A stretch of 63,321 bases of DNA, counting the filler, from Globobulimina sp. (taxonomy: Eukaryota): NCBI GenBank assembly GCA_003354225.1. It is 21 parts of 21 records of this genome, joined end to end, with 100 filler letters (N's around TTAATTAATTAA, not from the genome) between each part and the next. Parts side by side here need not be neighbours in the genome. Positions count along the whole stretch, not along the records: positions 3,024 to 5,946 come from PIVH01004355.1; 20 more parts are not named here. One strand, given 5' to 3'. How positions within the stretch are numbered: position 1 is the stretch's first letter; each line of letters starts with the position of its first letter. Shown piece by piece: positions 1-63,321 of this stretch. The position numbers and the translations under genes were made by a program. A model generated the notes under the pieces. It was not told the DNA's origin. It ran no database searches and worked only from the letters and a program-made list of their open reading frames with translations.

Positions 1-748
1 CATGTCTCGCGTCATATCTGTTAACGTTTCTCATTTGATTTCGCATATTTTGCGCATTTTTTTCTTCCATTTTTTGCAGCTCCAATGCCAATTTTTCATC
101 GTCATTTGTTGTTTTATATTCATGTTGCAATACCAATGCCAATTTATAATCATCAGCCGCGATTTCTGTGCGTTTCTGTTGATAAATTGTCTGTTTCTCC
201 GATGAATGTGGATCGAATGATGGATTCTTTGACTTACATACAGTACATTGATTGTTATTTATTGTTTGGATCAATGTACATTGGTTGCATTGCCATTCAT
301 TATTTTTATTTAATTTTTGTTTTAATTGATTGAATCTTTGCAGTAATTCATCATTTTGAGTGTTTAATGATTGAATTGTATCCAAATACGATTTCCGTTC
401 CAAATCTATGAATGGATTATCATTTTTATGCATATTTTGCGCATTCACGGATGTTGCGGGTTGTTTTGGCTTCTTTGTAATCACAATCTCCATCCATTCA
501 TCGTCAGCATCAGATTGATCTACGTTGTCTTCGATTTGTTGTACGTTGTTAGTGGATAATGAATACTTTTGTTTTTTTTGTTGTTGTTCAATGGTTTTAT
601 CAATGTGTTTATATGATTTTACATTTATTTGTTGAGCGACTTTTTGTGCTGATTTTGTAATCTTTTGCAAGAAATTTGAGTATTTAGGTTTGATCTCAAA
701 AGAACGAGTTTTATCGACTCCATGCTTCTGATCACAACTTTGAGCCAT
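1..748 (-). CDS. RanBP2-type zinc finger protein with MIU-like ubiquitin-binding helices (3' truncated by contig edge)
   Basis: Absent from the ORF track. Manual translation from ATG at 748 (MAQSCDQKHGVDK...) stays open to base 1. Contains WQCNQCTLIQTINNNQCTVCKSKNP, then DDYKLALVLQHE and DDEKLALELQKME. Confidence 0.75.
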   Translation of the reverse strand, partial: MAQSCDQKHGVDKTRSFEIKPKYSNFLQKITKSAQKVAQQINVKSYKHIDKTIEQQQKKQKYSLSTNNVQQIEDNVDQSDADDEWMEIVITKKPKQPATSVNAQNMHKNDNPFIDLERKSYLDTIQSLNTQNDELLQRFNQLKQKLNKNNEWQCNQCTLIQTINNNQCTVCKSKNPSFDPHSSEKQTIYQQKRTEIAADDYKLALVLQHEYKTTNDDEKLALELQKMEEKNAQNMRNQMRNVNRYDARH

Positions 749-801
749 TTTCAACTATAGTCAGTACTTCAGTACTTGTTTTTTTTTCATTATCATAGAG
801 A

Positions 802-2923
802 ATGGAAACAGAAGAAATTCGCGAACTACTCTCATCAACAGGGAGTGAATTATACACTCAAATTGGATTATATTTGTTCGATTTAGACTTTACATGCGAT
901 ATATTGGATGAGGAAGGTGACTTTGCAGATTTATTTGCGGAGGATGAGGATTGTCAACGTATTGGAATAGCCACAGACAACAAACCACTCAAAACCTTCA
1001 TAGTATCGCGTTCAGAACATATGATCAAAGATTATAGCACCAAGAATAAATCCAAATTACTATTATTAAAAGCACAGCAATTAAAAAACTCATTAAGTCT
1101 TCAAAACTCTGATGTATACAAGAAAATTGGTGTATTATTATTTGAATATCAAGTCAATTGTAGCGACATTCAGCAAGTGGATGACATTAAAATATTTCTA
1201 AACAAAGCTGATTTGATCAGAATGGGCTTAAAAAACGCAGCCAAACAAAAATTAGCATTTCGAAAAGTGTTACGAATCATCAGCGATGTACAAAAACTAC
1301 CGCAACCGCAAGAAAACTTAAATGATAATGAGGCACATCCGGATGAGGAGGATAATAAACAGCAAACTCCAATTCATGGCCAACCGCAAGCGGTGCCACA
1401 AAAAGCAGCAAAAAAAGACCCAAATCAGATATTGAAGCAAAGTTTGCAGACTGGCACTGTTTCTACACAGTCGTTTTGGTCTCATTTTTTCAAAAATGTT
1501 AAGTCATTTTCATGCGATTTTGCGTGATGCCAAACATCTGCAAATGAGAAAAACCATATTTTCGGTTTCAAACTGGAATCACCCGCAAAAAAGTATGGGT
1601 CAGTTTCAAACTGAAAGTGTAAAAATAAGCATATCCATACACATAAACAGCAAAAAAGAGTGAATTACGAGTCGTTGGCAAATGGCATCCAAACCATAAT
1701 GGGCTTACACAATGAGGTCAATCCAAGCAAGAATAGCGCAAAAAGACTGAGTTCCGCCTATATCCAATCCATTATTTTAAGCGTAATGTCGGTGGAGAAG
1801 GACAGTGAAAATGAGATTTCCTACACTTCATTCCATGAATATACAAATTTTTTCAACTCTGAAAATATCATCGAAACTTTTGAAACCACTCAGAATTCAT
1901 TTGAATTATTATTAGAAGCGGACAAAACCTCCAATTTCAAAGCCATCCAAATTAACAATTTCGAGGACATCCTGTTTAAAATCGATATTTACGGCAAATT
2001 GTTGTCCTCTAATTTCGAGAGTAATATTTGGAAATATATCATCAGCAATAAATTTATATCCTATTTGCCTGTATTGATCAAGTTATCATTCAAATTCCAA
2101 AAGGAATATAACAATAACTGCGGTGTTAAAATGTTAGAGTCTGAAATGTTTAACAATTGCAATCGGATGGCATCCATCATTGGGAATACTAAATCGTCGT
2201 TTTATTCGCTGTCAGAGTCGCAATTGATACATATTCTAAAGTTGGACTGCTTGGCCGTCAGTGAAGGCAAATTATTTTCTGCCATACAAAAATGGGCGGA
2301 AAAGGACCTAAAATCTGCATCCAAAAAAGGTAAAAAAATATCGGTTTCAAACTGAAATTACGACACATTTTTCAGTTTGAAACTGGCTTAAATAATTTTG
2401 AGACAATTTTCAGTTTGAAACTATGTTAAAATTTTCAATATACACAGGCAAAAAACCAGGATACAAATCATTGCAAGATAGAATGTCGATTTTTTTGCCA
2501 TATATCCGATTTCCATTAATGTCTATAAATTTTTTATTGGACAGCATATTGCCACAAAAAAATAAATTATTTCGCGATAAAGATGATTTTTTATATATCT
2601 TAATTTATAAAATAAATCTAACGCTCAATTCCTCCAAAAAGCAATTGACATTTGACCCAAATACGTTATGTTGCGACTATCAGCCACGAATATATCAAGG
2701 CGACAAAGAAAAGGACAACGACATGTCTTTAGACGTACAATTAATGAGATTATCGACGGAAAATAGCATATTGAAACAGAAAAACGATGAATTAAAGGAC
2801 AAAAACCATAAATTAAAGCACAGAGTGCAACGCGAGAAAGAAAGACGAAAAACTAGCGATGCAAAGCCGTACGCAAAAGATGCAAATAATTTAGGGCCCA
2901 ATGTTGGCATCGCGCAATTTAGC
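802..2923 (+). CDS. Multi-exon protein: tandem SAM-like repeats, BACK domain, coiled coil (introns about 1459-1650 and 2330-2447; 3' truncated)
   Basis: BACK motifs LSESQLIHILKLDCLAVSEGKLFSAIQKWAE and FLPYIRFPLMS. The GT..AG intron 2330-2447 joins ORFs 1660 and 2423 in frame. The N-terminal helical unit is duplicated (EDCQRIGI / ADLIRMGL). The first donor position is less certain. Confidence 0.65.
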
Positions 2924-3023
2924 NNNNNNNNNNNNNNNNNNNNNNNNNNNNNNNNNNNNNNNNNNNNTTAATTAATTAANNNNNNNNNNNNNNNNNNNNN
3001 NNNNNNNNNNNNNNNNNNNNNNN
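2924..3023. other. Artificial contig spacer (N-run + TTAATTAATTAA + N-run); 20 such spacers occur about every 3.02 kb
   Basis: The same linker, with stops in all frames, starts near 2924, 5947, 8969, 11991, 15012, 18033, 21053, 24073, 27093, 30113, 33133, 36153, 39173, 42193, 45212, 48231, 51250, 54268, 57286 and 60304. Confidence 0.99.
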
Positions 3024-5596
3024 CAAACAATAACGTTAGAATTGCGTGGTGATTGAATTTGCGTCATTTTAATGAAGATAATTTTTGATTTGTCATCCAT
3101 TTTTTTTTCGTTCTTTTTGTATGAGTTAATTTTAACCGCAGTAACTTTGAAATGTGAATGTGGCAGAAATAGCACTTCCTCCTCAGTACAAAATTTAGAC
3201 AATGGGGAGATATCTCTTCCGTCAATGGATGATATTTCAAACAATAAATGCGGTGGTTTTGCCATAGCAAATCCTATAGCTCTCGCCTGGCTCTTTGACG
3301 TTGCTGTTAACCGTCTAAATGATACAATATTTCCTGTTTTGTAACATGAAATATCTTTAACTCCAGCAATGCCGCGATACACTTTCTGTCCATAATAATA
3401 CGGCAATGATCGTAAAGCATACGATAAATAATATAAATATGGTTTCCATATTTGTAATTTGCTCATATCATTCGAGTCTAATGCTGCATTCACTGCTTTA
3501 TATAAAACGTTTGTGGTCCATAAATATACTGACAATAAACCAGCTTTTTGTATGTTAGCAAAATATTTTGGGTCCGACTTTTGACATTTTTCAATGATAT
3601 TATTTTGTTTTGCATACTTTAATGCCAATTTTAACTTTTTTTCATTTAATTCGTGATGTTCTTCAAATAAATATCGATCAAATCGTTTATTATCAATAAA
3701 TCTTTCACATACATCTGGCTGCGGTTGCTCTGCATTGACAAATGATGAAATCCACGAAGTAAACGAGCTATTACTGTCTTTTTCAGCCATTGCCATTACT
3801 TCATACGATTGTAACCAATTCATATATTGTAAGGAATTTCCACCCATTTTATTTTGAACCACATCAATAAAAGAATTTTCTGCAATTTTATACTCTTTTA
3901 ATAATTTCTCATCTTCCATATATTGCCCATGATATAAACAATGCGATGTTTGATATTGTCTTAATGTGGCAGTACATTCAAAGTTAAATAGCCACTTCGT
4001 GTAATCTTTGTGTACAACCACCTAATTAATTTGGTTCATATTTTGTATATACAAATTTACACAGATTGGCTATTTAATTTTTGAATAATTATTTTGTTAC
4101 CTTAGCAATGATAACACTGCAACTTTTTGTTCATCATTTTGTTTATTTTCCTCATTTTCTTTATTTTCCACAAACTCTTTTGCCATTATCGCTGAATATT
4201 CATTTTTTAACTTTTTAACATTCCAATTTAAATTGACGGACATTTTAATCGCAGTGTTTTCATCGAAAGGAATCATGGACAAAGTGATTGATGTGTTTTT
4301 GATCAGTTGTGATTCTGAAATATTCCTACATTTCTCAACAAATATCCTCATTCCATTATGATTCGCAACATTGCTATTTCTGGACACAACATCACCACTT
4401 GCACTCAGTAACATATTTTTATCAGAAATGCCACTTCTTTTCGATATCAATTTTCTAAGTTGAGCATAATTTAAATTTTCATTCAAATTCAAAACCATCT
4501 GTTTATCTTTGGAGAGTTGATACAGTCTAATCCTATATTTATATCCCTTTGTTTCTTTATTTGATTTAGATGAATATTGCAATGCTTTCTTAATACCATA
4601 TATCGGGGCATACAGAATACCGCCGGCCAACGCCAGCGGAACCCATATTGGTGCGAGTATTACACCGGCAACAATCAAAATACCTTCCCCACCACCACCG
4701 CCTCGTAATCGGAGGACTAAATGCAAAGTACTTTCAGGGATGATGTGATAATCAGGCAAAATTCTGCCATCTTCAAGTTGCCTACCAGCAAAAATCAACC
4801 TTTGTTGTTCTACCGGAATACCTTCCTTTGATGTAATGAAGTGCTTAACTCTTTGTATGGTATCATTCCATACAACATCGAATGTTAATGTTTTCCCAGT
4901 CAATGTTTTCACAAATATTTGCATTGTATTTGTAGCCATAGCATCTTGAATACGAAAAAAATCACCATCACAAATACAATATGCTTTGGCGGTATTATTC
5001 CAACACATATTATCCAGATATTGCTGACGATAAATTAGTAATAAACGACTTGATGATTTGAAAGCAGACACGATCGTAGGTTGTAGTGTTCGCAATGGCT
5101 CATTGGGATTGATATCTACATAAAATGGTTTCGCACTTGCGAAAATAAGACGAATTTTGATTTTTTTGTTTGGAGAATATACGAATAATTGCAAAATTGT
5201 TGAATCGTCCAGAAAACGGCTAATACGTTCTGCGTTGTGTAGAGCAAGAGAATTGCATGAATTTTGTGGTCTAATTTCTTGACAATCTGCTCGGTGCTTA
5301 TATTTTGTTTGGATGAGCTTTTTTAATTCAATGACAGTCATTGTTCCAGGCACATTAAATGTATATAATTCACTTTTATATGCAACTAATAGACTATTGT
5401 CGTTTGCTTTTAATTCATCTTTTTCTTGATCTGTTACTGTATTTTTTTGTTGGTCGTTTGAGTCATTGAATAATTGTTGTATCAATACATCATAATTATT
5501 ATCTGATTTATTTTCTGTGTGCGAGACAATGGTGTCTACCACAGGAATGTCATCACCATAATCTTTTGTAAAAAGGTCGATCTTTTCGTCTTCCAT
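3024..5596 (-). CDS. Poly-ubiquitin-like domain protein with C-terminal R-S-E (ARTC-type) ADP-ribosyltransferase; one intron at about 4022-4120; 3' truncated
   Basis: Ubiquitin [11 protein letters not shown]...[10 protein letters not shown] at 4697-4924, plus further Ubl-like units (one ends VVQNKMGG). ART motifs [34 protein letters not shown]. Acceptor TTAG at 4022; the donor position is ambiguous. Confidence 0.8.
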
Positions 5597-5651
5597 TTTA
5601 TATAATTAATAATTTACTCAAGATATTTCTTCGAAAAACCTTTGAAACAAC

Positions 5652-5946
5652 ATGTCACTTTTTTGTGTGATATATGTAGCAACAGTATTATCCATAGTTA
5701 CATCGACTGATGATTCTTCAGAATGTAAGTAACAAAAATTGTGTACATTTACGCAAGACAAATAAATAAATGAATTAATTTAATAATTGTCAGGTGGTCG
5801 TCATCGAAAAGCATGGCATTTATCAAGCGCAGAGGAACAAATGTTATATGTTCGCGGTTTCAAAGAATTACGCAATAACGGACAATTAGAGGTATTTATC
5901 GACGCCCATCATTTGGCAGATACTCCCATTTCATTTGCCGATGTTC
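5652..5946 (+). CDS. Secreted tyrosinase-like protein, N-terminal fragment (intron 5725-5793)
   Basis: Signal peptide MSLFCVIYVATVLSIV and a GTAAGT..CAG intron. The spliced sequence CGRHRKAWHLSSAEEQMLYVRGFKEL...FIDAH matches the tyrosinase N-terminal RKxWxxLSxEE pattern. Confidence 0.55.
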
Positions 5947-6046
5947 NNNNNNNNNNNNNNNNNNNNNNNNNNNNNNNNNNNNNNNNNNNNTTAATTAATT
6001 AANNNNNNNNNNNNNNNNNNNNNNNNNNNNNNNNNNNNNNNNNNNN

Positions 6047-8800
6047 TCACTTAAAAATAATTCAATCGGATTGACCCCAATCACTGTCAATTCATTCTCT
6101 TGTAAAAATTTTGACGGATTCTCTTCAATCAATGCTTGCGATTTACTCGGTTGCAATTGTATGACATTGGAATTTCTTTTTCTTCTCTTACTTGCCGGCT
6201 CATCCATAATTGCATCCGCTTCAAATTTACGTTTCTTTGCCTCCCACGCTGCGTTTTTAATAAATGGCAATACCTCATTTTCTATATTCTTTTTTTTATC
6301 ACTATTCACAGCTTCATTTAGTTTTTTTTGCTTTTCCTTTGCTTTCCTGTCTTTTTCTATTTGCATGGTAATTTTGCTCATTCTTTTTAATATTTGCTGT
6401 TGTTTCCATTTATTTTTTCCTTTCTCCGTCTTCCAAATATTGTCCATATAATTTGGGATTAATTCAACATTCAAATGGATGATAAAGTCAAACTCGTTTT
6501 TGTTGGCTTTGTAGATTCGCAAATATTGCTCATTTGAGTCCATGCATTTTAATAAATGATTCAATGACATCCTCGCAACACTGATCAATCGATTTAATGT
6601 TTGCAAATTCGGTTTGCTTTTGGTCCAAAACGAGTGCTGTTCCAATCCCAATACAATGACATACATTGCATGCAATCCGTTGTCATTCATGCGGCAATTT
6701 AACATTTGCGTTTTAAAGATATTATATTCGTACGCAATCGCTCCACTTTGCTGTTCTTTTTTATTCTGATCATAAATTCCTAGATCAATAACGTAGGGAT
6801 TCTCAATCCAGTCATAATTGGTTAATAAATATAAAAATCGCAATAAACCGCAATATGCAGATCTTGGACATTGATACGGATCGCAATTAACAAAGAGATC
6901 CGCCACCAACACATTGATTAAATTTATATCAATCAAATCTGAGAATAAATTGCAATTTAACCACTTTTTAACTAAACAAATTGTCGGCGAAAAATAGGAA
7001 TAATTTCGCGAAACTCCTTGCAAAATTCGGCCAATTTTGGGTAAGAATTTGAATTTATATTTATGAGGACGCATAAAATTGGGATGTTTATATAATGCAA
7101 ATTCGTGATCGCAAATAATAAATATTCGGAAATTAAAACCATGGATAATAACATCAATATATTTCTTAGCCAATAAACTTTTCACTTTGCACGTTTTAAA
7201 GGCGCGGTGCAATTGAATATAAAAAGCTATTTTCAAATTATTTATCGCTGAAATACTTGATTTGGGCCATAAATCATTGGCCTTTTTCTCAAATTTCATT
7301 CCAATTTCAATGATTTGCATATTATCAATCAGAGAGTAGGAGGAATCGCGCATATTTTTTTGTTTTGGTAATGTCATCCATGTATTACATAAATAGGGCG
7401 ATATCGGCACTAATTCGCGTAATTTTAATGGTATTCCCGTTCTTTCTTTGTTATAACAAATGTATCGCAACAATTTTTCTAACCGATAATAAGCTTTATT
7501 TAAGGATAAAATGTCGGTCTTATCGCCAATTTATTTACTATTCGCTAAAAATGAGGGCGTAATCGACCAAAATGGATCTAATATCAATGAAATGTCTCCG
7601 CGGCCAATATTTAAATCTAAATGTTGCTTAAATAAATGATGTAAAATAACTTTTATCACAGAAGACGGCGCTCTCTTTTTCTCGCTCTGTTTCTCGCTCT
7701 TAAATAGGTGCTGATATTTCAAACGAAAAAATTGATTATTTATATTGATGATATTTAATAATGTTCCATCGGTAAACCTTTTCATTTCAACCACGTTTCC
7801 ACCCCAAAATTGTTTAAATTTCTTCACTGCAAATTTTTCTTTATTTGGTGGCCCATAAATCAACTCTCGATACGGAAAGGTATGCATTGATAAACCGATA
7901 AATATCTCATTATTATTGTTATACTTCAACACAAATGACCGGCATCGATCACTTAAGCCTTCGATCAGTACATCTTCCAATTCATTCAATGCATATAACT
8001 CGCCATTGCCATTACAATTGTGCTTGAAAACGTTTTTCAATTTAATAAATCCATCAAAATACATAAAAAACTGCAAATTGTTTGGTGTCAACAGCGATTG
8101 CAAACATTTCTGATGAAAAGTCATAATTTGCGCCGTCACAATATCGAATTCAGCCGCATTTATCATGGATTTATAAGACCAATACTCCGGATTGGGCATA
8201 AACGGGATTTCCAGCAATAACGCGTTCAATGAATGCGATGCTTTCCTGGCTTGCCGAATAAAATACAAATAATTGCCTCGATTCACGCGGAACGTATAAT
8301 TGATGCGGCCGCTGATATTGGTGAAAAGCACTGGGAATAAGCGGTTGGACAATAGGCGGAGATAGATTTTATTTCTTTTGTCATCGATCCAGTCATCAAA
8401 CAGCACATCATCACTGTTGCTGGGGTACGCCTGCGAGATCCCTTTCTTTTTCGTCTTCCAGATATTGTACGAATAATGGATGTCAGCCACAGAGTCGCCG
8501 TCTTCTCCGCCGACGCTATAAATATTGGCGTTCGCTTTGCTGTCCTTCTCTGCGAAATCGATGCGTTTCGGATTGAATATGGAGGCGCGGTCTCGAGAGT
8601 TACTGATATTTGCCGTCAAAGACGTGAATAAATGCGAATCAGCAAAGGAAGGCGAACAGCTTTCGCGGCAAATCCGTTGCAAGGTAGTTGACCGGATAAT
8701 CGATGCGAAAATTGTCTGATGGATCCGAATCGCTGTACTCTAACTCGTACGAGCCACGCTTGGCCCCGAAAGATTCCAGCAGCGTATTCAACTGCACTCG
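6047..8800 (-). CDS. NOL6: Nucleolar protein 6 / Utp22 (Nrap family), partial
   Basis: Motifs PVLFTNISGRIN, FKQFWGGNVVEMKRFTDG, KIAFYIQL, IHGFNFRI, PTICLVKKWL, GLLRFLYLLTNYDW. The two ORFs share one frame and are separated by a single TAA at 7531-7533. Confidence 0.85.
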
Positions 8801-8817
8801 CGGCGAGGGCGGCAATC

Positions 8818-8841
8818 CCACGGTCTGGCGACCGTGGCTAC
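8818..8841 (-). repeat. Bacterial REP-like element (GTAG + perfect hairpin)
   Basis: Minus strand reads GTAG-CCACGGTC-GCCA-GACCGTGG, an 8-bp perfect stem about 25 nt downstream of a bacterial-type stop codon. Confidence 0.65.
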
Positions 8842-8866
8842 CCGAACAATATGGTTTGACAAAGGG

Positions 8867-8968
8867 TTAGGCCTTTCGGTAACGTCGCATGAAGGGGAAA
8901 AGGCCGACCACGCCGAGGATCATCAGGACGATCGCGCCCGGCTCGGGCACGGCGCTCAGACTGCCGCC
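8867..8968 (-). CDS. C-terminus of a bacterial PEP-CTERM sorting-signal protein
   Basis: Manual translation GGSLSAVPEPGAIVLMILGVVGLFPFMRRYRKA*: VPEP, a TM helix and a basic tail. GC-rich with G/C-ending codons, unlike the rest of the window. Confidence 0.9.
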   Translation of the reverse strand, partial: GGSLSAVPEPGAIVLMILGVVGLFPFMRRYRKA

Positions 8969-9068
8969 NNNNNNNNNNNNNNNNNNNNNNNNNNNNNNNN
9001 NNNNNNNNNNNNTTAATTAATTAANNNNNNNNNNNNNNNNNNNNNNNNNNNNNNNNNNNNNNNNNNNN

Positions 9069-9465
9069 TATATATAATAATTACAATATATATAAATGCA
9101 AATTAAATAGTAATGGATGGTGATTTTGGCGTTTACCTCAATAAAGGCTGTTTGACATTGTTTGTACCCGATGGATGTCCACTTATTATGCCGCCCACAG
9201 AATGATCAGACATACAACAACCCATTGTGTCGGTTTGCGGTGTGTTATATGTGTTTTATTGCATAAAAAAATGAATATAAAAATAGGATGGATATTTAGA
9301 CTGTATGTACAAAAAAAAATATTTTTAACCCAAAACCACCGTGGTGTTATATATATTTGTGGGGATTGTTCAGACAGATAATAACAACCTGTCTGGTGAT
9401 AACGCTTCACGTTCTCCGTTGTTTTCATAATCAATTTCATTTGTATTAGAAAAGCAACAGCCCAT
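9069..9465 (-). CDS. Two tandem gene starts with MGCC N-acylation motifs (ATG at 9465 and 9225)
   Basis: MGCCFSNTNEIDYENNGEREALSPD then a GT donor; MGCCMSDHSVGGIISGHPSGTKQCQTAFIE then a GTAAAC donor. Neither is in the ORF track. Confidence 0.45.
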
Positions 9466-9588
9466 AGTTTATTGTGTGCGTTGACTAGAATCTGAGTTAG
9501 AATGTTGGCACACTGAACACGCACGGATGGAGAGGGAGAAAAAGGTTTTACACTTCAGTTTCGAAATGTAGATTCTGAAAAAAAAAGA

Positions 9589-10014
9589 TTAAAAATAACT
9601 TCTACAGTTGGCTCCTATACTTGATATTGCATAGTTTGGTTCACTGCTACAGTCTAAACCAACATAATTATCATTTGAAGCCATACCAAAATACATTTCT
9701 GTTGCAACATTAATATCCAATGTCCATTTATGTATTGATTTCCATGTCGAAGAAATCCATAGTTTTCCGTATATTGTATGCCTGGCAAATGTACAATATT
9801 TTATATTGGTGACTGTCAATTTATCGTCTGATATTTTGAAACAATCAGGTCGTGCATTATTGAAAAATTCAGCCATATAGTAATACATTAGACATATTTG
9901 TCTGATTTCTTTTGGGAGATTTGTTGATTTGAATAGACATTCCAATGATTTTATATATCCAAACACTAAATCTATTGTTCGTTGATCACATGTTTGAAGA
10001 ACATGCGCTGACAT
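9589..10014 (-). CDS. Hypothetical protein: N-terminal header motif plus SPRY/B30.2-like beta region
   Basis: DQRTIDLVFGYIK...LPKEIRQICLMYYY, then FKISDDKLTVTN, HKWTLDI, MYFGM. Confidence 0.5.
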   Translation of the reverse strand: MSAHVLQTCDQRTIDLVFGYIKSLECLFKSTNLPKEIRQICLMYYYMAEFFNNARPDCFKISDDKLTVTNIKYCTFARHTIYGKLWISSTWKSIHKWTLDINVATEMYFGMASNDNYVGLDCSSEPNYAISSIGANCRSYF

Positions 10015-10102
10015 CCTAATTTCAAGATAGATTAAAACAGTCAGTTCTTTAAATAATGATAATTTGATTAAATACATTTACAAAAAAAATACACACATTC
10101 AA

Positions 10103-11680
10103 TCAAATTGTTACATGGAATTGTTTTGCATATTTTTGAATAAAAACTAACATTTCCGATATTCGTAGCCTATTTCGTTTATATTGATTATCATTTTGTT
10201 GTTTCATTTTTTTTATTTTCTCTTTTTCCTCACGATCTCGAATTAAATCTTCTAATCTGCCAATAAATGATATATGATTATCATGACTTAATGTAATTGA
10301 ATTATTAATGGCTTCTTTATCCATAACCATATTCCGCAATGGTTCATTTTCCGGCAATGGTTTAATTACACAATCAATACCATCACTTTTTATGGACTCT
10401 AAAATATCGGAGATTAAATTTACTAAAGTTTCATGATATTCATTTTCTGCATTTTGTATTTCAGCAAAATAAAATTCTGCATTGTTTAAATTTTCTTTCA
10501 TTAAATCTGTAACTTTATCTTCGTAAATATTTATTACAAAATTGATTTTTTCTACGCATTGCATTTCAGATTCCATTAAAATATCAGAAATTGATTTTAA
10601 TTTGCTTGATATTTCATTTTTACTCAATAAAACTAATTGTTTTAATTCATTCGTTTCAAATTCATTTATTATATCTATTGAATATATTTCTGATTCGCAT
10701 GACATTTTTTTTAATGTATTTTCCAATATTTTGTCTTGTTCAATTTTTTTATTATACACATCAACAACAGAATCAATGTATTTTTTTGTATGTTGCATGA
10801 TTTCATGTTTGTATTCATTTATTTTTGCATCAAATCCGGGTAAATTTTGTAATCGGAACATTTCTGAATCATCACATATCATATCATCAAATACATTATT
10901 TACCCCATCAATATTTGCATTTTGTAATAAATTATTCAAATTTTCTTCATTTTCTAGAAGTGTTTGTTGTTTATTAATTTCAGATTCTCTTTCTTCAATT
11001 TCCGATAATTGTATACGTTTTTCTATTTTACTGCTGATTATGTCTTCATTTTTAACTCTTTGATAATCTAAGAACTTTACATTTGGACAATAGGCAAATA
11101 AAGACACCTTAAAATCACTGTCATCATAAATTGGATTTCCTTTTAAATTCAATGCATACAAATTTTTAAACTGTCTTAAATATAACATGTTATCTTGGGT
11201 TGTTTTGATGCAGTTATTTCCTAAAGATAGTATTTCTAAATTTTTATTATTTTCTAAATTTTCTATTTTTTCAATGAAATTGTTTAATAAACATAAATCT
11301 TTGAGCTTTGTTAATTTATCCAAGCCCTCAATTTTAGAGATATTATTAAATGATAAATCTAACCATTCTAAATTTATTAAACTCTCTAAATTTTCCATAT
11401 TTTCGATTAAATTATTATCTAAACGCAATTTTGTTAAATTTTGTAAACCGCCCAAATAATCAATTTTATATAAATCTCGGAATGATAATGATAATTCATG
11501 TGTTTTCGTAAAATCAATTTCTTCATCTGAGTCATCCAATTTATTTTTCAAGCTTTTCTTATTGTTATTTCCAAACCTTTTATCGTTGTTGTTTTCGTCA
11601 TTGTTAGCCTCTAATTCTGATTGACGAGCTTCTTTGATACATTCAACAATTAACGCTTCATCAATTACGCGACGATTCAT
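10103..11680 (-). CDS. DRC3: Dynein regulatory complex subunit 3 (LRRC48)
   Basis: VIDEALI start, SDS22-like LRRs ([35 protein letters not shown]), LNLKGNP, a coiled-coil C-terminus, SHDNH and RNRLRISE. Confidence 0.85.
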
Positions 11681-11814
11681 TCTGTACTTGAAGCTTTTAG
11701 TTTTTAGTGTTGCAGTTTATTTTACTATTTTTTTTACTAAAAACTTAAAGATTGGATAATCCACACCATCCCCCCCTGGTTGATAAGTTGTATACATTTT
11801 TATATATAGAAAAG

Positions 11815-11990
11815 GGTGTGCTCTGTCTGCTCTTGTCTGGGGTGTGTTCTGTCTGCTCTTTTGTGTGGTGTGTGTTCTGAGCGTCATAAAGTGATTACAC
11901 ATATGTTTGAGTCAACCAATCAGAAAAAAATTATTTTTAGAGTTTAGGTTAGACGACACACACAAAAGCAGACAGAGCCCACACCACACA
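11815..11990. repeat. Short direct and inverted repeats (CTCTGTCTGCT.../AGCAGACAGAG) at the contig end
   Basis: TCTGTCTGCTCTT occurs twice at about 11822-11860, with a near reverse complement AAAAGCAGACAGAG at about 11964-11977. Confidence 0.45.
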
Positions 11991-12091
11991 NNNNNNNNNN
12001 NNNNNNNNNNNNNNNNNNNNNNNNNNNNNNNNNNTTAATTAATTAANNNNNNNNNNNNNNNNNNNNNNNNNNNNNNNNNNNNNNNNNNNNA

Positions 12092-12898
12092 AATATCATT
12101 GGGATCAGATCGTCAACAATCAAAAGAAATGCATATTTAATTGTAGATAACAGAAATGTTATAATATTTGATAATAATCAGAAGATCAGAACATATGATA
12201 TTCAATGTGATACATTTGAACATTTAAAAAATTACAAATTAATGATATTGGAATATTTCGATATTATCAAGCAACAAATAATAACATCGCAATTTATTTT
12301 ATATCGAGAAAATGTAACATTTGAAGATATATTGGTTTACATTGAAAACGAATTTGTTAAAACTGGAAATATTTTGAAATATGAATGGTGTGTCGAATTA
12401 AATAATTGTTTGCAACAAATGTGTTTGGATAAATATAGTCAACGATTATCTATTTACAATCATAAATGGAAAGGAAGAATGTTAGCAATTACGAATATTA
12501 AACATTCACCAAAATATAATATATATACATTTCAATTGAATGCAAAACATCCATGGATTAAATTTATGAATCATACAGATAAATTTCTTCAAATTAAACG
12601 AATTTGCACACAAAATTTTAAATTATTTGAGTTGGAGGCTGATAAATTTGCAGTAAATTTACAAGACCCTATATGGTTAACACCATCCTATGATGGAGGG
12701 TATACGCCATCATATGATATTTTAAACGCAAATTATTTATCATCGACATCTTCATCTTCTTCTTCATCATATATTACATACACTGAAAATGAATCAGAAA
12801 CATCAGAATCAAATAGTTCATCAGAATCAATAAACCCACTGTGTTCACCAAAAAAACCAAATAGTAACAGTAGTGATGATGAATGCAATGCTGATTGA
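12092..12898 (+). CDS. Orphan protein, 5' truncated; shares a domain with ORF 15139-17184
   Basis: The frame is open from 12092. Motifs YIENEF, WCVELNNCLQQM, YTFQLNAKHPW and a Ser/Glu-rich tail. Confidence 0.6.
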   Translation, partial: NIIGIRSSTIKRNAYLIVDNRNVIIFDNNQKIRTYDIQCDTFEHLKNYKLMILEYFDIIKQQIITSQFILYRENVTFEDILVYIENEFVKTGNILKYEWCVELNNCLQQMCLDKYSQRLSIYNHKWKGRMLAITNIKHSPKYNIYTFQLNAKHPWIKFMNHTDKFLQIKRICTQNFKLFELEADKFAVNLQDPIWLTPSYDGGYTPSYDILNANYLSSTSSSSSSSYITYTENESETSESNSSSESINPLCSPKKPNSNSSDDECNAD

Positions 12899-13204
12899 TC
12901 AGAAACAGCATCAATATAATATCTATATGCCCGACATCATCGCTATGTTCATATTAAAATATATTATCGACAAATTATCACATTTGTATTACAATATGCA
13001 TTACAACAATATTCTGTAATATGATCGATGACTTTTTAGTTTCTATTTTTTTCGGAAAGTTTTTTTTTACTTTTTATATTTTTGACATTGTAAACTTTTT
13101 TATTGTCAATTTTATGGAAGCAAATTTGCCGAAAATAAATTATTGAACCGGGTTTTCATTTTCCAAGCTAAAATGTGTACGCTGTTTTTAATGTAAAAGA
13201 AAGC

Positions 13205-15011
13205 ATGTCTACAAAGCAAGACCCAATAACACCAATAGCGTCATCAGGAGAGGAAGAATATCAAAAATTTAGTACTTTTAGCAATATAAACACAATCAAT
13301 GAAACCAATGAACTGAATACTAATAATAATCGCGATAGCGAACAGAAACAAAATTTGCGCATATTGCAGCGTCAACGAGGCGTCGAACAGTTAATAACCT
13401 CCGAAGAGAAATATTGCAACAGTTTAAAAAAAATAATCACATTATATTTTGAGCCATTATCTTCCCATTTATCTGCACAAAATCAATTTATTTTATTTGG
13501 TGATATCAAGACAATATACCAGAAAAACGCGCAATTTTCCATCGCCTTGGAACAAAAGTACAAAACATTCAATCCCTCCACCACGGTCATCGCCGACGAC
13601 ATCAACAAATATTTCAATCCAGATTTGCGCAGTTTATACCAAAACTATGTCAACAGACACGAAGAAGCTACAAAATTGCTCAGCTCTCTTCAAACCGATT
13701 CAAAAGTTAATATAAAATATATTCGCATAAACGCATAAACCCAAAAACACATTTAATGATATCCAGTTTGTTAAAATCTGTGATGAGGCCCAAAGTAAGT
13801 ACAAGAAAACAAGAAATGGAGACTCCCAAAGCAAGTACAAAGCAAATGACTTAGCTCTGGACATGGACATAAATATAGACATAGAAAAAGCACATCACTT
13901 AAAAAACCTGTTACTTTTACCCATTCATCGCATCTCCAAATACGAGTTAATAATCAAAGATATCGTCAACAACACGGACGAATCGCACGCAGATTACCCG
14001 AATCTAACTCTATGTTTACACGACATCTGCAGTATCAGTCAATTAATCAACGACAAAATGAAAGAGTTCAGCGAACGCGAAGTGGTTCGAAAGATCGCCA
14101 ATGCCATCAAAGGCAGCGAGTCACTCAAATTAGAAACGCCGTATAGAAAGTTCATCAAAAACGGGTATCTCATCAAAATGGGCAAAACCAAGCCGCAGAG
14201 ATATCGGTTCTTCCTCTTCAACGATCTGTTGTTTTATTGCAAGAAAATAGGCAATAAATCGGATAATAATGTCTTGGAAAACAGCCAGAACATTAATATC
14301 GAAAACGACACTGTGCAGGAAAAGGAAAATGAGGACAGCAAAAGTCATAGCAACGAAGCTTTGGAAGAGGTGATTCGGGACAAAGTGATCAATCTAAGTA
14401 CAGCCACAGTGAGCAGAGTGGCGCATGATTACAGCGACACGTCTGACTTACATGAAATAACCTCTTTATTTGGCGACTTGAACAAAGGCCGCAGCAAATC
14501 GCGCAAATCGCGCACGAAATTGTTTAGCGATCCGGAAGCGAGTATGAGTGACCCGGAAGATCTAAGCATGACTTTGTTTGGGATGAATATCGATATCCAT
14601 AATGAGATAGATGTTTTTAGCAATTTGCAGGCACATTTTAAAGTGCATAATCTGATGCCTATAGATGCTGCTTTCAGCGTATCAGATTTCAGAATACATC
14701 CACAAAGATACGAGAACAAAGCATTTGAGATCCGAAGCTCTGTCAAGTCTTTTATCGTTGTGGCTGAATCTGATCGGTCGAAGAAAGAATGGATGATGTT
14801 ATTAGAGCATTGCACCAACCAATTATTCCAATTGTCGTTGAAAAACAATGCATTGTAACTCAATTTGACCAATAAGAAGTCGAATAATGTATTGTCGTCG
14901 TGTAAGCAAAAGAGGCTGGCGGCCACTTTGTATTTGCCGACGAACTTTACCGAGCAATGTATGAAATGCGTAAAGCAGTTTGGTTACAGTAGAAGGAAGA
15001 ACCATTGTCAC
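13205..15011 (+). CDS. FGD-family RhoGEF (DH-PH-FYVE), 3' truncated; intron 13706-13766
   Basis: DH: EQLITSEEKYCNSL, LLLLPIHRISKYELII. PH: RKFIKNGYL, FFLFNDLLFYC, KSFIVVAES...KKEW. FYVE start: CMKCVKQFGYSRRKNHC. One in-frame TAA at 14856. Confidence 0.88.
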
Positions 15012-15138
15012 NNNNNNNNNNNNNNNNNNNNNNNNNNNNNNNNNNNNNNNNNNNNTTAATTAATTAANNNNNNNNNNNNNNNNNNNNNNNNNNNNNNNNN
15101 NNNNNNNNNNNTACAATGGGCGCAAATTATTTGGCTCA

Positions 15139-17184
15139 TTGTATAGAAATTGGAGTAACAACTATAAAATACAGGAAAATAATCAATTAGTGTTACAATT
15201 AGCTATGAATACTGGCACCTGGCACAGGAGGCATCATGTAAAGCTGATTGACACTACGGTGTGGGATAAAAAACCATTAAATGGATCAATAAAAACACGA
15301 AGAAGGTGGAGATATACATGGCCACCACGTGACGTCGTACACCTTCGATATCCATTTTGTGTGTTGGATAAAAATAAAGTTGTAATGTTGGCAAATGAAT
15401 ATGAAAAAGGGAAAATATTTGATCACGACGTTGCAAAGAAGGAAGGAAGTAATATGATGGTATTGAGGTATTTTAATATTATGCAACAGAAAACGAGTGT
15501 AGTTCAATATATTTCGTATCCATTTACTGTGAATAAGTTACGAATCCATTTCGTATCCATTTCTATCCATTTATGTTTTCGAATGAATACGTTTTTGTTT
15601 ACGTTTGTTACGTTTAGTCGCGGTGAAAAGATATCAAAATTAACAGTTGCTACACTACTTAAATATATTGAAAATTATTTTATTGAAATACAAGGAGTGG
15701 ACAATGCGTGGTATAGAGAATTAAAACATATTTTAAGGCAAATGAATAATGCATTTCAACACAAGTTATCTGTTTACAGCAGCAGTATGTCGTTTTATTC
15801 AAAGACAACAGCAGTATGTCGTTTAATTGACGCAGTTGATCATGACAGTGTGTTTTATACATTTCAAATTAATCCCAATCATCCGTGGTTTGCAATGAAT
15901 AAAACAAACAAATTTGATGAAATGAAAACAAAATGTAAAGAAAATCATGTTAAATTCCATCCAAACGTTGTTACTTTTTACCAACAGCATAAATATGGAT
16001 ATGTTTTGATTGAAACACGGACAAATAAAGATATGTTAACTCAATGCATTCGCAACTATTATCGTAAACGATTAAACGACGAAGAAAAACAAATATTTAA
16101 ATCAGATATGCAAACCATTTTTGATTTAAGCAAGCTATCAAAACATCGATTTGTACAAACAGCACAATTAAAAAAACAAATTAGCAAAGTTTATGGTAAT
16201 ACTATTCATCCAAAATTCATTGCATTGAGTAAAACCTCAAATGTTTGTAAATGTCGTGATTGTCGTCACGGAACATTTTATAGTTCAGGTCGCTGTCAAG
16301 ATAGCGGTACAAATAAATTTAATTGTTACATTTTATTGAATGAGCAAGGCATTGATGAGACGAAATTATTTCATGTTAATATATATAGTCCTGAGCATGG
16401 AGCATATCCCTTTTATCAAGAGTCACAATGCAAGACTCTGACCATTGCATATAAGAAACAATTTGATACTGATGAGTTTATTGCAGATTTGTTTCATATT
16501 ATTTATAAATCCACTGATCATATTTTATATGATGCTTATAAGAATTTACTATATTTATATTATGATATGGCACAACAAGATGATGACGACGATGATTGTG
16601 ATCGTATAGAACCAGAAGGATTGGTAAAACCAGCATCATCCAGCAAAATTAAATGCATTTTGCAAACAAAGCTTTATGAAAAACAAAGATTTCAACCAAT
16701 ACAAAAAGTTGATCGCTATGCAAATAATGAAATACGTGAAAAAGTTGTACATTTTAATTTATTTATGGTTCGAATAAAACCACAATCTGAAGCAAGATCT
16801 ATCAAATTAAGAATTGAATTTAATACAACCAGCAAAGTTCCACCGGAATATGGCGACAACCGTGTTGGCTCACCATTACATTGTTGGATAAATAAAACTG
16901 ATACCTTACAATATGTGATTAATAAATATTTGAAATCCGCCAAAAATTATATCCAGGCTTATTATAAAATAAAAGAGAAAGATGGGACAGTGAACAAAAC
17001 TATAATATCAAAAAAGAAATGGAGTGCTTATTTGTTGTATTTTGAAATGGATTTGTCAAATGAACGTTTATTGTGTCAATTTAATTGTAAAAAAATCAGA
17101 CATACAATGGCCAATGCTAAAATACCGAAATATTCTCATACAATGTATCAGCAATTTGACTCAGTAATTAATATGAAAATATAA
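15139..17184 (+). CDS. Large orphan protein (possible in-frame intron about 15537-15618)
   Basis: 681-aa ORF. Shared-domain motifs YIENYF, WYRELKHILRQM, YTFQINPNHPW, and a CKCRDC cluster. Confidence 0.6.
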   Translation: MYRNWSNNYKIQENNQLVLQLAMNTGTWHRRHHVKLIDTTVWDKKPLNGSIKTRRRWRYTWPPRDVVHLRYPFCVLDKNKVVMLANEYEKGKIFDHDVAKKEGSNMMVLRYFNIMQQKTSVVQYISYPFTVNKLRIHFVSISIHLCFRMNTFLFTFVTFSRGEKISKLTVATLLKYIENYFIEIQGVDNAWYRELKHILRQMNNAFQHKLSVYSSSMSFYSKTTAVCRLIDAVDHDSVFYTFQINPNHPWFAMNKTNKFDEMKTKCKENHVKFHPNVVTFYQQHKYGYVLIETRTNKDMLTQCIRNYYRKRLNDEEKQIFKSDMQTIFDLSKLSKHRFVQTAQLKKQISKVYGNTIHPKFIALSKTSNVCKCRDCRHGTFYSSGRCQDSGTNKFNCYILLNEQGIDETKLFHVNIYSPEHGAYPFYQESQCKTLTIAYKKQFDTDEFIADLFHIIYKSTDHILYDAYKNLLYLYYDMAQQDDDDDDCDRIEPEGLVKPASSSKIKCILQTKLYEKQRFQPIQKVDRYANNEIREKVVHFNLFMVRIKPQSEARSIKLRIEFNTTSKVPPEYGDNRVGSPLHCWINKTDTLQYVINKYLKSAKNYIQAYYKIKEKDGTVNKTIISKKKWSAYLLYFEMDLSNERLLCQFNCKKIRHTMANAKIPKYSHTMYQQFDSVINMKI

Positions 17185-17330
17185 ATTTTAACTCTCTGTA
17201 ACAGTGTAACTACTGTAAATATGTATTAAATAATTTTAAATTATTATAATGATCCATTAAGTGAACGGCACAGCAAAATTAATGAGTGGAATATCATCCA
17301 ACTGTTATAGTCATCTTTTTTGCAGCTCAA

Positions 17331-18032
17331 ATGTCCTCTGTATCTAGCAACGATTTGCAAAAGAAATTAGAAACGATCTTAGCTTATCCTCATTCGTCTA
17401 TATTCTATTCAACATTTCGTGATTTTGATCGTGATATTAAACATCATTTATCTTCGGTTTCTCGAATGAGTTGGCCTCCAATTCGATTTTCCAATATTGC
17501 AACACGAAAAGCGACCAGTTTTACATATGGAAGACATGTAACATTTACTCATTTAAATGACTGTCATCCGAATAAACAAAGAATGAAATTTGGTTTAAGC
17601 CTTTTCAATAAATCCAAATCACGAAAATTTCTAAAATTTCCATCGTATTATTCAAAGGCATATCATATGGAATACGGGAAAAAATCATCATTTTGGACTG
17701 TAGCTCATATTAAAGATTTTGAGAATGACAAAACATATTTTGATGCAATATCAATGCATGTAATGATGGATTCAATTAAAAGAAAGAAAATCGAGGTTAT
17801 CTCTCAGATCAAGTCAATATGCGATGATAATTATAATAATGTATATCCACAACAATTGAAACCGAAATATAATGAATTAAAAAATGTTTTTATCGATGAT
17901 TTGAAAATATTAAATCAACTACGAAATAATAGAAATAAAGCATTGATATATTCATATGGGATACAATTAAGATTTGGTGATGAAGATGTAAATCATCACT
18001 TAAATGTAGCGACATATATGAAATATGTATAT
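17331..18032 (+). CDS. Hypothetical protein, 3' truncated
   Basis: Long ORF with host-like codon usage; no recognised domain. Confidence 0.45.
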
Positions 18033-18132
18033 NNNNNNNNNNNNNNNNNNNNNNNNNNNNNNNNNNNNNNNNNNNNTTAATTAATTAANNNNNNNNNNNN
18101 NNNNNNNNNNNNNNNNNNNNNNNNNNNNNNNN

Positions 18133-20266
18133 GATAGCGTACGATACGATGCTATACGTCATACCACAAAAATACACAGCCACTGCCACATTAACACAAA
18201 CCATGACCATCTTATTTGCGCGCGTTGAGAGCGTATCCACTGAGCTAACCACATTGCGGTATGAGATGAAGCGTATAGAAGCAAAGCGAGCGTTGGAACG
18301 TGAGGAGAAAATGAAACAGGAAGCAAAAATTGAAGCGGATTCAAAGCCTGATCATGATGATGGATATATTATCATTGAATCGAAACCAAACAACAACAAT
18401 GAAGAAAGCAAGGAGAGCCAGAGCGGTGATTACAATGCGGAAGAGTTGATCGAACAAATCCCATTAACCACCGAAGATTGCTGTTGCTCCATCTTACAAA
18501 ACATAATCAATAATGTGACTGCTGCACAGGAAGAAAAGGAGAAAATCAAAAACAAAAAACAACACACTTTGATGATTGTAGGCAACGTGATCGAGGATAT
18601 GATCACCGATTCATTGCAGATTCATGTGGAGAGATTAGCCGATGCCTATAAACGAAGAGGCAATCAAGAATACAGTAAGAATAGACACCGTACGGCACTC
18701 AAATATTATCAAAAAGCGCACCAATTAAACCCGAAAACACCCATTTATTTGGTGAATATGGGCATTACTTATTATGTCTTGAATGAATTGAATGAGTCGC
18801 ATCGATTATGCATTGATGCGGTCAAAGTAGGCAAGAAAAATGGTGCGCAGATCCAATGGATTGCGAAAGCATTCAGTACATTGGCCCACGTTGCCTATAA
18901 ACAGCAGAAAATATCAGCCTGCATTCGCTTTTATAGACTGTCGTTGAAGGAATACAAAGATGCGAAAATCAAGCGCAAATTGAATGAAATCATCCAGGAA
19001 TTTGGCGATGCAACCAATGATAAAAATGACCAAGAATTTTGGGAGCGTGTGGTGACGCATAGTGACTATAACACGCCGGAACATACACCTTCTGTGCCGT
19101 CGACCGGCACGCAATCGGACAATGATGACACACCGCATATGGCCAAAAGGAAGACACAGTCACAATTGGTGGCGTTGTTGAGCAAGCTCTATAAGGATTG
19201 TTTTATGGTTTTGGAGGAATTATGTAAATTAGCAGCCAAACAGAAAGTGGATAAGTCGTTGTTGCAAAATAATCAATGGAGCAGTTTTTTATTCCCTAAA
19301 AATGATAATGATTTAATCAATATACGCTCGCGGTCGCTATCGTTGCGGTTACTAAATTCTGCGATGCACAATGTCGGACAGCACTTGTCATCGACCAAGA
19401 AATTCATCTCTATGATCAGAACTAATTTAGTGCCGACTCTATGTGCAAATGTGACCTCTACCATCGAGTCTATTATACAGTTACGTTGTGTTGTGTTTTT
19501 CTATGTGTTTCCGTATACAAACTGACAAACACTGTGATGATGTGTGTGTAGAATGGCTATGAGCATATTTAAAGCATTGGTGGAGAGATTTAAACATAAG
19601 TTAGTCTCTGAAATTGGAGTATTATTCGATTCATTTTTGTTGCTAGCCTCGAGTCCGAATAGTACCTTTCAACAGAAATTGGAAGTATTGAAAGTTTTGA
19701 GTGATATATGCAACGATGGACATACCACAGTCTCTTTATTTCTCAATTATGACTGTAGCAATCAAGTGACGCGGCCGAAGGTATTTCAACATATTATATC
19801 CACAGTGGAGCACATTAATAATACGAAATTAGAATCGCGCGATTGGATAAATGAAGAGGAAGCAAATGCATTACGCACTGCGGCGTTAAAGTGTTTTGTG
19901 ACCATTATGGAATCATTAGTGACATGGCAATGTTTCAGGGAACCACTACAAGAAAATATACCAAATTCCAAATCATTGCAACACAAAAGTAATACACCTC
20001 TGAAACCATTAGTATTCAATAAAAATGGCAAAACCATTACAAAGGATAATAAAGACACGGAGACCAAAGAGAATACCAGCGACGAATTAATACGTTCTGG
20101 ATCTATGTCCTCGTTAAACGGCACCCCGCCCAATGAAGAAAGTGTATCATTAAGCACGTCGGAGATGGAATTCCCACCAAATTACCACGACATATTTGTA
20201 TCACAGAAAAAAAAGGAAGAAACTTTCAGAAACGGCGTGGTTAAATTCAACATCAAGCCTACTCAG
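18133..20266 (+). CDS. BIG/Sec7-type ArfGEF N-terminal half (DCB-HUS) with an inserted TPR domain; intron 19480-19551
   Basis: ATATLTQTMTILFARVE (DCB end), KDCFMVLEELCKL, RSRSLSLRLL, LFLNYDC (HUS box), ALKCFVTIMESLVTW, GVVKFNIKP (start of the Sec7 domain). Confidence 0.85.
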
Positions 20267-20404
20267 GTTAAGTAAAAAAAAAACTTTCCCGATGAAAAAC
20301 GCTTTTTTTTTGCAAGAAATTTCTGAAAAAAGTTGAAATATAATATTTCGAAAGAAAAACTAAATATAAATATGTAGAAATATTGTCAATTTGCCCATGC
20401 AAAA

Positions 20405-21052
20405 CTACAATAATTTCTCCTCTTTCTCTCTTAAAATGTATCCCTCCGCATACAAATATTCAATCACTTGATCCACCGCTTGCGCTACACTTAATTTGCC
20501 AGTTTCAATTCTGATCTCCGGATTTTGTGGTTCTTGATATGGATCATCCACACCAGTCATGCCTTTAATAATCCCTTTTCTTGCCTTCTCATACAATCCT
20601 TTCTTATCCCTTTGCTCGCATAATTCCAATGACGCCGCCACAAAACACTCAATATAACCACCTTCCGCTTCGCACGTTTCTCGCACAAAATCCCTCGACA
20701 CTTTATACGGCGCAATGGGCGCCGCAATGGCTAAACCACCGCACTTTGCAATCAACGACGAGATGAATCCAATCCGTTTAATATTCAAGTTTCGATGCTC
20801 TTCACTGAATCCTAACTCGCTTGAAATCAATTTCCGGATATAATCGCCATCCAATATGCTCACTCTACGCGATTGCAACTCCATTAATTTCTCACATAAC
20901 GCATTTGCAATGGTGGACTTACCGCTGCCTGACAAGCCCGTAAAAAATATGGTTAATCCTTTGGTATGATTTGGAGGATGCGCCGTACGCAAAATCTTCA
21001 CCACATCCGGATAACTAAACCAATCCGGTATATCCCCGCCGGTCTGCAATCT
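20405..21052 (-). CDS. cysC: Bifunctional ATP sulfurylase-adenylylsulfate kinase, C-terminal part
   Basis: Sulfurylase tail IPDWFSYPDVVKIL, then APS kinase motifs TIFFTGLSGSGKST, LDGD, LGFS, RDKKGLY, TGVDDPY. Confidence 0.92.
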   Translation of the reverse strand, partial: RLQTGGDIPDWFSYPDVVKILRTAHPPNHTKGLTIFFTGLSGSGKSTIANALCEKLMELQSRRVSILDGDYIRKLISSELGFSEEHRNLNIKRIGFISSLIAKCGGLAIAAPIAPYKVSRDFVRETCEAEGGYIECFVAASLELCEQRDKKGLYEKARKGIIKGMTGVDDPYQEPQNPEIRIETGKLSVAQAVDQVIEYLYAEGYILREKEEKLL

Positions 21053-21708
21053 NNNNNNNNNNNNNNNNNNNNNNNNNNNNNNNNNNNNNNNNNNNNTTAA
21101 TTAATTAANNNNNNNNNNNNNNNNNNNNNNNNNNNNNNNNNNNNNNNNNNNNTTGTTTCTATTTGTCCATATTGTGTTTGCAAATTAATGGTATTTACAG
21201 CACAATTGGTACAAAGACAGACGCTCTACTTTAAGGTTTGCCGTACGTATTTCTAATTTCTTGCCATATATTGAATATATTTCCAAACTTAACTGATATT
21301 TATATTACAACTAAAAATAAATATCCATTTTCATTATCCAGATTTATAGAAATATTGACTGGATTACCTTCATTGAAAAGGAAAAACAAAATTAAATGTA
21401 AAATTGAAGCAAGATGGAAAGAACCAGAAAAACAAAATGGTGAACGAAGTTGGTTATATGAGGCATATTCTCAATCAAACATAAAATCGACATTGTTTGT
21501 ATGAAGTTTGGATCAATATAAATCGGAATCTGATATATTAACCTTTGAATCAATATAATCCAATTTATTCTGTGTTTTTCTTGCGATTTATAATGATGTG
21601 TTTGTCTTTTTCTTTTGTATGTACATTTGTGACTTGTTTTGAAGAGGTCATCGATTTTGTGCGTAACTCTAAAATATAATTAGCTAAAAAACCGTACTTC
21701 TGTCCAAA

Positions 21709-22566
21709 ATGGGTGCTACACTGACACAAACAAACCACAATGAACAAACATTGACAGCTTTATTTCCAGCGATGGATGCAGTCACAATACAAGTTAAACA
21801 ATATGAGCACAAAATATCTTGCAAATTAAACAAACACTTTACTTGTTTATATGTAGCAAACATTGAATACAACCCAAGGCGACACAGCCAAAGCCATTGT
21901 ATTATTAATTCAAACACCTCCGTCCTCGCCTGGTTCGATACCACCAAAAAATAAAGTGTATGAACAACATACTGATTCCAACGAGAAAGCCTTCATCAAA
22001 GCAAAAATGAAAAGCAATCAATGCCACAGATTTTATTATGTATTATCCATTGCATTCTGGATATTCGCAGCAATGCTCTTTGTTGTCTCCACCATATTAT
22101 CCGCAACAGAATTTATTGTAGATCCATCATTTGCAATTACAATGTGTCTTTGTTCTGTAATGGAACTGCTATTTACATTGTTGATATTATACGGAGTGAT
22201 CTCGCACAAAATATGGTGTATTTGGGTCACATTAATATGGACAGCATTGCATGGGATGACTACAATATATTTGTTGGTGAAATGGCATAACGACTCACTA
22301 TTTATATGGTATTACATTGCTTTGGTGCTATTCTATTGGTTTTGTGTATTTATATTTAATATTATGTATTTTATTAAGGTACGTATGCGTAATAATTATA
22401 TGTTGTCTCTTTTTGTTTTGTTACAATTAATTTGCAGTTAAATGCAGCAGAATCAATGTTCAATTCAATTATTGCAGAAACAAAGGATGCAGTGATTAAA
22501 GAACGCGCAAAAGTGCCCATTAATAACAACGGCAACACCCCGACTCTGGTAAGCCTCAACAAATAA
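21709..22566 (+). CDS. CUE-domain, four-transmembrane protein (introns 21793-21856 and 22379-22437)
   Basis: The spliced N-terminus LTALFPAMDAVTIQ|QTLNTTQGDTAKAIVLL fits the CUE consensus (FP ... LL). Four hydrophobic segments follow. Both introns are phase 0, GT-AG. Confidence 0.6.
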
Positions 22567-23254
22567 TACAGCAGAAACTGCAGAATTTGATTCAAATCCG
22601 TCATTAAATAGTGAGGATACGTATAGCTGTACAAGTAGCGATAAATCACATTTGTAAATGGAATGTGTTGTATCTTCACTGTCAGTTATTTCATATATTA
22701 ATATATAATGCAATATATACTTTCTTTGGTTGTTTCATATCGATTGTCGTCAGATATATCTGCGAAATAATTTGTGTTTTTATTGTATGTTTAATTTAAT
22801 TTTAAAGTGTGTTTGTTATTTTACAGTATAATATTTTTTCAATGCCATACAAATTAAGAACCGCACATTTAATTTTTCAGCAACAGAAAATTTTTAAACC
22901 GTGTTTTTGTTCTGACGCTGAAAAATTAATTATAAGCGGATCTTAGTTGTTTTTTTTTTCGTTAAATTTATATAGTTTTTTTTTATTACAACGAAATAAA
23001 TATTAATTGATCGATGAAACGGAATGATCATTTTTTTTGTTCGTGTTCACATTTCGCCAATTTCATTATCTTGAAATTCAACCTTGGACCAATCGTTATT
23101 CATCGAGAATTGAGTTGATAATCCTGCATAAAAAGCAAATGATTTGGTTCATCCATTTGGTTCTGACCTGGATTATCTAACAAAGGGATGTTACTTATTT
23201 ACCAAAACTCATTCTTAACTTCAACAACACTAAAAACTCTCACATCTTGTTAGC

Positions 23255-23809
23255 ATGAACCAGACAATGTTTGTATCGACAATATTATACAGCACAGCAT
23301 CGATGATTTTCATTGCATTGATGGCTCAGATTTCCTTTAAGCTTTCCCCAAAAATATCAACTGTTCCGATCACAATGCAAACATTTGCAATCCATGTCAT
23401 CCCACTGCTGTTTGGCTGCAAAATTGCGACTTTGTCAGCAATACTCTATTATATCGCCATTGGAGTGGGTTTACCGTTTGGTGCCGGCGGAGAAGGTGGA
23501 ATAAAAAAATTGTATCAAACAACAGGTGGATATCTCGTTGGTTTTATTTTGTCATCATTTCAGATTGGAATTATGATTGAAAATAACCAGCAAAATGTTA
23601 TTGCGCCATTGTTGTTTGGTAATGTCATTATATTTATTTCCGGTGTGATTTGGTTGCCGTTTGGATTATCTTTCAAGACTGGCAAAAAAATTTCAAATTT
23701 TACAAATGTCAAAGATTTATTGATGTGGGGTGTTATTCCGTTCATTCCTGGCGATTTAATTAAAATAGCATTGGCTTTATTGGCCCACAAAATATATCAT
23801 TTAATTTGA
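23255..23809 (+). CDS. bioY: BioY biotin transporter (ECF S-component family)
   Basis: VPITMQTF, GLPFGAGGEGG, TGGYLVGF and PFIPGDLIK are BioY hallmark motifs; 184 aa, hydrophobic. Confidence 0.9.
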   Translation: MNQTMFVSTILYSTASMIFIALMAQISFKLSPKISTVPITMQTFAIHVIPLLFGCKIATLSAILYYIAIGVGLPFGAGGEGGIKKLYQTTGGYLVGFILSSFQIGIMIENNQQNVIAPLLFGNVIIFISGVIWLPFGLSFKTGKKISNFTNVKDLLMWGVIPFIPGDLIKIALALLAHKIYHLI

Positions 23810-24172
23810 ATCATTTCAATTCTCTTCCGATGTTATCTTTTTTTTTTCCGCATTGCTCATCTGTGATAATACCCTTTTATATATAAGTTATCATGGCATG
23901 CTGATGCTTGTTTTTTTAAGTATTTTATTTATTTTTGTATTTCCGAAGTAAAGTTTAAACCGAATCAACATGTTTGTTCACACCACACTTCGCAAACAAT
24001 TGCAATATATTTCATCTCATTTGTTTTAAACGATATCTTCCAAAAGATAACCTCGCACCGTTTGGATAACCCNNNNNNNNNNNNNNNNNNNNNNNNNNNN
24101 NNNNNNNNNNNNNNNNTTAATTAATTAANNNNNNNNNNNNNNNNNNNNNNNNNNNNNNNNNNNNNNNNNNNN

Positions 24173-25328
24173 GTATTTGCCATAAAGAATGAAACAAGTG
24201 ATGGCAAAGGATGTTTATAGTGGTATTCAATGTATTTGTGATGGTAAAGGATGTGAAATGAAAATGAGTGGTACAGATATTGTGTATCATTGTAACCATG
24301 GAAATGATAATAAAAATGGATTCGATTTATGTGCACAGTGTATACATCAACAAAAACGTGACAATGATAAATATAAAGAAATAAAAAAGGCAGCATCCAC
24401 TTTCCGGAAACCTATGGTTTGGAAAGAATGGGAAAAAACATTTATATCCGACTGTTATAAACAATATAAAAACGGAAATCTTTCAAAAACACAAAAATAT
24501 GTTGAGATTACGTGTAAATTAAATAAATATACAGAAACAATGCGACATAAAAATGATCCAAAACCTCCATGGAGAACAACAAAAGCTGTGCAGGGTCAAT
24601 TAGTTTAGTTTAACATTATATACATTGTATACGTACACATATGCAACGATGTCGATATATTAACACAGCATAAAACAGGATTAATTGCGACCGGATCAAA
24701 AAACAGTAAAAAACAGAAACCAACGCGAAAAAGAAAGAAATTGATGCAATATTCAACAAGCAATATTGTCGGGAAATTACCACCAAAAAAAAAATCTAAA
24801 ATTAATTCAAAATCAAGCAAGAGATCACTCTTTAAAAACAAACCAAAATTGGCGCAGAAAGCAAGCTCGGTTGTATGGTATAATTTGAATGTAGATTTTT
24901 CAGACAGTTATAATTCGTTTCCTGTATTTGATTTAGATTTTGTTCCAATGAATAAAAAACAAATAATAAATTGGAAAAAACCGATCATTCAAATATTAAA
25001 AGTGAACGAAAGATTGACAGACGGTGAATTTAAAAAAGTCTTAAATGAATGGATTGAAATTCCCAACGGGATACCATCAAATGTTGCGTTATTTAAATGT
25101 CAGCCTCAATCAACGGCAAAAAAAACAAATAAAAATAATTTTACGAAAGTAAATAATTTCTTATCTGAGAACAAATCGGTTGCATTTGTGCAATATAAGA
25201 GTGAATTTAAAATATATTTTGTTTCCGCAGCATCTCAATTTTCATCATTGTTAAATCAATTTCAATATCAAACAGGACTGGAAATATCAAATGATGAAAT
25301 GTGGGTAATTTGGTTGAAAACAGCTTGA
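24173..25328 (+). CDS. Partial protein: ZZ-like zinc finger, Myb/SANT-like segment and SPOC-like C-terminus (probable intron about 24594-24669)
   Basis: CICDGKGC...YHC...GFDLCAQC; WKEWEK...RTTKAVQ; LKVNERL...NFTKVNNFLSENKSVAFV...KIYFV resembles SPOC. Confidence 0.45.
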
Positions 25329-25404
25329 GGACTTGTACCATATTTTAATTTATTACCGTATTTTAATTTTACACACTTGCAGTATCAAAAACATTTTATT
25401 CAGC

Positions 25405-27092
25405 ATGAATTCTGCTTCGAACCGTCGAGATGGGGCTTGGTTAAAGCAATCGCAATCGATTAGACAAGCTCGTTTGCACAAATTAAATGAATTTCAAAGA
25501 TTTATTGAAACACCATCCTCAACCCCAACACAAATACAGTCACCTTTTCTAAAAAAATATGAATATGCACAGTCAAAATTACTACAACTACAAAAACAAC
25601 TAAACGATTCCCGTAATTCATCGGTGTCTCCTCATGTAAATGACAGACAAAGCATTTCAAAAAAAGAAAATACCCACTTTTTTCCGTTAAATGATCCATC
25701 ACATATTCAGAGTGAAGCATTTCCGATTTCAAACACAAACGTTGTTGATAAAATGAAGAAGTCTCAGTCTGCGTCAATTCTAACGGATAAAACATCGTTA
25801 GAACCATTAATAATACCACAGCACAGTCACAGTCATGAATCGTTGCTAGTAAATACCAAAAACGATCGGAATCGTGAATCAATGTCGCATTCATCCGATA
25901 CAAATCCATATTCAATGAATGATATCCATCCCTCATTAATAAACAAATGCAACTTTTCCCAACGAAATAAATCCAACCATTCATCGTCGATTTCAATCAG
26001 ATCACAATTGCTAAACCAGCACGAAACACAAAAACAGGAAAATATGCGTCGTTCATTGATGGATTTACAGAGTGCATCGGAGTTACATTCCAACTCAGGA
26101 ACGCTCTCAATTTCACATTGGAATAAATCTAAACGTAAATCACCGCGTAAATTAACAGCAATTTTATCTCCGCCAAATATAAATAAAGCAAATAGAAAAC
26201 TATCCGTTTCTTTTGTTGATGTAAAGAAAAAGAAAGTTAATAATACAATCGATAGAGTACGGCAATCAGTAATATTTGAACAACAATCACAAGACAATGA
26301 TGATGATGAAAACATTTCAATTGAGCACGATTCAAAATCTATATTTTCATCGCCTCGGTCTCTAAGGAGCCCATCCTTGAAATCAGCAAAACATTGCTAT
26401 GCAAACAGCGTTAATAACGATGGCGATGATAAAGGATCAGATATTACGGTGCATTCAATGTTAAGTCCCAGCTCTGTGCTGTCGCGAAAAAGCACTGTGT
26501 ATGACTTGGTGGATGAGTCAGAACGGATTATTGTTGACAAGCAAAGTAATATCAATAATTATAGACAATCTGTGCTGTTTCAACTGAAAGATGCGGAGAA
26601 TAAAAAACAAATTGTACTCAAAGAGCGAGAAAACAACAATATGGCCGTAGCATTTTGGACAAATAATTCAAAAAATAAAATAATTATTGCATGGAGGCAA
26701 TATACAGAAAATGAAATTAATTTTGGATATAAATATGAAGAAAATAAAGTAAAATTAAAATGCTTGAATGAATGGAAAAGAATGTATTTGATTGTTTGTC
26801 TGATTAAAAAAAAAAGATATTTGAAGCTATGGAAAGATACAAAGTGTGATACATTGCTACAAATTGAGTTTGGTGAATATATGTTTGTGTATAATGTAGG
26901 CGTTGTGTGATAAAAATGTGTCATAACAAAGACAATTATTGGATACACCAACTAAATCAAGATGGACTTTTTTAAAAATAATATCAATGATGAGATTGCT
27001 ACGAAATTCAGTCAACAAAAAGCGATATAAAATAGTTATAAATAAATTATTCTGTCGGTACGGAATTATTATTTTGTTTGTAGTATTTTGTT
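25405..27092 (+). CDS. Ser-rich protein with C-terminal Sfi1-like repeats, partial
   Basis: Periodic Trp motifs KIIIAWRQY, KCLNEWKRM and RYLKLWK after a long disordered region. Confidence 0.45.
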
Positions 27093-27243
27093 NNNNNNNN
27101 NNNNNNNNNNNNNNNNNNNNNNNNNNNNNNNNNNNNTTAATTAATTAANNNNNNNNNNNNNNNNNNNNNNNNNNNNNNNNNNNNNNNNNNNNTGTTATGT
27201 GTATGTGTGTTTTATTGCGAATTTGCGCGTGTTATCGTGTAAT

Positions 27244-28028
27244 TTACCTGGGCGATTTGGTGGAGATGGGTTGGTTGTACACGTTGGCGACTTTGGGCGA
27301 GGCTTGGAAGTAGTCATAGGGTTCGGTGCTGGCCGTGGCTGTGGCTGTGGCTGTGGCTGCTTTGGGTGGGGTTTGGTAGGATTTCGAAGGGGCAGTGTAA
27401 GGTTGGTGTGGACGGGACGGAGGATAGGGCGGATGGAGTGGTTGTGGTTGTGGTGGTTGGTAGGTGTATGCATTATGCGCATGTGGCGGTTGTGACGGTG
27501 TTTTTTGTGTGTTATAAGTCGCTCTGTGTCTGTTTGTATGGCAGTGTTGTATGCAATTAATGGGTAAAGTATGTATGTTTATACCTAGTTTTTTGATGAT
27601 ATCTGTGTGGTGAGGATTGAGTTCGTGACATTGTGGATTGTGGCGGCGGTACGTTAGTGTCCGAATGTTGCCGTCTGGGGACATACGGTCTGTGTTTACC
27701 TGATCTGGGTGGTGATCTTGGCGGTGATCGTGGAGGCGATTGATGATATCCGTGGTGATACTGATACTGATTTTGATGTTGCTGGGTTTGATGTTGATGT
27801 TGATGTTGTTGATGATGGTATGATGGAGCCTGACGATGCATTTGTGAGTGTGAGTAATATGATGGTTGATGACTTATTGGTTGTTTATAACTGCGGTCTT
27901 CAACACCCATCTGCTTGTTTGTGTGGGTGTGTTTTTATAGGAATGTTATATTTTTGTCGGCAGACAACATAGATCGACATACATAAGCATTGTACATCGC
28001 AGAGTCTTTGTTTTTATCAATTTGATGC
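27244..28028 (-). CDS. Pro/His/Gln-rich low-complexity protein, multi-exon, partial
   Basis: ORFs 27557-27910 and 27244-27684 are joinable by a GT-AG intron; contains SPPR repeats. Confidence 0.45.
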
Positions 28029-28181
28029 ATCTTAAAAATAATTATGTCCAATCTGTTGGTTTTGGTTTATGGTTGGTTTGATTGCAAGTACCTCAAACCA
28101 CTGAAACTGAAACTGAAAAAGATCACACATAAAAAATGGTTTATATAACATAACAAACGCAAACGCAAAACAAATATTATA

Positions 28182-29858
28182 TCACGCTTTTGCAACTAAT
28201 TGTGCGTATAACAAAGTATTATACGTCTTTAAAATATGCTGATCAGACGGTGACACATTTGCAATCATAAGCGCTGTCGAATTAATTCCTTTCAAATGTG
28301 GTCTCAGCACCATAGTTAATTTTGAATCCCTATATGGAACATGTGTTTTATGCGAATGTAGCGCCCGCACACATTCCTTCAGTGCCAACAAGGACTTATT
28401 AATTTCCTTCCTTTCCGATAACTGCATGGAGCTATCTTTCTTGTTCATTTTCGCATCACTTCCAAACTCATTCCCCGCCAAATCCACAAATACAACATTC
28501 CCGGTTATACATTCATTCTCTTTCAAATCATCATTTTCTATTTGCTCCACTTTGCCCATACACTCATTCACCATTCCATCCAATCTTTGAAATTCCTGTT
28601 CCAACCATTCATATCTCTCACTGTCTTCCTTTGGTGGCTCATAACTCAAATCCATCGTATATTGCCCGGTGCTTTCATCACGGATAAATTGTTTGGACTG
28701 AATCTTTACTTTCAAATCATCCCTCTCTTTCCCAATCGGCACAACATTCGCTTCTGCCCTCAATAACTCCTTCCTTGCCTCAATCAATTCAGTTGTAACC
28801 AATTCAATTTCTAAGAAAACATGAGATCGCGAAGATTGATCATGTAAAGAACTGCTACCAACGTTTCTAAAGTTTAAGGCTTCCTTCACTTTTAATATCA
28901 ACTTATCAGCTTCGTTTTCGTTGACATATATTGCAGTTAATGGCTGTACGGATACTTTGCCAGTCACCGCATCTTTGATGGTTGGGCCGCGAATATGAAT
29001 ATTTCCAATCTCATCCTCACGAACATGACACTCAACTAAATCGCCAAATAAATCCCTCATTTTACCTTGATATAACTCTGCAAATTTGCAGGAGATTAAA
29101 ATGTTATGCTGCTTTTTTTTTAATTGATAACAAATATATTCAATGGTTAAGCTGTACATTCCCGGCGAGGTTTCATCATCATAGCCCAGGATTGTATGCG
29201 TTTTGCCACTTCCTTTGGGACAGAAACAGTCAGTTTGATATAGACAAGAAATGTAAAAATGGACTGAATGGATACCTGTGTGTCCATAGGCAAACATACA
29301 AACTGTGTTTCCAGAAAAAATATTATTAATGGATGGCAAAATTGTTTTTTCAAACAGTATTTCATTATTATCCGTTTTAGTTAATACATTGGTAAATCCT
29401 TTAAATTTTTTGATTGGAATTTTATTTTTATTTTTCCTGGGTTTAATGGCAGATTTTCGCACTTTTTTGGTGATATCATTTATATTTAATGTCACTGAAT
29501 TTGTTTTTTTTATTGTTTTTGTATTATACTCAATTTCTTTATGTTTTGACTCAATTTCTTCCCGAATTAATGGTCGAATGCGAACAAAGACTTTGACAGG
29601 AAATTTATTGACAGATTTATCAATTATAATATTATTTTGTTCAATGCCATAATTTGGATCAAATGTTTCGTTTTGTGCTTGTTGCACTAAATATTTTGAT
29701 ATTTGTTCCACATTGGTTGGATCTTTGACATTTTCCATTGCCGCTCTGATTTCTTTTTCTTCCAACCCCATTCCAATCAATTTTTTGATTACTTTTGCTT
29801 TTGTTTCTTCATATTCTTGTTTCACCATTTTATTCTTCATAGTTGCCTGATAAATCAA
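28182..29858 (-). CDS. Kinesin motor protein (DLAGNE switch II, kinesin-13-like); 63-nt intron 29213-29275
   Basis: VFVRIRP, AYGHTG|SGKT, SSRSH, DLAGNE, INKSLLALKEC, HVPYRDSKLTMVL. Confidence 0.93.
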   Translation of the reverse strand: MIYQATMKNKMVKQEYEETKAKVIKKLIGMGLEEKEIRAAMENVKDPTNVEQISKYLVQQAQNETFDPNYGIEQNNIIIDKSVNKFPVKVFVRIRPLIREEIESKHKEIEYNTKTIKKTNSVTLNINDITKKVRKSAIKPRKNKNKIPIKKFKGFTNVLTKTDNNEILFEKTILPSINNIFSGNTVCMFAYGHTGIHSVHFYISCLYQTDCFCPKGSGKTHTILGYDDETSPGMYSLTIEYICYQLKKKQHNILISCKFAELYQGKMRDLFGDLVECHVREDEIGNIHIRGPTIKDAVTGKVSVQPLTAIYVNENEADKLILKVKEALNFRNVGSSSLHDQSSRSHVFLEIELVTTELIEARKELLRAEANVVPIGKERDDLKVKIQSKQFIRDESTGQYTMDLSYEPPKEDSERYEWLEQEFQRLDGMVNECMGKVEQIENDDLKENECITGNVVFVDLAGNEFGSDAKMNKKDSSMQLSERKEINKSLLALKECVRALHSHKTHVPYRDSKLTMVLRPHLKGINSTALMIANVSPSDQHILKTYNTLLYAQLVAKA

Positions 29859-29997
29859 AAAGCAGCCACCAACAAATACAATTCCAGCCGCACATAATAA
29901 TGCGAATCTGTTGCGCCTTACGAAAGCATTAGAGTTTTCCTATTTGACCTTGATTTTGCTCATGATCAACTTTTTTTAATAACTTGTGAATTGTTAG

Positions 29998-30112
29998 AGA
30001 AAAAGCTTAAGTAAATGTTTGTCTCATCTTCTCGTCTCTATTAGAAACTGTAAATAAAGATCGTACTGTACTATAAATAAGGATTAGACGAACATTTACT
30101 TAAGCTTTTTCT
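29998..30112. mobile_element. Putative MITE with about 30-bp terminal inverted repeats, cut by the contig end
   Basis: AGAAAAAGCTTAAGTAAATGTTTGTCTCATC ... GATTAGACGAACATTTACTTAAGCTTTTTCT (2 mismatches). Confidence 0.65.
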
Positions 30113-30403
30113 NNNNNNNNNNNNNNNNNNNNNNNNNNNNNNNNNNNNNNNNNNNNTTAATTAATTAANNNNNNNNNNNNNNNNNNNNNNNNNNNNNNNN
30201 NNNNNNNNNNNNAAATTAGCTTAAAGAATATGTTTAGGTCTCCTTTGTGATATTATGCAATCTGTCTAGACATTTGCGGATTTGCCTATACTGAAGGTGA
30301 GAACCATGATTTTGTTGAAGTGACTACGTATACACTGTTTGTATGTATAGTACGGTATACACAAAATTACACAGATTGGGATTTTATTTATGTAAATTTT
30401 AAG

Positions 30404-31759
30404 TTACAAATGTATGTTTAATTGAAGACCAAATTTGTGTGGAAATTGTCCTTGTTGCACTTGTTGCGGAGATAAAAAATGATTAATTTCAGCATAAAAT
30501 TTACAAATCATATTTCCTAAGATAGGAAATGTAATCATTTGCCTGAAATTGCCATCGCCAGCAATTTCACCACAAATAGTTTTACTTAAACCCATATGAC
30601 GGCCAAATTGATATTTGTATCCAATTGAAGCCATTAATTGATTGAATGTCGATGTTTTCCACATTAAACGCGAAGTTAACGCAGCATTTTCAGTTATATT
30701 CCTACTGTACATCAACTGCAATGTGGACGTATCCAAATTATACAACGCCTCCACTGTATTCAAGCCCGCCTTTGTATTCTTACTCTTATTCTTAGTCTTA
30801 GTCTTATTCTTATTCTTTTTCTTATCTTCTGCCTTTTTCCCTGTCTCCATTGGCAATCCCTGTCTCCATTGATATTTACCACCAAATTCTAATAATGTTT
30901 TTCGTTTCTCATAACTGGAAACAATTCGTGTCCCAATTTGTAAATCTTTGGATAAGGAAAACAATCTGCGATTAAAGGACAACGATAATTGATTATTCAT
31001 CATATCAATGTGGAGCCGCGACGACATATTATTGCCTTTATAGTCGACGTAGCCAATGGCCGCTGGGAATTTGCTCTCATTGTTACCCGGCGGCAAACCT
31101 TGTTGTTGCGCCATCATCGCCGCCATTTGTCTTTGTTGCGCAGATTCAAAGCCAGCAATAAAAGTTAAATGAGATTTTAGATTTTTATTCCATGTGTGCT
31201 CATAGACGCCTTCCACTGTGTTGTTGTGATAGGTACCGACTAAGACATATTTGTCTCTATGTACCGCTTCCGCAGATATTCGATACCCATAACCGCCGGT
31301 AATGGCAGCCATTGGGCCCTGCAACATAGTCATTAATGGCCCTGGATAAGTGAAGGAATGTCGCATTAAGAAATACGACGAGGCTTCTTCGCCCATTGAA
31401 GGCCGACTATCATCGCATACGGTTTGACCAATATGCAAATCAAATCCTTCATTGCGATGTTGTATATCTAATAATATGTCATTCGATGTATTTGTGCTCA
31501 TTTCAAAAACACCCAATAAATCTCCTGTTTTCTTTTGTTTTTTCACTTTATTCCGACTCACCGCACCGCCTTTTTTAGCTTTTGGTTTCTGTTTCGCTTT
31601 TTTGCTCAATTTCTTTCTATTTGTTGCTGATGGCACGGATGTTGGTGATGTTGGTGATGTTGTTGGCAATAATTTTGAATCTAGTTATAAAATTTGCGTA
31701 ATCTGAAATTTATAGAAAATTCTAAATTATAAACCTGACGGTGTGTTTGATTCAGCCAT
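30404..31759 (-). CDS. TOM40: Mitochondrial import channel Tom40 (short first exon, ATG at 31759)
   Basis: EGFDLHIGQ, FLMRHSF, alternating beta-strand pattern, ASIGYKY and terminal HKFGLQLNI. Splicing from MAESNTPS joins in frame. Confidence 0.75.
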
Positions 31760-31929
31760 ATTAAACAGATTGCTTTTTGAATTTAATACATCCATCCAAT
31801 TTAACATTAAAAGAGTAAAGTTGTTATTTAAAAAAGCTGACATGTTAGTCCAGTGAGAGTCTGAGAGAGAAATATAAAGTTTAAGTTTTAAATACTTTTA
31901 ATTAAAAAAACAAGCATATATTAAATAAC

Positions 31930-32286
31930 ATGTCACGATATAATCCTAAACGAATGCTAATTGGTATTATCGGTGACGAAGACACAGTCACTGGATTTTT
32001 ATTGGCAGGAATTGGTGATAGGAATCGTTCAGGAAAGCGTAATTTTTTAGTTGTAAATAGTGATACCACATTATCACAGATTGAGAAAGGATTTCGGGAA
32101 ATAACTTCGCGAAAAGACATTGGAATATTATTGATCAATCAACATATAGCCGAAGAAGTTCGTCATTTGTTGACGCAATATCAACAAAAATTACCTACCA
32201 TTTTAGAAATACCATCCAAAAATCAATTGTATGATCCGGATAAAGATGATGTCATGATTAGAGTTAAAAGATTATTGGGAAAATAG
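31930..32286 (+). CDS. ATP6V1F: V-type proton ATPase subunit F
   Basis: LIGIIGDEDTVTGFLLAGIG, DIGILLINQHIAE, LEIPSK, YDPDKD. Confidence 0.97.
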   Translation: MSRYNPKRMLIGIIGDEDTVTGFLLAGIGDRNRSGKRNFLVVNSDTTLSQIEKGFREITSRKDIGILLINQHIAEEVRHLLTQYQQKLPTILEIPSKNQLYDPDKDDVMIRVKRLLGK

Positions 32287-32566
32287 TTTAACACAAATGA
32301 AATGACAAAATAATTAATTAAATAAATAATTAATACATGCATTGTGTGCAAGGATTGAGAATTTGAGATGCAACGCCAAGGTTTTTTGTGAAATGAACAG
32401 TCTTAGGATACAATTTACAGCTATTTTATAGCAAAAAAAAAATACACTGACAATTACGTGTTAAAGGATAATACACTGACAATTACGTTGAAAGCCAAAC
32501 AACACAAAACAAACAAAACAGAAAACAAAGCAATACACAATATATTGAAATATATAATCGAATATA

Positions 32567-33132
32567 CTAAAACTGATAAGGGACATTAAAATATTTTTTA
32601 TAAATCTGTTGCGCCAAATGTGCGACATCTCGATCCTGATTGATATCATAAAACCACTTTTCTAAAATCCTGTGCGCTTCGGTTTGTTCCATTATATATG
32701 CCACATAATTCTGATTACCATTTATTTCATCAATATCATAGTCGTCCGATATCATATATTCATCATCCTCATCATTGGATGAAATATCATAAATGTCATG
32801 GCCGATATCATCCGTTATTTGCAATTGTATATTTTTATATTCTTTTTCTTTGATATATTGCTCGGTTTCTTGGTTGATTGAGGTTGTATCAGTATCACTG
32901 TGCTTTGTTTTTATCTCTTTGTGCATATTATCCTCACGATCATAATATTGAATGGTGGACAATAACATGTTGGCGAGAGGGGATTGGCTGAGTGGTATTG
33001 GATTGTCCGTAGTAAACGACAATAAATTATCCAAACCTTCCAACAACACCAACTGTAATTTGGTATCATTGGGGAAATGTGACATGACTCGCGATAATCC
33101 GATAGAAGCATATTGAGAGAGATACCGCAACT
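32567..33132 (-). CDS. Importin-alpha-like ARM protein, C-terminal fragment
   Basis: LVLLEGLDNLL ... NYVAYIMEQ ... AQQIYKKYF resemble the last importin-alpha ARM repeats. Confidence 0.55.
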
Positions 33133-33279
33133 NNNNNNNNNNNNNNNNNNNNNNNNNNNNNNNNNNNNNNNNNNNNTTAATTAATTAANNNNNNNNNNNN
33201 NNNNNNNNNNNNNNNNNNNNNNNNNNNNNNNNTGTTTTGATTAGTCAGCAAAAAAAATTCACGACAAAAAAAAATATTA

Positions 33280-33905
33280 TAACTTGGTTCATCTCACACC
33301 ATCAGTGCAAGGATAAAATTAATAAATAACTGCGCAAATTCGCATAAAAAAAACAAAAAAAAATATTTACAAACACCCAAAATTTCCGGTAAATTCTGAT
33401 TGTTTTTTATGATATCCAGAAAATCTAAAATATTTTGACGCAAATTCGCATAAAAAACCTGGTTCATCTCAAATCACCATTTTCCCAAAATTATTTTCGG
33501 TGCAAGGATAAAAATTAGAAAATAACTACGCAAATTCGCATAAAAAACCAATCCATCAGCTAGTAACTCAAAATTTACTTAATTTACCAACATTTAATAG
33601 ATCACCATCCTTTCGTGAACCCAAGTCTATCAACAAACTTGTTGCAGCCCACAACTCACTCTATTTGAACTTATACGGATCGTAAGATTGATCGCCAACA
33701 CTCTACACGCTACATTGTAGACAAAGGTATTTAACAAAGTTTCACAAATTTACGTTGGTTTTTTCGATCCAAACATCACAACACTTTACGCAAATTCGCA
33801 AAATTTTATGTTATATTTTTGAAATTTTGAATTTTTTATCCTTGCACTCAAAAAAAAAATGCATTTTTTCGAAAATTTGAAGTTATGACGCAAATTCGCA
33901 AATTT
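33280..33905. repeat. Cluster of CGCAAATTCGCA repeats with GTGCAAGGATAA / TTATCCTTGCAC direct and inverted copies
   Basis: CGCAAATTCGCA at about 33333, 33439, 33529, 33789 and 33889. GTGCAAGGATAAAA at about 33305 and 33500, inverted at about 33834. Confidence 0.8.
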
Positions 33906-33918
33906 TTATATTTGTTTT

Positions 33919-34725
33919 TTGAAAAAATACATAGCGATGTTACCACAACATAGGCGAGGCATGCGAAGAACTAAACCAATTTGTTGGCTAAATAGCAGTG
34001 CACAACTTTTCAGCGTAATTCATTGGCCAAGTGCCTTTCAGGAATATGAAAGAAAAGAAAGTGATGCATTAGCTACAACATTTACTTTAATTAGAAAATT
34101 ACAGGCACAAACGTCTCAGCCAATTCCTGCCACACAATGTAATAATGCAGCGAAGAGTTTCATCCAATATGTTAATTATCAAAAATCAAAAGTTGCCACG
34201 ACTGCGGTAACTATCCCTGATCCATTATGGGATATTAATCTTGAACAAGATGCTAATGCTTGTATTGGTTATTTTTTTAACATGATCGTTGATTTAAACA
34301 ATGTTAATGTCATACCAGATGCATTGACCATTACCACAAAGAATTATTCCACCGTTGATGACATGCAACGATTTGTTAGGAATAATTTTGCGTTTGCCAC
34401 CAGCGACTGGATAAATTGTAAAAACAAAAAAGACGGTCATATTGGCTTTACCGAACCACGTTTTATGTTTGAATTAGCTTTACCTGCTAACGGGCAAAGT
34501 ACATCATTACAAAAATTAATTGATGACTATTTAAAACCAGAGCCAGTTACATTATTATGTTGCGAGCATTGTAACAAAAAGCATGACGACACCAAGAAAA
34601 CACAATTTACGCAATTATCAGAGAGATATTTAATGATTAATTTAAAACGCTTTGCAGGTCGAGAAAATGTCAGGAAACAAAATAACTTTGTCGAGTGTAC
34701 CAAAACCTGTTGTTTTAAATTGTAA
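33919..34725 (+). pseudogene. USP (peptidase C19) catalytic domain, truncated before the His box
   Basis: Cys box GMRRTKPICWLNSSAQ, QDA, SLQKLIDDYL..E, CEHC, YLMINLKRF; no His box downstream. Confidence 0.65.
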
Positions 34726-35478
34726 TAATCGATATACTGCGTATAATGTTTGAATAACCATTGCAATTTCTTATTATAAATAATATTAATTGCATTTTAG
34801 ATTAGATAGGAATACTATAATCAGCTCTGTTAGAAAGTATACAAAAATCTGAAAGTTATACTTTTTTATAATGGTTGCGTAAAAAAACAAGTTTGATGAG
34901 TAATAAACAATTATTTATATAAATATAACTGCCGTAAAATTTAAAATTAAACTGATTGACACAAACATAATAATTTATGTGCAAAACAAAAAGAAAAATC
35001 ACAAAGAACAATGTATTAATTATTTATTAACACATGTACAACACAATGTAAATAACACACAATTATATTGAAAATAATTTGAAAACATGGCGCCAAATAC
35101 CATAAACTTTATGTAATAAATACAATCATAAAAATCTTATCCGTAAATAAAAGCATTCACAAGTATATAATAAGTACATGGCATTCACATAATAAGTATA
35201 ATAAGTACATGTATACAATTTAATACATTAATCATCCAAATAATCTTTGCCTAATACATGTCGCCCAATTCCTGGGTATTTTAATAATACTGTTCCCATA
35301 AATGTCATCGTCGTCGATTACTAAAGAATAGAATTGTTGAATCAAAGAATAGAAATGACTTTTCGTTGAGTGCCATGACAAAACCTAAATGTAATGTTTG
35401 TAAATGACAAAAGTTTTTTTTTCTTCAATTATCAAAGCGTTCATTGAAGAAATGAACTAAAAGCAAAAACCCTATAGA

Positions 35479-35991
35479 CGAGGCATGCGACGAACTAAAC
35501 CAATTTGTTGGCTGAATAGTAGTGCACAACTTTTCAGCGTAGTTTCTTGGCCAAGTGCTCTCCAGGAATATGAAAGAAAAGAAAGTGATGTATTCGCAAC
35601 AACATTCACTTTGATCCAGAAATTACAGGCTCAAACGTCTCACCCAATTCCAGCCACGCAATGTAATAATGCAGCCACGCGTTTCATCCAATACGTTAAT
35701 TACCAAAAATCAAAAGTAGCCACCATTGATGTAACCAGGGATATTAATCTTGAACAAGATGCTAACGCGTGTATTGGTTATTTTTTTAACATGATCGTTG
35801 ATTTAAACAATGATAATATCCTACCAGATGCGTTAACTATTACTACCAAGAATTATTCCACCATTGACGACATGCAACGCTTTGTTAGAAATAATTTTGC
35901 GTTTGCCACAAGCGACTGGATAAATTGTAAAAATAAAAAAGACGGTCATATCGGCTTTACAGAACCACGTTTTATGTTTGATTTACAGTAG
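35479..35991 (+). pseudogene. Second, shorter tandem USP copy
   Basis: Near-identical protein to 33955-34470, with many synonymous changes and a 15-nt deletion; stops after PRFMF. Confidence 0.65.
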
Positions 35992-36586
35992 TGTTCCCGA
36001 TAAGAGATACGCATATTAGTACTAATATATATATATATATATGATACTGCTAATATATTGAATAAATGGTGAACCTGTCAAGAGATAATACATTTTTTTT
36101 TTTTTAAATATACTATCACTAATATATCATCAAAATATATGAGCAATATATGNNNNNNNNNNNNNNNNNNNNNNNNNNNNNNNNNNNNNNNNNNNNTTAA
36201 TTAATTAANNNNNNNNNNNNNNNNNNNNNNNNNNNNNNNNNNNNNNNNNNNNATTTCACTGATATCATCTCCATTTTGAACGTGTTCAATTTGTTGAATC
36301 AATTCTGTTTCTTCTGTTGAATGGTGGGTTGAATGTATTGCTATCAACATAGAGCAACACAGTACAATTAAATGAGAAAGCATGATCTTGTTTGCTCAGA
36401 AGATTGGTATCAATGTCCGTGATGATATGTTACTGAGAATAAAATTAAAGAGCGGGATTGCACGGAACAAATAAAGAGCGGAATTGCGAGAAAATAAAAT
36501 TCAATATAACAGCTGCATTATGGCCAAACGATAATGAAAAATTATTTATATAAGCTAGCTTCTAAGAGCCTATGTACGTACAAAAA

Positions 36587-39088
36587 TTATACAAAATTAG
36601 ATGTGACTTGTTTCTGTTTGTGTTTTACAACCAATGATTTAATTTTATTCAACAGCAGGTGTTTTTCACACACTTTTTGCCTTTCAATAGCATCTTTAAC
36701 TTCTTTTGATTGATCAGGAATTATTGATTTGACACTAAAATTAATTAACCACATAATTCCAACCGTGGCAAAAAAAAATGTCACAATACTCACTCTATGA
36801 TCTTTAACATAAAAGTTAGAAACATTATCCGTTCTAAACGTTAATAATCCAAAATTTGTAAATATAGCAAGGATATTAATTGTATTCATCACTTTTTTCC
36901 AAATGCCAATTCCTGCAGATGCCGCAGGATGAGGTCGTTGACAATGTACTAAATTATAAAAATCAATCCGAAGTTCAAAAAAATTATTAATAATTGCTAA
37001 TAACGGCATTATTGGAAATATCATAGCGAACAAAATAACATATCCATGAAGCACCACAATCTCCGATGTATTATCCAAAACTGGTGGGCTCTCATTTATA
37101 TTCGATTGACGCTCAATATCTATCAATATCTCTTTATTCGCTTGTTTTATTTTCTCTTTCTCCTCAAAACTTATATAGACATTTTTTTGTATATCATATT
37201 TTTCTTCATTAACTTCCAAATCTTTCATTGAATGTATATAACGACGCAAATAATTTTGCTTCTTCCTCCAATCTTTATCAAAATCGACTTTTACATCATT
37301 CAATGAATACGGAATCTGCTTTGATTTACGACCACAACAACATGCAACGATCCATTCTTTGAAAACCTTGATTTTTGGGCATAATATTTCTGTAAATTTT
37401 GGCAAACCAATTTCCAAAGTATTTTGTATAACAATTGCAGTTAGAAATAATGCGATTAACTGAATTCTAATTTTATTCAATCTGACACGATCTGACGGGA
37501 AATCTGCCCAAATCGCCAAATAAAGCAATGAATTAAACGAGTTGAGCATAGTGAATATGACCCGTTTGATCACCAAAGAATCATATTCATCACTTCGTTT
37601 TTGATGTTCTTCCCATTCCGTCAATAAATCGGATATCCTGACATATATTGCATCGAATATCTGGATCTGGACAGCATTCAACATTCCGATTAAAACAGAG
37701 TCTCTCGTATTTTGTGGAACGTGAGCTTGAATCAACCAGATACCAAACATGACACTAACCACACAAGCTATGCATAAAAGTATGGTGGAAGCAGATAGCA
37801 AAAATGTCCAATATCTCTGCGTTTTTTTCTCGACAACTTGTATCACTTCGCCATCAATATCAGATATCATAATTGTGCCTGATTTCATTGGTTTGGGTAT
37901 TTCGTTATTTTGCGTGTGTAACATTCCCCATTTATATCTCAATTGCCATTCTCGTTTATTCCAAGCTTTCATTGACAAAACTGACCAGAAAACAGTAATA
38001 AAGACATACACTAAGGATCCCAAAGGAGCGATGTTATCGGTTATTAACTGCACCACAAACCAGAATAATCCAACAATCATCATCGGAAACAACCACTTGG
38101 TATAATGCATACAAAAAGCAAAGTAAAATGCATTCGCTTCGCCATAATGCATTCCAATATCTTCAATTATTTCATGCCACATTTTAATACTTAATGTATA
38201 CCAAATTCCATGCACAGCATATTTGCTCCAAAGGGTTCTTTTTCTTTTCGTTTGGTTCTTTATTTGCGAACCAATCTTGTTTTCAAAGTTCTTTGTTGCA
38301 GAATCAATTCGATCCACACTGAAACCAAATACTTTATTGTCGTCCAACTCAATGTTGTCTGTCTTTACTGCGTTGTTGCCATTATAACACATCATAAATT
38401 TGTCATCATTTACCAATTGTAAAATATTTGCTTTTCTTGACAATACTGGACGTAGACAATTATCATCCACAGAATTCGAATCAAGCGCTGTTTTGTTGAC
38501 AGATTTTAAATCAAACTCCGAAGCACTGTAACTTTGTAATATTTTGCCGGCAAACTTTTTTTCAAATTCGTTAATAGAAACTTTTATGACGTTATCAATT
38601 TTCATATTTTCATCATTGATTTGCAGATTAACAAATATTTTTTTGTGTACGCCATATTTATCAAAATAAATTGTAATATTTGGATATATTACCGGCGATA
38701 AAGCAAAAAAAGCACATAATGGATGCTGTGATAATTTCAATGCATATTCAACATTTAAGCATGCTCCACGACGGGTTAACACATCATATAATATTCGTAA
38801 GTATTGTCTTTCTGGTATTTTATTTTCCGCATAAATATTTCCGACATGTTTACTGAATCCAATATGGATATTTTTCCATTTATTAAAAGGTATTCTATCC
38901 ACTGTTACTTGTTCATGCTGCAAATATGATAATGTTATGGTTTGCTTGTGATCCAATGAAGGGCAAAATGTTCTTGCTGCTAAATAAAATTCTTTATCAT
39001 TCCTACCTTTTTTAATGGCATTTTTTGGATCAATTAAAACATCAATTTCTAATTTCTCTGCCCAATGTACAATGTGTTCATCATCCAT
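36587..39088 (-). CDS. Anoctamin/TMEM16 family protein
   Basis: HYGEANAFYFAF, WEEHQ...YDSLVIK, GYVILFAMIFPIMPLLAIINNFFELRID, QRP...GIGIW. Confidence 0.92.
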   Translation of the reverse strand: MDDEHIVHWAEKLEIDVLIDPKNAIKKGRNDKEFYLAARTFCPSLDHKQTITLSYLQHEQVTVDRIPFNKWKNIHIGFSKHVGNIYAENKIPERQYLRILYDVLTRRGACLNVEYALKLSQHPLCAFFALSPVIYPNITIYFDKYGVHKKIFVNLQINDENMKIDNVIKVSINEFEKKFAGKILQSYSASEFDLKSVNKTALDSNSVDDNCLRPVLSRKANILQLVNDDKFMMCYNGNNAVKTDNIELDDNKVFGFSVDRIDSATKNFENKIGSQIKNQTKRKRTLWSKYAVHGIWYTLSIKMWHEIIEDIGMHYGEANAFYFAFCMHYTKWLFPMMIVGLFWFVVQLITDNIAPLGSLVYVFITVFWSVLSMKAWNKREWQLRYKWGMLHTQNNEIPKPMKSGTIMISDIDGEVIQVVEKKTQRYWTFLLSASTILLCIACVVSVMFGIWLIQAHVPQNTRDSVLIGMLNAVQIQIFDAIYVRISDLLTEWEEHQKRSDEYDSLVIKRVIFTMLNSFNSLLYLAIWADFPSDRVRLNKIRIQLIALFLTAIVIQNTLEIGLPKFTEILCPKIKVFKEWIVACCCGRKSKQIPYSLNDVKVDFDKDWRKKQNYLRRYIHSMKDLEVNEEKYDIQKNVYISFEEKEKIKQANKEILIDIERQSNINESPPVLDNTSEIVVLHGYVILFAMIFPIMPLLAIINNFFELRIDFYNLVHCQRPHPAASAGIGIWKKVMNTINILAIFTNFGLLTFRTDNVSNFYVKDHRVSIVTFFFATVGIMWLINFSVKSIIPDQSKEVKDAIERQKVCEKHLLLNKIKSLVVKHKQKQVTSNFV

Positions 39089-39272
39089 TGATATCAGAAT
39101 GTAAATATATTCATTGTCTGGCGAATAAAAAGCAATGTGTTCATATCAGATTTATCATCAAATCGTTTTTCTNNNNNNNNNNNNNNNNNNNNNNNNNNNN
39201 NNNNNNNNNNNNNNNNTTAATTAATTAANNNNNNNNNNNNNNNNNNNNNNNNNNNNNNNNNNNNNNNNNNNN

Positions 39273-40131
39273 GAATAAGTTAATATTTGCAAGTATCAAA
39301 AAGAAATTAGGCTTTGGCCGATTGCAACTGGCCATCACTGGCGCAGCTCCCATAAAAAAATCAACCACTCAATATTTTCATAGTTTGGGTATTTGTTTGA
39401 TCGAAGGTTTCGGAATGAGTGAATCCAGCGGCTTGATTTCAATGGGTTTGGAGTTTCATAATAAAATTGGATGTCAAGGCGCAGCATTGTTAGGTGTGGA
39501 TCTTCGGATTATTAAAAATGAAAATAATCAAAATGAGATTTGCGTTCGTGGCAGGAATGTTATGATGGGCTATATTAACAATGTGGAAAAAACAAAGGAT
39601 GTGTTTTGTGTGGATGGTTTTTTGAAGACCGGTGATATTGGCATGGTTGAGCAAGGTACGAATTTATTGTATGTAACGGGGAGAATCAAAGAAACAATTA
39701 TTACTGCGGGCGGGCTCAATATCGCGCCTGTTCCCATTGAGGATTTCATAAAAACTCTCTGTTCAGCAATTAGTAATTGTGTTGTTATTGGTGATAACAG
39801 GAAATATTTAACAATGTTAATTACATTGAAAACATTGGAGGAAAATGGTTGTGTTTTGGAGGGTGATGCATTTGATATTGATGTGGATTGTAAAACAGTG
39901 CAAGAGGCAAAACAATCAAAAGTGTGGGAGACATATATTGCAAATGGAATAAAAACATATAATGAAGATGTGCAGCAATGTGAATCTCGAGCACATCGGA
40001 TCCAATATTTTTCTATTATGGATCAAGAATTTACGGAGACCACTGGCGAAATGACTAGCACTTTAAAGTTAAAGCGAAATGTAATTGTGAATAAGTATAG
40101 CGATATTATTGATTCTATGTATAATAAATAG
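39273..40131 (+). CDS. Long-chain acyl-CoA synthetase (bubblegum-like), C-terminal part
   Basis: TGAAP, EGFGMSESSG, EICVRGRNVMMGY, GFLKTGDIG, TGRIKETIITAGG, TLKLKR. Confidence 0.92.
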
Positions 40132-40225
40132 TTTTGATATTATTGATTCTATATAGCGACATTATTAAATTAATTTAAACAACGGTTTTGCGTTGGAAAA
40201 CTGTGTTGTCTTTTTATATAATTAA

Positions 40226-41578
40226 ATGGATGCTAAAAAAACTAAAAGCTCAGTAATCGAGAGAAGTGAATTAGATTCAATTTGCTTTGAACAGCGTAAA
40301 TTATTTGATGGCTATCTTGGGCATGAAGTGACTTCTATGGATGTTCGGATCGATGTTCCAATGGATTTGATAAATTTATGTTATACATTTTTTGAATTAA
40401 ATGTTTTTTTATTGTGTGAGTGCTCAGATAACGAAGGAATTGATGTTAATATATTGCATAAGTTAGCAGGTTCTTTGTATGATTCGTATGAATTTTATAT
40501 ATCCTATTTAATATTAGAGAAATTGACATGTTTTTATGATTCAAATATTCCAAAATATCATAATTTGAAAGCAATGTGCTTACAAGATTGGGGCTCAGGT
40601 TCATCATCGAACGGATCATCAACTGAATCATCGGCAGAGTACGAGTTTGAGATTGCGATATCATTGAAACCGCATAGTCATATTTACAAATGGAATTATG
40701 GCATTTTATTAATTGACAAAGAGAAATACAAACAAGCACTTAAACAATTTGTTGCGGCGAGCAATTTAGATCCAAATGAAGCTGAATATTTTAAGAAAAT
40801 TGCATTATGTTATCAACAATTAAAAGATTATAAAAATGCTAAAAAACATTATTTAAAATGCATTGAGTTAAAAAAAGATATAAGTAAATATTATTTGATT
40901 TACGCGCGTTATCTTCATGAAGAAATTGAAAATTATATTGAAAGTGAGAAATTTTATAATTTAGCTATAGAAATAGAAGAAAATAATAGAAATAATGTGA
41001 ACATTGTTGGTGATTATTATATTGAATATGCAGAATTGCTTAAAAAATTGAAAAAATATGGCGAAATAAGTACCATCTATGAAAAATGTATAGAGATCGA
41101 CGAGAATGATAATGCAAAATATTATTATTTGTTTGCCCGCCTATTTCGTGACGATTATAAAAATTATAGCAAATCAGAGGTTTATTATAAAAAATGTTTA
41201 GATGAAAATCCAAATTATGATGGCTTGAATGGATCGTATGGCCATTTATTATATTTAATGGGGAAATGGGAGGAATCTAAACATTATTTACAAATTGCCT
41301 GCAAATTGGATGAGAAGAATATTTGGACCTATTATTATTATGGATTGTTAATGAAACAATTAAACTGCAACGACGAAGCAAAGAAATCATTACAAAAATC
41401 ACTAAATATGTTTAAAATAAATTGTCAAAATAATTATAAAAATGCAAATATATTACAAGAAAATATGAAGCCACATTTAACCAAAACTAAAGAAGTTGAT
41501 GCTAAAAATATTGATTTTCATGTACAATTTGAAAATCTAATCAATGAATATGTTGAATCATTACGTATTAAAATTTAA
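40226..41578 (+). CDS. TPR repeat protein with N-terminal header motif
   Basis: Multiple TPRs (YKQALKQFVAASNLDP, AKKHYLKCIEL, SEVYYKKCLDENP). Confidence 0.85.
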   Translation: MDAKKTKSSVIERSELDSICFEQRKLFDGYLGHEVTSMDVRIDVPMDLINLCYTFFELNVFLLCECSDNEGIDVNILHKLAGSLYDSYEFYISYLILEKLTCFYDSNIPKYHNLKAMCLQDWGSGSSSNGSSTESSAEYEFEIAISLKPHSHIYKWNYGILLIDKEKYKQALKQFVAASNLDPNEAEYFKKIALCYQQLKDYKNAKKHYLKCIELKKDISKYYLIYARYLHEEIENYIESEKFYNLAIEIEENNRNNVNIVGDYYIEYAELLKKLKKYGEISTIYEKCIEIDENDNAKYYYLFARLFRDDYKNYSKSEVYYKKCLDENPNYDGLNGSYGHLLYLMGKWEESKHYLQIACKLDEKNIWTYYYYGLLMKQLNCNDEAKKSLQKSLNMFKINCQNNYKNANILQENMKPHLTKTKEVDAKNIDFHVQFENLINEYVESLRIKI

Positions 41579-41744
41579 AAAAGATTTCAATTTCTTTTTA
41601 ATAATTTAATGTAATAAATGTGTTAATTCTTATCATCTGTTATTATTATAAGTATTATATATTTTGTGTTGTGTTTCCATTGTTTTTATATGAGTTAAAA
41701 GTTTATTATCCTTGCACTGTCATCAAAAAAATCAAAAGTGACTC

Positions 41745-42192
41745 ATGCATGCTTTCAAAAGAGCAAACGTATGCAGACGTTTATTGCATAGACAGCAAGG
41801 ATGGATTCAGCTGAACTATGTGTTAAACAATAACTTTTGTCAGACGCGTGCGGCTGATATGGAGGGTGATACTGAGGAGAATTGTTTATATTTAGAATTG
41901 GATGACAACAAACATATATTGGTAATGGGTGTATTTCATCATTGTTATACAGCAACATTGGTGGTTCAAAATGCAATAAATACACTAAAACCAGATACAG
42001 TATTTCTAGAATTATGTCCATGGCGAGGATTAAAATTAGAAAAGATCCAACACGCATACTGCAAAGCGTATCATTATTCACCTCGCGACGTCGAAGCAGC
42101 GGCAATATTCACAGCCACAAAATTGAATTCAAATATAATTTATGGGGATGTTCCAGAACAAGTAATTAAAGCTGAATTGCGAAAACACGATG
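41745..42192 (+). CDS. TraB-domain protein (TRABD-like), N-terminal fragment
   Basis: LVMGVFH, LKPDTVFLELCPWR, IIYGDVP; basic transit-peptide-like N-terminus. Confidence 0.75.
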
Positions 42193-42292
42193 NNNNNNNN
42201 NNNNNNNNNNNNNNNNNNNNNNNNNNNNNNNNNNNNTTAATTAATTAANNNNNNNNNNNNNNNNNNNNNNNNNNNNNNNNNNNNNNNNNNNN

Positions 42293-45211
42293 GATATTTT
42301 GCAATTTTTAATTAATAAATCATTTGAAAGTACGCGCACATTTATTAATAATTTATTGTCAAACAATGACAAAGATAAAGAAGGCGCTTATTCGGTGACC
42401 AATAATGGTGATTTACAGATATTGTTAGTATTTCATCATAAAATATTATGGAAAACGTTTGATTGTTTATCCAATGAAAATGACAAATATTTAACTACAT
42501 TTATTCAATATATTGAATATATATTCATACAAACCAGAGAGTTATTGAATACTATCGATGGTTTAATGCAAAATAAAAAATTTACAGTGCATAAATTGCA
42601 ACAATTAAGTAAAATATTAAGCGAATCGCCAATCAAAACATTAATACCATCCATAATCTCCTTTCTGTCCTCACCAAATATGATTGCAATAAGTTGGAAA
42701 ATATTTAATGGAGAAACGCGCGACGTCGACGCAACGAATAGAATATGTAACCTCACCTTAAATGAATTAATATTAATATTTGACAAATTTATACAATTTT
42801 GTGGCATTGACACTGGGAACTTATTATTATTGTCGCCCAATGTAAGGAATAGGTGTAATACCTATCCAATGGTATTAAACTCTGAACATCCATGGAAATG
42901 TATGCAAAACAAATGGTATGTGATACAAGATGCACATTTAAATAGTTTGTATTTGACCTTTCATCCCAATTCATCCACACCGAATGCTGACGGTGAGCTG
43001 CGGATTGGTTTACAGCAACACCACGTTGCCTCCATTCCGCGTACTGCGTTAGATATATATTTAAGGGGCGAATATGGCGCATGGCCTATTCTGCCGATTG
43101 AAATACCAGCGGATAGATTATATTTGCGGTGGTATAATACAGATACACCGTCCTTCAAACCATATGTTGATTTAGTAAATAAATATTTTGCGGATAGCAA
43201 TAAAGATAAAATTAATGGTAACAACAATTATAATATGTGGGGGTTTCGAATGGAATCATATGGTTTGTTAAAATCATCACGGAGTATATATAAACAATAT
43301 GATGCCAATGCATTGCATAAATATGGATTTAAGCCGAATTCGTTACCCTTTTTAGTGGATATTCAAACACAAATTATTTCATTAGCAAAAGCATTGAGTT
43401 TTCATTATATTTTATCGCACCGAAATCACCGAAACAGAAATAGAAACCGATCCATTCCCATCAAATTATTCTCGTCCAAAATATTTAAATCTGGCTGGGA
43501 TGGCAAAACCATTCAAATTACTGATAACATCAAAGTTATTCGCATGGAATCAAAGAAAACAAAATTGGACAAAGAAGAGAATGATAACAAAGATGACGAG
43601 GACAATAAAGAGGATATAAAAGAAAATAAAGAGACCGATGTTGTCGATGATGAAAAGGAAGAAGTTAAAGTATATGAAATTGATTACGATGACCCATCTA
43701 AAACAACTGCACGTAATTTATATTCTAATCCAATTACATTAGCATCAAATAAGTACGCTGTGGCATTATGGTCGTCGGTTTCGCAAAATTTAATGATACC
43801 AAAATCGTTCAAAGCTATGATCGAAGAGTTACGATTACCAGTCTTATCCTCATTGATTCGTCATTTACCATTAAAACAACAATGTTTATTTATCCAAGAA
43901 AAAATAAATAAATCCGACGAGGATATGGAAGTTATAAAAAATGTATTTATGATCGGCAATAATATCCTTCGCTGGGTGTTAGATAATTTAATGAATGAAA
44001 AGAAAGCATTTCAACAAATCGAAAAGATATACAACTTATGTGTACAGGATATGGAGTTACAACAACAAATCGTGGATATAGGAGATGAACAAAAGGAACA
44101 AACAGAAAAAGAGCAAAAAAGTCAGCAAAAAGAGCAAAAGGAATCTCCAGAACCACTGCCAGTTTCTGATGAAAAGACTGCGGAAAAGAAAGAGGACGAT
44201 GATGCGAATAAAGAAGAGGAGGAAACCGCAGATCCGGCATTAGAGAAATTGGAGAAGGAATTAAAAAAAGTATTTGCCAAAGCAGATAAAATCCAACAAG
44301 ACTTAAAATGTGAAATCAAGAAAGCCTGCAAACGCATTCAACCGTTTTTGCATAAATATTTCAGTATTTATTGTGAAGGAAATGGAGTGCGATTTGGTTT
44401 TAATAGATCCAATTTAATCTCATATAATAAATTTGAATTACATGACATCTCTCAACATTTAAATATGTGGATCACAAAATGTTTGCAAAGTTTATTGGAT
44501 CATACACCAGATTTAAATATTTGTTTGAATAATTTCATTCGCTCATTTACGAATAGAATAGAAATTATATTACAAATGTCGTTCAATGCCGAGTTATCAC
44601 TGAAAACAATTCAACATTTCCTATGTTGTGATTATTATTTTTCATATTGTGACAATCCCATCTTTGAAATAAATAATATTGTCCTGCAACGGCAAAATGA
44701 ATGTGCACAGAGAGTGAAAGCAATTGAATATTTATTACAATTAATTGATTGTTCATTGCAATGCAACTCAACCTATCAATTGGCGTTAACTGTCAATATC
44801 CCACCTTCCCCATTGAAGCGCTGGTGTTATACGCATGGTTTACAAGGCGTGCAATTTGCATATATTCGAGAATTAAAGCAAATATTTGCTGAATGGTTAT
44901 CGAAAATGTTATCCATTGGGGACAATTTAAATCAATTTACCACAGAAAAAGTAACTGCACAGCACGCGTATCGACAAAAACTAATTAAAATAAAATCACC
45001 CAAAAAAAGCAGCAAATCTAAAGAGAAAAAAGAAGAAAAAAAGGAGGAGGATGATATAAATGAGGATGAAGAAAAGAAAATCATTAAAAAGAAAAAAATA
45101 GTACGATCACCACCGAAGACACCAAAAGCATTCGGTCAAGAAATAATTAATATGTCCAATGAGCAATTTTTAGATATTTATCAAATTGTTTTAGAGAACA
45201 TATCCTCTGCA
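42293..45211 (+). CDS. Internal fragment of a very large protein with a ZZEF1/HECTD4-type CUB-like domain
   Basis: ORF spans the whole contig; SEHPW...LTFHPNSST...WP...IPADRL...WGFRM pattern. Confidence 0.5.
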
Positions 45212-45442
45212 NNNNNNNNNNNNNNNNNNNNNNNNNNNNNNNNNNNNNNNNNNNNTTAATTAATTAANNNNNNNNNNNNNNNNNNNNNNNNNNNNNNNNN
45301 NNNNNNNNNNNAAAAGCAATAAAAAACTTTTTCAATATATATATATTTGTATACAGTACCTGTTAAATCCCAGCAGTAAAAATGGCCAAATAATACGAAG
45401 ATAAATAATATAATTCCATGAAAGATGCAAATGTTTGATGTA

Positions 45443-45915
45443 TCACTGTCTTGATTTACAGCTAGGTTGTTCTTCTTGCGCTTCTTCTTCCTCTTCTTCT
45501 GCTGATTTATCATACGCCGTATCATCACTTTTTTTCTTCGATAGAAGCGAACCCGTTTCAAACGAGTTTTTATCATTTTCTGATGATTCGGATCGATATA
45601 ACATATTTTGTTTCTTCCCCATTTCACTCACCGCGCGCATAAGCATTTCTCTTCCTTTTACTTTGGGGGATTTCTGGTGTGCTAAAAAATGTAATGCCGC
45701 CCCTAATAATGATACCATAGAATAATTGATGGTAAACTGCAAAAACGATGCACCAGCAGCAGCAGGTATGTAGAACGTAAAACATATTCCTCGAAAAATT
45801 GAGGATGCCATCATGGATCGATAATTGGCTGCTTTACCATTAGATTTGCAATATGCTACAACCATAATTGCAATAAATATTACAATCAATATGCAAAGCG
45901 TGCGGTAACGCTACA
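45443..45915 (-). CDS. Membrane protein C-terminal exon
   Basis: Hydrophobic segments and an acidic tail (SLL motif); no family recognised. Confidence 0.4.
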
Positions 45916-46903
45916 ACTGCCATGATATAAGGAAAATGAGAGAATGAAAGTGATTTTTTAGAGAAGCAATATAAAAATGTCAATATTGATGGGAAAAATA
46001 AAAATTATTTGCAAATATGTGATCAATACATATCGTATATGGTCAAGAATATGAACTTAATGGAAGAGTACATCCAATGAGAAAGTTACTGGATTCATTC
46101 AGAATGTTTATGGTCAAAAAATACGGGGTTCATTTAAAAATATTCGCATCAAATAAGATATCAACCTCGCAATGCATATCATTACCAATTAATGAACAAA
46201 GAAAAGTAGTTCGAGTCTCCACTCATTTAGTTGTTAAACAAAATCACAATTCAAACAACAGTAATTACAGTATTACCACTCCGCAATTAATTGTATCTTC
46301 ATTCCCAATCAATTTAACATCGAATCAATTTGTAAAAGCAAAACAATGCCAAGATATTTGTGTTAAACATTCACCAAAACAATGCATTTGTGTCAAACAT
46401 TCACAAAACAAATCAAATCATATCATTTATTCCATAAATAATATGCATTTAATTAGTGGTAATAATAAATATTTTAATTCCATTGGCTCTCGCCTTAAAT
46501 TTCACAAATTTAATATTTTTAATCAACAATTAACAGTGACATCTGGCAAAAACATGGAATATAAATTTTCATTGACTCCAACAACGACTAACACAAAAAA
46601 TGGGACATTTTTCTTTGGTGGTCATTCATCGGAACATTTATTATTAAATGCAATTCAATCAAATAAATACCACCAAACTCATCCAATTATTCATGTTTAT
46701 CTTTCTTCATTCAAACAAAACCACTCGTTCTCGTACTGAGTATATGGAGTGAAGGAGGCATAAATATCATTGACAGTTGTGTCAAAAATGAAGATTTATG
46801 GATTTGGAATCCACAGTCATAAATGAACTCATTACTACTGCTTTAAAAAATAAAATACTAAAAAAAAACAGTTAATAGTTGCTTGCTTGTTAATTTACAT
46901 CAG

Positions 46904-47460
46904 GAATGAGATATGAAGCAGAATTCGCGACATTAGAAGGAGCTGCTATTACTGCAGTCTGTTCCACAACATCAGGTGAAAAACAAGTGGACAAAATTGG
47001 TAGATATGCAGATGAAGCAGGTGCATTGACTTTTGATGTTAATGTGTGTATTGACTACATGTCAAAAAAGTGCGAGGAGTTGTGATATTACAATAAATGC
47101 AATTGCCAATACAAAACAAAGTGATCTAGGAGTAATTTACAGCTCCACTAAACGGAAGGAAAATAGGTTAATAATAAAATGTTAATGGTTTCCGATGAAA
47201 CACAACCTTTAACAATTCAATTTTGACTTTCAATGTTTTTATTTTGAATAATCTGTAAAAAACTGTAAATTCAAAGCTAGAGTTTACAGTAAAAACAGTA
47301 ATTTCAAACGGAAAAGCAAAAAGTTAAATGTTACCTTTAACATTTTATTATTAACCTATTTTCCTTCCCACTAAACTCAAATTGATGAAAACAAAGCAAA
47401 TGACAACATAGTTACGATATACCATAAGCCTGGAATCGAATCTCAGACCTGATTGAATTT
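46904..47460 (+). pseudogene. Degenerate CBM35/CBM6-like carbohydrate-binding module interrupted by a MITE
   Basis: RYEAEFATLEGAAITAVCSTTSGEKQVDKIG...GALTFDVNV; the downstream remnant NIVTIYH has frameshifts. Confidence 0.5.
47154..47368. mobile_element. 215-bp non-autonomous DNA transposon (MITE), 32-bp TIR, 8-bp TSD
   Basis: TIR GGAAGGAAAATAGGTTAATAATAAAATGTTAA is perfectly inverted at both ends. CACTAAAC is duplicated at 47146-47153 and 47369-47376. Confidence 0.9.
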
Positions 47461-48131
47461 TAACTTACTACTACTTCTGACGATAACCCCCAAGGTTTTG
47501 CTAATTTACTTTGATGAAAACTGATAAATGACAGAAAGTTTGGACTTTGTACCGTTTCGAAAACTGTACGTCATAAAAAAAATAGTAATTGTTTTCGTGT
47601 TTTCAAGTAATTGCTGACTATTATTCTTTTGATATGTTTTGTGTAAAATGAAAAGTTGTATTTAATATGAATTGAAGGTAATAGATATAAAAGGAGAGGT
47701 TTTTTTATCTCTCATCAAAATAAATTTACATTGTTTTGAACACACAAACATATTCCGCCAATATACAAGAACTGACGAATATCATTATCACCATAATCGG
47801 TACAGCAATTGGATGATCTCGTTTCAACGTTATCGTTGTGCTTTCTTCTCCAGGCATACTCTTTGCACTCACTTGGGGATTGAATATGATGTTATATTCT
47901 GTGATGGGAGTCGATAATACGATGGATACAAACGGTAATTGTTTATATTCCTTTGAAAATTCAATGTTAACTTGTACGGACGTTGAACCATATGGTGTTT
48001 GGGTGTATGTAATGGTGTTGTTAAATTGAGAGGGTTTTTTTCTTGATTCTGGGAATAACCAATACAATGCACACACAGTCGGACTCAATGCATTAGAAAG
48101 AGGAACAATCACAGAAAGTATGATCTTTGAG

Positions 48132-48230
48132 TGAGATATGAAGCAGAATTCGCGACATTAGAAGGAGCTGCTATTACTGCAGTCTGTTCCACAACATCAG
48201 GTGAAAAACAAGTGGACAAAATTGGTAGAT
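48132..48230 (+). repeat. Exact 99-bp direct duplicate of 46907-47005
   Basis: Identical sequence TGAGATATGAAGCAGAA...AATTGGTAGAT; ends at the contig break. Confidence 0.9.
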
Positions 48231-49129
48231 NNNNNNNNNNNNNNNNNNNNNNNNNNNNNNNNNNNNNNNNNNNNTTAATTAATTAANNNNNNNNNNNNNN
48301 NNNNNNNNNNNNNNNNNNNNNNNNNNNNNNTATGCAACCATACCTTGCTATGCTTGGTATATTAACAATGTTAACCAACAATTTTCACAATTTTTTTTTT
48401 TTTTTTTTTCAAAACGTTAAGAAATCAATTTAAGATTTCACCCATTTTTACAGACAAAAATGAGGGCCTTATGCAGGAATTCGCATCCTGTTATCAAAGC
48501 TCAAAAAAGATACTAAAAGTCTGCCTCTGCCTTGATTTATAAAATCACTGCGGAGGTAGATAGAAAAAACAAATTTTCTCATTCAATACACACAAAAATA
48601 AAACTAAAAATAACGAGATCGAGAAAAAACAGAAGACAACAAAAAAAACAAAAGTCTGGTGATAAGCTAAGGCTACCACGACCGTTTGATGCGTCTCTGC
48701 TTAATACACTCGACCATATTGTATAAGTTGGTTATCATTGATTTGATTTGATTTAAAATTGTTTGAATTCGATTAAAATCACTTTAAATAACTTGTTTAA
48801 ATAATAATAATTGTAAACATTTTAAAAACATGATTATTAATTATAAACATTTTGATGCAAATCTAAAATAGTTTCAGTGTGCGAATTTGCGTATATTTGC
48901 GTACACAATTTTGGATTAAATTGGATTTAAATTAGTTGGAATCGGATTAAAATCAGTTTAATAAATACATTATAAATACAATTTGCGGATTTGCGGATTT
49001 GCGGATTTGCGTATTCAATAATAATAATTATATACTGCGTTATTACACCACTTTATAACCATACAAGACAATCAATTCCCCAGCTCCACCTAAACTATTT
49101 TCATTCACCACACGTAAAAATAACGGCAT

Positions 49130-49490
49130 TCTACTTGATTTAAACGTAATAATAAACGAGCTTTTCTTTGATAATATGCCATCACGTCTAAAACCTCAGC
49201 AACACCAATCCATAATCTTATGTGCAGCATAATACATGAGAACGCTGCATCCGCTTATCATCAGCAATTGACAGGCACATACACGGGTGGTATATACCAT
49301 TTTTGCACTCGTTGAAAATGACGAGGGGATGGTTAGTTTCGTAGGTAGAGGGGAAATTGATTTCTTAAAGTTTTGAAGATTGTCACAATATCAATATACT
49401 GCAATTAACACAGACATGCAAACATTTATTGGTGGCAAAGCTGGAGACAGTTCACAAAATTCATATTATTTATTTTACGAAGAAGCAGAG
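49130..49490 (+). pseudogene. Frameshifted USP His-box remnant
   Basis: LDL ... NLMCSIIHE ... TGG[frameshift]YTIFALVEND ... NSYYLFYEE resembles the USP C-terminal motifs (H...GHY...AYLLFY). Confidence 0.45.
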
Positions 49491-49725
49491 ATTAACAATG
49501 ATTCAGTTATATTTTATGAACCCAATATTGAATGTAACTTCTTGAAAGGAGAGCAAAATATGAATAAATATCAAAGGTTTTTGTTTTACAAAGCATTGTA
49601 TAGGTTTCATTTATAAGAGTTTTTTTTCTTTCGCTTACAGACAACGCCAATGACGGCCAAACACTTTGACTAAAATATAGTTAATGCACATTTAACGACA
49701 CGGAAAACACATTTTCATTTATTCA

Positions 49726-51249
49726 ATGACAAAAACACATAAAGTCAATGGACAACAACTTAATGAACTTGAAAATGTCCTGAAAGAGATGAATATGTAT
49801 ATTAACAACCAATGCAATGAATATCATCGGATTTTATGGAAGAAATCATTAATTATCGGAGATGCATATATGCAAAAAGATTATTCATTAATTAGAGATA
49901 AACTGCAGTTTATCGAATATGATGCCAAATTGCAGAAACTATGGATTTCTACACAACGGAATGATGAATTGATTTGTTACTTAATTGATGGAAGCACCGC
50001 TTCAATTTACAAAAACATTAAATGTAAATTTGAATCCACAAATATCGAATCTTGGCAACATAGCCACATTTATTATTTTTTTATATTAAACTGTGATCAC
50101 AAAGATATTAAAACCGTTTTTATCACACAGAATTATCCAAATTTTATGATGGAAACAGTTATAGATTATTTACCTAAAATATGTTATGCTACATTACATT
50201 TTCATAAATGCCATGGAGGATATTGGGATAAATTGGACAGAGAATGGCAAAGCGTCATGAAAGAAACACTCCAATTTAAAATTATAAATTTTGATATAAT
50301 CAACAATAAAAATGGTGCGAACCAAATTGAATTAGTAAATAAATTTAATAAAACCGCTTGCAATGTTAACGATTTTAATATTTTGAGATTACAATGTTTT
50401 GGAGGTTGGAGCAACAGACAACATTTAAAATTAAACAACAAATTACAGGAAATCATGGCGGGCGCGCACTGGGCATCAAATCCTCCTGTTTATCCGCCTG
50501 AATTTCAAGTGATCAAGAGATGGATTGACAATTTTAAACAAAAAATAAGTGATTTTGTATCGTACTGTTGCCAAATTAAGGAGAATGAGAAACATTTAGA
50601 TCGATATCTAGATAATATTGATAAAAATAAAAAAGAATATTATAAATGGATTGAATGTAAAGTTGCTGCAGTGGCGAATTTAAAGAATGAATTTTTATCA
50701 ATTTATTTGATTGATTTTCAAAAAAGGAATGAAATACAATGTGATATCAACAATTTGCATCAAATAAAAGAAGAACTATGTTCTGTTCAATGTAGATATG
50801 AGAATTCCATTTGTTTATCATTTGCACAAATATGCAGAGCATACAGTTATGATTCTATTCGTATTCAAAACGTCATAGCTCTGCAATATAAAAAACTTAC
50901 CAATGAAACGGAACAAAATATATTAAATTATGATAAATTGTTTGAAGCAATTTTAAATAAACAGGAAATATTCAAATCCGGTGAGTTATGGGAAAAGATG
51001 ACATATTTCGAGGATAAATTATTAAAAATGGAGGTGATCACTAATACATTGAATAATTTCAAAAAAGACATAAAACAAAAGATATTACTATTTACAATAC
51101 GGGAATCACAATTATTTAATACAAAAGAGATTGATTTGTGTACACAATATTTGGTTGGTATAACAGACAGTTTATGGAATAAAATTAGTAAATGCAATAT
51201 CAAGTATTTAAAAACTATGTATGATATGATTATGATTGAAAGAAAGCAA
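49726..51249 (+). CDS. Large orphan protein, 3' truncated
   Basis: Over 500 aa open frame; weak similarity to the 12092/15139 domain. Confidence 0.6.
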
Positions 51250-51812
51250 NNNNNNNNNNNNNNNNNNNNNNNNNNNNNNNNNNNNNNNNNNNNTTAATTA
51301 ATTAANNNNNNNNNNNNNNNNNNNNNNNNNNNNNNNNNNNNNNNNNNNNAAAACAATATGATGACATGAAATGGAGCGGCTGTATTATGGGATGTTATCA
51401 TTTTGGTGATCGGATAAAGACCATTTTATTATCTATTCAACTTGAAGGAAAGCACTGAGATTTTCGACTTTTATAATTTATAAATTATATTATTTACATT
51501 TTCCAAACATTTGCATTCGCATTGTTTTTGTTATGTTATATTTAATTTAACATTGGAATAAATGGCATGACAGACATTCGTCACTAAAAATAACATTTTT
51601 TCATTTTTTTGATCGATCTACATAAAGCCAGCAAATTCCCTATTTCCCTTAGTAAATTATCCAGCTTAATAAAACTAAGATATCTGATATCCTTTAAAAC
51701 TCTGGTAAAATGTTGTTTTTTACCAAAACGTTTTTTCATCTAAACCTTAACCATACCAACGATTGAAACAATATCGTTTGGATATTGGCCACAGCTCACT
51801 TATTTAACATAA

Positions 51813-53962
51813 ATGACAGAATACGAGGTCAAATGCCCTCAAACATGGGCATGGTACACGGTATGGCAAATTCGTTTGTTTTTTAATTTATTTTTGATTT
51901 AATGCAAAATGACGTATCCATGCACTGTCACTGTCACTGTCATTGTCAAGGGCTATGTCCATGATTATAACGAGTCGCAAAAGAAGCTGTCGATAAAATA
52001 CGCTGATGATTGGAAATCACCAGAATGGATTGATTTGGCATCCGTCCGTTATAAATACGACAGTAATTTAGCAAATGATTCATGGCGGCCTTCGTATAAC
52101 GAAGAAGTTGAATGTAAAGCCAGAGCAGAAGAACGTGAACCATATGGCTGGTGGCCGTGTAAAGGAAAGAAATATGATGGATCAGCAAACGACGCTGACA
52201 TTAACAACAATAATGCATCGGAGGAGCTATATAGTGTGGCATTCATCGGTTGGGGCGATCAACACAATGAGATATTGGGCATTGAGTACATTCGAAAGCG
52301 ATCCACCTCCGCCGCTTTGTCGGTGATTAAGAATATGTATAAACAAATGTATGTGGTGCCCATTGAATTGAAGGAGTGGGTCTTGACCCATTGCGCCAAC
52401 AAAACCATATTAGAGACCTTGATGCCACACAAAAACATCTCCTCGCAAATAATCCATATCGCCTATTTAGAGAAAACAAACAAATTATTATTGATTGGCG
52501 TGAAGAGAGTGTTGATAACCATGAAGGATATCATATATTGTTTTTTTGAGAAACAGAAATCTTTGTTGAAATTGGAGGATAAGACCAAGAGATTGGAGGA
52601 GGAGTCCAAGAGGAAGAAAAATGAGGAGTTGAAAGCAGACAAATACACTTTTAACATCCATCCCTTATTAAGTGGCTATTTACGGGGTCGCGGAGGTAGT
52701 AATATCGAGCGAGTGAAGCGAATGTTTAATGATAATATCATACGAATTGAGCCCCAAAATGGTTCGTGTTATATTGCGGCAAAAGACAAAACCGCTCTGA
52801 ATAACGCCGTGGATCAGTTACAAATCGTTTGCAAGAAAGTTATTATTCCCAGGGATGAAATGGGACAAATTATTGGCAGCCAAGGCAAACAAATTCAAGA
52901 TATTAAGAGGAAATCACAAGTCATTAAAGTTATTTCGTGGTTCAAATGGCCTTTAGAGTTGAGCGCATTTTCGCATTTTATATTATTTATCCTTGCACTC
53001 ACACACAACCACAATAATATAGGTTTCAAACGTTAAAAGATATTCAAACCCATCGGTATCGGCCATCCTATTATAACAATAATGGCAATAATAATAATGA
53101 AGAGTATGGAGCGAATAATGAGGCAAACAACACAGACATACCCGATATAATTAAGAATGCGACGGTGGACAACATATTTGATGATGAGAGTGATATTATT
53201 GACCTATCCATTGGCTACGAGAATAATTTTATAAATTATAATGAGGGCAATGATGAGGACAATGAGGAGGAGGACGAGTATGAACAGGAGGATAAGGACA
53301 AGGATAAGGAAAAAGAAAAGGAAAAACTAAAAGAGCGGGATAAGAATAATGATGCATTGGTGATAATTGGTAGGAAATCACGTGTCGAATTGTGCATTTT
53401 TATGATTGAAATGACATTGAATCATTTTCGAACTATTACAAAGACCAGGAATAATGTACGCTTATTGCGACAAAAAATAAATAAGATCAAAGGCAATCCA
53501 ATTCCAAATTATTCACCGCGAGGCAGACGAAAGTATCCACCGCGTGATTCCCGGCAACAATCATCAAATTATAAGGATGAACAAAAAGATTCGCCAAAAC
53601 AACAAAGGGATGGACGCGATCGAAGAGATCGAAGGGATCGAAGACGTGGCCGATATCAACAGAGAGGCGGAAGATATCAAAGACAGAAATATGATCAATA
53701 TCAAAATGGTAATAGTAATAAACCATATGAGCACTATCAGAAAAAGACAGAAAAATATCAACAACATGATGAGGATGGACAGCAACAAAAACAACAGAAA
53801 CAGCAACCATTGGATGAGGGAGGAAAACCTCAACAACACCCATACGATGAGAATGCACAGCAATATGAGTCTAACAACACTGGTAAAAAAAGAAGAAACA
53901 GACCGCGAAAAAGAAGAGAGAAAAATACGGCAAATGATGACAATGACAATAATAATGAATAA
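51813..53962 (+). CDS. FMR1: FMR1/FXR-family RNA-binding protein (introns 51861-51950 and 52958-53022)
   Basis: Tandem Agenet (EVECKARAEEREPYGWW, NEILGIEYIR), KH1 GYLRGRGGSNI, KH2 IPRDEMGQIIGSQGKQIQDI, and an R/G/Q-rich tail. Both introns restore frame. Confidence 0.8.
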
Positions 53963-54367
53963 CACTCAAAACTATCTTTTTGTGAACGCTTTTTTGACTC
54001 TTCCAATTATAATATTTATACACTATGCTTTTTTTTTCATTCGGAATTAATGACATTTAAAAAAAACCAATCTCCCAATATTTTTGTTTTGTATTTTTTA
54101 TTTTTTTATATCAATTCGCATAATATTAATATAAGCTATATGTTTTTTTGTTTGTTTTTGTCGTTGCATATTTTTTTGACATTTAATTTAAAAGATGAAT
54201 AGGTTACAAACACGTTTTTTGACTCTTATTTCCACAGAGATTTGCTTACTTTTTTTTTTTTATCCTGNNNNNNNNNNNNNNNNNNNNNNNNNNNNNNNNN
54301 NNNNNNNNNNNTTAATTAATTAANNNNNNNNNNNNNNNNNNNNNNNNNNNNNNNNNNNNNNNNNNNN

Positions 54368-54852
54368 ATGTCTGATGGTTTGGAGGTGGATGGTGCCTGA
54401 CGTAGCTTTTCATGATGTTTGTTGTGATCGTTTTCCTTTTGTTTGAGTACTCTCTGTTTCGTATTTAAGTTATCCGCAGTTTCAACTGTTTCATGTTTGT
54501 TGTTGATATGTGGAGACCAATAAGTGTCCAGTAAGTAATCCATTTGTTCCACGGACATCCTCGTACTTCGGGCATGGATATAAATTGGATCCCAACCATT
54601 GCTGCTTAGTTCTGAGGATATGGAGTGAGTGTAAGATAATGGAGGCTCAGTGTTTATGCTGGAGACTTGTTGATCTTTTGGAATGTTGTTGATTGTAAAA
54701 GGATGCGCGAAATTAATATTTGGATGCGATATTTCATCACGATTTCGTGACACAAATATTATCACACAAATAAACCATATGCATAACGATGCTATCATGC
54801 ATTTTGTGTGATTTATGCTTGAGATAAGCGATTGACTCTCACTTCGTTTCAT
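54368..54852 (-). CDS. Type II membrane protein N-terminus, truncated
   Basis: Short cytosolic tail, TM CMIASLCIWFICVIIFV, then a stem region. Confidence 0.5.
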
Positions 54853-54977
54853 TGTGATTCTGTTTTTATTTTTTCAACAAAATGTTACTTTATATCCTTG
54901 CACAGTGCAGCTTTAACAAACAGTATAAATTTATGATACAATGACTGCATAAAAACAACGGAAAAGTAAGGATGTTA

Positions 54978-55540
54978 TTATCTTGTTTCATTATTATCAT
55001 CGTATGCATTTGTGGGTGCATCTTCTTCGGCAAATGTTTTGTTTGAGCCACCCGCATTGTTATTAGAACTCTGTACATCTGTCGATTGCATGAAGGGTGG
55101 TGGCAAACTGCAGGGACTGACACGAAATATATACAATATCCATAAAATGACATATAAAAATGCCACTACTAAGGTAATGACAGCAACCGCTGTTTTAACA
55201 TCATGATATATTCCAACCAAAACCAAACATCCTAAAAATAAAAATGCCAATCCCCGACCTAAGAAATTCATATAAAATGGAATCATTGCATTTAATGTGG
55301 GTGGAATATAAAACACCATGATGATAATCAATACACCAAATAGAAAAACGTAGGCTGGGATTATAACACCAACGAAAGTGCCGTGGAATGATACGCATGC
55401 TGCTACGATTAGCAATATCCCTTTATATGTTTCATATATCATTGTTATCACAGCACGCAAATGCGTAGGTTGTTGCACGTATATTACAAACCAACAATGA
55501 GATCAAATACATTGAATATTGAGTTTGTTGCCCAAGCCAT
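54978..55540 (-). CDS. TVP15/COPI-associated Golgi membrane protein (intron 55421-55491)
   Basis: FYMNFLGRGLAFLFLG motif; the spliced start MAWATNSIFNVFDLIVG|ILLI is in frame. Confidence 0.7.
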
Positions 55541-55601
55541 TTTGACATGCAATTTAGTAGTACGTCAAGCTAAAGCAAACAGTTTTAATATCAAATCAAC
55601 A

Positions 55602-56874
55602 ATGATGTCTTCCCAAACGTTATCTTCATTATTATTATTATTATTATTTATCTCAATGATCACCAGATATGCTTCTCAAATTGTGACCCCATTGACGCAC
55701 TTCACAATATCTGGAATCGCGATGCCACCAAATACATTAATGATGACAGGCTACGATTCCATAATCATGGAATATGGTTACTATTTCGATTTAACTACCA
55801 CTGCTTTCACAGATGATAGCAACAACTATCTACCATTTGTAACAACTCCGCGAATCCATTCGCAGAGTTCTACTCAAATGGGAACACTTTTGTACTTCCC
55901 ATTCAATGGAAAGCTACAAATATTCGACCTAACCAACGGTGAAATCAGTGGTACTATTTCACTCAGTTCCAATTTAAATGGCGTAACGTCGCCTTGCTTA
56001 GTGAATGATGGTAGATATATATTCCATATCGGAGGATATTATTATCCATCATCTAAGTTCAGCGTATATGACACAATGAATACTGTTTGGATCAATGGTA
56101 AGAGTCTGCAGCGTGCCACACGGTCACAAGCATGCGCCATATTGAATAACTATGTATATGTGTACGGAGGGTTGGGTTCTGCCACAATTGGAACTAATAT
56201 TAATGTCAATACTAACATTGCAAGAATATCTATAGCTGATATGTCAGCCATTTCCTCTGCAAATTGGGACAATAGTTTTGGATCAATGCAAGCCAATTAT
56301 TATAACAGCAGAAGTGTGGTGGTTGGGGATCTCGTGTATATCATTGGATGACGAAGGGGCGGAAGGGCCACTACAAATTATGGACCAGAACGGTAATATA
56401 CAAACAAGTAATGTCAGGACAGAAACTGCCAGGTCCTCGCCAGCTGATTTAATGGTGGTTGATAATGTTATTTATGTGTTTGGTGGGTATGATACTCAGG
56501 AAATGAGTACTTGGGAATATTGTAATGTTTTAGCATTGGTATGTTTACTAATGTTATGTTTCAACATATTGCCTCAACACTTGACTTATAAAATATAGGC
56601 AACGGATCATCCAACACGTGACCCAACAGATGATCCGACATGTGATCCTACAAAATGTCCAACATTGATGCCATCATTAACTCCATCACAATATCCAACA
56701 TTTGTTCCATCCATACCTCCAACAATGGCACCAAGCACAAACAATCCAACTGAAATGCCATCGAAATGGCCAAGTTCAATGCCTTCGGAAGTACCAAGTG
56801 CTGTACCGCCGAGATCACAAACTATGGATTTTTTAATTAAGGAGACTTTTGAAAAAACCCTAACCCAAAAGTGA
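55602..56874 (+). CDS. Secreted kelch-repeat protein with PT-repeat stalk; frameshift near 56348, intron about 56539-56598
   Basis: Signal peptide; kelch motifs IFHIGG, VYVYGG, VYIIG, IYVFGG; TDHPTRDPTDDPT repeats. Confidence 0.7.
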
Positions 56875-57064
56875 CCATTGATCCAAAAATGCTGAGAAAG
56901 CTAGTATCAATTAACATTTTCAACTAAAAACATCACACGGTCAGAACAAAAAAAACAGAACATCCAAAACAGAAACTTGAACACACATTTGATCAGTGGT
57001 TCAGATTTCTTTTTTGTTCCACCCATCAACTTACTTTATAGCAAATTTCTATTTTGGCAGATGT

Positions 57065-57285
57065 TTAGTTTTGATTTGTTGAAAGCCCATAAATCTCAAA
57101 TCCATGACAATGTACACGTGCGTAATCAGAACGACTTGAATTCTTTCCTGTGATATATATTCTGAACATTGTATATGATTTATTACAATTTGAAATGTCC
57201 CATGAATGACATTGTTTTGCTGCATTAATTGTTGTATCATTTGTATGTTTTTTGAGAAGCTCCCAATTTGAGCCATCAACACTTC
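57065..57285 (-). CDS. Discoidin/F5-8C-like (HECTD1-type) domain, C-terminal fragment
   Basis: Frame differs from the ORF track: SVDGSNWELLKKHTND...HSW...FRIYITGKNS...GFEIYG. Confidence 0.75.
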
Positions 57286-57854
57286 NNNNNNNNNNNNNNN
57301 NNNNNNNNNNNNNNNNNNNNNNNNNNNNNTTAATTAATTAANNNNNNNNNNNNNNNNNNNNNNNNNNNNNNNNNNNNNNNNNNNNTGTTAATCTCTGTAA
57401 ATAGGCGCAATTTGATACAATTTCAGCCTTTGACTTGTTACAATTTGTCGATATTTGCTTAAAAATTGTAAGGTCGATATCCGTGGATTTATTATTAGCT
57501 TTGTCATGTTTAGTTGTGTTGGATTGTGATTTCTTCAATATTTTGTTTGCCATTAATTATTACTTTGTTTGCTTTGAAAAAAAAAAGTAATAAAACAGTG
57601 TGATTTATGTGAAATATTTTGAAAAGAAAAATCTAATCATGATTTACAATCAATGGAATTCAATTGAAATGCACAATTATTGTATGCATAATCATTGTCA
57701 TGTAACTGTATTGTTTGGTGCTGTCAATAAATGACAAACATCAATATTTCTTAGTATTTAATTTGAAGAAAATGCAACAGATTTCATTAAGCTTCATTAA
57801 TTATTGGGTGTGCAAAATAGCTACAATAAATTATACAAAATATATATACATAAA

Positions 57855-58899
57855 TTAATCAGACGTTTCCTTATCAATCACAGCATTGTCATTGTTCTCA
57901 TTAAATTCATATCCATCGCCACTCCATCTATTACCAAAGACTTGCGCTGCGCTGCTATCCATAACCACTTTGGTCGAATATGAATATGACGGCGTTCCCT
58001 CCGGATTATCATTATCATTCTCACCGCCTCTATTTAGTATTTTATTCATTAATAAATCGCTTTCATCGAATACATCATCTTCTTCTTCAGTATCATGCTC
58101 ATTTTCAAATTGCTCTTCTTGTTTAATATCATTCCCAATCACATTTTCTTCCTTTTTATTCTCATTCTCATTGTCAACGTCAACGTTTTCATCATCTTCC
58201 AAGTTAGCGTTAGAAACGACTTTTACTTTCAATATAAACAAAAACATTATTTTTTGCGCATAAAAGAGACACAATGCAAGATTTTTAACTTTTTTTTATA
58301 TTCGCTGTATCTGTATCATCCGCTGCAATATCATGTGTACCAATTGATTCATTTGTTTTTTCTTCGCCTGTGGTCGGACTTTCTTTTTTGTTGCAATCAG
58401 CATCCGATGATTCAGGTTTTACTGCGGATTGATTGAGGTTTTCTTGTTGTTTATCTTCAGTGGAATCAAGCAAAACATTTTCTGGTTTATCTGTATTTGG
58501 ATTTGTTTCATCTGCAACATTGGTTTCATGTGCTCCATTTGCGTCATTTGCAGCGTTTGTTTCATTGGCTGCCTTTGTATCATTTGCAACGTTTGTTTCC
58601 TTCAAAGCATTTGCTTCCGGGATTGCAATTGATTTTTCTTCTTGCATTTGTTGATAATGATGCGCTGAGTCATTGTTATTTGCAGCTGATTTGATCTCAT
58701 CTTTTTCTGATTCTTCATTTTCTTTTTTATTCTGTGCAACCATGTCATCACTCAATACATTGGTATGTTCAGTATGGTATTGTGCAGATTTCTGTTTATT
58801 TTGAAAATACCAAACTGCCAATGAAGCTGCGCCAATAATTGCAAAACCAACTGCAATTTTTGCCATTTGTTTTGTTCTACGCGTTGGGTCAGGATCCAT
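57855..58899 (-). CDS. N-terminally anchored acidic low-complexity protein, two exons
   Basis: TM IAVGFAIIGAASLAVWYF, ETNVA/AND repeats and an acidic second exon. Confidence 0.55.
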
Positions 58900-59087
58900 G
58901 ATTTAAAGAAACTATATTAACGCGTTTAATTATATATTATATTCGGCTGATAAGTTGGGTCACGCTGAACTAGAATTAAAAAAAACTTTTATCCTAAATA
59001 TCTGAATGGATGTTTCTTCCACAAAAATTATCTTCTCCCAAATCAATTAAATTAACAAAACAATAAAACGCGGACTCAATGCAACAA

Positions 59088-60045
59088 TTAATGATAAGTA
59101 ATTTTATCTTTTTGCAGATGACCACAATCTCCAATTGCTGTCACAGACACTCTTCCCTCTGCATTAATTTTCAATTTTGTGATGGAACAATTATACAAAG
59201 CGAACCTCAACCACGCTTCCTCCGGAAATTGCAATGCTTTGCAGACAAAATATCTGAAACAATTCCCATGTCCTACAATCAGTATATTCTCATCCTTCTC
59301 GTTTACGTTTCTATGGAAATATGTGTCAAATGCTTGACGCATTCTTTTTGAATCAACATCCAAATCATCATAAAAACCTGAATCGCGAAGATCATTTCTA
59401 ACGGGAACACATATTGCTGGACAGCCTTCATTCAAATTCCCGTCAGATACTACATTATTTTTATGCTTTTGTCCCAGTTCATTTGCAATGATATCACATG
59501 TCTGCTGTGCTCGGATCATTTTTGAACAAATTATTTCATCATATTCAACGCCCAGACATTTCAAACGTTTTCCGGTTATCTTTGCTTGCTCTTTGCCTAA
59601 ATCTGTGAGTTTTTTATCAGGCGCTAAATCCGCATGAATGTACTGTCCATGGCGCACTGCATACAATGAATGCATAAAAAACAAATGTAATCAATATCGA
59701 TATCGGAATTTGAATGCAAAACAATAACGTAAACACGGACCGACCTAAAGTTACAGTGCGTGTTGAATTATTTGCAGAACGTGTTGTATGTCCATCCCAC
59801 GAATAATTCCATGCCGGGCATTGATATGGTTCATTGCTGGCAATTGATGCAGAGGCTGTTACTATTTTTTGTCTGTTTTGAAATGCATAAATTGCACTAA
59901 ATGTGCAAATGGATAATGATACTGCTGCAGCAGAGAAAAATGAAGATTTGTAGTGAATTTTGGAGCTAATGGAAGCATTTCGAGTGCTAATACGTGGTGT
60001 TAACGATTCTGATCTTCTAACACAAAACCTTAGACTTGAGAACAT
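59088..60045 (-). CDS. PGAM5: Mitochondrial Ser/Thr phosphatase PGAM5 (intron 59657-59744)
   Basis: WNYSWD motif, spliced TL|VRHGQY, LNEG, VGHGNCFRYFVCKALQFPEEAWLR, GDCGH. Confidence 0.93.
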
Positions 60046-60098
60046 GTTCCAAAACTAAGCTAAGATAAAACTTTATTAAAAATCAAAATTGTATCTGA

Positions 60099-60303
60099 AT
60101 GGCAGGTGAAACCAAACAAGAAATATTCTCACGTTTTACCATCAATCAATGTTTAAGAGCAAACAACGTTTCTTATGCACATTCAATGGATTTCAAACAA
60201 ATTGGTTTGATAAATAATCGGTATAAATTAACACAATTGTTATACCAAGGAAAATATGGCCAAGTTATTGAAGGATTTGATGAACGAAGAAAACAAAACG
60301 TTG
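60099..60303 (+). CDS. Protein kinase N-terminal fragment
   Basis: RYKLTQLLYQGKYGQVIEGFD resembles the Gly-rich loop, with the first Gly substituted. Confidence 0.55.
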
Positions 60304-60403
60304 NNNNNNNNNNNNNNNNNNNNNNNNNNNNNNNNNNNNNNNNNNNNTTAATTAATTAANNNNNNNNNNNNNNNNNNNNNNNNNNNNNNNNNNNNNNNNN
60401 NNN

Positions 60404-60666
60404 TGACATAAACTGCAATTAATATTAAGATGAACGACATTAAATGCTTTAATTTTAGTATTAAGACATTCAGCACAGTTTATTATGCAGGAATAGCCAG
60501 CTCTGCATCTTATTGTTCTGCTTCGACAATTCGTGCAATCAATTTGACAGTCATCGTCTGCATAACAGGTAATATTGTTACTCCATTGTTGTGAATCCAT
60601 TATTGTTAAGGATTTAGTCACATGAATGATGATGAAGAGTGTGAATGTTATTAGCAACGCTGACAT
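60404..60666 (-). CDS. Secreted Cys-rich surface protein, N-terminus
   Basis: Signal peptide, then ITC...CQIDC..C...IRC...CIINC repeats. Confidence 0.65.
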
Positions 60667-61038
60667 GTTGTCGGATATGATTTTTCAGGGCTGGTAATAA
60701 ATTGTACAAGTATTAATATTAATAACTCGAGATCGCGAAAAGTACATTATTCAAAAGTTAATAATCAATCAGGTGCATATGACGAAAATGTGTGATTTTG
60801 TGCGTAACTTTTATTTTATTAAAAATAAAAAAAATTCGTTTTAGGAATTTCGTTAGAGTTTCGGTGAAGGAGTTATAAGTCAGCCCTGAAAAATCATATC
60901 AGACAACATGTCAGCGTAGCTAATAACATTCACACTCTTCATCATCATTCATGTGACTAAATCCTTAACAATAATGGATTCACAACAATGGAGTAACAAT
61001 ATTACATGTTATGCAGACGATGACTGTCAAATCGATTG
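60536..61038. repeat. 158-bp inverted duplication (60536-60693 / 60881-61038)
   Basis: Reverse-complement copies with about 4 substitutions, including TTG>TAG; 187-bp spacer. Confidence 0.9.
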
Positions 61039-61634
61039 ATGACGATGCGTTTGGTGACATTTTAGAAGACGCCATCACAGAACAAACTGGACAGGATATT
61101 GAGGTTGATGTTGATGTAGAAATACATCAAGAAATAACTGTTTCGGCCAATGGAAACTCGCCATTTTTAGGGTTGGCCGAAGGTGTACAATATTTATTGG
61201 TTGCTGGCTTATTATTTATCATAATTTTATTAATTTGTTCGGTTACACTTTGCTGCATTTTGAGATGGAAAAATAAGAATGTCTCAGTTGATCAAAACAC
61301 AGTGAAGGCCCAACATAAAAGTGTGCCGACTGCGTCTCCGGTGGTTGATGATGGTGAAGTTGCAGGGAATACATTTAATACATTTCCGTTTATAGGCAAA
61401 TCAAATACGGATTTCGAATTAAGTGATATTGATTTACAGAAAAAGAGATCTAATAATTATAATCCCGTCATGCTCAAACAGAAAAAGGCTCAAATGTTAA
61501 ATATTGCCATACCAGCACTACCTCAGTTACCTCCGCCTATACCTCCGGTGCACGAAGCAGATGGACCAACAAATAGATTTACCGGAGATAATGCATTTGA
61601 TGATGATTTTAGTCAAAGATTTTTTAGTGTGTAG
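61039..61634 (+). CDS. C-terminal part of a single-pass membrane protein fused behind the duplicated 5' end
   Basis: TM YLLVAGLLFIIILLICSVTLCCIL plus a cytosolic tail; out of frame with the duplicated ATG. Confidence 0.5.
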
Positions 61635-61785
61635 TGTGTGCTTAATTTTATTGGTTTTAAGGATCTTTATTCTTTTAGGTGTAGACTTTGAGCTATTTCA
61701 GGATCTAGAAACAATAATTTTAAAAGTAGCATTTTAAAACCAGACATTACTATTTGTTTCAGGTTTTGAAATGCAACGCATGAAA

Positions 61786-63260
61786 CTAATATATCCATTT
61801 ATCACACATGCTCCAATGACATGATCCCAAGCTCCAACCAAAATATTTACGGAACTTTCGAGACACTTCAATTGCTGCCATCACATCATCCAACGCTTCA
61901 GCACCTTCCTCCAAACAAACTGCATCGGCTACGTCCTTTACTGCATCACTCACATATTTATCAGCGGCGATGGAAACATCTGCTTTCTTGAATGCGGATC
62001 TGTTGTCCATAGACAACCCAATAAATCCAACAATAACTCCGAGTTCCTCTTGTAACGAAGCAACAATCAACAACGAAGAATGCATTTCTTTTGGCGTTTT
62101 AAAAACGATAACATTCTCATAATCATTGAAATTCCATCCAACATTTACATGTGCATCGTGTGCATAATATCGATCCGTAGCCATGGCCAGTTCCGTTGAG
62201 TCAAAACTTATAAAATATGTTTCATTCTCTATTCCAACTCCTTCTAACATCAACTTAGCAGATCCCAAATTTTTATCTGTGATAATTACCAATTTAATTC
62301 CCAAGTCATGACATTTTAATATAGCTCGAGTGCAAAGCTCATCATCTCCAATCACCAAAACATTCATCATTCCTAATGTGTCCACAGAAACACGGCTTGC
62401 ATAAATATTATAATTGTTTCTTATTTGATGCAGCAAATAATATCTAGAAAACCAAAATAAGCCCACAGCAAAACTCGCAAATACCACAATAATCAATGTC
62501 AAAATAAACCATATTAAAAATATCACCTCATTGGTCAACGGGATAATAAACAAAAACAAAAAGAAAAAAATTAAGGTTACTAAACATAAAACAAATGACC
62601 AGCACTGTTTACATATTGTAATGGGTCGCCCATAGAATTCATCATAACTTAGTCCATATTGTGTGGGTCTATAAAGTTGAACTGTTTTGCCCATAAATGT
62701 GGAATAGCCAATGGCAAAACAAACGCATTTAGCATTTCCTTCAACCAATAAAGTACCACAAAACAATAAATTCCTGGCTTCAGCTGGTACGTCATTGGAT
62801 GGCTCTGAATTTCTTTGCTGTGGCTCAGATTCGCCGGTTAAGCCAGAATTATCCACTTGGCAATCATCGCTACATTCAAATATGCGTAAATCGGCAGGGA
62901 TCTTTTCTCCTTTTTTGATATTCACAATGTCCCCAACTACCAATTCTTTGGCATCCACAAGGTATCCATCTGTAGCATCTAATTGATTGTGCAGTCAATA
63001 TACGTTTCATTGCATTAAAAAAACAAACATACGGTGGGAATAAGCTACAATCAAATCTCTGACCTCTGATGGTGCCTTGCATTCGTTTTTCCTGATCATA
63101 GCAGCAATTAATAGTTGGTACCTTGCTTTGTCTGCCTTGCGAATCACAGTCACGCTCTGATAAATTTTGTGTAGATACTGTATCAAATATGTAAAATGAT
63201 ACTCATATAATTGTACCCGTTCGCCAGGAGCAAATTCTTCAAACCGATTTGTAATTGTTC
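61786..63260 (-). CDS. Degenerate, miniaturised P-type ATPase-like protein (intron 62979-63032; 5' end off window)
   Basis: A-domain GDIVNIKKGEKIPADLRI, VDNSGLTGESEP; P-domain remnants GIKLVIITDK and AFKKADVSIA; no DKTGT. Confidence 0.8.
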
Positions 63261-63321
63261 TGTTGCACAATGTTAATATTATCAGCAACAGTATTTCTAT
63301 AAAAGTAATTACAGTGACTAC

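Follow-up and report, generated by a model that had tools for sequence, protein, structure and literature searches.

The closest described systems to the gene analysed here are the BUBL loci of ciliates, BIL-ubiquitin-like 'polyubiquitin' genes with an ADP-ribosyltransferase (ART), as presented in the BUBL section of PMC8616854 and the works it cites (Dassa et al. 2004; Chiarini et al. 2019, 2021). In the library searched, that Tetrahymena section and those three papers are the only literature on ubiquitin-ART fusions that we found, and the excerpts of PMC3482391, PMC4245714 and PMC11354881 contain no mention of such fusions in ciliates or foraminifera. According to the same section, conjugation of the upstream ubiquitin-like unit (Ubl) by BIL2, an intein of the Tetrahymena locus, needs no E1–E3 enzymes; in the reference list, the title of Chiarini et al. 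2019 describes the Ubl linked to the Tetrahymena ART as 'non-conjugatable'. Our data place the gene in a family of protist ARTs fused to ubiquitin, of which the BUBL loci are the ciliate members. The family is known but barely studied, and the foraminiferan form is a variant of it. Natural ubiquitin-fusion precursors and tandem-Ubl modifiers (polyubiquitin, Ub-eS31/eL40, ISG15 and FAT10) are a further point of comparison.

The window, the whole stretch of DNA that was analysed, is 63,321 nucleotides long and consists of 21 contigs of Globobulimina sp., each ∼2.92 kb long, with N/TTAATTAATTAA spacers between them. All features named in the original prediction are present in one contig, at 3024–5946 (2,923 bases); all lie on the minus strand, which the prediction had left unstated. 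A tblastn search of the window with the spliced product and five relatives found no locus besides this gene, whose features are:

5594–5596, minus strand: start codon (Met1), the first ATG, with an in-frame stop three codons before it
4101–5596, minus strand: exon 1, 1,496 bases, open frame with residues 1–498 and two bases of codon 499
5174–5407, minus strand: Ubl1 (residues 64–141), hhalign 93.7%, E 1.9e-7
4931–5173, minus strand: possible Ubl2, weakly supported (residues 142–222), hhalign 5.4%, E 0.007
4697–4924, minus strand: ubiquitin-derived unit Ub3, ending LRLRGG (residues 225–300), PF00240 E 2.2e-29
4592–4696, minus strand: GGGE linker and 31-residue hydrophobic Pro/Gly-rich segment (residues 301–335), Kyte-Doolittle 19-residue maximum 2.55
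4301–4549, minus strand: probable Ubl4 (residues 350–432), hhalign 45.6%, E 2e-4, in register
3839–4300, minus strand: Ubl5 (residues 433–539), ending GG at 3839–3844, hhalign 91.3%
3960–4100, minus strand: intron, 141 bases, GT..AG, donor GTAACA at 4100, acceptor AG at 3961–3960
3024–3959, minus strand: exon 2, 936 bases, open up to the first base of the contig
3056–3838, minus strand: ART domain (residues 540–800), helical N-terminal part and beta core, PF01129 E 4.8e-13

The splice junction had been left open by the original prediction, which named the donor at 4100 correctly but paired it with an acceptor at 4022. One contig each in runs X4, X6 and X7, from two studies, joins 3959 to 4101 and skips the 141 bases between them (CT..AC on the plus strand), with shorter sides of 34, 93 and 51 letters, respectively. 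These contigs are 90–99% identical to the window and so stem from relatives rather than the source strain; the kinds of the three runs are unrecorded or guessed ('?', 'RNA?'). An alternative donor, GTGTTA, which by eye is in phase with the 4022 acceptor, was dropped: all three joints use 4100/3960. Splicing there keeps the phase (AG|A, Arg499) and yields an open frame of 810 residues without a stop; retention of the intron would put an in-frame TAA right after the donor. The joints thus settle that the two ORFs are one gene in one frame, a fusion. Exon 1 is spanned without a joint by contigs of runs X1 and X4, and its acidic N-terminus begins with a 21-residue peptide conserved in Nonionella proteins (residues 7–44 are 58% identical to residues 7–43 of P0003). 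No stop codon precedes 3024 in exon 2. Since the contig ends at this position, the gene lacks its 3' end here; orthologs run on with ...VWVDDEPQNN..., and an X4 contig of 1,441 bases extends beyond 3024.

Stops do part the two ORFs in the genomic sequence, the contig is short, and a repeat within the intron breaks the contigs of run X1, all of which could point to an assembly chimera, a pseudogene or two genes rather than one. Against this stand the in-phase joining of the ORFs by contigs from two studies, the collinearity across the junction in five foraminiferan proteins and the overlap of X1 contigs across 4054–4083, and we give an artefact of this kind a negligible chance. We are highly confident of the gene model, corrected to an intron at 4100–3960 with the 3' end lost at the contig end, and of the family assignment. 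The locus is a nuclear gene with an intron, from a foraminiferan-type (rhizarian) protist, and encodes a protein of at least 810 residues.

The best relatives of this protein are foraminiferan proteins of Nonionella stella and Bolivina argentea, with several paralogues in each species. A search among proteins of similar length gave no relative for P0001 residues 303–499, nor for P0002; there, relatives (4 proteins) came only from a search among longer proteins. P0157 is collinear with the window protein at 36.6% identity over 806 columns (E 5e-150), as are P0003 (36%, E 3e-143) and P0158 (32.7%, E 2e-108); orthologs are collinear across three genera. Ubiquitin (PF00240) was found in 12 of the 20 best matches and, among the 58 scanned after these, in 8. 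The corresponding numbers for Hint-type domains are 6 and 3 (9 of the 78 scanned), and Pretoxin-HINT (PT-HINT) matches lie upstream of the ART in some relatives. Among the ciliate proteins are P0043 and P0074 from Paramecium and P0035, the Tetrahymena thermophila 'polyubiquitin'/arginine ART record XP_001012667.2, which matches the window ART at E 2.2e-15. On the ART-domain tree all 22 ubiquitin-bearing rows fall into one set of 32 rows with an SH-aLRT of 95, which holds the window ART together with the Tetrahymena and Paramecium 'polyubiquitin' ARTs of the BUBL loci. The ubiquitin label needs 8 changes on this tree versus a mean of 19.1 after shuffling, and none of 500 shuffles reached 8.

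The foraminiferan orthologs have a receiver-like domain of ∼130 residues downstream of the ART, which is thus not C-terminal in them; in P0003 and P0153 an NZF-like finger follows it as well. The evidence for the receiver-like character is weak: a Response_reg match at E 6e-4 in P0012, under the cut-off, and an Atlas lead of 0.92, with no Pfam match for the C-terminal domain at E up to 5 in P0004, P0153 and P0006. The family alignment has a receiver-like consensus after the ART. Judged from the orthologs' sequences, the contig end removes a putative receiver-like C-terminal domain from the window protein. Other domains that accompany the ART in relatives (MIB_HERC2, IBR, the NZF-like finger and WW) belong to the ubiquitin system or bind proteins.

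About five ubiquitin-fold units in series had been predicted, and three of them are well supported. The percentages given above come from a local hhalign comparison with 16 ubiquitin units, run with 5 rows, in which Ub3 scored 99.9% and two ART-segment controls 0.1–0.2%; an earlier run with 4 rows was lower for Ubl1 (77.9%) and Ubl4 (4.5%). Ubl1, under the cut-off against Pfam ubiquitin (E 0.041), has a beta-beta-alpha-beta-beta pattern in its model (pLDDT 50–69), and the orthologous part of P0004 matches PF00240 at E 2.1e-11. Ubl5 is broken up by the intron and a low-complexity insert; it covers positions 42–70 of the Pfam ubiquitin profile (E 2.4e-4), and its C-terminal half is modelled at pLDDT 79–92. 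Ubl4 and Ubl2 are not established as ubiquitin folds: the former has sub-cut-off Pfam matches to OTU1_UBXL (E 0.064), PB1 (E 0.1) and ubiquitin (E 0.1), and the sole Pfam match of the latter is the Cobl ubiquitin-like domain (E 0.17), with a model pLDDT below 50. As a whole, the exon-1 model was too poor for the fold search (mean pLDDT 42.4) and was therefore left out of it.

Ub3 is the near-canonical ubiquitin that had been predicted. Its PF00240 match scores 101.4 bits against a cut-off of 25.4, its model has a pLDDT of 61–83, and it aligns from 1 to 76 with PDB ubiquitin, with 56 of 76 residues identical as counted by hand from the alignment midline. The alignment bears out the substitutions K29F, K48R and K63P, so that not all seven chain-forming lysines are present, and the retention of L8, R42, I44, V70 and LRLRGG; K6, K11, K27, K33, H68, R72 and R74 are kept too. 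K33 is also altered in the X4 and X7 relatives.

GGGE and the long hydrophobic segment directly follow LRLRGG, as the prediction had it. Residues 299–335 are the sole stretch of the protein above 1.4 on the Kyte-Doolittle scale (19 residues); the 31-residue segment contains three prolines and is modelled as a low-pLDDT coil. We regard it as a candidate membrane anchor or hairpin. A single transmembrane pass appears less likely than a hairpin, because ubiquitin folds lie on either side of it and the protein has no signal peptide. At the corresponding position Nonionella P0158 reads LRLRLLGG and then has a hydrophobic segment too (maximum 2.07). In P0004, where most of the Ub3 unit is absent, the maximum is 1.49, and in P0003, P0153 and P0157 the tail lacks the GG and a charged segment takes the place of the hydrophobic one. 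The combination of a Ub3 LRLRGG and a hydrophobic segment is kept in only two of the six foraminiferan proteins compared (the window protein and P0158), and none of the 60 best matches to the window ART has a hydrophobic segment directly after a ubiquitin unit.

The last two residues of Ubl5, the GG of MGG, adjoin the ART domain, whose PF01129 match scores 49.4 bits against a cut-off of 22.3 over profile positions 34–205 of 222. The VYRG, TATS and EEE motifs named in the original prediction supply a complete R-S-ExE set: R694 (3374–3376), S720 of A-T-S (3296–3298), E758 (3182–3184) and E760 (3176–3178), all on the minus strand. In 50 aligned sequences these columns are kept 46, 43, 49 and 47 times, respectively; the first Ser of S-x-S is Ala in the window ART, as it is in 19 of the 50 family members. 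Structure prediction recovers the ART fold (pLDDT 88.8, pTM 0.86). With this model Foldseek gave Vis (4xzj) as the best match (E 7.7e-11), then XopAI, HopU1, Tre1, C3 and ART2.2, all at probability 1.00 with an identity of only 13–24%, and a profile of the family matched Vis in the PDB at 1.9e-25. These are proteins of Vibrio (Vis), Xanthomonas (XopAI), Pseudomonas (HopU1), Serratia (Tre1) and clostridia (C3) and a vertebrate ecto-enzyme (ART2.2). The differences listed between the X4 relative and the window comprise 19 non-synonymous codons and 13 synonymous ones (pN/pS ∼0.37), of which 7 synonymous and 1 non-synonymous fall in the ART core (residues 630–770) and 3 non-synonymous and no synonymous ones in Ub3. 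The core looks to be under constraint by this codon count, and the domain is probably an active arginine-type ART.

Compared with the BUBL loci, the window protein shares the series of ubiquitin and Ubl units upstream of a homologous R-S-ExE ART, the GG end of the ART-adjoining Ubl with an aligned Ubl-GG junction, and the receiver-like consensus after the ART in the family alignment. It differs in having no Hint, BIL or intein domain (neither ORF has a Pfam match to Hint, Intein_splicing, PT-HINT or Vint at E up to 1), in having more non-canonical Ubls, and in being foraminiferan, not ciliate. In the BUBL-like relatives P0011, P0015 and P0035 the Hint nucleophile Cys stands directly after LRLRGG, where the window protein has GGGE and the hydrophobic segment; the foraminiferan form thus shows the self-cleaving Hint domain replaced by a plain LRLRGG junction and a hydrophobic segment. 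The Tetrahymena BIL2 entries are not among the best 60 PDB matches listed for P0015, which are mostly ubiquitin chains. With the R-S-E mono-ARTs of PF01129 and PF03496 (Vis, Tre1, HopU1, XopAI, C3, ART2.2) the window ART has in common the fold, the Arg, the Ser-x-Ser region and the Glu-x-Glu, but it has no signal peptide, would be neither secreted nor injected, and is embedded in a ubiquitin-like polyprotein, with a receiver-like domain next to it in orthologs. Like ubiquitin-fusion precursors, it has a ubiquitin fold ending LRLRGG or GG in frame with a downstream protein, and its tandem Ubls end in diglycine; Ub-eS31 chains were among the PDB matches of the family profile. Here, however, the cargo is a membrane-type segment and an enzyme, and three lysines used in chains are replaced. 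A mono-ART functionally tied to ubiquitin is, according to excerpts of the papers on them, also found in the bacterial ARTs that modify ubiquitin, the Legionella SidE family (PMC5518988) and Chromobacterium CteC (PMC10810742), but in the window the tie is a covalent gene fusion, in a eukaryote. There is no specific sequence or fold match to SidE or CteC among the matches listed, and no phosphodiesterase family of Pfam at E up to 1 in the window protein. Finally, the PT-HINT matches of relatives recall the polymorphic toxins with Pretoxin-HINT in the excerpts of PMC3482391, from which the window protein differs by its lack of a HINT and a secretion domain and by an ART that is non-terminal in orthologs.

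The explanation that we favour, at somewhat better than even chances, is an endogenous ubiquitin-coupled ART precursor cut at the GG of its Ub and Ubl units. It would be a cytosolic multidomain protein, given that it has no N-terminal hydrophobic stretch, with the conserved acidic peptide, Ubl1, the weak Ubl2, the ubiquitin-derived unit and the hydrophobic segment followed by the probable Ubl4, Ubl5 and an arginine-type mono-ART. Two units end in GG at domain junctions, from which cleavage by deubiquitinases or Ubl proteases is a reasonable inference, and processing is plausible because 20 of the 27 relatives that have an ART-proximal Ubl retain the GG at its end; this GG is followed by a conserved helix motif (xxLxFMxW), the next residue never being Pro. 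Against it count the retention of LRLRGG and the hydrophobic segment at Ub3 in just two of six foraminiferan proteins, the 3 non-synonymous and 0 synonymous differences in Ub3, and the 'non-conjugatable' Ubl of Tetrahymena. For processing at GG as such we put the chance just short of even. In ciliates the self-cleaving Hint/BIL domains directly after LRLRGG would be the equivalent. A cut after Ubl5 would part an ART-receiver module from the Ubl pro-region and the hydrophobic anchor; from a cut after LRLRGG, a piece made of tandem Ubls with a free GG terminus would result. The original prediction had cleavage leave a ubiquitin moiety, which does not fit the sequence: no GG stands upstream of Ub3, so the product would be a piece of ∼300 residues (N-terminal peptide, Ubl1, Ubl2 and Ub), not a 76-residue ubiquitin.

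It is also possible, if rather doubtful, that the protein stays uncleaved, the Ubls being integral interaction modules that dock the ART on the proteasome, on ubiquitin-binding partners or on substrates, with the GG a mere hinge before the first ART helix and a hydrophobic hairpin that tethers the protein with both flanks cytosolic. The tail of Ubl5 (QNKMGG, TNESGG) differs indeed from the LRLRGG recognised by ubiquitin-specific proteases, its C-terminal half and the helix after GG are modelled together (pLDDT 79–93), GG is absent at Ub3 in three of the six foraminiferan proteins, and the word 'non-conjugatable' in the Chiarini et al. 2019 title, as listed in PMC8616854, would suit such a scaffold. 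Yet the conservation of GG in divergent relatives, never before Pro, exceeds the needs of a hinge, and a Hint directly after LRLRGG shows that junction chemistry at the ubiquitin C-terminus is used in the family.

The role first proposed for the protein, a deubiquitinase-activated toxin or defence effector that is inactive or anchored until cleavage and directed against a competitor, prey, parasite or virus, we consider unlikely. Bacterial toxins and injected effectors (Vis, Tre1, HopU1, XopAI, C3) are the nearest solved relatives of the ART, relatives have Pretoxin-HINT matches, each foraminiferan species has several paralogues, and the Ub3 unit and the linker after the ART change fast. But the only hydrophobic stretch is internal and there is neither a signal peptide nor a trafficking domain. 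In orthologs the ART does not form the C-terminal tip, as expected of a toxin, since further domains come after it. Partner domains such as MIB_HERC2 and IBR belong to the ubiquitin system, which together with these two points leaves a toxin or defence role unsupported; moreover, the orthologs are collinear in three genera with no polymorphic tip, and the ART core is constrained. Very unlikely, in our estimate, is an ART that modifies ubiquitin or its own Ubls, for example at Arg42, in cis or in trans, and so rewires or blocks conjugation as a host-encoded counterpart of SidE and CteC chemistry. The enzyme is joined to its candidate substrate in all of one supported group, R42, R72, R74 and the I44 patch are kept in Ub3, and PMC5518988 and PMC10810742 provide bacterial precedents; the lack of a phosphodiesterase or any other SidE part, the closeness of the ART to general arginine ARTs and not to SidE or CteC, and the degeneration of Ub3 in half of the orthologs speak against it.

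A gene fusion of ubiquitin and an ART is a natural signpost that two modification systems work together, and here the fusion forms one supported group that spans foraminifera and ciliates. A wider view, which we regard as a long shot, is that both lineages run an endogenous pathway in which ubiquitin-type tagging is coupled to arginine ADP-ribosylation. A membrane-tethered ART would be synthesised as a precursor fused to ubiquitin, and a deubiquitinase cutting at GG would activate or release it; the freed tandem Ubl with LRLRGG would be a conjugatable ISG15-like tag unable to build K48 or K63 chains; and the ART may also write ADP-ribose on arginines of ubiquitin or Ubls. If true, this would be the host-side counterpart of a chemistry so far known only from bacterial effectors. 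With a single protein, two GG junctions and a single ExE motif, the foraminiferan gene offers a simple testable system, from which one could learn whether an ART is gated by cleavage at the ends of ubiquitin units, and what the substrates of such enzymes are in free-living protists.

Our data show that the two open reading frames behind the proposed ubiquitin–ADP-ribosyltransferase (ART) fusion are joined in phase and form one spliced gene. The window is made of 21 contigs of 2,918–2,923 bases each, sorted by length, with N runs around TTAATTAATTAA between them; positions 2924–3023, 5947–6046 and the other contig borders are artificial joins, and features near them are not biology. The gene lies on the minus strand of the second contig (3024–5946), which is AT-rich (GC about 0.31–0.32), and there occupies two stop-to-stop frames, 5605–4097 and 4021–2972. 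Its landmarks are:

5596, minus strand: start codon, the first ATG, three codons past a stop
4100–3960, minus strand: intron of 141 bases, GT..AG (run-contig joint 3959 to 4101, CT..AC on the plus strand)

The start codon is supported by an N-terminal peptide conserved among the foraminiferan relatives. The intron joint is seen in one contig each of the public sequencing runs X4, X6 and X7, with shorter sides of 34, 93 and 51 letters; because X6 and X7 come from a single sample, two studies in all show the joint. The kind of these runs is unrecorded or guessed, and their contigs, being only 90–99% identical to the window, come from close relatives. A 69-base GT..AG intron (5725–5793) of a plus-strand neighbour gene is likewise removed in the contigs of X6 and X7, which fits an RNA origin of these contigs. 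X1 contigs span the ART gene's intron and are interrupted at a repeat inside it. The joint uses the donor GTAACA at 4100 favoured by the original prediction; the acceptor it had placed at 4022 is wrong, the AG at 3961–3960 being used. Splicing makes codon 499 AG|A (Arg) and keeps the frame open, giving an 810-residue product in which no stop occurs before the contig's first base is reached. Intron retention leads to an immediate stop, with TAA right after the donor.

The neighbour gene (5643–5946, plus strand) stands head to head with the ART gene, and its intron joint has a depth of 149–256 in X6/X7, far above that of the ART gene. Pfam gives no match (E up to 10) for its 50-residue exon piece (…RKAWHLSSAEEQMLYVRGFKELRNNGQLEVFIDAHH…), which resembles the beginning of a tyrosinase-type copper domain. 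Extra contigs and loose ends at 4023–4089 in X1 and X4, with a depth in X1 of 21.4 against about 6.5, hint at a short dispersed repeat within the ART gene's intron.

In the N-terminal part of the product Pfam finds ubiquitin at residues 227–298 (E 2.2e–29). The corresponding unit, Ub3 (4697–4924), aligns over its full length with PDB ubiquitin, with 56 of 76 residues identical by manual count, and the alignment bears out all three predicted substitutions, K29F, K48R and K63P; K6, K11, K27, K33, L8, R42, I44, H68, V70 and LRLRGG are retained. Directly upstream of the ART domain Pfam places the C-terminal half of the ubiquitin profile. In a profile comparison against 16 ubiquitin units the first (Ubl1) and fifth (Ubl5) ubiquitin-like units reach 93.7% and 91.3%, Ubl4 45.6% and Ubl2 5.4%, while two ART-segment controls give 0.1–0.2%. 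Permissive Pfam scans of the remaining pieces give hits almost exclusively to beta-grasp families, none of them above cut-off, and confidence in the exon-1 structure model is low overall (mean pLDDT 42.4), Ub3 and, in part, Ubl1 being the exceptions. On these profile scores, scans and model, the 'about five' ubiquitin folds originally counted become three that are established, one probable and one possible.

Length differences in relatives are all multiples of three, as expected of a coding region: 12 bases are missing in X1 (4133), in a low-complexity insert of Ubl5; X7 has 3 more in the Gly run after LRLRGG (4688), and X4 has 9 and 3 more (5132 and 5422). Over 4875–4926, the first 50 bases of Ub3, contigs of about 90% identity run up to 16,567 deep (X4); these stem from true ubiquitin genes. 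Translated by eye, their loose ends at 4924 give Gly-Gly-Ala immediately ahead of a ubiquitin unit's Met (consensus agreement 0.6–0.93). PMC3014934 describes a one-residue insertion at polyubiquitin junctions of Rhizaria, which this reading matches.

The second frame encodes an NAD:arginine ART (Pfam, E 4.8e–13; 49.4 bits versus a cut-off of 22.3). Built from a 50-row alignment, the model of the exon-2 product has high confidence (pLDDT 88.8, pTM 0.86), its best fold matches being Vis, XopAI, Plx2a, HopU1, Tre1, C3 and ART2.2; a family profile search gives Vis at 1.9e–25 and Tre1 at 7.7e–24. The catalytic columns are kept in most relatives (R694 in 46/50, S720 in 43/50, E758 in 49/50, E760 in 47/50). 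The R-S-ExE assignment thus holds, and the predicted domain carries a complete arginine-type catalytic set. Between the X4 relative and the window at least 13 synonymous and at least 19 non-synonymous codons were counted among the differences listed (pN/pS ∼0.37), beside which 40 more exist; within the same listed differences the ART core has 7 synonymous versus 1 non-synonymous, Ub3 has 0 versus 3, and the linker downstream of ART is variable.

Searching with the second frame in a full HMMER scan yields 1,136 proteins with E no higher than 0.001; the best named relatives belong to two foraminifera, Nonionella stella and Bolivina argentea. The architecture recurs in these foraminiferan relatives, which match the window protein collinearly over its full length (P0157, 36.6% identity across 806 columns; P0003, 36%; P0158, 32.7%). 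All of them continue past ...PR..(V/I)I(V/L) with WVDDEPQNN...TDMVR...AG..L, a ∼130-residue domain that is missing from the window protein because the contig ends there. A Response_reg match in P0012 (E 6e–4, below cut-off) and an Atlas score of 0.92 for the C-terminal domain are weak evidence that it is receiver-like.

Domain content was scanned in the best 78 of the 1,136 relatives, where ubiquitin domains occur in 12/20 top relatives and 8/58 of the next, and Hint, intein or PT-HINT domains in 6/20 and 3/58. Among these relatives P0035 (the Tetrahymena thermophila 'polyubiquitin'/arginine ART record), P0037 (T. utriculariae) and P0043 and P0074 (Paramecium) are BUBL loci, the ciliate 'polyubiquitin' loci with ART. 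An ART-domain tree of 70 rows, from which 11 of 80 candidates without a match of at least 100 residues were dropped, puts 22/22 ubiquitin-bearing rows inside one 32-row set (SH-aLRT 95); the ubiquitin label needs 8 changes, a number reached in 0/500 shuffles (shuffled mean 19.1). The window ART groups with P0003 and P0157 (SH-aLRT 98) and next with P0158 and P0004, which places the predicted protein in a group of ubiquitin-fused ARTs shared by foraminifera and ciliates. Distant relatives outside that group or unplaced in the tree (P0013, P0016, P0026, P0032, P0033, P0042, P0048, P0062, P0075, P0078) have other partners: WW domains, ankyrin repeats, VWA, tandem ART copies and a phage Mu F-like domain.

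As read from the protein, two Ub(l) units end in GG at domain borders. By hand count the ART-proximal Ubl ends in GG in 20/27 aligned rows having it; a conserved helix motif follows (NSLQYMNWL in the window, xxLxFMxW elsewhere), and none of these rows has a proline right after the GG. The BUBL-like P0011, P0015 and P0035 have a Hint nucleophile directly after LRLRGG (CF.PS...). According to PMC8616854, the upstream Ubl of the Tetrahymena locus is conjugated by that locus's BIL2 intein, independently of E1–E3 enzymes. The other junction, at Ub3, varies among foraminiferan proteins. In the window the GG tail leads into the predicted GGGE and long hydrophobic segment, which has 31 residues and three prolines and is the sole stretch of the protein above 1.4 in a 19-residue Kyte–Doolittle scan (maximum 2.55); given the lack of a signal peptide, a hairpin whose two flanks both lie in the cytosol would be the more natural topology. 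P0158 (Nonionella) reads LRLRLLGG|ADMNG, then FAMAGIGAAAIVGSPFIIVGAGLYG (hydrophobicity maximum 2.07). In P0004 most of the unit is gone, and in P0003, P0153 and P0157 the tail does not end in GG and the segment is present in a charged form. The GG tail with hydrophobic segment is probably ancestral in foraminifera and was lost repeatedly, since it is common to two paralogue groups just 33% identical.

We propose that deubiquitinases or Ubl proteases would cut the GG junctions, for which Hint self-cleavage would be the ciliate counterpart, and that cutting would free an ART–receiver module from the Ubl pro-region and the hydrophobic anchor. The protein may also be an uncleaved scaffold, a conflict effector or a ubiquitin-directed ART. 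P0003 and P0153 (Nonionella) contain a pair of MIB_HERC2 domains plus an NZF-like finger, and partner domains of this kind (MIB_HERC2, IBR, NZF-like, WW, receiver-like) would suggest an internal regulatory enzyme linked to ubiquitin and speak against the toxin originally suggested, as far as a secreted one is meant. In the orthologue seen in P0003 and P0153, a ∼690-residue insert after the conserved N-terminal peptide holds both MIB_HERC2 domains and the zinc finger sits between ART and the C-terminal domain; MIB_HERC2 and NZF-like domains are both parts of the ubiquitin system.

The literature searched gave no description of ubiquitin–ART fusions in foraminifera, and for ciliates only PMC8616854 and three primary papers cited there; subscription papers and supplements may hold more. 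We rate the window gene as a variant, and a new one, of a known, barely studied fusion type.

What the first reader, a model, noticed from the sequence alone, without database searches (positions are those of the whole stretch)
61786..63260. Miniature pseudo-P-type ATPase: intact actuator, no phosphorylation motif, N domain and most TMs deleted
Seen: an uninterrupted spliced ORF with a Na/K-ATPase-like A domain (TGES kept) and only two TM helices. VDTLGMMNVLVIGDDELCT stands where VETLGSTSTICSDKTGT should be and runs straight into RAILKCHDLGIKLVIITDK. The TGD and GDGxND motifs are degenerate (TDK, GLSMDN), and the protein stops before TM5-10. Established: DKTGT phosphorylation and the N domain are essential for pumping. 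Inference: clean in-frame domain excision without stops suggests a selected non-pumping scaffold, decoy or regulator, here fused to the header motif.
Basis: partly seen in the sequence, partly recalled or inferred. Interest (0 to 1): 0.75.

Follow-up and report, generated by a model that had tools for sequence, protein, structure and literature searches.

The report
Dead mini sodium-pump family in foraminifera
Foraminifera express a family of cut-down sodium-pump relatives that have lost the ATP-binding part, the catalytic residues and six of ten membrane helices yet keep their fold, so they probably serve as membrane scaffolds or regulators and not as pumps.

Summary
The gene is real, spliced and correctly assembled. 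One contig of an independent run skips both introns and spans the N-domain junction and the stop. The contig is cut, and the 5' part lies on C10070, giving 615 aa with M1-M4, A domain and P domain, no N domain and no M5-M10.

It belongs to a clade of at least 13 sequences (3 here, 5 in Bolivina argentea, 5 from other assemblies; median identity 27%). They keep structural residues and end where M5 enters the membrane, while every catalytic motif is scrambled. The 'header' motif is an insertion inside the A domain in 7 of 10 members, not a fused header.

Against: this copy and its 96%-identical twin differ neutrally (dN/dS 0.9, 0.46-2.2).

Best reading: a non-catalytic, P2C-derived membrane scaffold or regulator; partner unknown. 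I found no paper on it. The scan noted a similar dead design in a bacterial P1B family, and the header box elsewhere in this genome, but not this family.

The parts
63217..63321 (-). 3' end of exon 1: end of helix M2 and A-domain linker. The other 426 coding bases (start codon, RYSSDDIIPAAQELRF motif, Cation_ATPase_N segment, M1, start of M2) lie on contig C10070 (L016:1432-1857)
   Evidence: 119-bp identical overlap; X1 loose end at 63320 reads into the C10070 sequence and X4 record 22 goes on 455 nt (compared)
63157..63216 (-). intron 1, 60 nt, GT..AG, in frame and stop-free
   Evidence: skipped in X4 (63156-63217, CT..AC) and, with flanking changes, in X1; absent from P0001
63033..63156 (-). 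exon 2: first A-domain strand plus the insertion
63034..63129 (-). ~33-aa two-helix insertion in the A domain; diverged copy of the foraminiferal 'header' box
   Evidence: helices 192-203 and 211-221 in the P0001 model; same place holds a clear header in P0244 (30.5 bits, HMM E 4e-5) and P0279; this copy alone scores weakly
62979..63032 (-). intron 2, 54 nt, GT..AG
   Evidence: skipped in X4, X1 and X2
62674..62978 (-). actuator (A) domain core with TGES at 62838-62827
   Evidence: Pfam PF00122; pLDDT 88-98 in the ten-residue blocks 11-100; 65 of 98 residues identical to P0001
62545..62646 (-). helix M3
   Evidence: helix 110-143 of model m48b03a1e2fe8; hydropathy
62410..62529 (-). helix M4 and stalk, modelled as one unbroken helix; PEGL replaced by ASFA
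   Evidence: helix 149-188; alignment
62329..62385 (-). first part of the P domain; GDDEL (62349-62335) stands for DKTGT; the N-domain deletion point follows at once
   Evidence: bridged in 4 of 4 runs
61825..62328 (-). second part of the P domain (HAD Rossmann core; TDK for TGD, GLSMDN for GDGVND) and the cytoplasmic half of helix M5
61786..61824 (-). short tail and stop codon; the spliced contig ends 14 nt beyond the stop
   Evidence: X4 record 22 ends at 61772

Best explanation
A P2C (Na/K-ATPase-like) gene of foraminifera was duplicated, lost its N domain and everything from the membrane part of M5 on, and founded a family of four-helix, non-catalytic membrane proteins. SHOWN: architecture, splicing, family, loss of catalytic motifs, retention of fold-determining residues. 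FROM ESTABLISHED CHEMISTRY: without N domain, phosphorylated Asp, TGD, the P-domain Lys, GDGxND and the M4-M6 ion sites it can neither split ATP nor pump. INFERRED: it is kept as a membrane-anchored docking platform. The conserved N-terminal R[YF]SSSDVI..A.EL.F motif and the A and P surfaces bind the partners that the parent pumps bind (or the pumps themselves), so it tunes pump trafficking, phosphorylation or turnover as a decoy or auxiliary subunit. One subfamily, which includes this gene, added a two-helix header box on the A domain as a further docking site. This particular copy is transcribed but may be under relaxed selection after a recent duplication.
For: Same design in at least 13 sequences at median 27% identity; one clade, 100/100. 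The two deep subfamilies each have members in this genome and in B. argentea: 49% identity over 95% of the query, 57% over 99%. All 11 tree members with a C-terminus stop 0-16 residues past the start of membrane M5, keeping the cytoplasmic M5 helix that completes the P domain. Catalytic positions are scrambled (DKTGT: D 6/11, K 2/11, T 1/11, G 1/11, T 0/11; PEGL E 0/11; P-domain TGD G 1/11, D 2/11; GDGVND N 1/11; each 38/43 to invariant in the canonical pumps) while many structural G, D, N and R positions are 11/11 or 12/12. Models are confident: pLDDT 80.6, pTM 0.70 and 84.3, 0.81. The N-terminal motif is in 7 of 10 members with an N-terminus and otherwise only in two full-type pumps (L004, P0247) among 393 proteins plus three loci. 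All 5 sized indels in close relatives keep the frame: 6, 3, 21 nt in L002; 6, 9 nt in X1. Non-pumping scaffold roles, with the second cytosolic domain binding Src, are reported for intact animal Na/K-ATPase (PMC6152704, passages).
Against: No partner or location was identified, and no protein-level evidence exists. This copy versus L002: 31 non-synonymous and 9 synonymous changes, dN/dS 0.86-1.0, bootstrap 0.46-2.24. Random mutation gives the same non-synonymous count (mean 29.2) and leaves the frame stop-free 17% of the time. Of 31 differences, 10 are derived on this copy's side and 4 on L002's (17 unresolved), and they are not confined to variable sites. Long branches and biased composition could help pull the members together. 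The N-terminal motif is missing from 3 of 10 members and the insertion from 3 of 10, so no single docking feature is universal. The models were built with alignments full of intact pumps, which favours a pump-like fold.
Confidence: 0.58

Rival explanations
1. Membrane-anchored ubiquitin-ligase adaptor: the header box in the A domain is an F-box-like module that docks a Skp1-type protein, and the pump remnant presents substrates such as the real pumps. This is a specific version of the scaffold reading.
For: The insertion is a helical hairpin on the A-domain surface and is a clear header in P0244. The header is a large family here: 66 matches of 66 candidates at E<=10. The genome has a canonical Skp1 (L063) and a very conserved Skp1 paralogue lacking the Pfam F-box-binding domain (L062). 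The likeness to F-box consensus is recalled, not from a call.
Against: No F-box, SOCS or VHL family matches any of 36 header-bearing sequences at E<=1. This gene's own insert has AAM for the GY core and a spacer of 5 against 7-15; it scores 13.7 bits only when the spacer range is widened after the fact, and -1.2 otherwise. Subfamily B has no insert.
Confidence: 0.17
2. Transcribed, slowly decaying duplicates with no function.
For: Neutral dN/dS for the one measurable pair; very long branches; L002 lacks 7 residues of a conserved P-domain helix.
Against: Full open frames and the same end point at 22-58% identity across two named or held taxa and environmental assemblies; structural residues selectively kept; 5 of 5 sized indels in frame. 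Plausible for this copy or L002 alone (my estimate about 0.35), not for the family.
Confidence: 0.08
3. Passive channel or tension/voltage sensor: the M1-M4 bundle oligomerises into a leak pathway or moves the A domain against the P domain as a switch.
For: M1-M4, A and P are the moving parts of the parent pump (established knowledge) and are the parts kept; TGES is intact in this subfamily. The capless P domain resembles small HAD phosphatases such as 4nav_D (Z 12.5, rmsd 4.5, 152 aligned) and 4um5_A (Z 12.0, rmsd 5.3, 147 aligned); that these oligomerise is recalled.
Against: The M4 glutamate is kept in 0 of 11 and no conserved polar residue shows in M1-M4 among columns at least 75% conserved; M4 is modelled unbroken.
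Confidence: 0.09
4. Half of a split transporter that pairs with a separately encoded M5-M10 chain.
For: The cut falls exactly at the M5 boundary. N-less proteins that keep M5-M10 exist (P0153, P0241, P0242).
Against: Of 7 Cation_ATPase_C matches on 6 contigs, none is shown to stand alone: one contig holds a whole PMCA gene, four pieces are cut at their 5' end, one starts in the P domain. The assembly is fragmentary, so absence is not proven. It still could not use ATP.
Confidence: 0.05
5. Capless HAD-type phosphatase with a new substrate.
For: HAD fold kept; first Asp kept in 6 of 11 members.
Against: This protein has Gly at that Asp; motifs II-IV are unconserved across the family.
Confidence: 0.03

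Closest known systems
P2C ATPases (Na+/K+- and H+/K+-ATPase alpha subunits)
   Same: Best sequence hits (8d3y_A, 7et1_A, E 6e-31) and fold hits (8ijl_A, E 8e-26); N-terminal segment, M1-M4, A domain with TGES, P-domain fold; sits in the P2C-like clade, 99/97.
   Different: No N domain, no M5-M10, no DKTGT, PEGL, TGD or GDGxND; two-helix insertion in the A domain; 615 against about 1000 residues.
Non-pumping (scaffold/signalling) role of intact animal Na/K-ATPase
   Same: Works-like analogy: protein interactions independent of transport, including through the second cytosolic domain (PMC6152704, passages read; PMC2542476 and PMC4638348, listing and abstract start only).
   Different: There it is a side job of a full pump; here a separate gene family has discarded the pump.
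P4-ATPase-like module of alveolate/stramenopile guanylate cyclases (P4GC)
   Same: In some lineages DKTGT and the A-domain Glu are altered or lost, so ATPase activity may be gone (PMC13466520, passages).
   Different: P4 origin, N domain retained, fused to a cyclase; point decay, not domain excision.
ERMA/TMEM94
   Same: Divergent P-type-ATPase-like fold; 9jjk_A Z 12.1, rmsd 8.0, 415 aligned.
   Different: Over 1000 residues and described as an ER Mg2+ transporter (PMC12594762, passages); the primary paper was not held.
Uncharacterised N-less P-type ATPase homologues that look bacterial (P0153, P0241, P0242; Atlas clusters of 538-744 aa from Bacillota and Cyanobacteriota)
   Same: P0153-type: N domain deleted and DKTGT decayed to DKNDL or DKNAI. 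The Atlas clusters lack the N-domain Pfam and are the nearest by features, 0.91-0.93.
   Different: P0153 groups with bacterial P2A-type pumps and keeps M5-M10 and PEG: an independent loss. Atlas cluster sequences could not be inspected.

Membership tests
Active P-type ATPase (P2C) | Phosphorylated DKTGT motif | tested here: not met
   GDDEL in this protein; full motif in 0 of 11 members
Active P-type ATPase (P2C) | Nucleotide-binding (N) domain | tested here: not met
   no PF13246 match; gap between P1 and P2 blocks 3-69 residues in 9 members against 118 or more in 284 others
Active P-type ATPase (P2C) | A domain with TGES | tested here: met
   62838-62827; PF00122 E 5e-24; family-wide the Glu is kept in only 7 of 12
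Active P-type ATPase (P2C) | P domain fold | tested here: met
   models and fold searches
Active P-type ATPase (P2C) | TGD, Lys and GDGxND catalytic motifs | tested here: not met
   TDK, Ser, GLSMDN
Active P-type ATPase (P2C) | Six core (ten total) membrane helices with PEGL in M4 | tested here: not met
   four helices, ASFA, stop and transcript end before M5
Active P-type ATPase (P2C) | ATP hydrolysis and ion transport | not testable with these tools
   no assay possible
P2C lineage (descent) | Groups with Na/K-ATPase-like sequences in a tree | tested here: met
   inside the clade with annotated alpha subunits, 99/97
P2C lineage (descent) | Sister to the foraminiferal pumps L003, L004, P0247 | tested here: inconclusive
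   unresolved in both free trees; constrained tree 22.9 log units better, p-AU 0.71; shared N-terminal motif with L004 and P0247
Foraminiferal header box (insertion) | Two blocks, L[VI]xGY[IL]R and P..I..[IL]..YY, with a 7-15 spacer | tested here: inconclusive
   met by the insertion at the same site in P0244 (30.5 bits, E 4e-5); only weakly by this copy (HMM E 1.9; 13.7 bits with spacer 5; hhalign P 0.005, probability 3%)
F-box (PF00646 and kin) | Profile match | tested here: not met
   0 of 36 sequences at E<=1; none for the insert alone
F-box (PF00646 and kin) | Binds Skp1 | not tested

The most novel reading that the evidence does not exclude
Foraminifera have turned the sodium-pump chassis into a family of four-helix membrane receptors. 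In one subfamily the actuator domain displays the lineage's header box, which docks the foraminifer-type Skp1 paralogue, making a membrane-bound ubiquitin-ligase adaptor that recognises and removes or re-routes the true pumps it still resembles.
Probability: 0.15. Interest if true: 0.85.

Novelty: new variant of a known kind. Interest (0 to 1): 0.62.

Why it matters
P-type ATPases are usually treated as an all-or-nothing four-domain machine, and I found no described family in which the N domain and M5-M10 are cleanly cut out and the rest is kept (searches; open-access library only). A natural minimal M1-M4/A/P unit shows which surfaces matter apart from pumping. It gives a clean handle on the disputed non-pumping roles of Na/K-ATPase, since here they would be separated from transport by evolution. 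It also warns that transcript hits annotated 'Na/K-ATPase' in foraminiferal ion-transport and calcification studies may be dead paralogues: in the searches made, this genome yields three such mini genes beside three full-type P2C 5' halves.

Tried and rejected
Misassembly or a hidden intron at the N-domain junction: rejected; bridged without a joint in 4 of 4 runs.
Two-helix protein: rejected.
Run search listed no holder on record as RNA. X1 and X2 are guessed RNA and X4 is of unstated kind; their spliced contigs are what I rely on. A processed retrocopy is not formally excluded.
Selection from X1/X2 substitutions could not be computed: the 40 differences printed lie outside the gene, and 93 were not shown.
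Header test by plain HMM on this protein: not significant. A search of the own genome with the insert found only itself. The Atlas search with the P0244 insert gave only A-domain fragments below 0.9.
Metagenome scan: 2 of 400 stretches confirmed, both short matches; the ORF printed for L050 is a HAD hydrolase-like protein, none was printed for L051.
Prokaryote genome scan with P0153: 0 of 41 stretches confirmed.
Searches of the own genome with P0244 and P0246 found no further mini genes (lower bounds).
The profile search was meant to use the C-terminal half but built 504 positions, and only the best 150 of 16,494 hits were seen, so the family count is a lower bound.
First tree did not finish. 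The final tree left out 22 of 58 rows, listed; L002 was in no tree.
Complex prediction (header with the Skp1 paralogue) was not available, so binding is untested.
Earlier-findings look-ups by place and by sequence gave nothing on this gene.
Supplements of foraminiferal transcriptome papers were not read and could list these genes as ATPases.

Full report
Setting. The window is a string of unrelated contigs of about 2.9 kb joined by N linkers. The finding lies on G000:C4374 (window 60404-63321), so other window genes are not neighbours. The nearest named relatives are from the foraminifer Bolivina argentea, so I treat the organism as a foraminifer by homology.

Observation. Against solved structures the protein matches Na/K- and H/K-ATPase alpha chains in two pieces, A domain to M4 and the second half of the P domain, with about 260 residues of the pump missing between them. 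The contig ends inside a hydrophobic helix. Contig C10070 overlaps it by 119 identical bases and carries the start, the Cation_ATPase_N segment and M1-M2. With two GT-AG introns removed the gene encodes 615 aa with four membrane helices.

Assembly and expression. Four runs from three studies were laid. In X4 one 1891-nt contig covers 61772-63321 with 2 differences, skips exactly the 54-nt and 60-nt introns, and goes on 455 nt beyond the contig end, which fits 426 coding bases plus a short leader. X1 and X2 (one sample, about 94% identical) are spliced at the same places; X2 reaches only intron 2. All 4 runs bridge the N-domain junction without a joint. None of these runs is on record as RNA; splicing is the evidence for transcription.

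Family. The homologue search returned 174 hits among 4449 candidates; of the 120 listed only P0001 (B. argentea, 601 aa, 49%) covers the query end to end. The own genome holds a 96%-identical twin (L002, 5' part missing) and a distant intronless paralogue (L006, 545 aa, about 25%) with the same deletions. L006 has its own orthologue in B. argentea, P0121 (57% over 99%). A profile search added P0243-P0246, P0279, P0327 and P0346: two from B. argentea, four from ENA or Logan assemblies, one not looked up. Of 393 proteins held, 296 could be measured: 12 have a P1-P2 gap under 100 residues and 284 have 118 or more. Nine of the 12 are family members; three are an unrelated type that keeps M5-M10. 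P0002 is a fragment that ends before M3 and is placed by tree and insertion only. The 12 members tested form one clade, 100/100, inside the P2C-like group, 99/97 (36 of 58 rows); median identity is 27%. The sister group is unresolved. A tree holding them with the full pumps L003, L004 and P0247 was 22.9 log units better than the quick free tree (p-AU 0.71), and an N-terminal motif is shared only with L004 and P0247, so origin from that lineage is likely but not shown.

What is kept and lost. In 11 members covering the P domain the DKTGT positions are kept 6, 2, 1, 1 and 0 times, the M4 Glu 0 times, the TGD Gly once and the GDGVND Asn once; these are 38/43 to invariant in the canonical set. Fold positions such as G83, N99, R183, G242, D248, R250, N288, G299, D570 are invariant. 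All 11 end 0-16 residues past the point where M5 enters the membrane. AlphaFold gives pLDDT 80.6, pTM 0.70 for P0001 and 84.3, 0.81 for this gene's third exon, with a normal A domain, a capless Rossmann P domain and an unbroken M4. Fold searches return P2C pumps first and, after the P-type ATPases, small HAD phosphatases. The alignments given to the predictor were mostly intact pumps. This pattern, fold kept and chemistry scrambled, is what a pseudoenzyme looks like (inference). That DKTGT, the N domain and six core helices define an active pump is stated in PMC13466520 (passages).

The insertion. Seven of 10 members that cover the site carry 30-40 extra residues between two A-domain strands; the three without form one subfamily, 100/99, so one insertion event suffices. 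The model shows a two-helix hairpin. A two-block matrix from 30 header boxes of this genome scores P0244's insertion 30.5 bits and P0279's 13.0, against at most 10.2 for 383 non-member proteins (P0346, 10.6, was in that background run and is a member). This gene's insertion reaches 13.7 bits, with 0 of 3000 shuffles as high, only with the spacer range lowered to 5, a choice made after seeing it; otherwise -1.2. So it is a header by position and descent, and a diverged one. No Pfam F-box matches any header.

Evidence against. The only pair with DNA in hand, this copy and L002, differs by 31 non-synonymous and 9 synonymous changes in 330 codons: dN/dS 0.86-1.0 by three methods, bootstrap 0.46-2.24, as random mutation would give. 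With P0001 as outgroup 10 changes fall on this copy, 4 on L002 and 17 are unresolved. All five sized indels in L002 and X1 keep the frame, about 0.004 by a naive one-in-three rule. My reading is recent relaxation in one or both duplicates within a family that is old and maintained; fast evolution of the whole family is also possible.

Mechanism. It cannot pump or split ATP. It keeps a membrane anchor, the A and P surfaces and, in most members, the parent pump's N-terminal motif. I put 0.58 on a non-catalytic scaffold, decoy or auxiliary subunit acting on the pumps or their partners, 0.17 on the specific ubiquitin-ligase adaptor version, 0.09 on a channel or sensor, 0.08 on functionless decay of the family, 0.05 on a split transporter and 0.03 on a phosphatase. 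No stand-alone M5-M10 gene was seen among 7 matches, though the assembly is fragmentary.

Literature. Searches found no description of this family or design in the open-access library. I read passages of PMC13466520, PMC12594762, PMC12047421 and PMC6152704, and saw only listings and abstract starts for PMC2542476 and PMC4638348. Subscription journals and supplements were not seen. With the P0153 type it suggests that loss of the N domain has happened more than once.

Verdict. Real, expressed, apparently undescribed pseudo-pump family; a new variant of a known kind; function inferred, not shown. Interest 0.62.

Noticed in passing
L062:149-706 (G000:C37101): Skp1 paralogue with Skp1_POZ but no match to the F-box-binding Pfam domain PF01466; the 120 listed relatives are 57-100% identical. 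A canonical Skp1 is in L063. Candidate partner for the header box.
   Followed up: partly
L003:100-560 (G000:C346), minus strand: The full P2C pump carries an insertion at the end of its N domain with a weak ubiquitin match (E 0.038, below cut-off). P0261 has a similar stretch by eye, and P0247 shows the start of a header box (ILVFGYVRD) at that place before it breaks off.
   Followed up: partly
proteins P0153, P0241, P0242: 684-aa P2A-like proteins from Logan assemblies with the N domain deleted and DKTGT decayed but M5-M10 and PEG kept: an independent N-less type. Atlas clusters of 538-744 aa from bacteria may be similar.
   Followed up: partly
window 60404-61038: 158-bp inverted repeat (60536-60693 and 60881-61038). 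X1 and X2 join 60404 to 61035 on opposite strands and X3 and X4 have loose ends at 61035: probably an inversion artefact in the assembly that cuts off the 5' part of the single-pass membrane protein ending at 61634.
   Followed up: partly
window 59088-59690, minus strand: Histidine phosphatase branch 1 ORF (E 9e-23), on a different contig from the finding.
   Followed up: no
window 9850-10014 (minus) and from 40226 (plus): Two genes of the window start with the header box; the first seeded the family search. Most of the 30 fetched headers precede what looks by eye like a SPRY-type domain (label recalled).
   Followed up: partly
L016:3-1391, minus strand (G000:C10070): Divergent neighbour whose start lies about 50 bp upstream of the gene's start codon: a secreted-looking protein with a weak PQQ_2 propeller match (E 0.02); a very short shared promoter region.
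   Followed up: no
L018, minus strand (G000:C346): 813-aa ORF upstream of the L003 pump that looks by eye like a lipocalin-type domain fused to a polyprenyl synthase (labels recalled, not tested).
   Followed up: no
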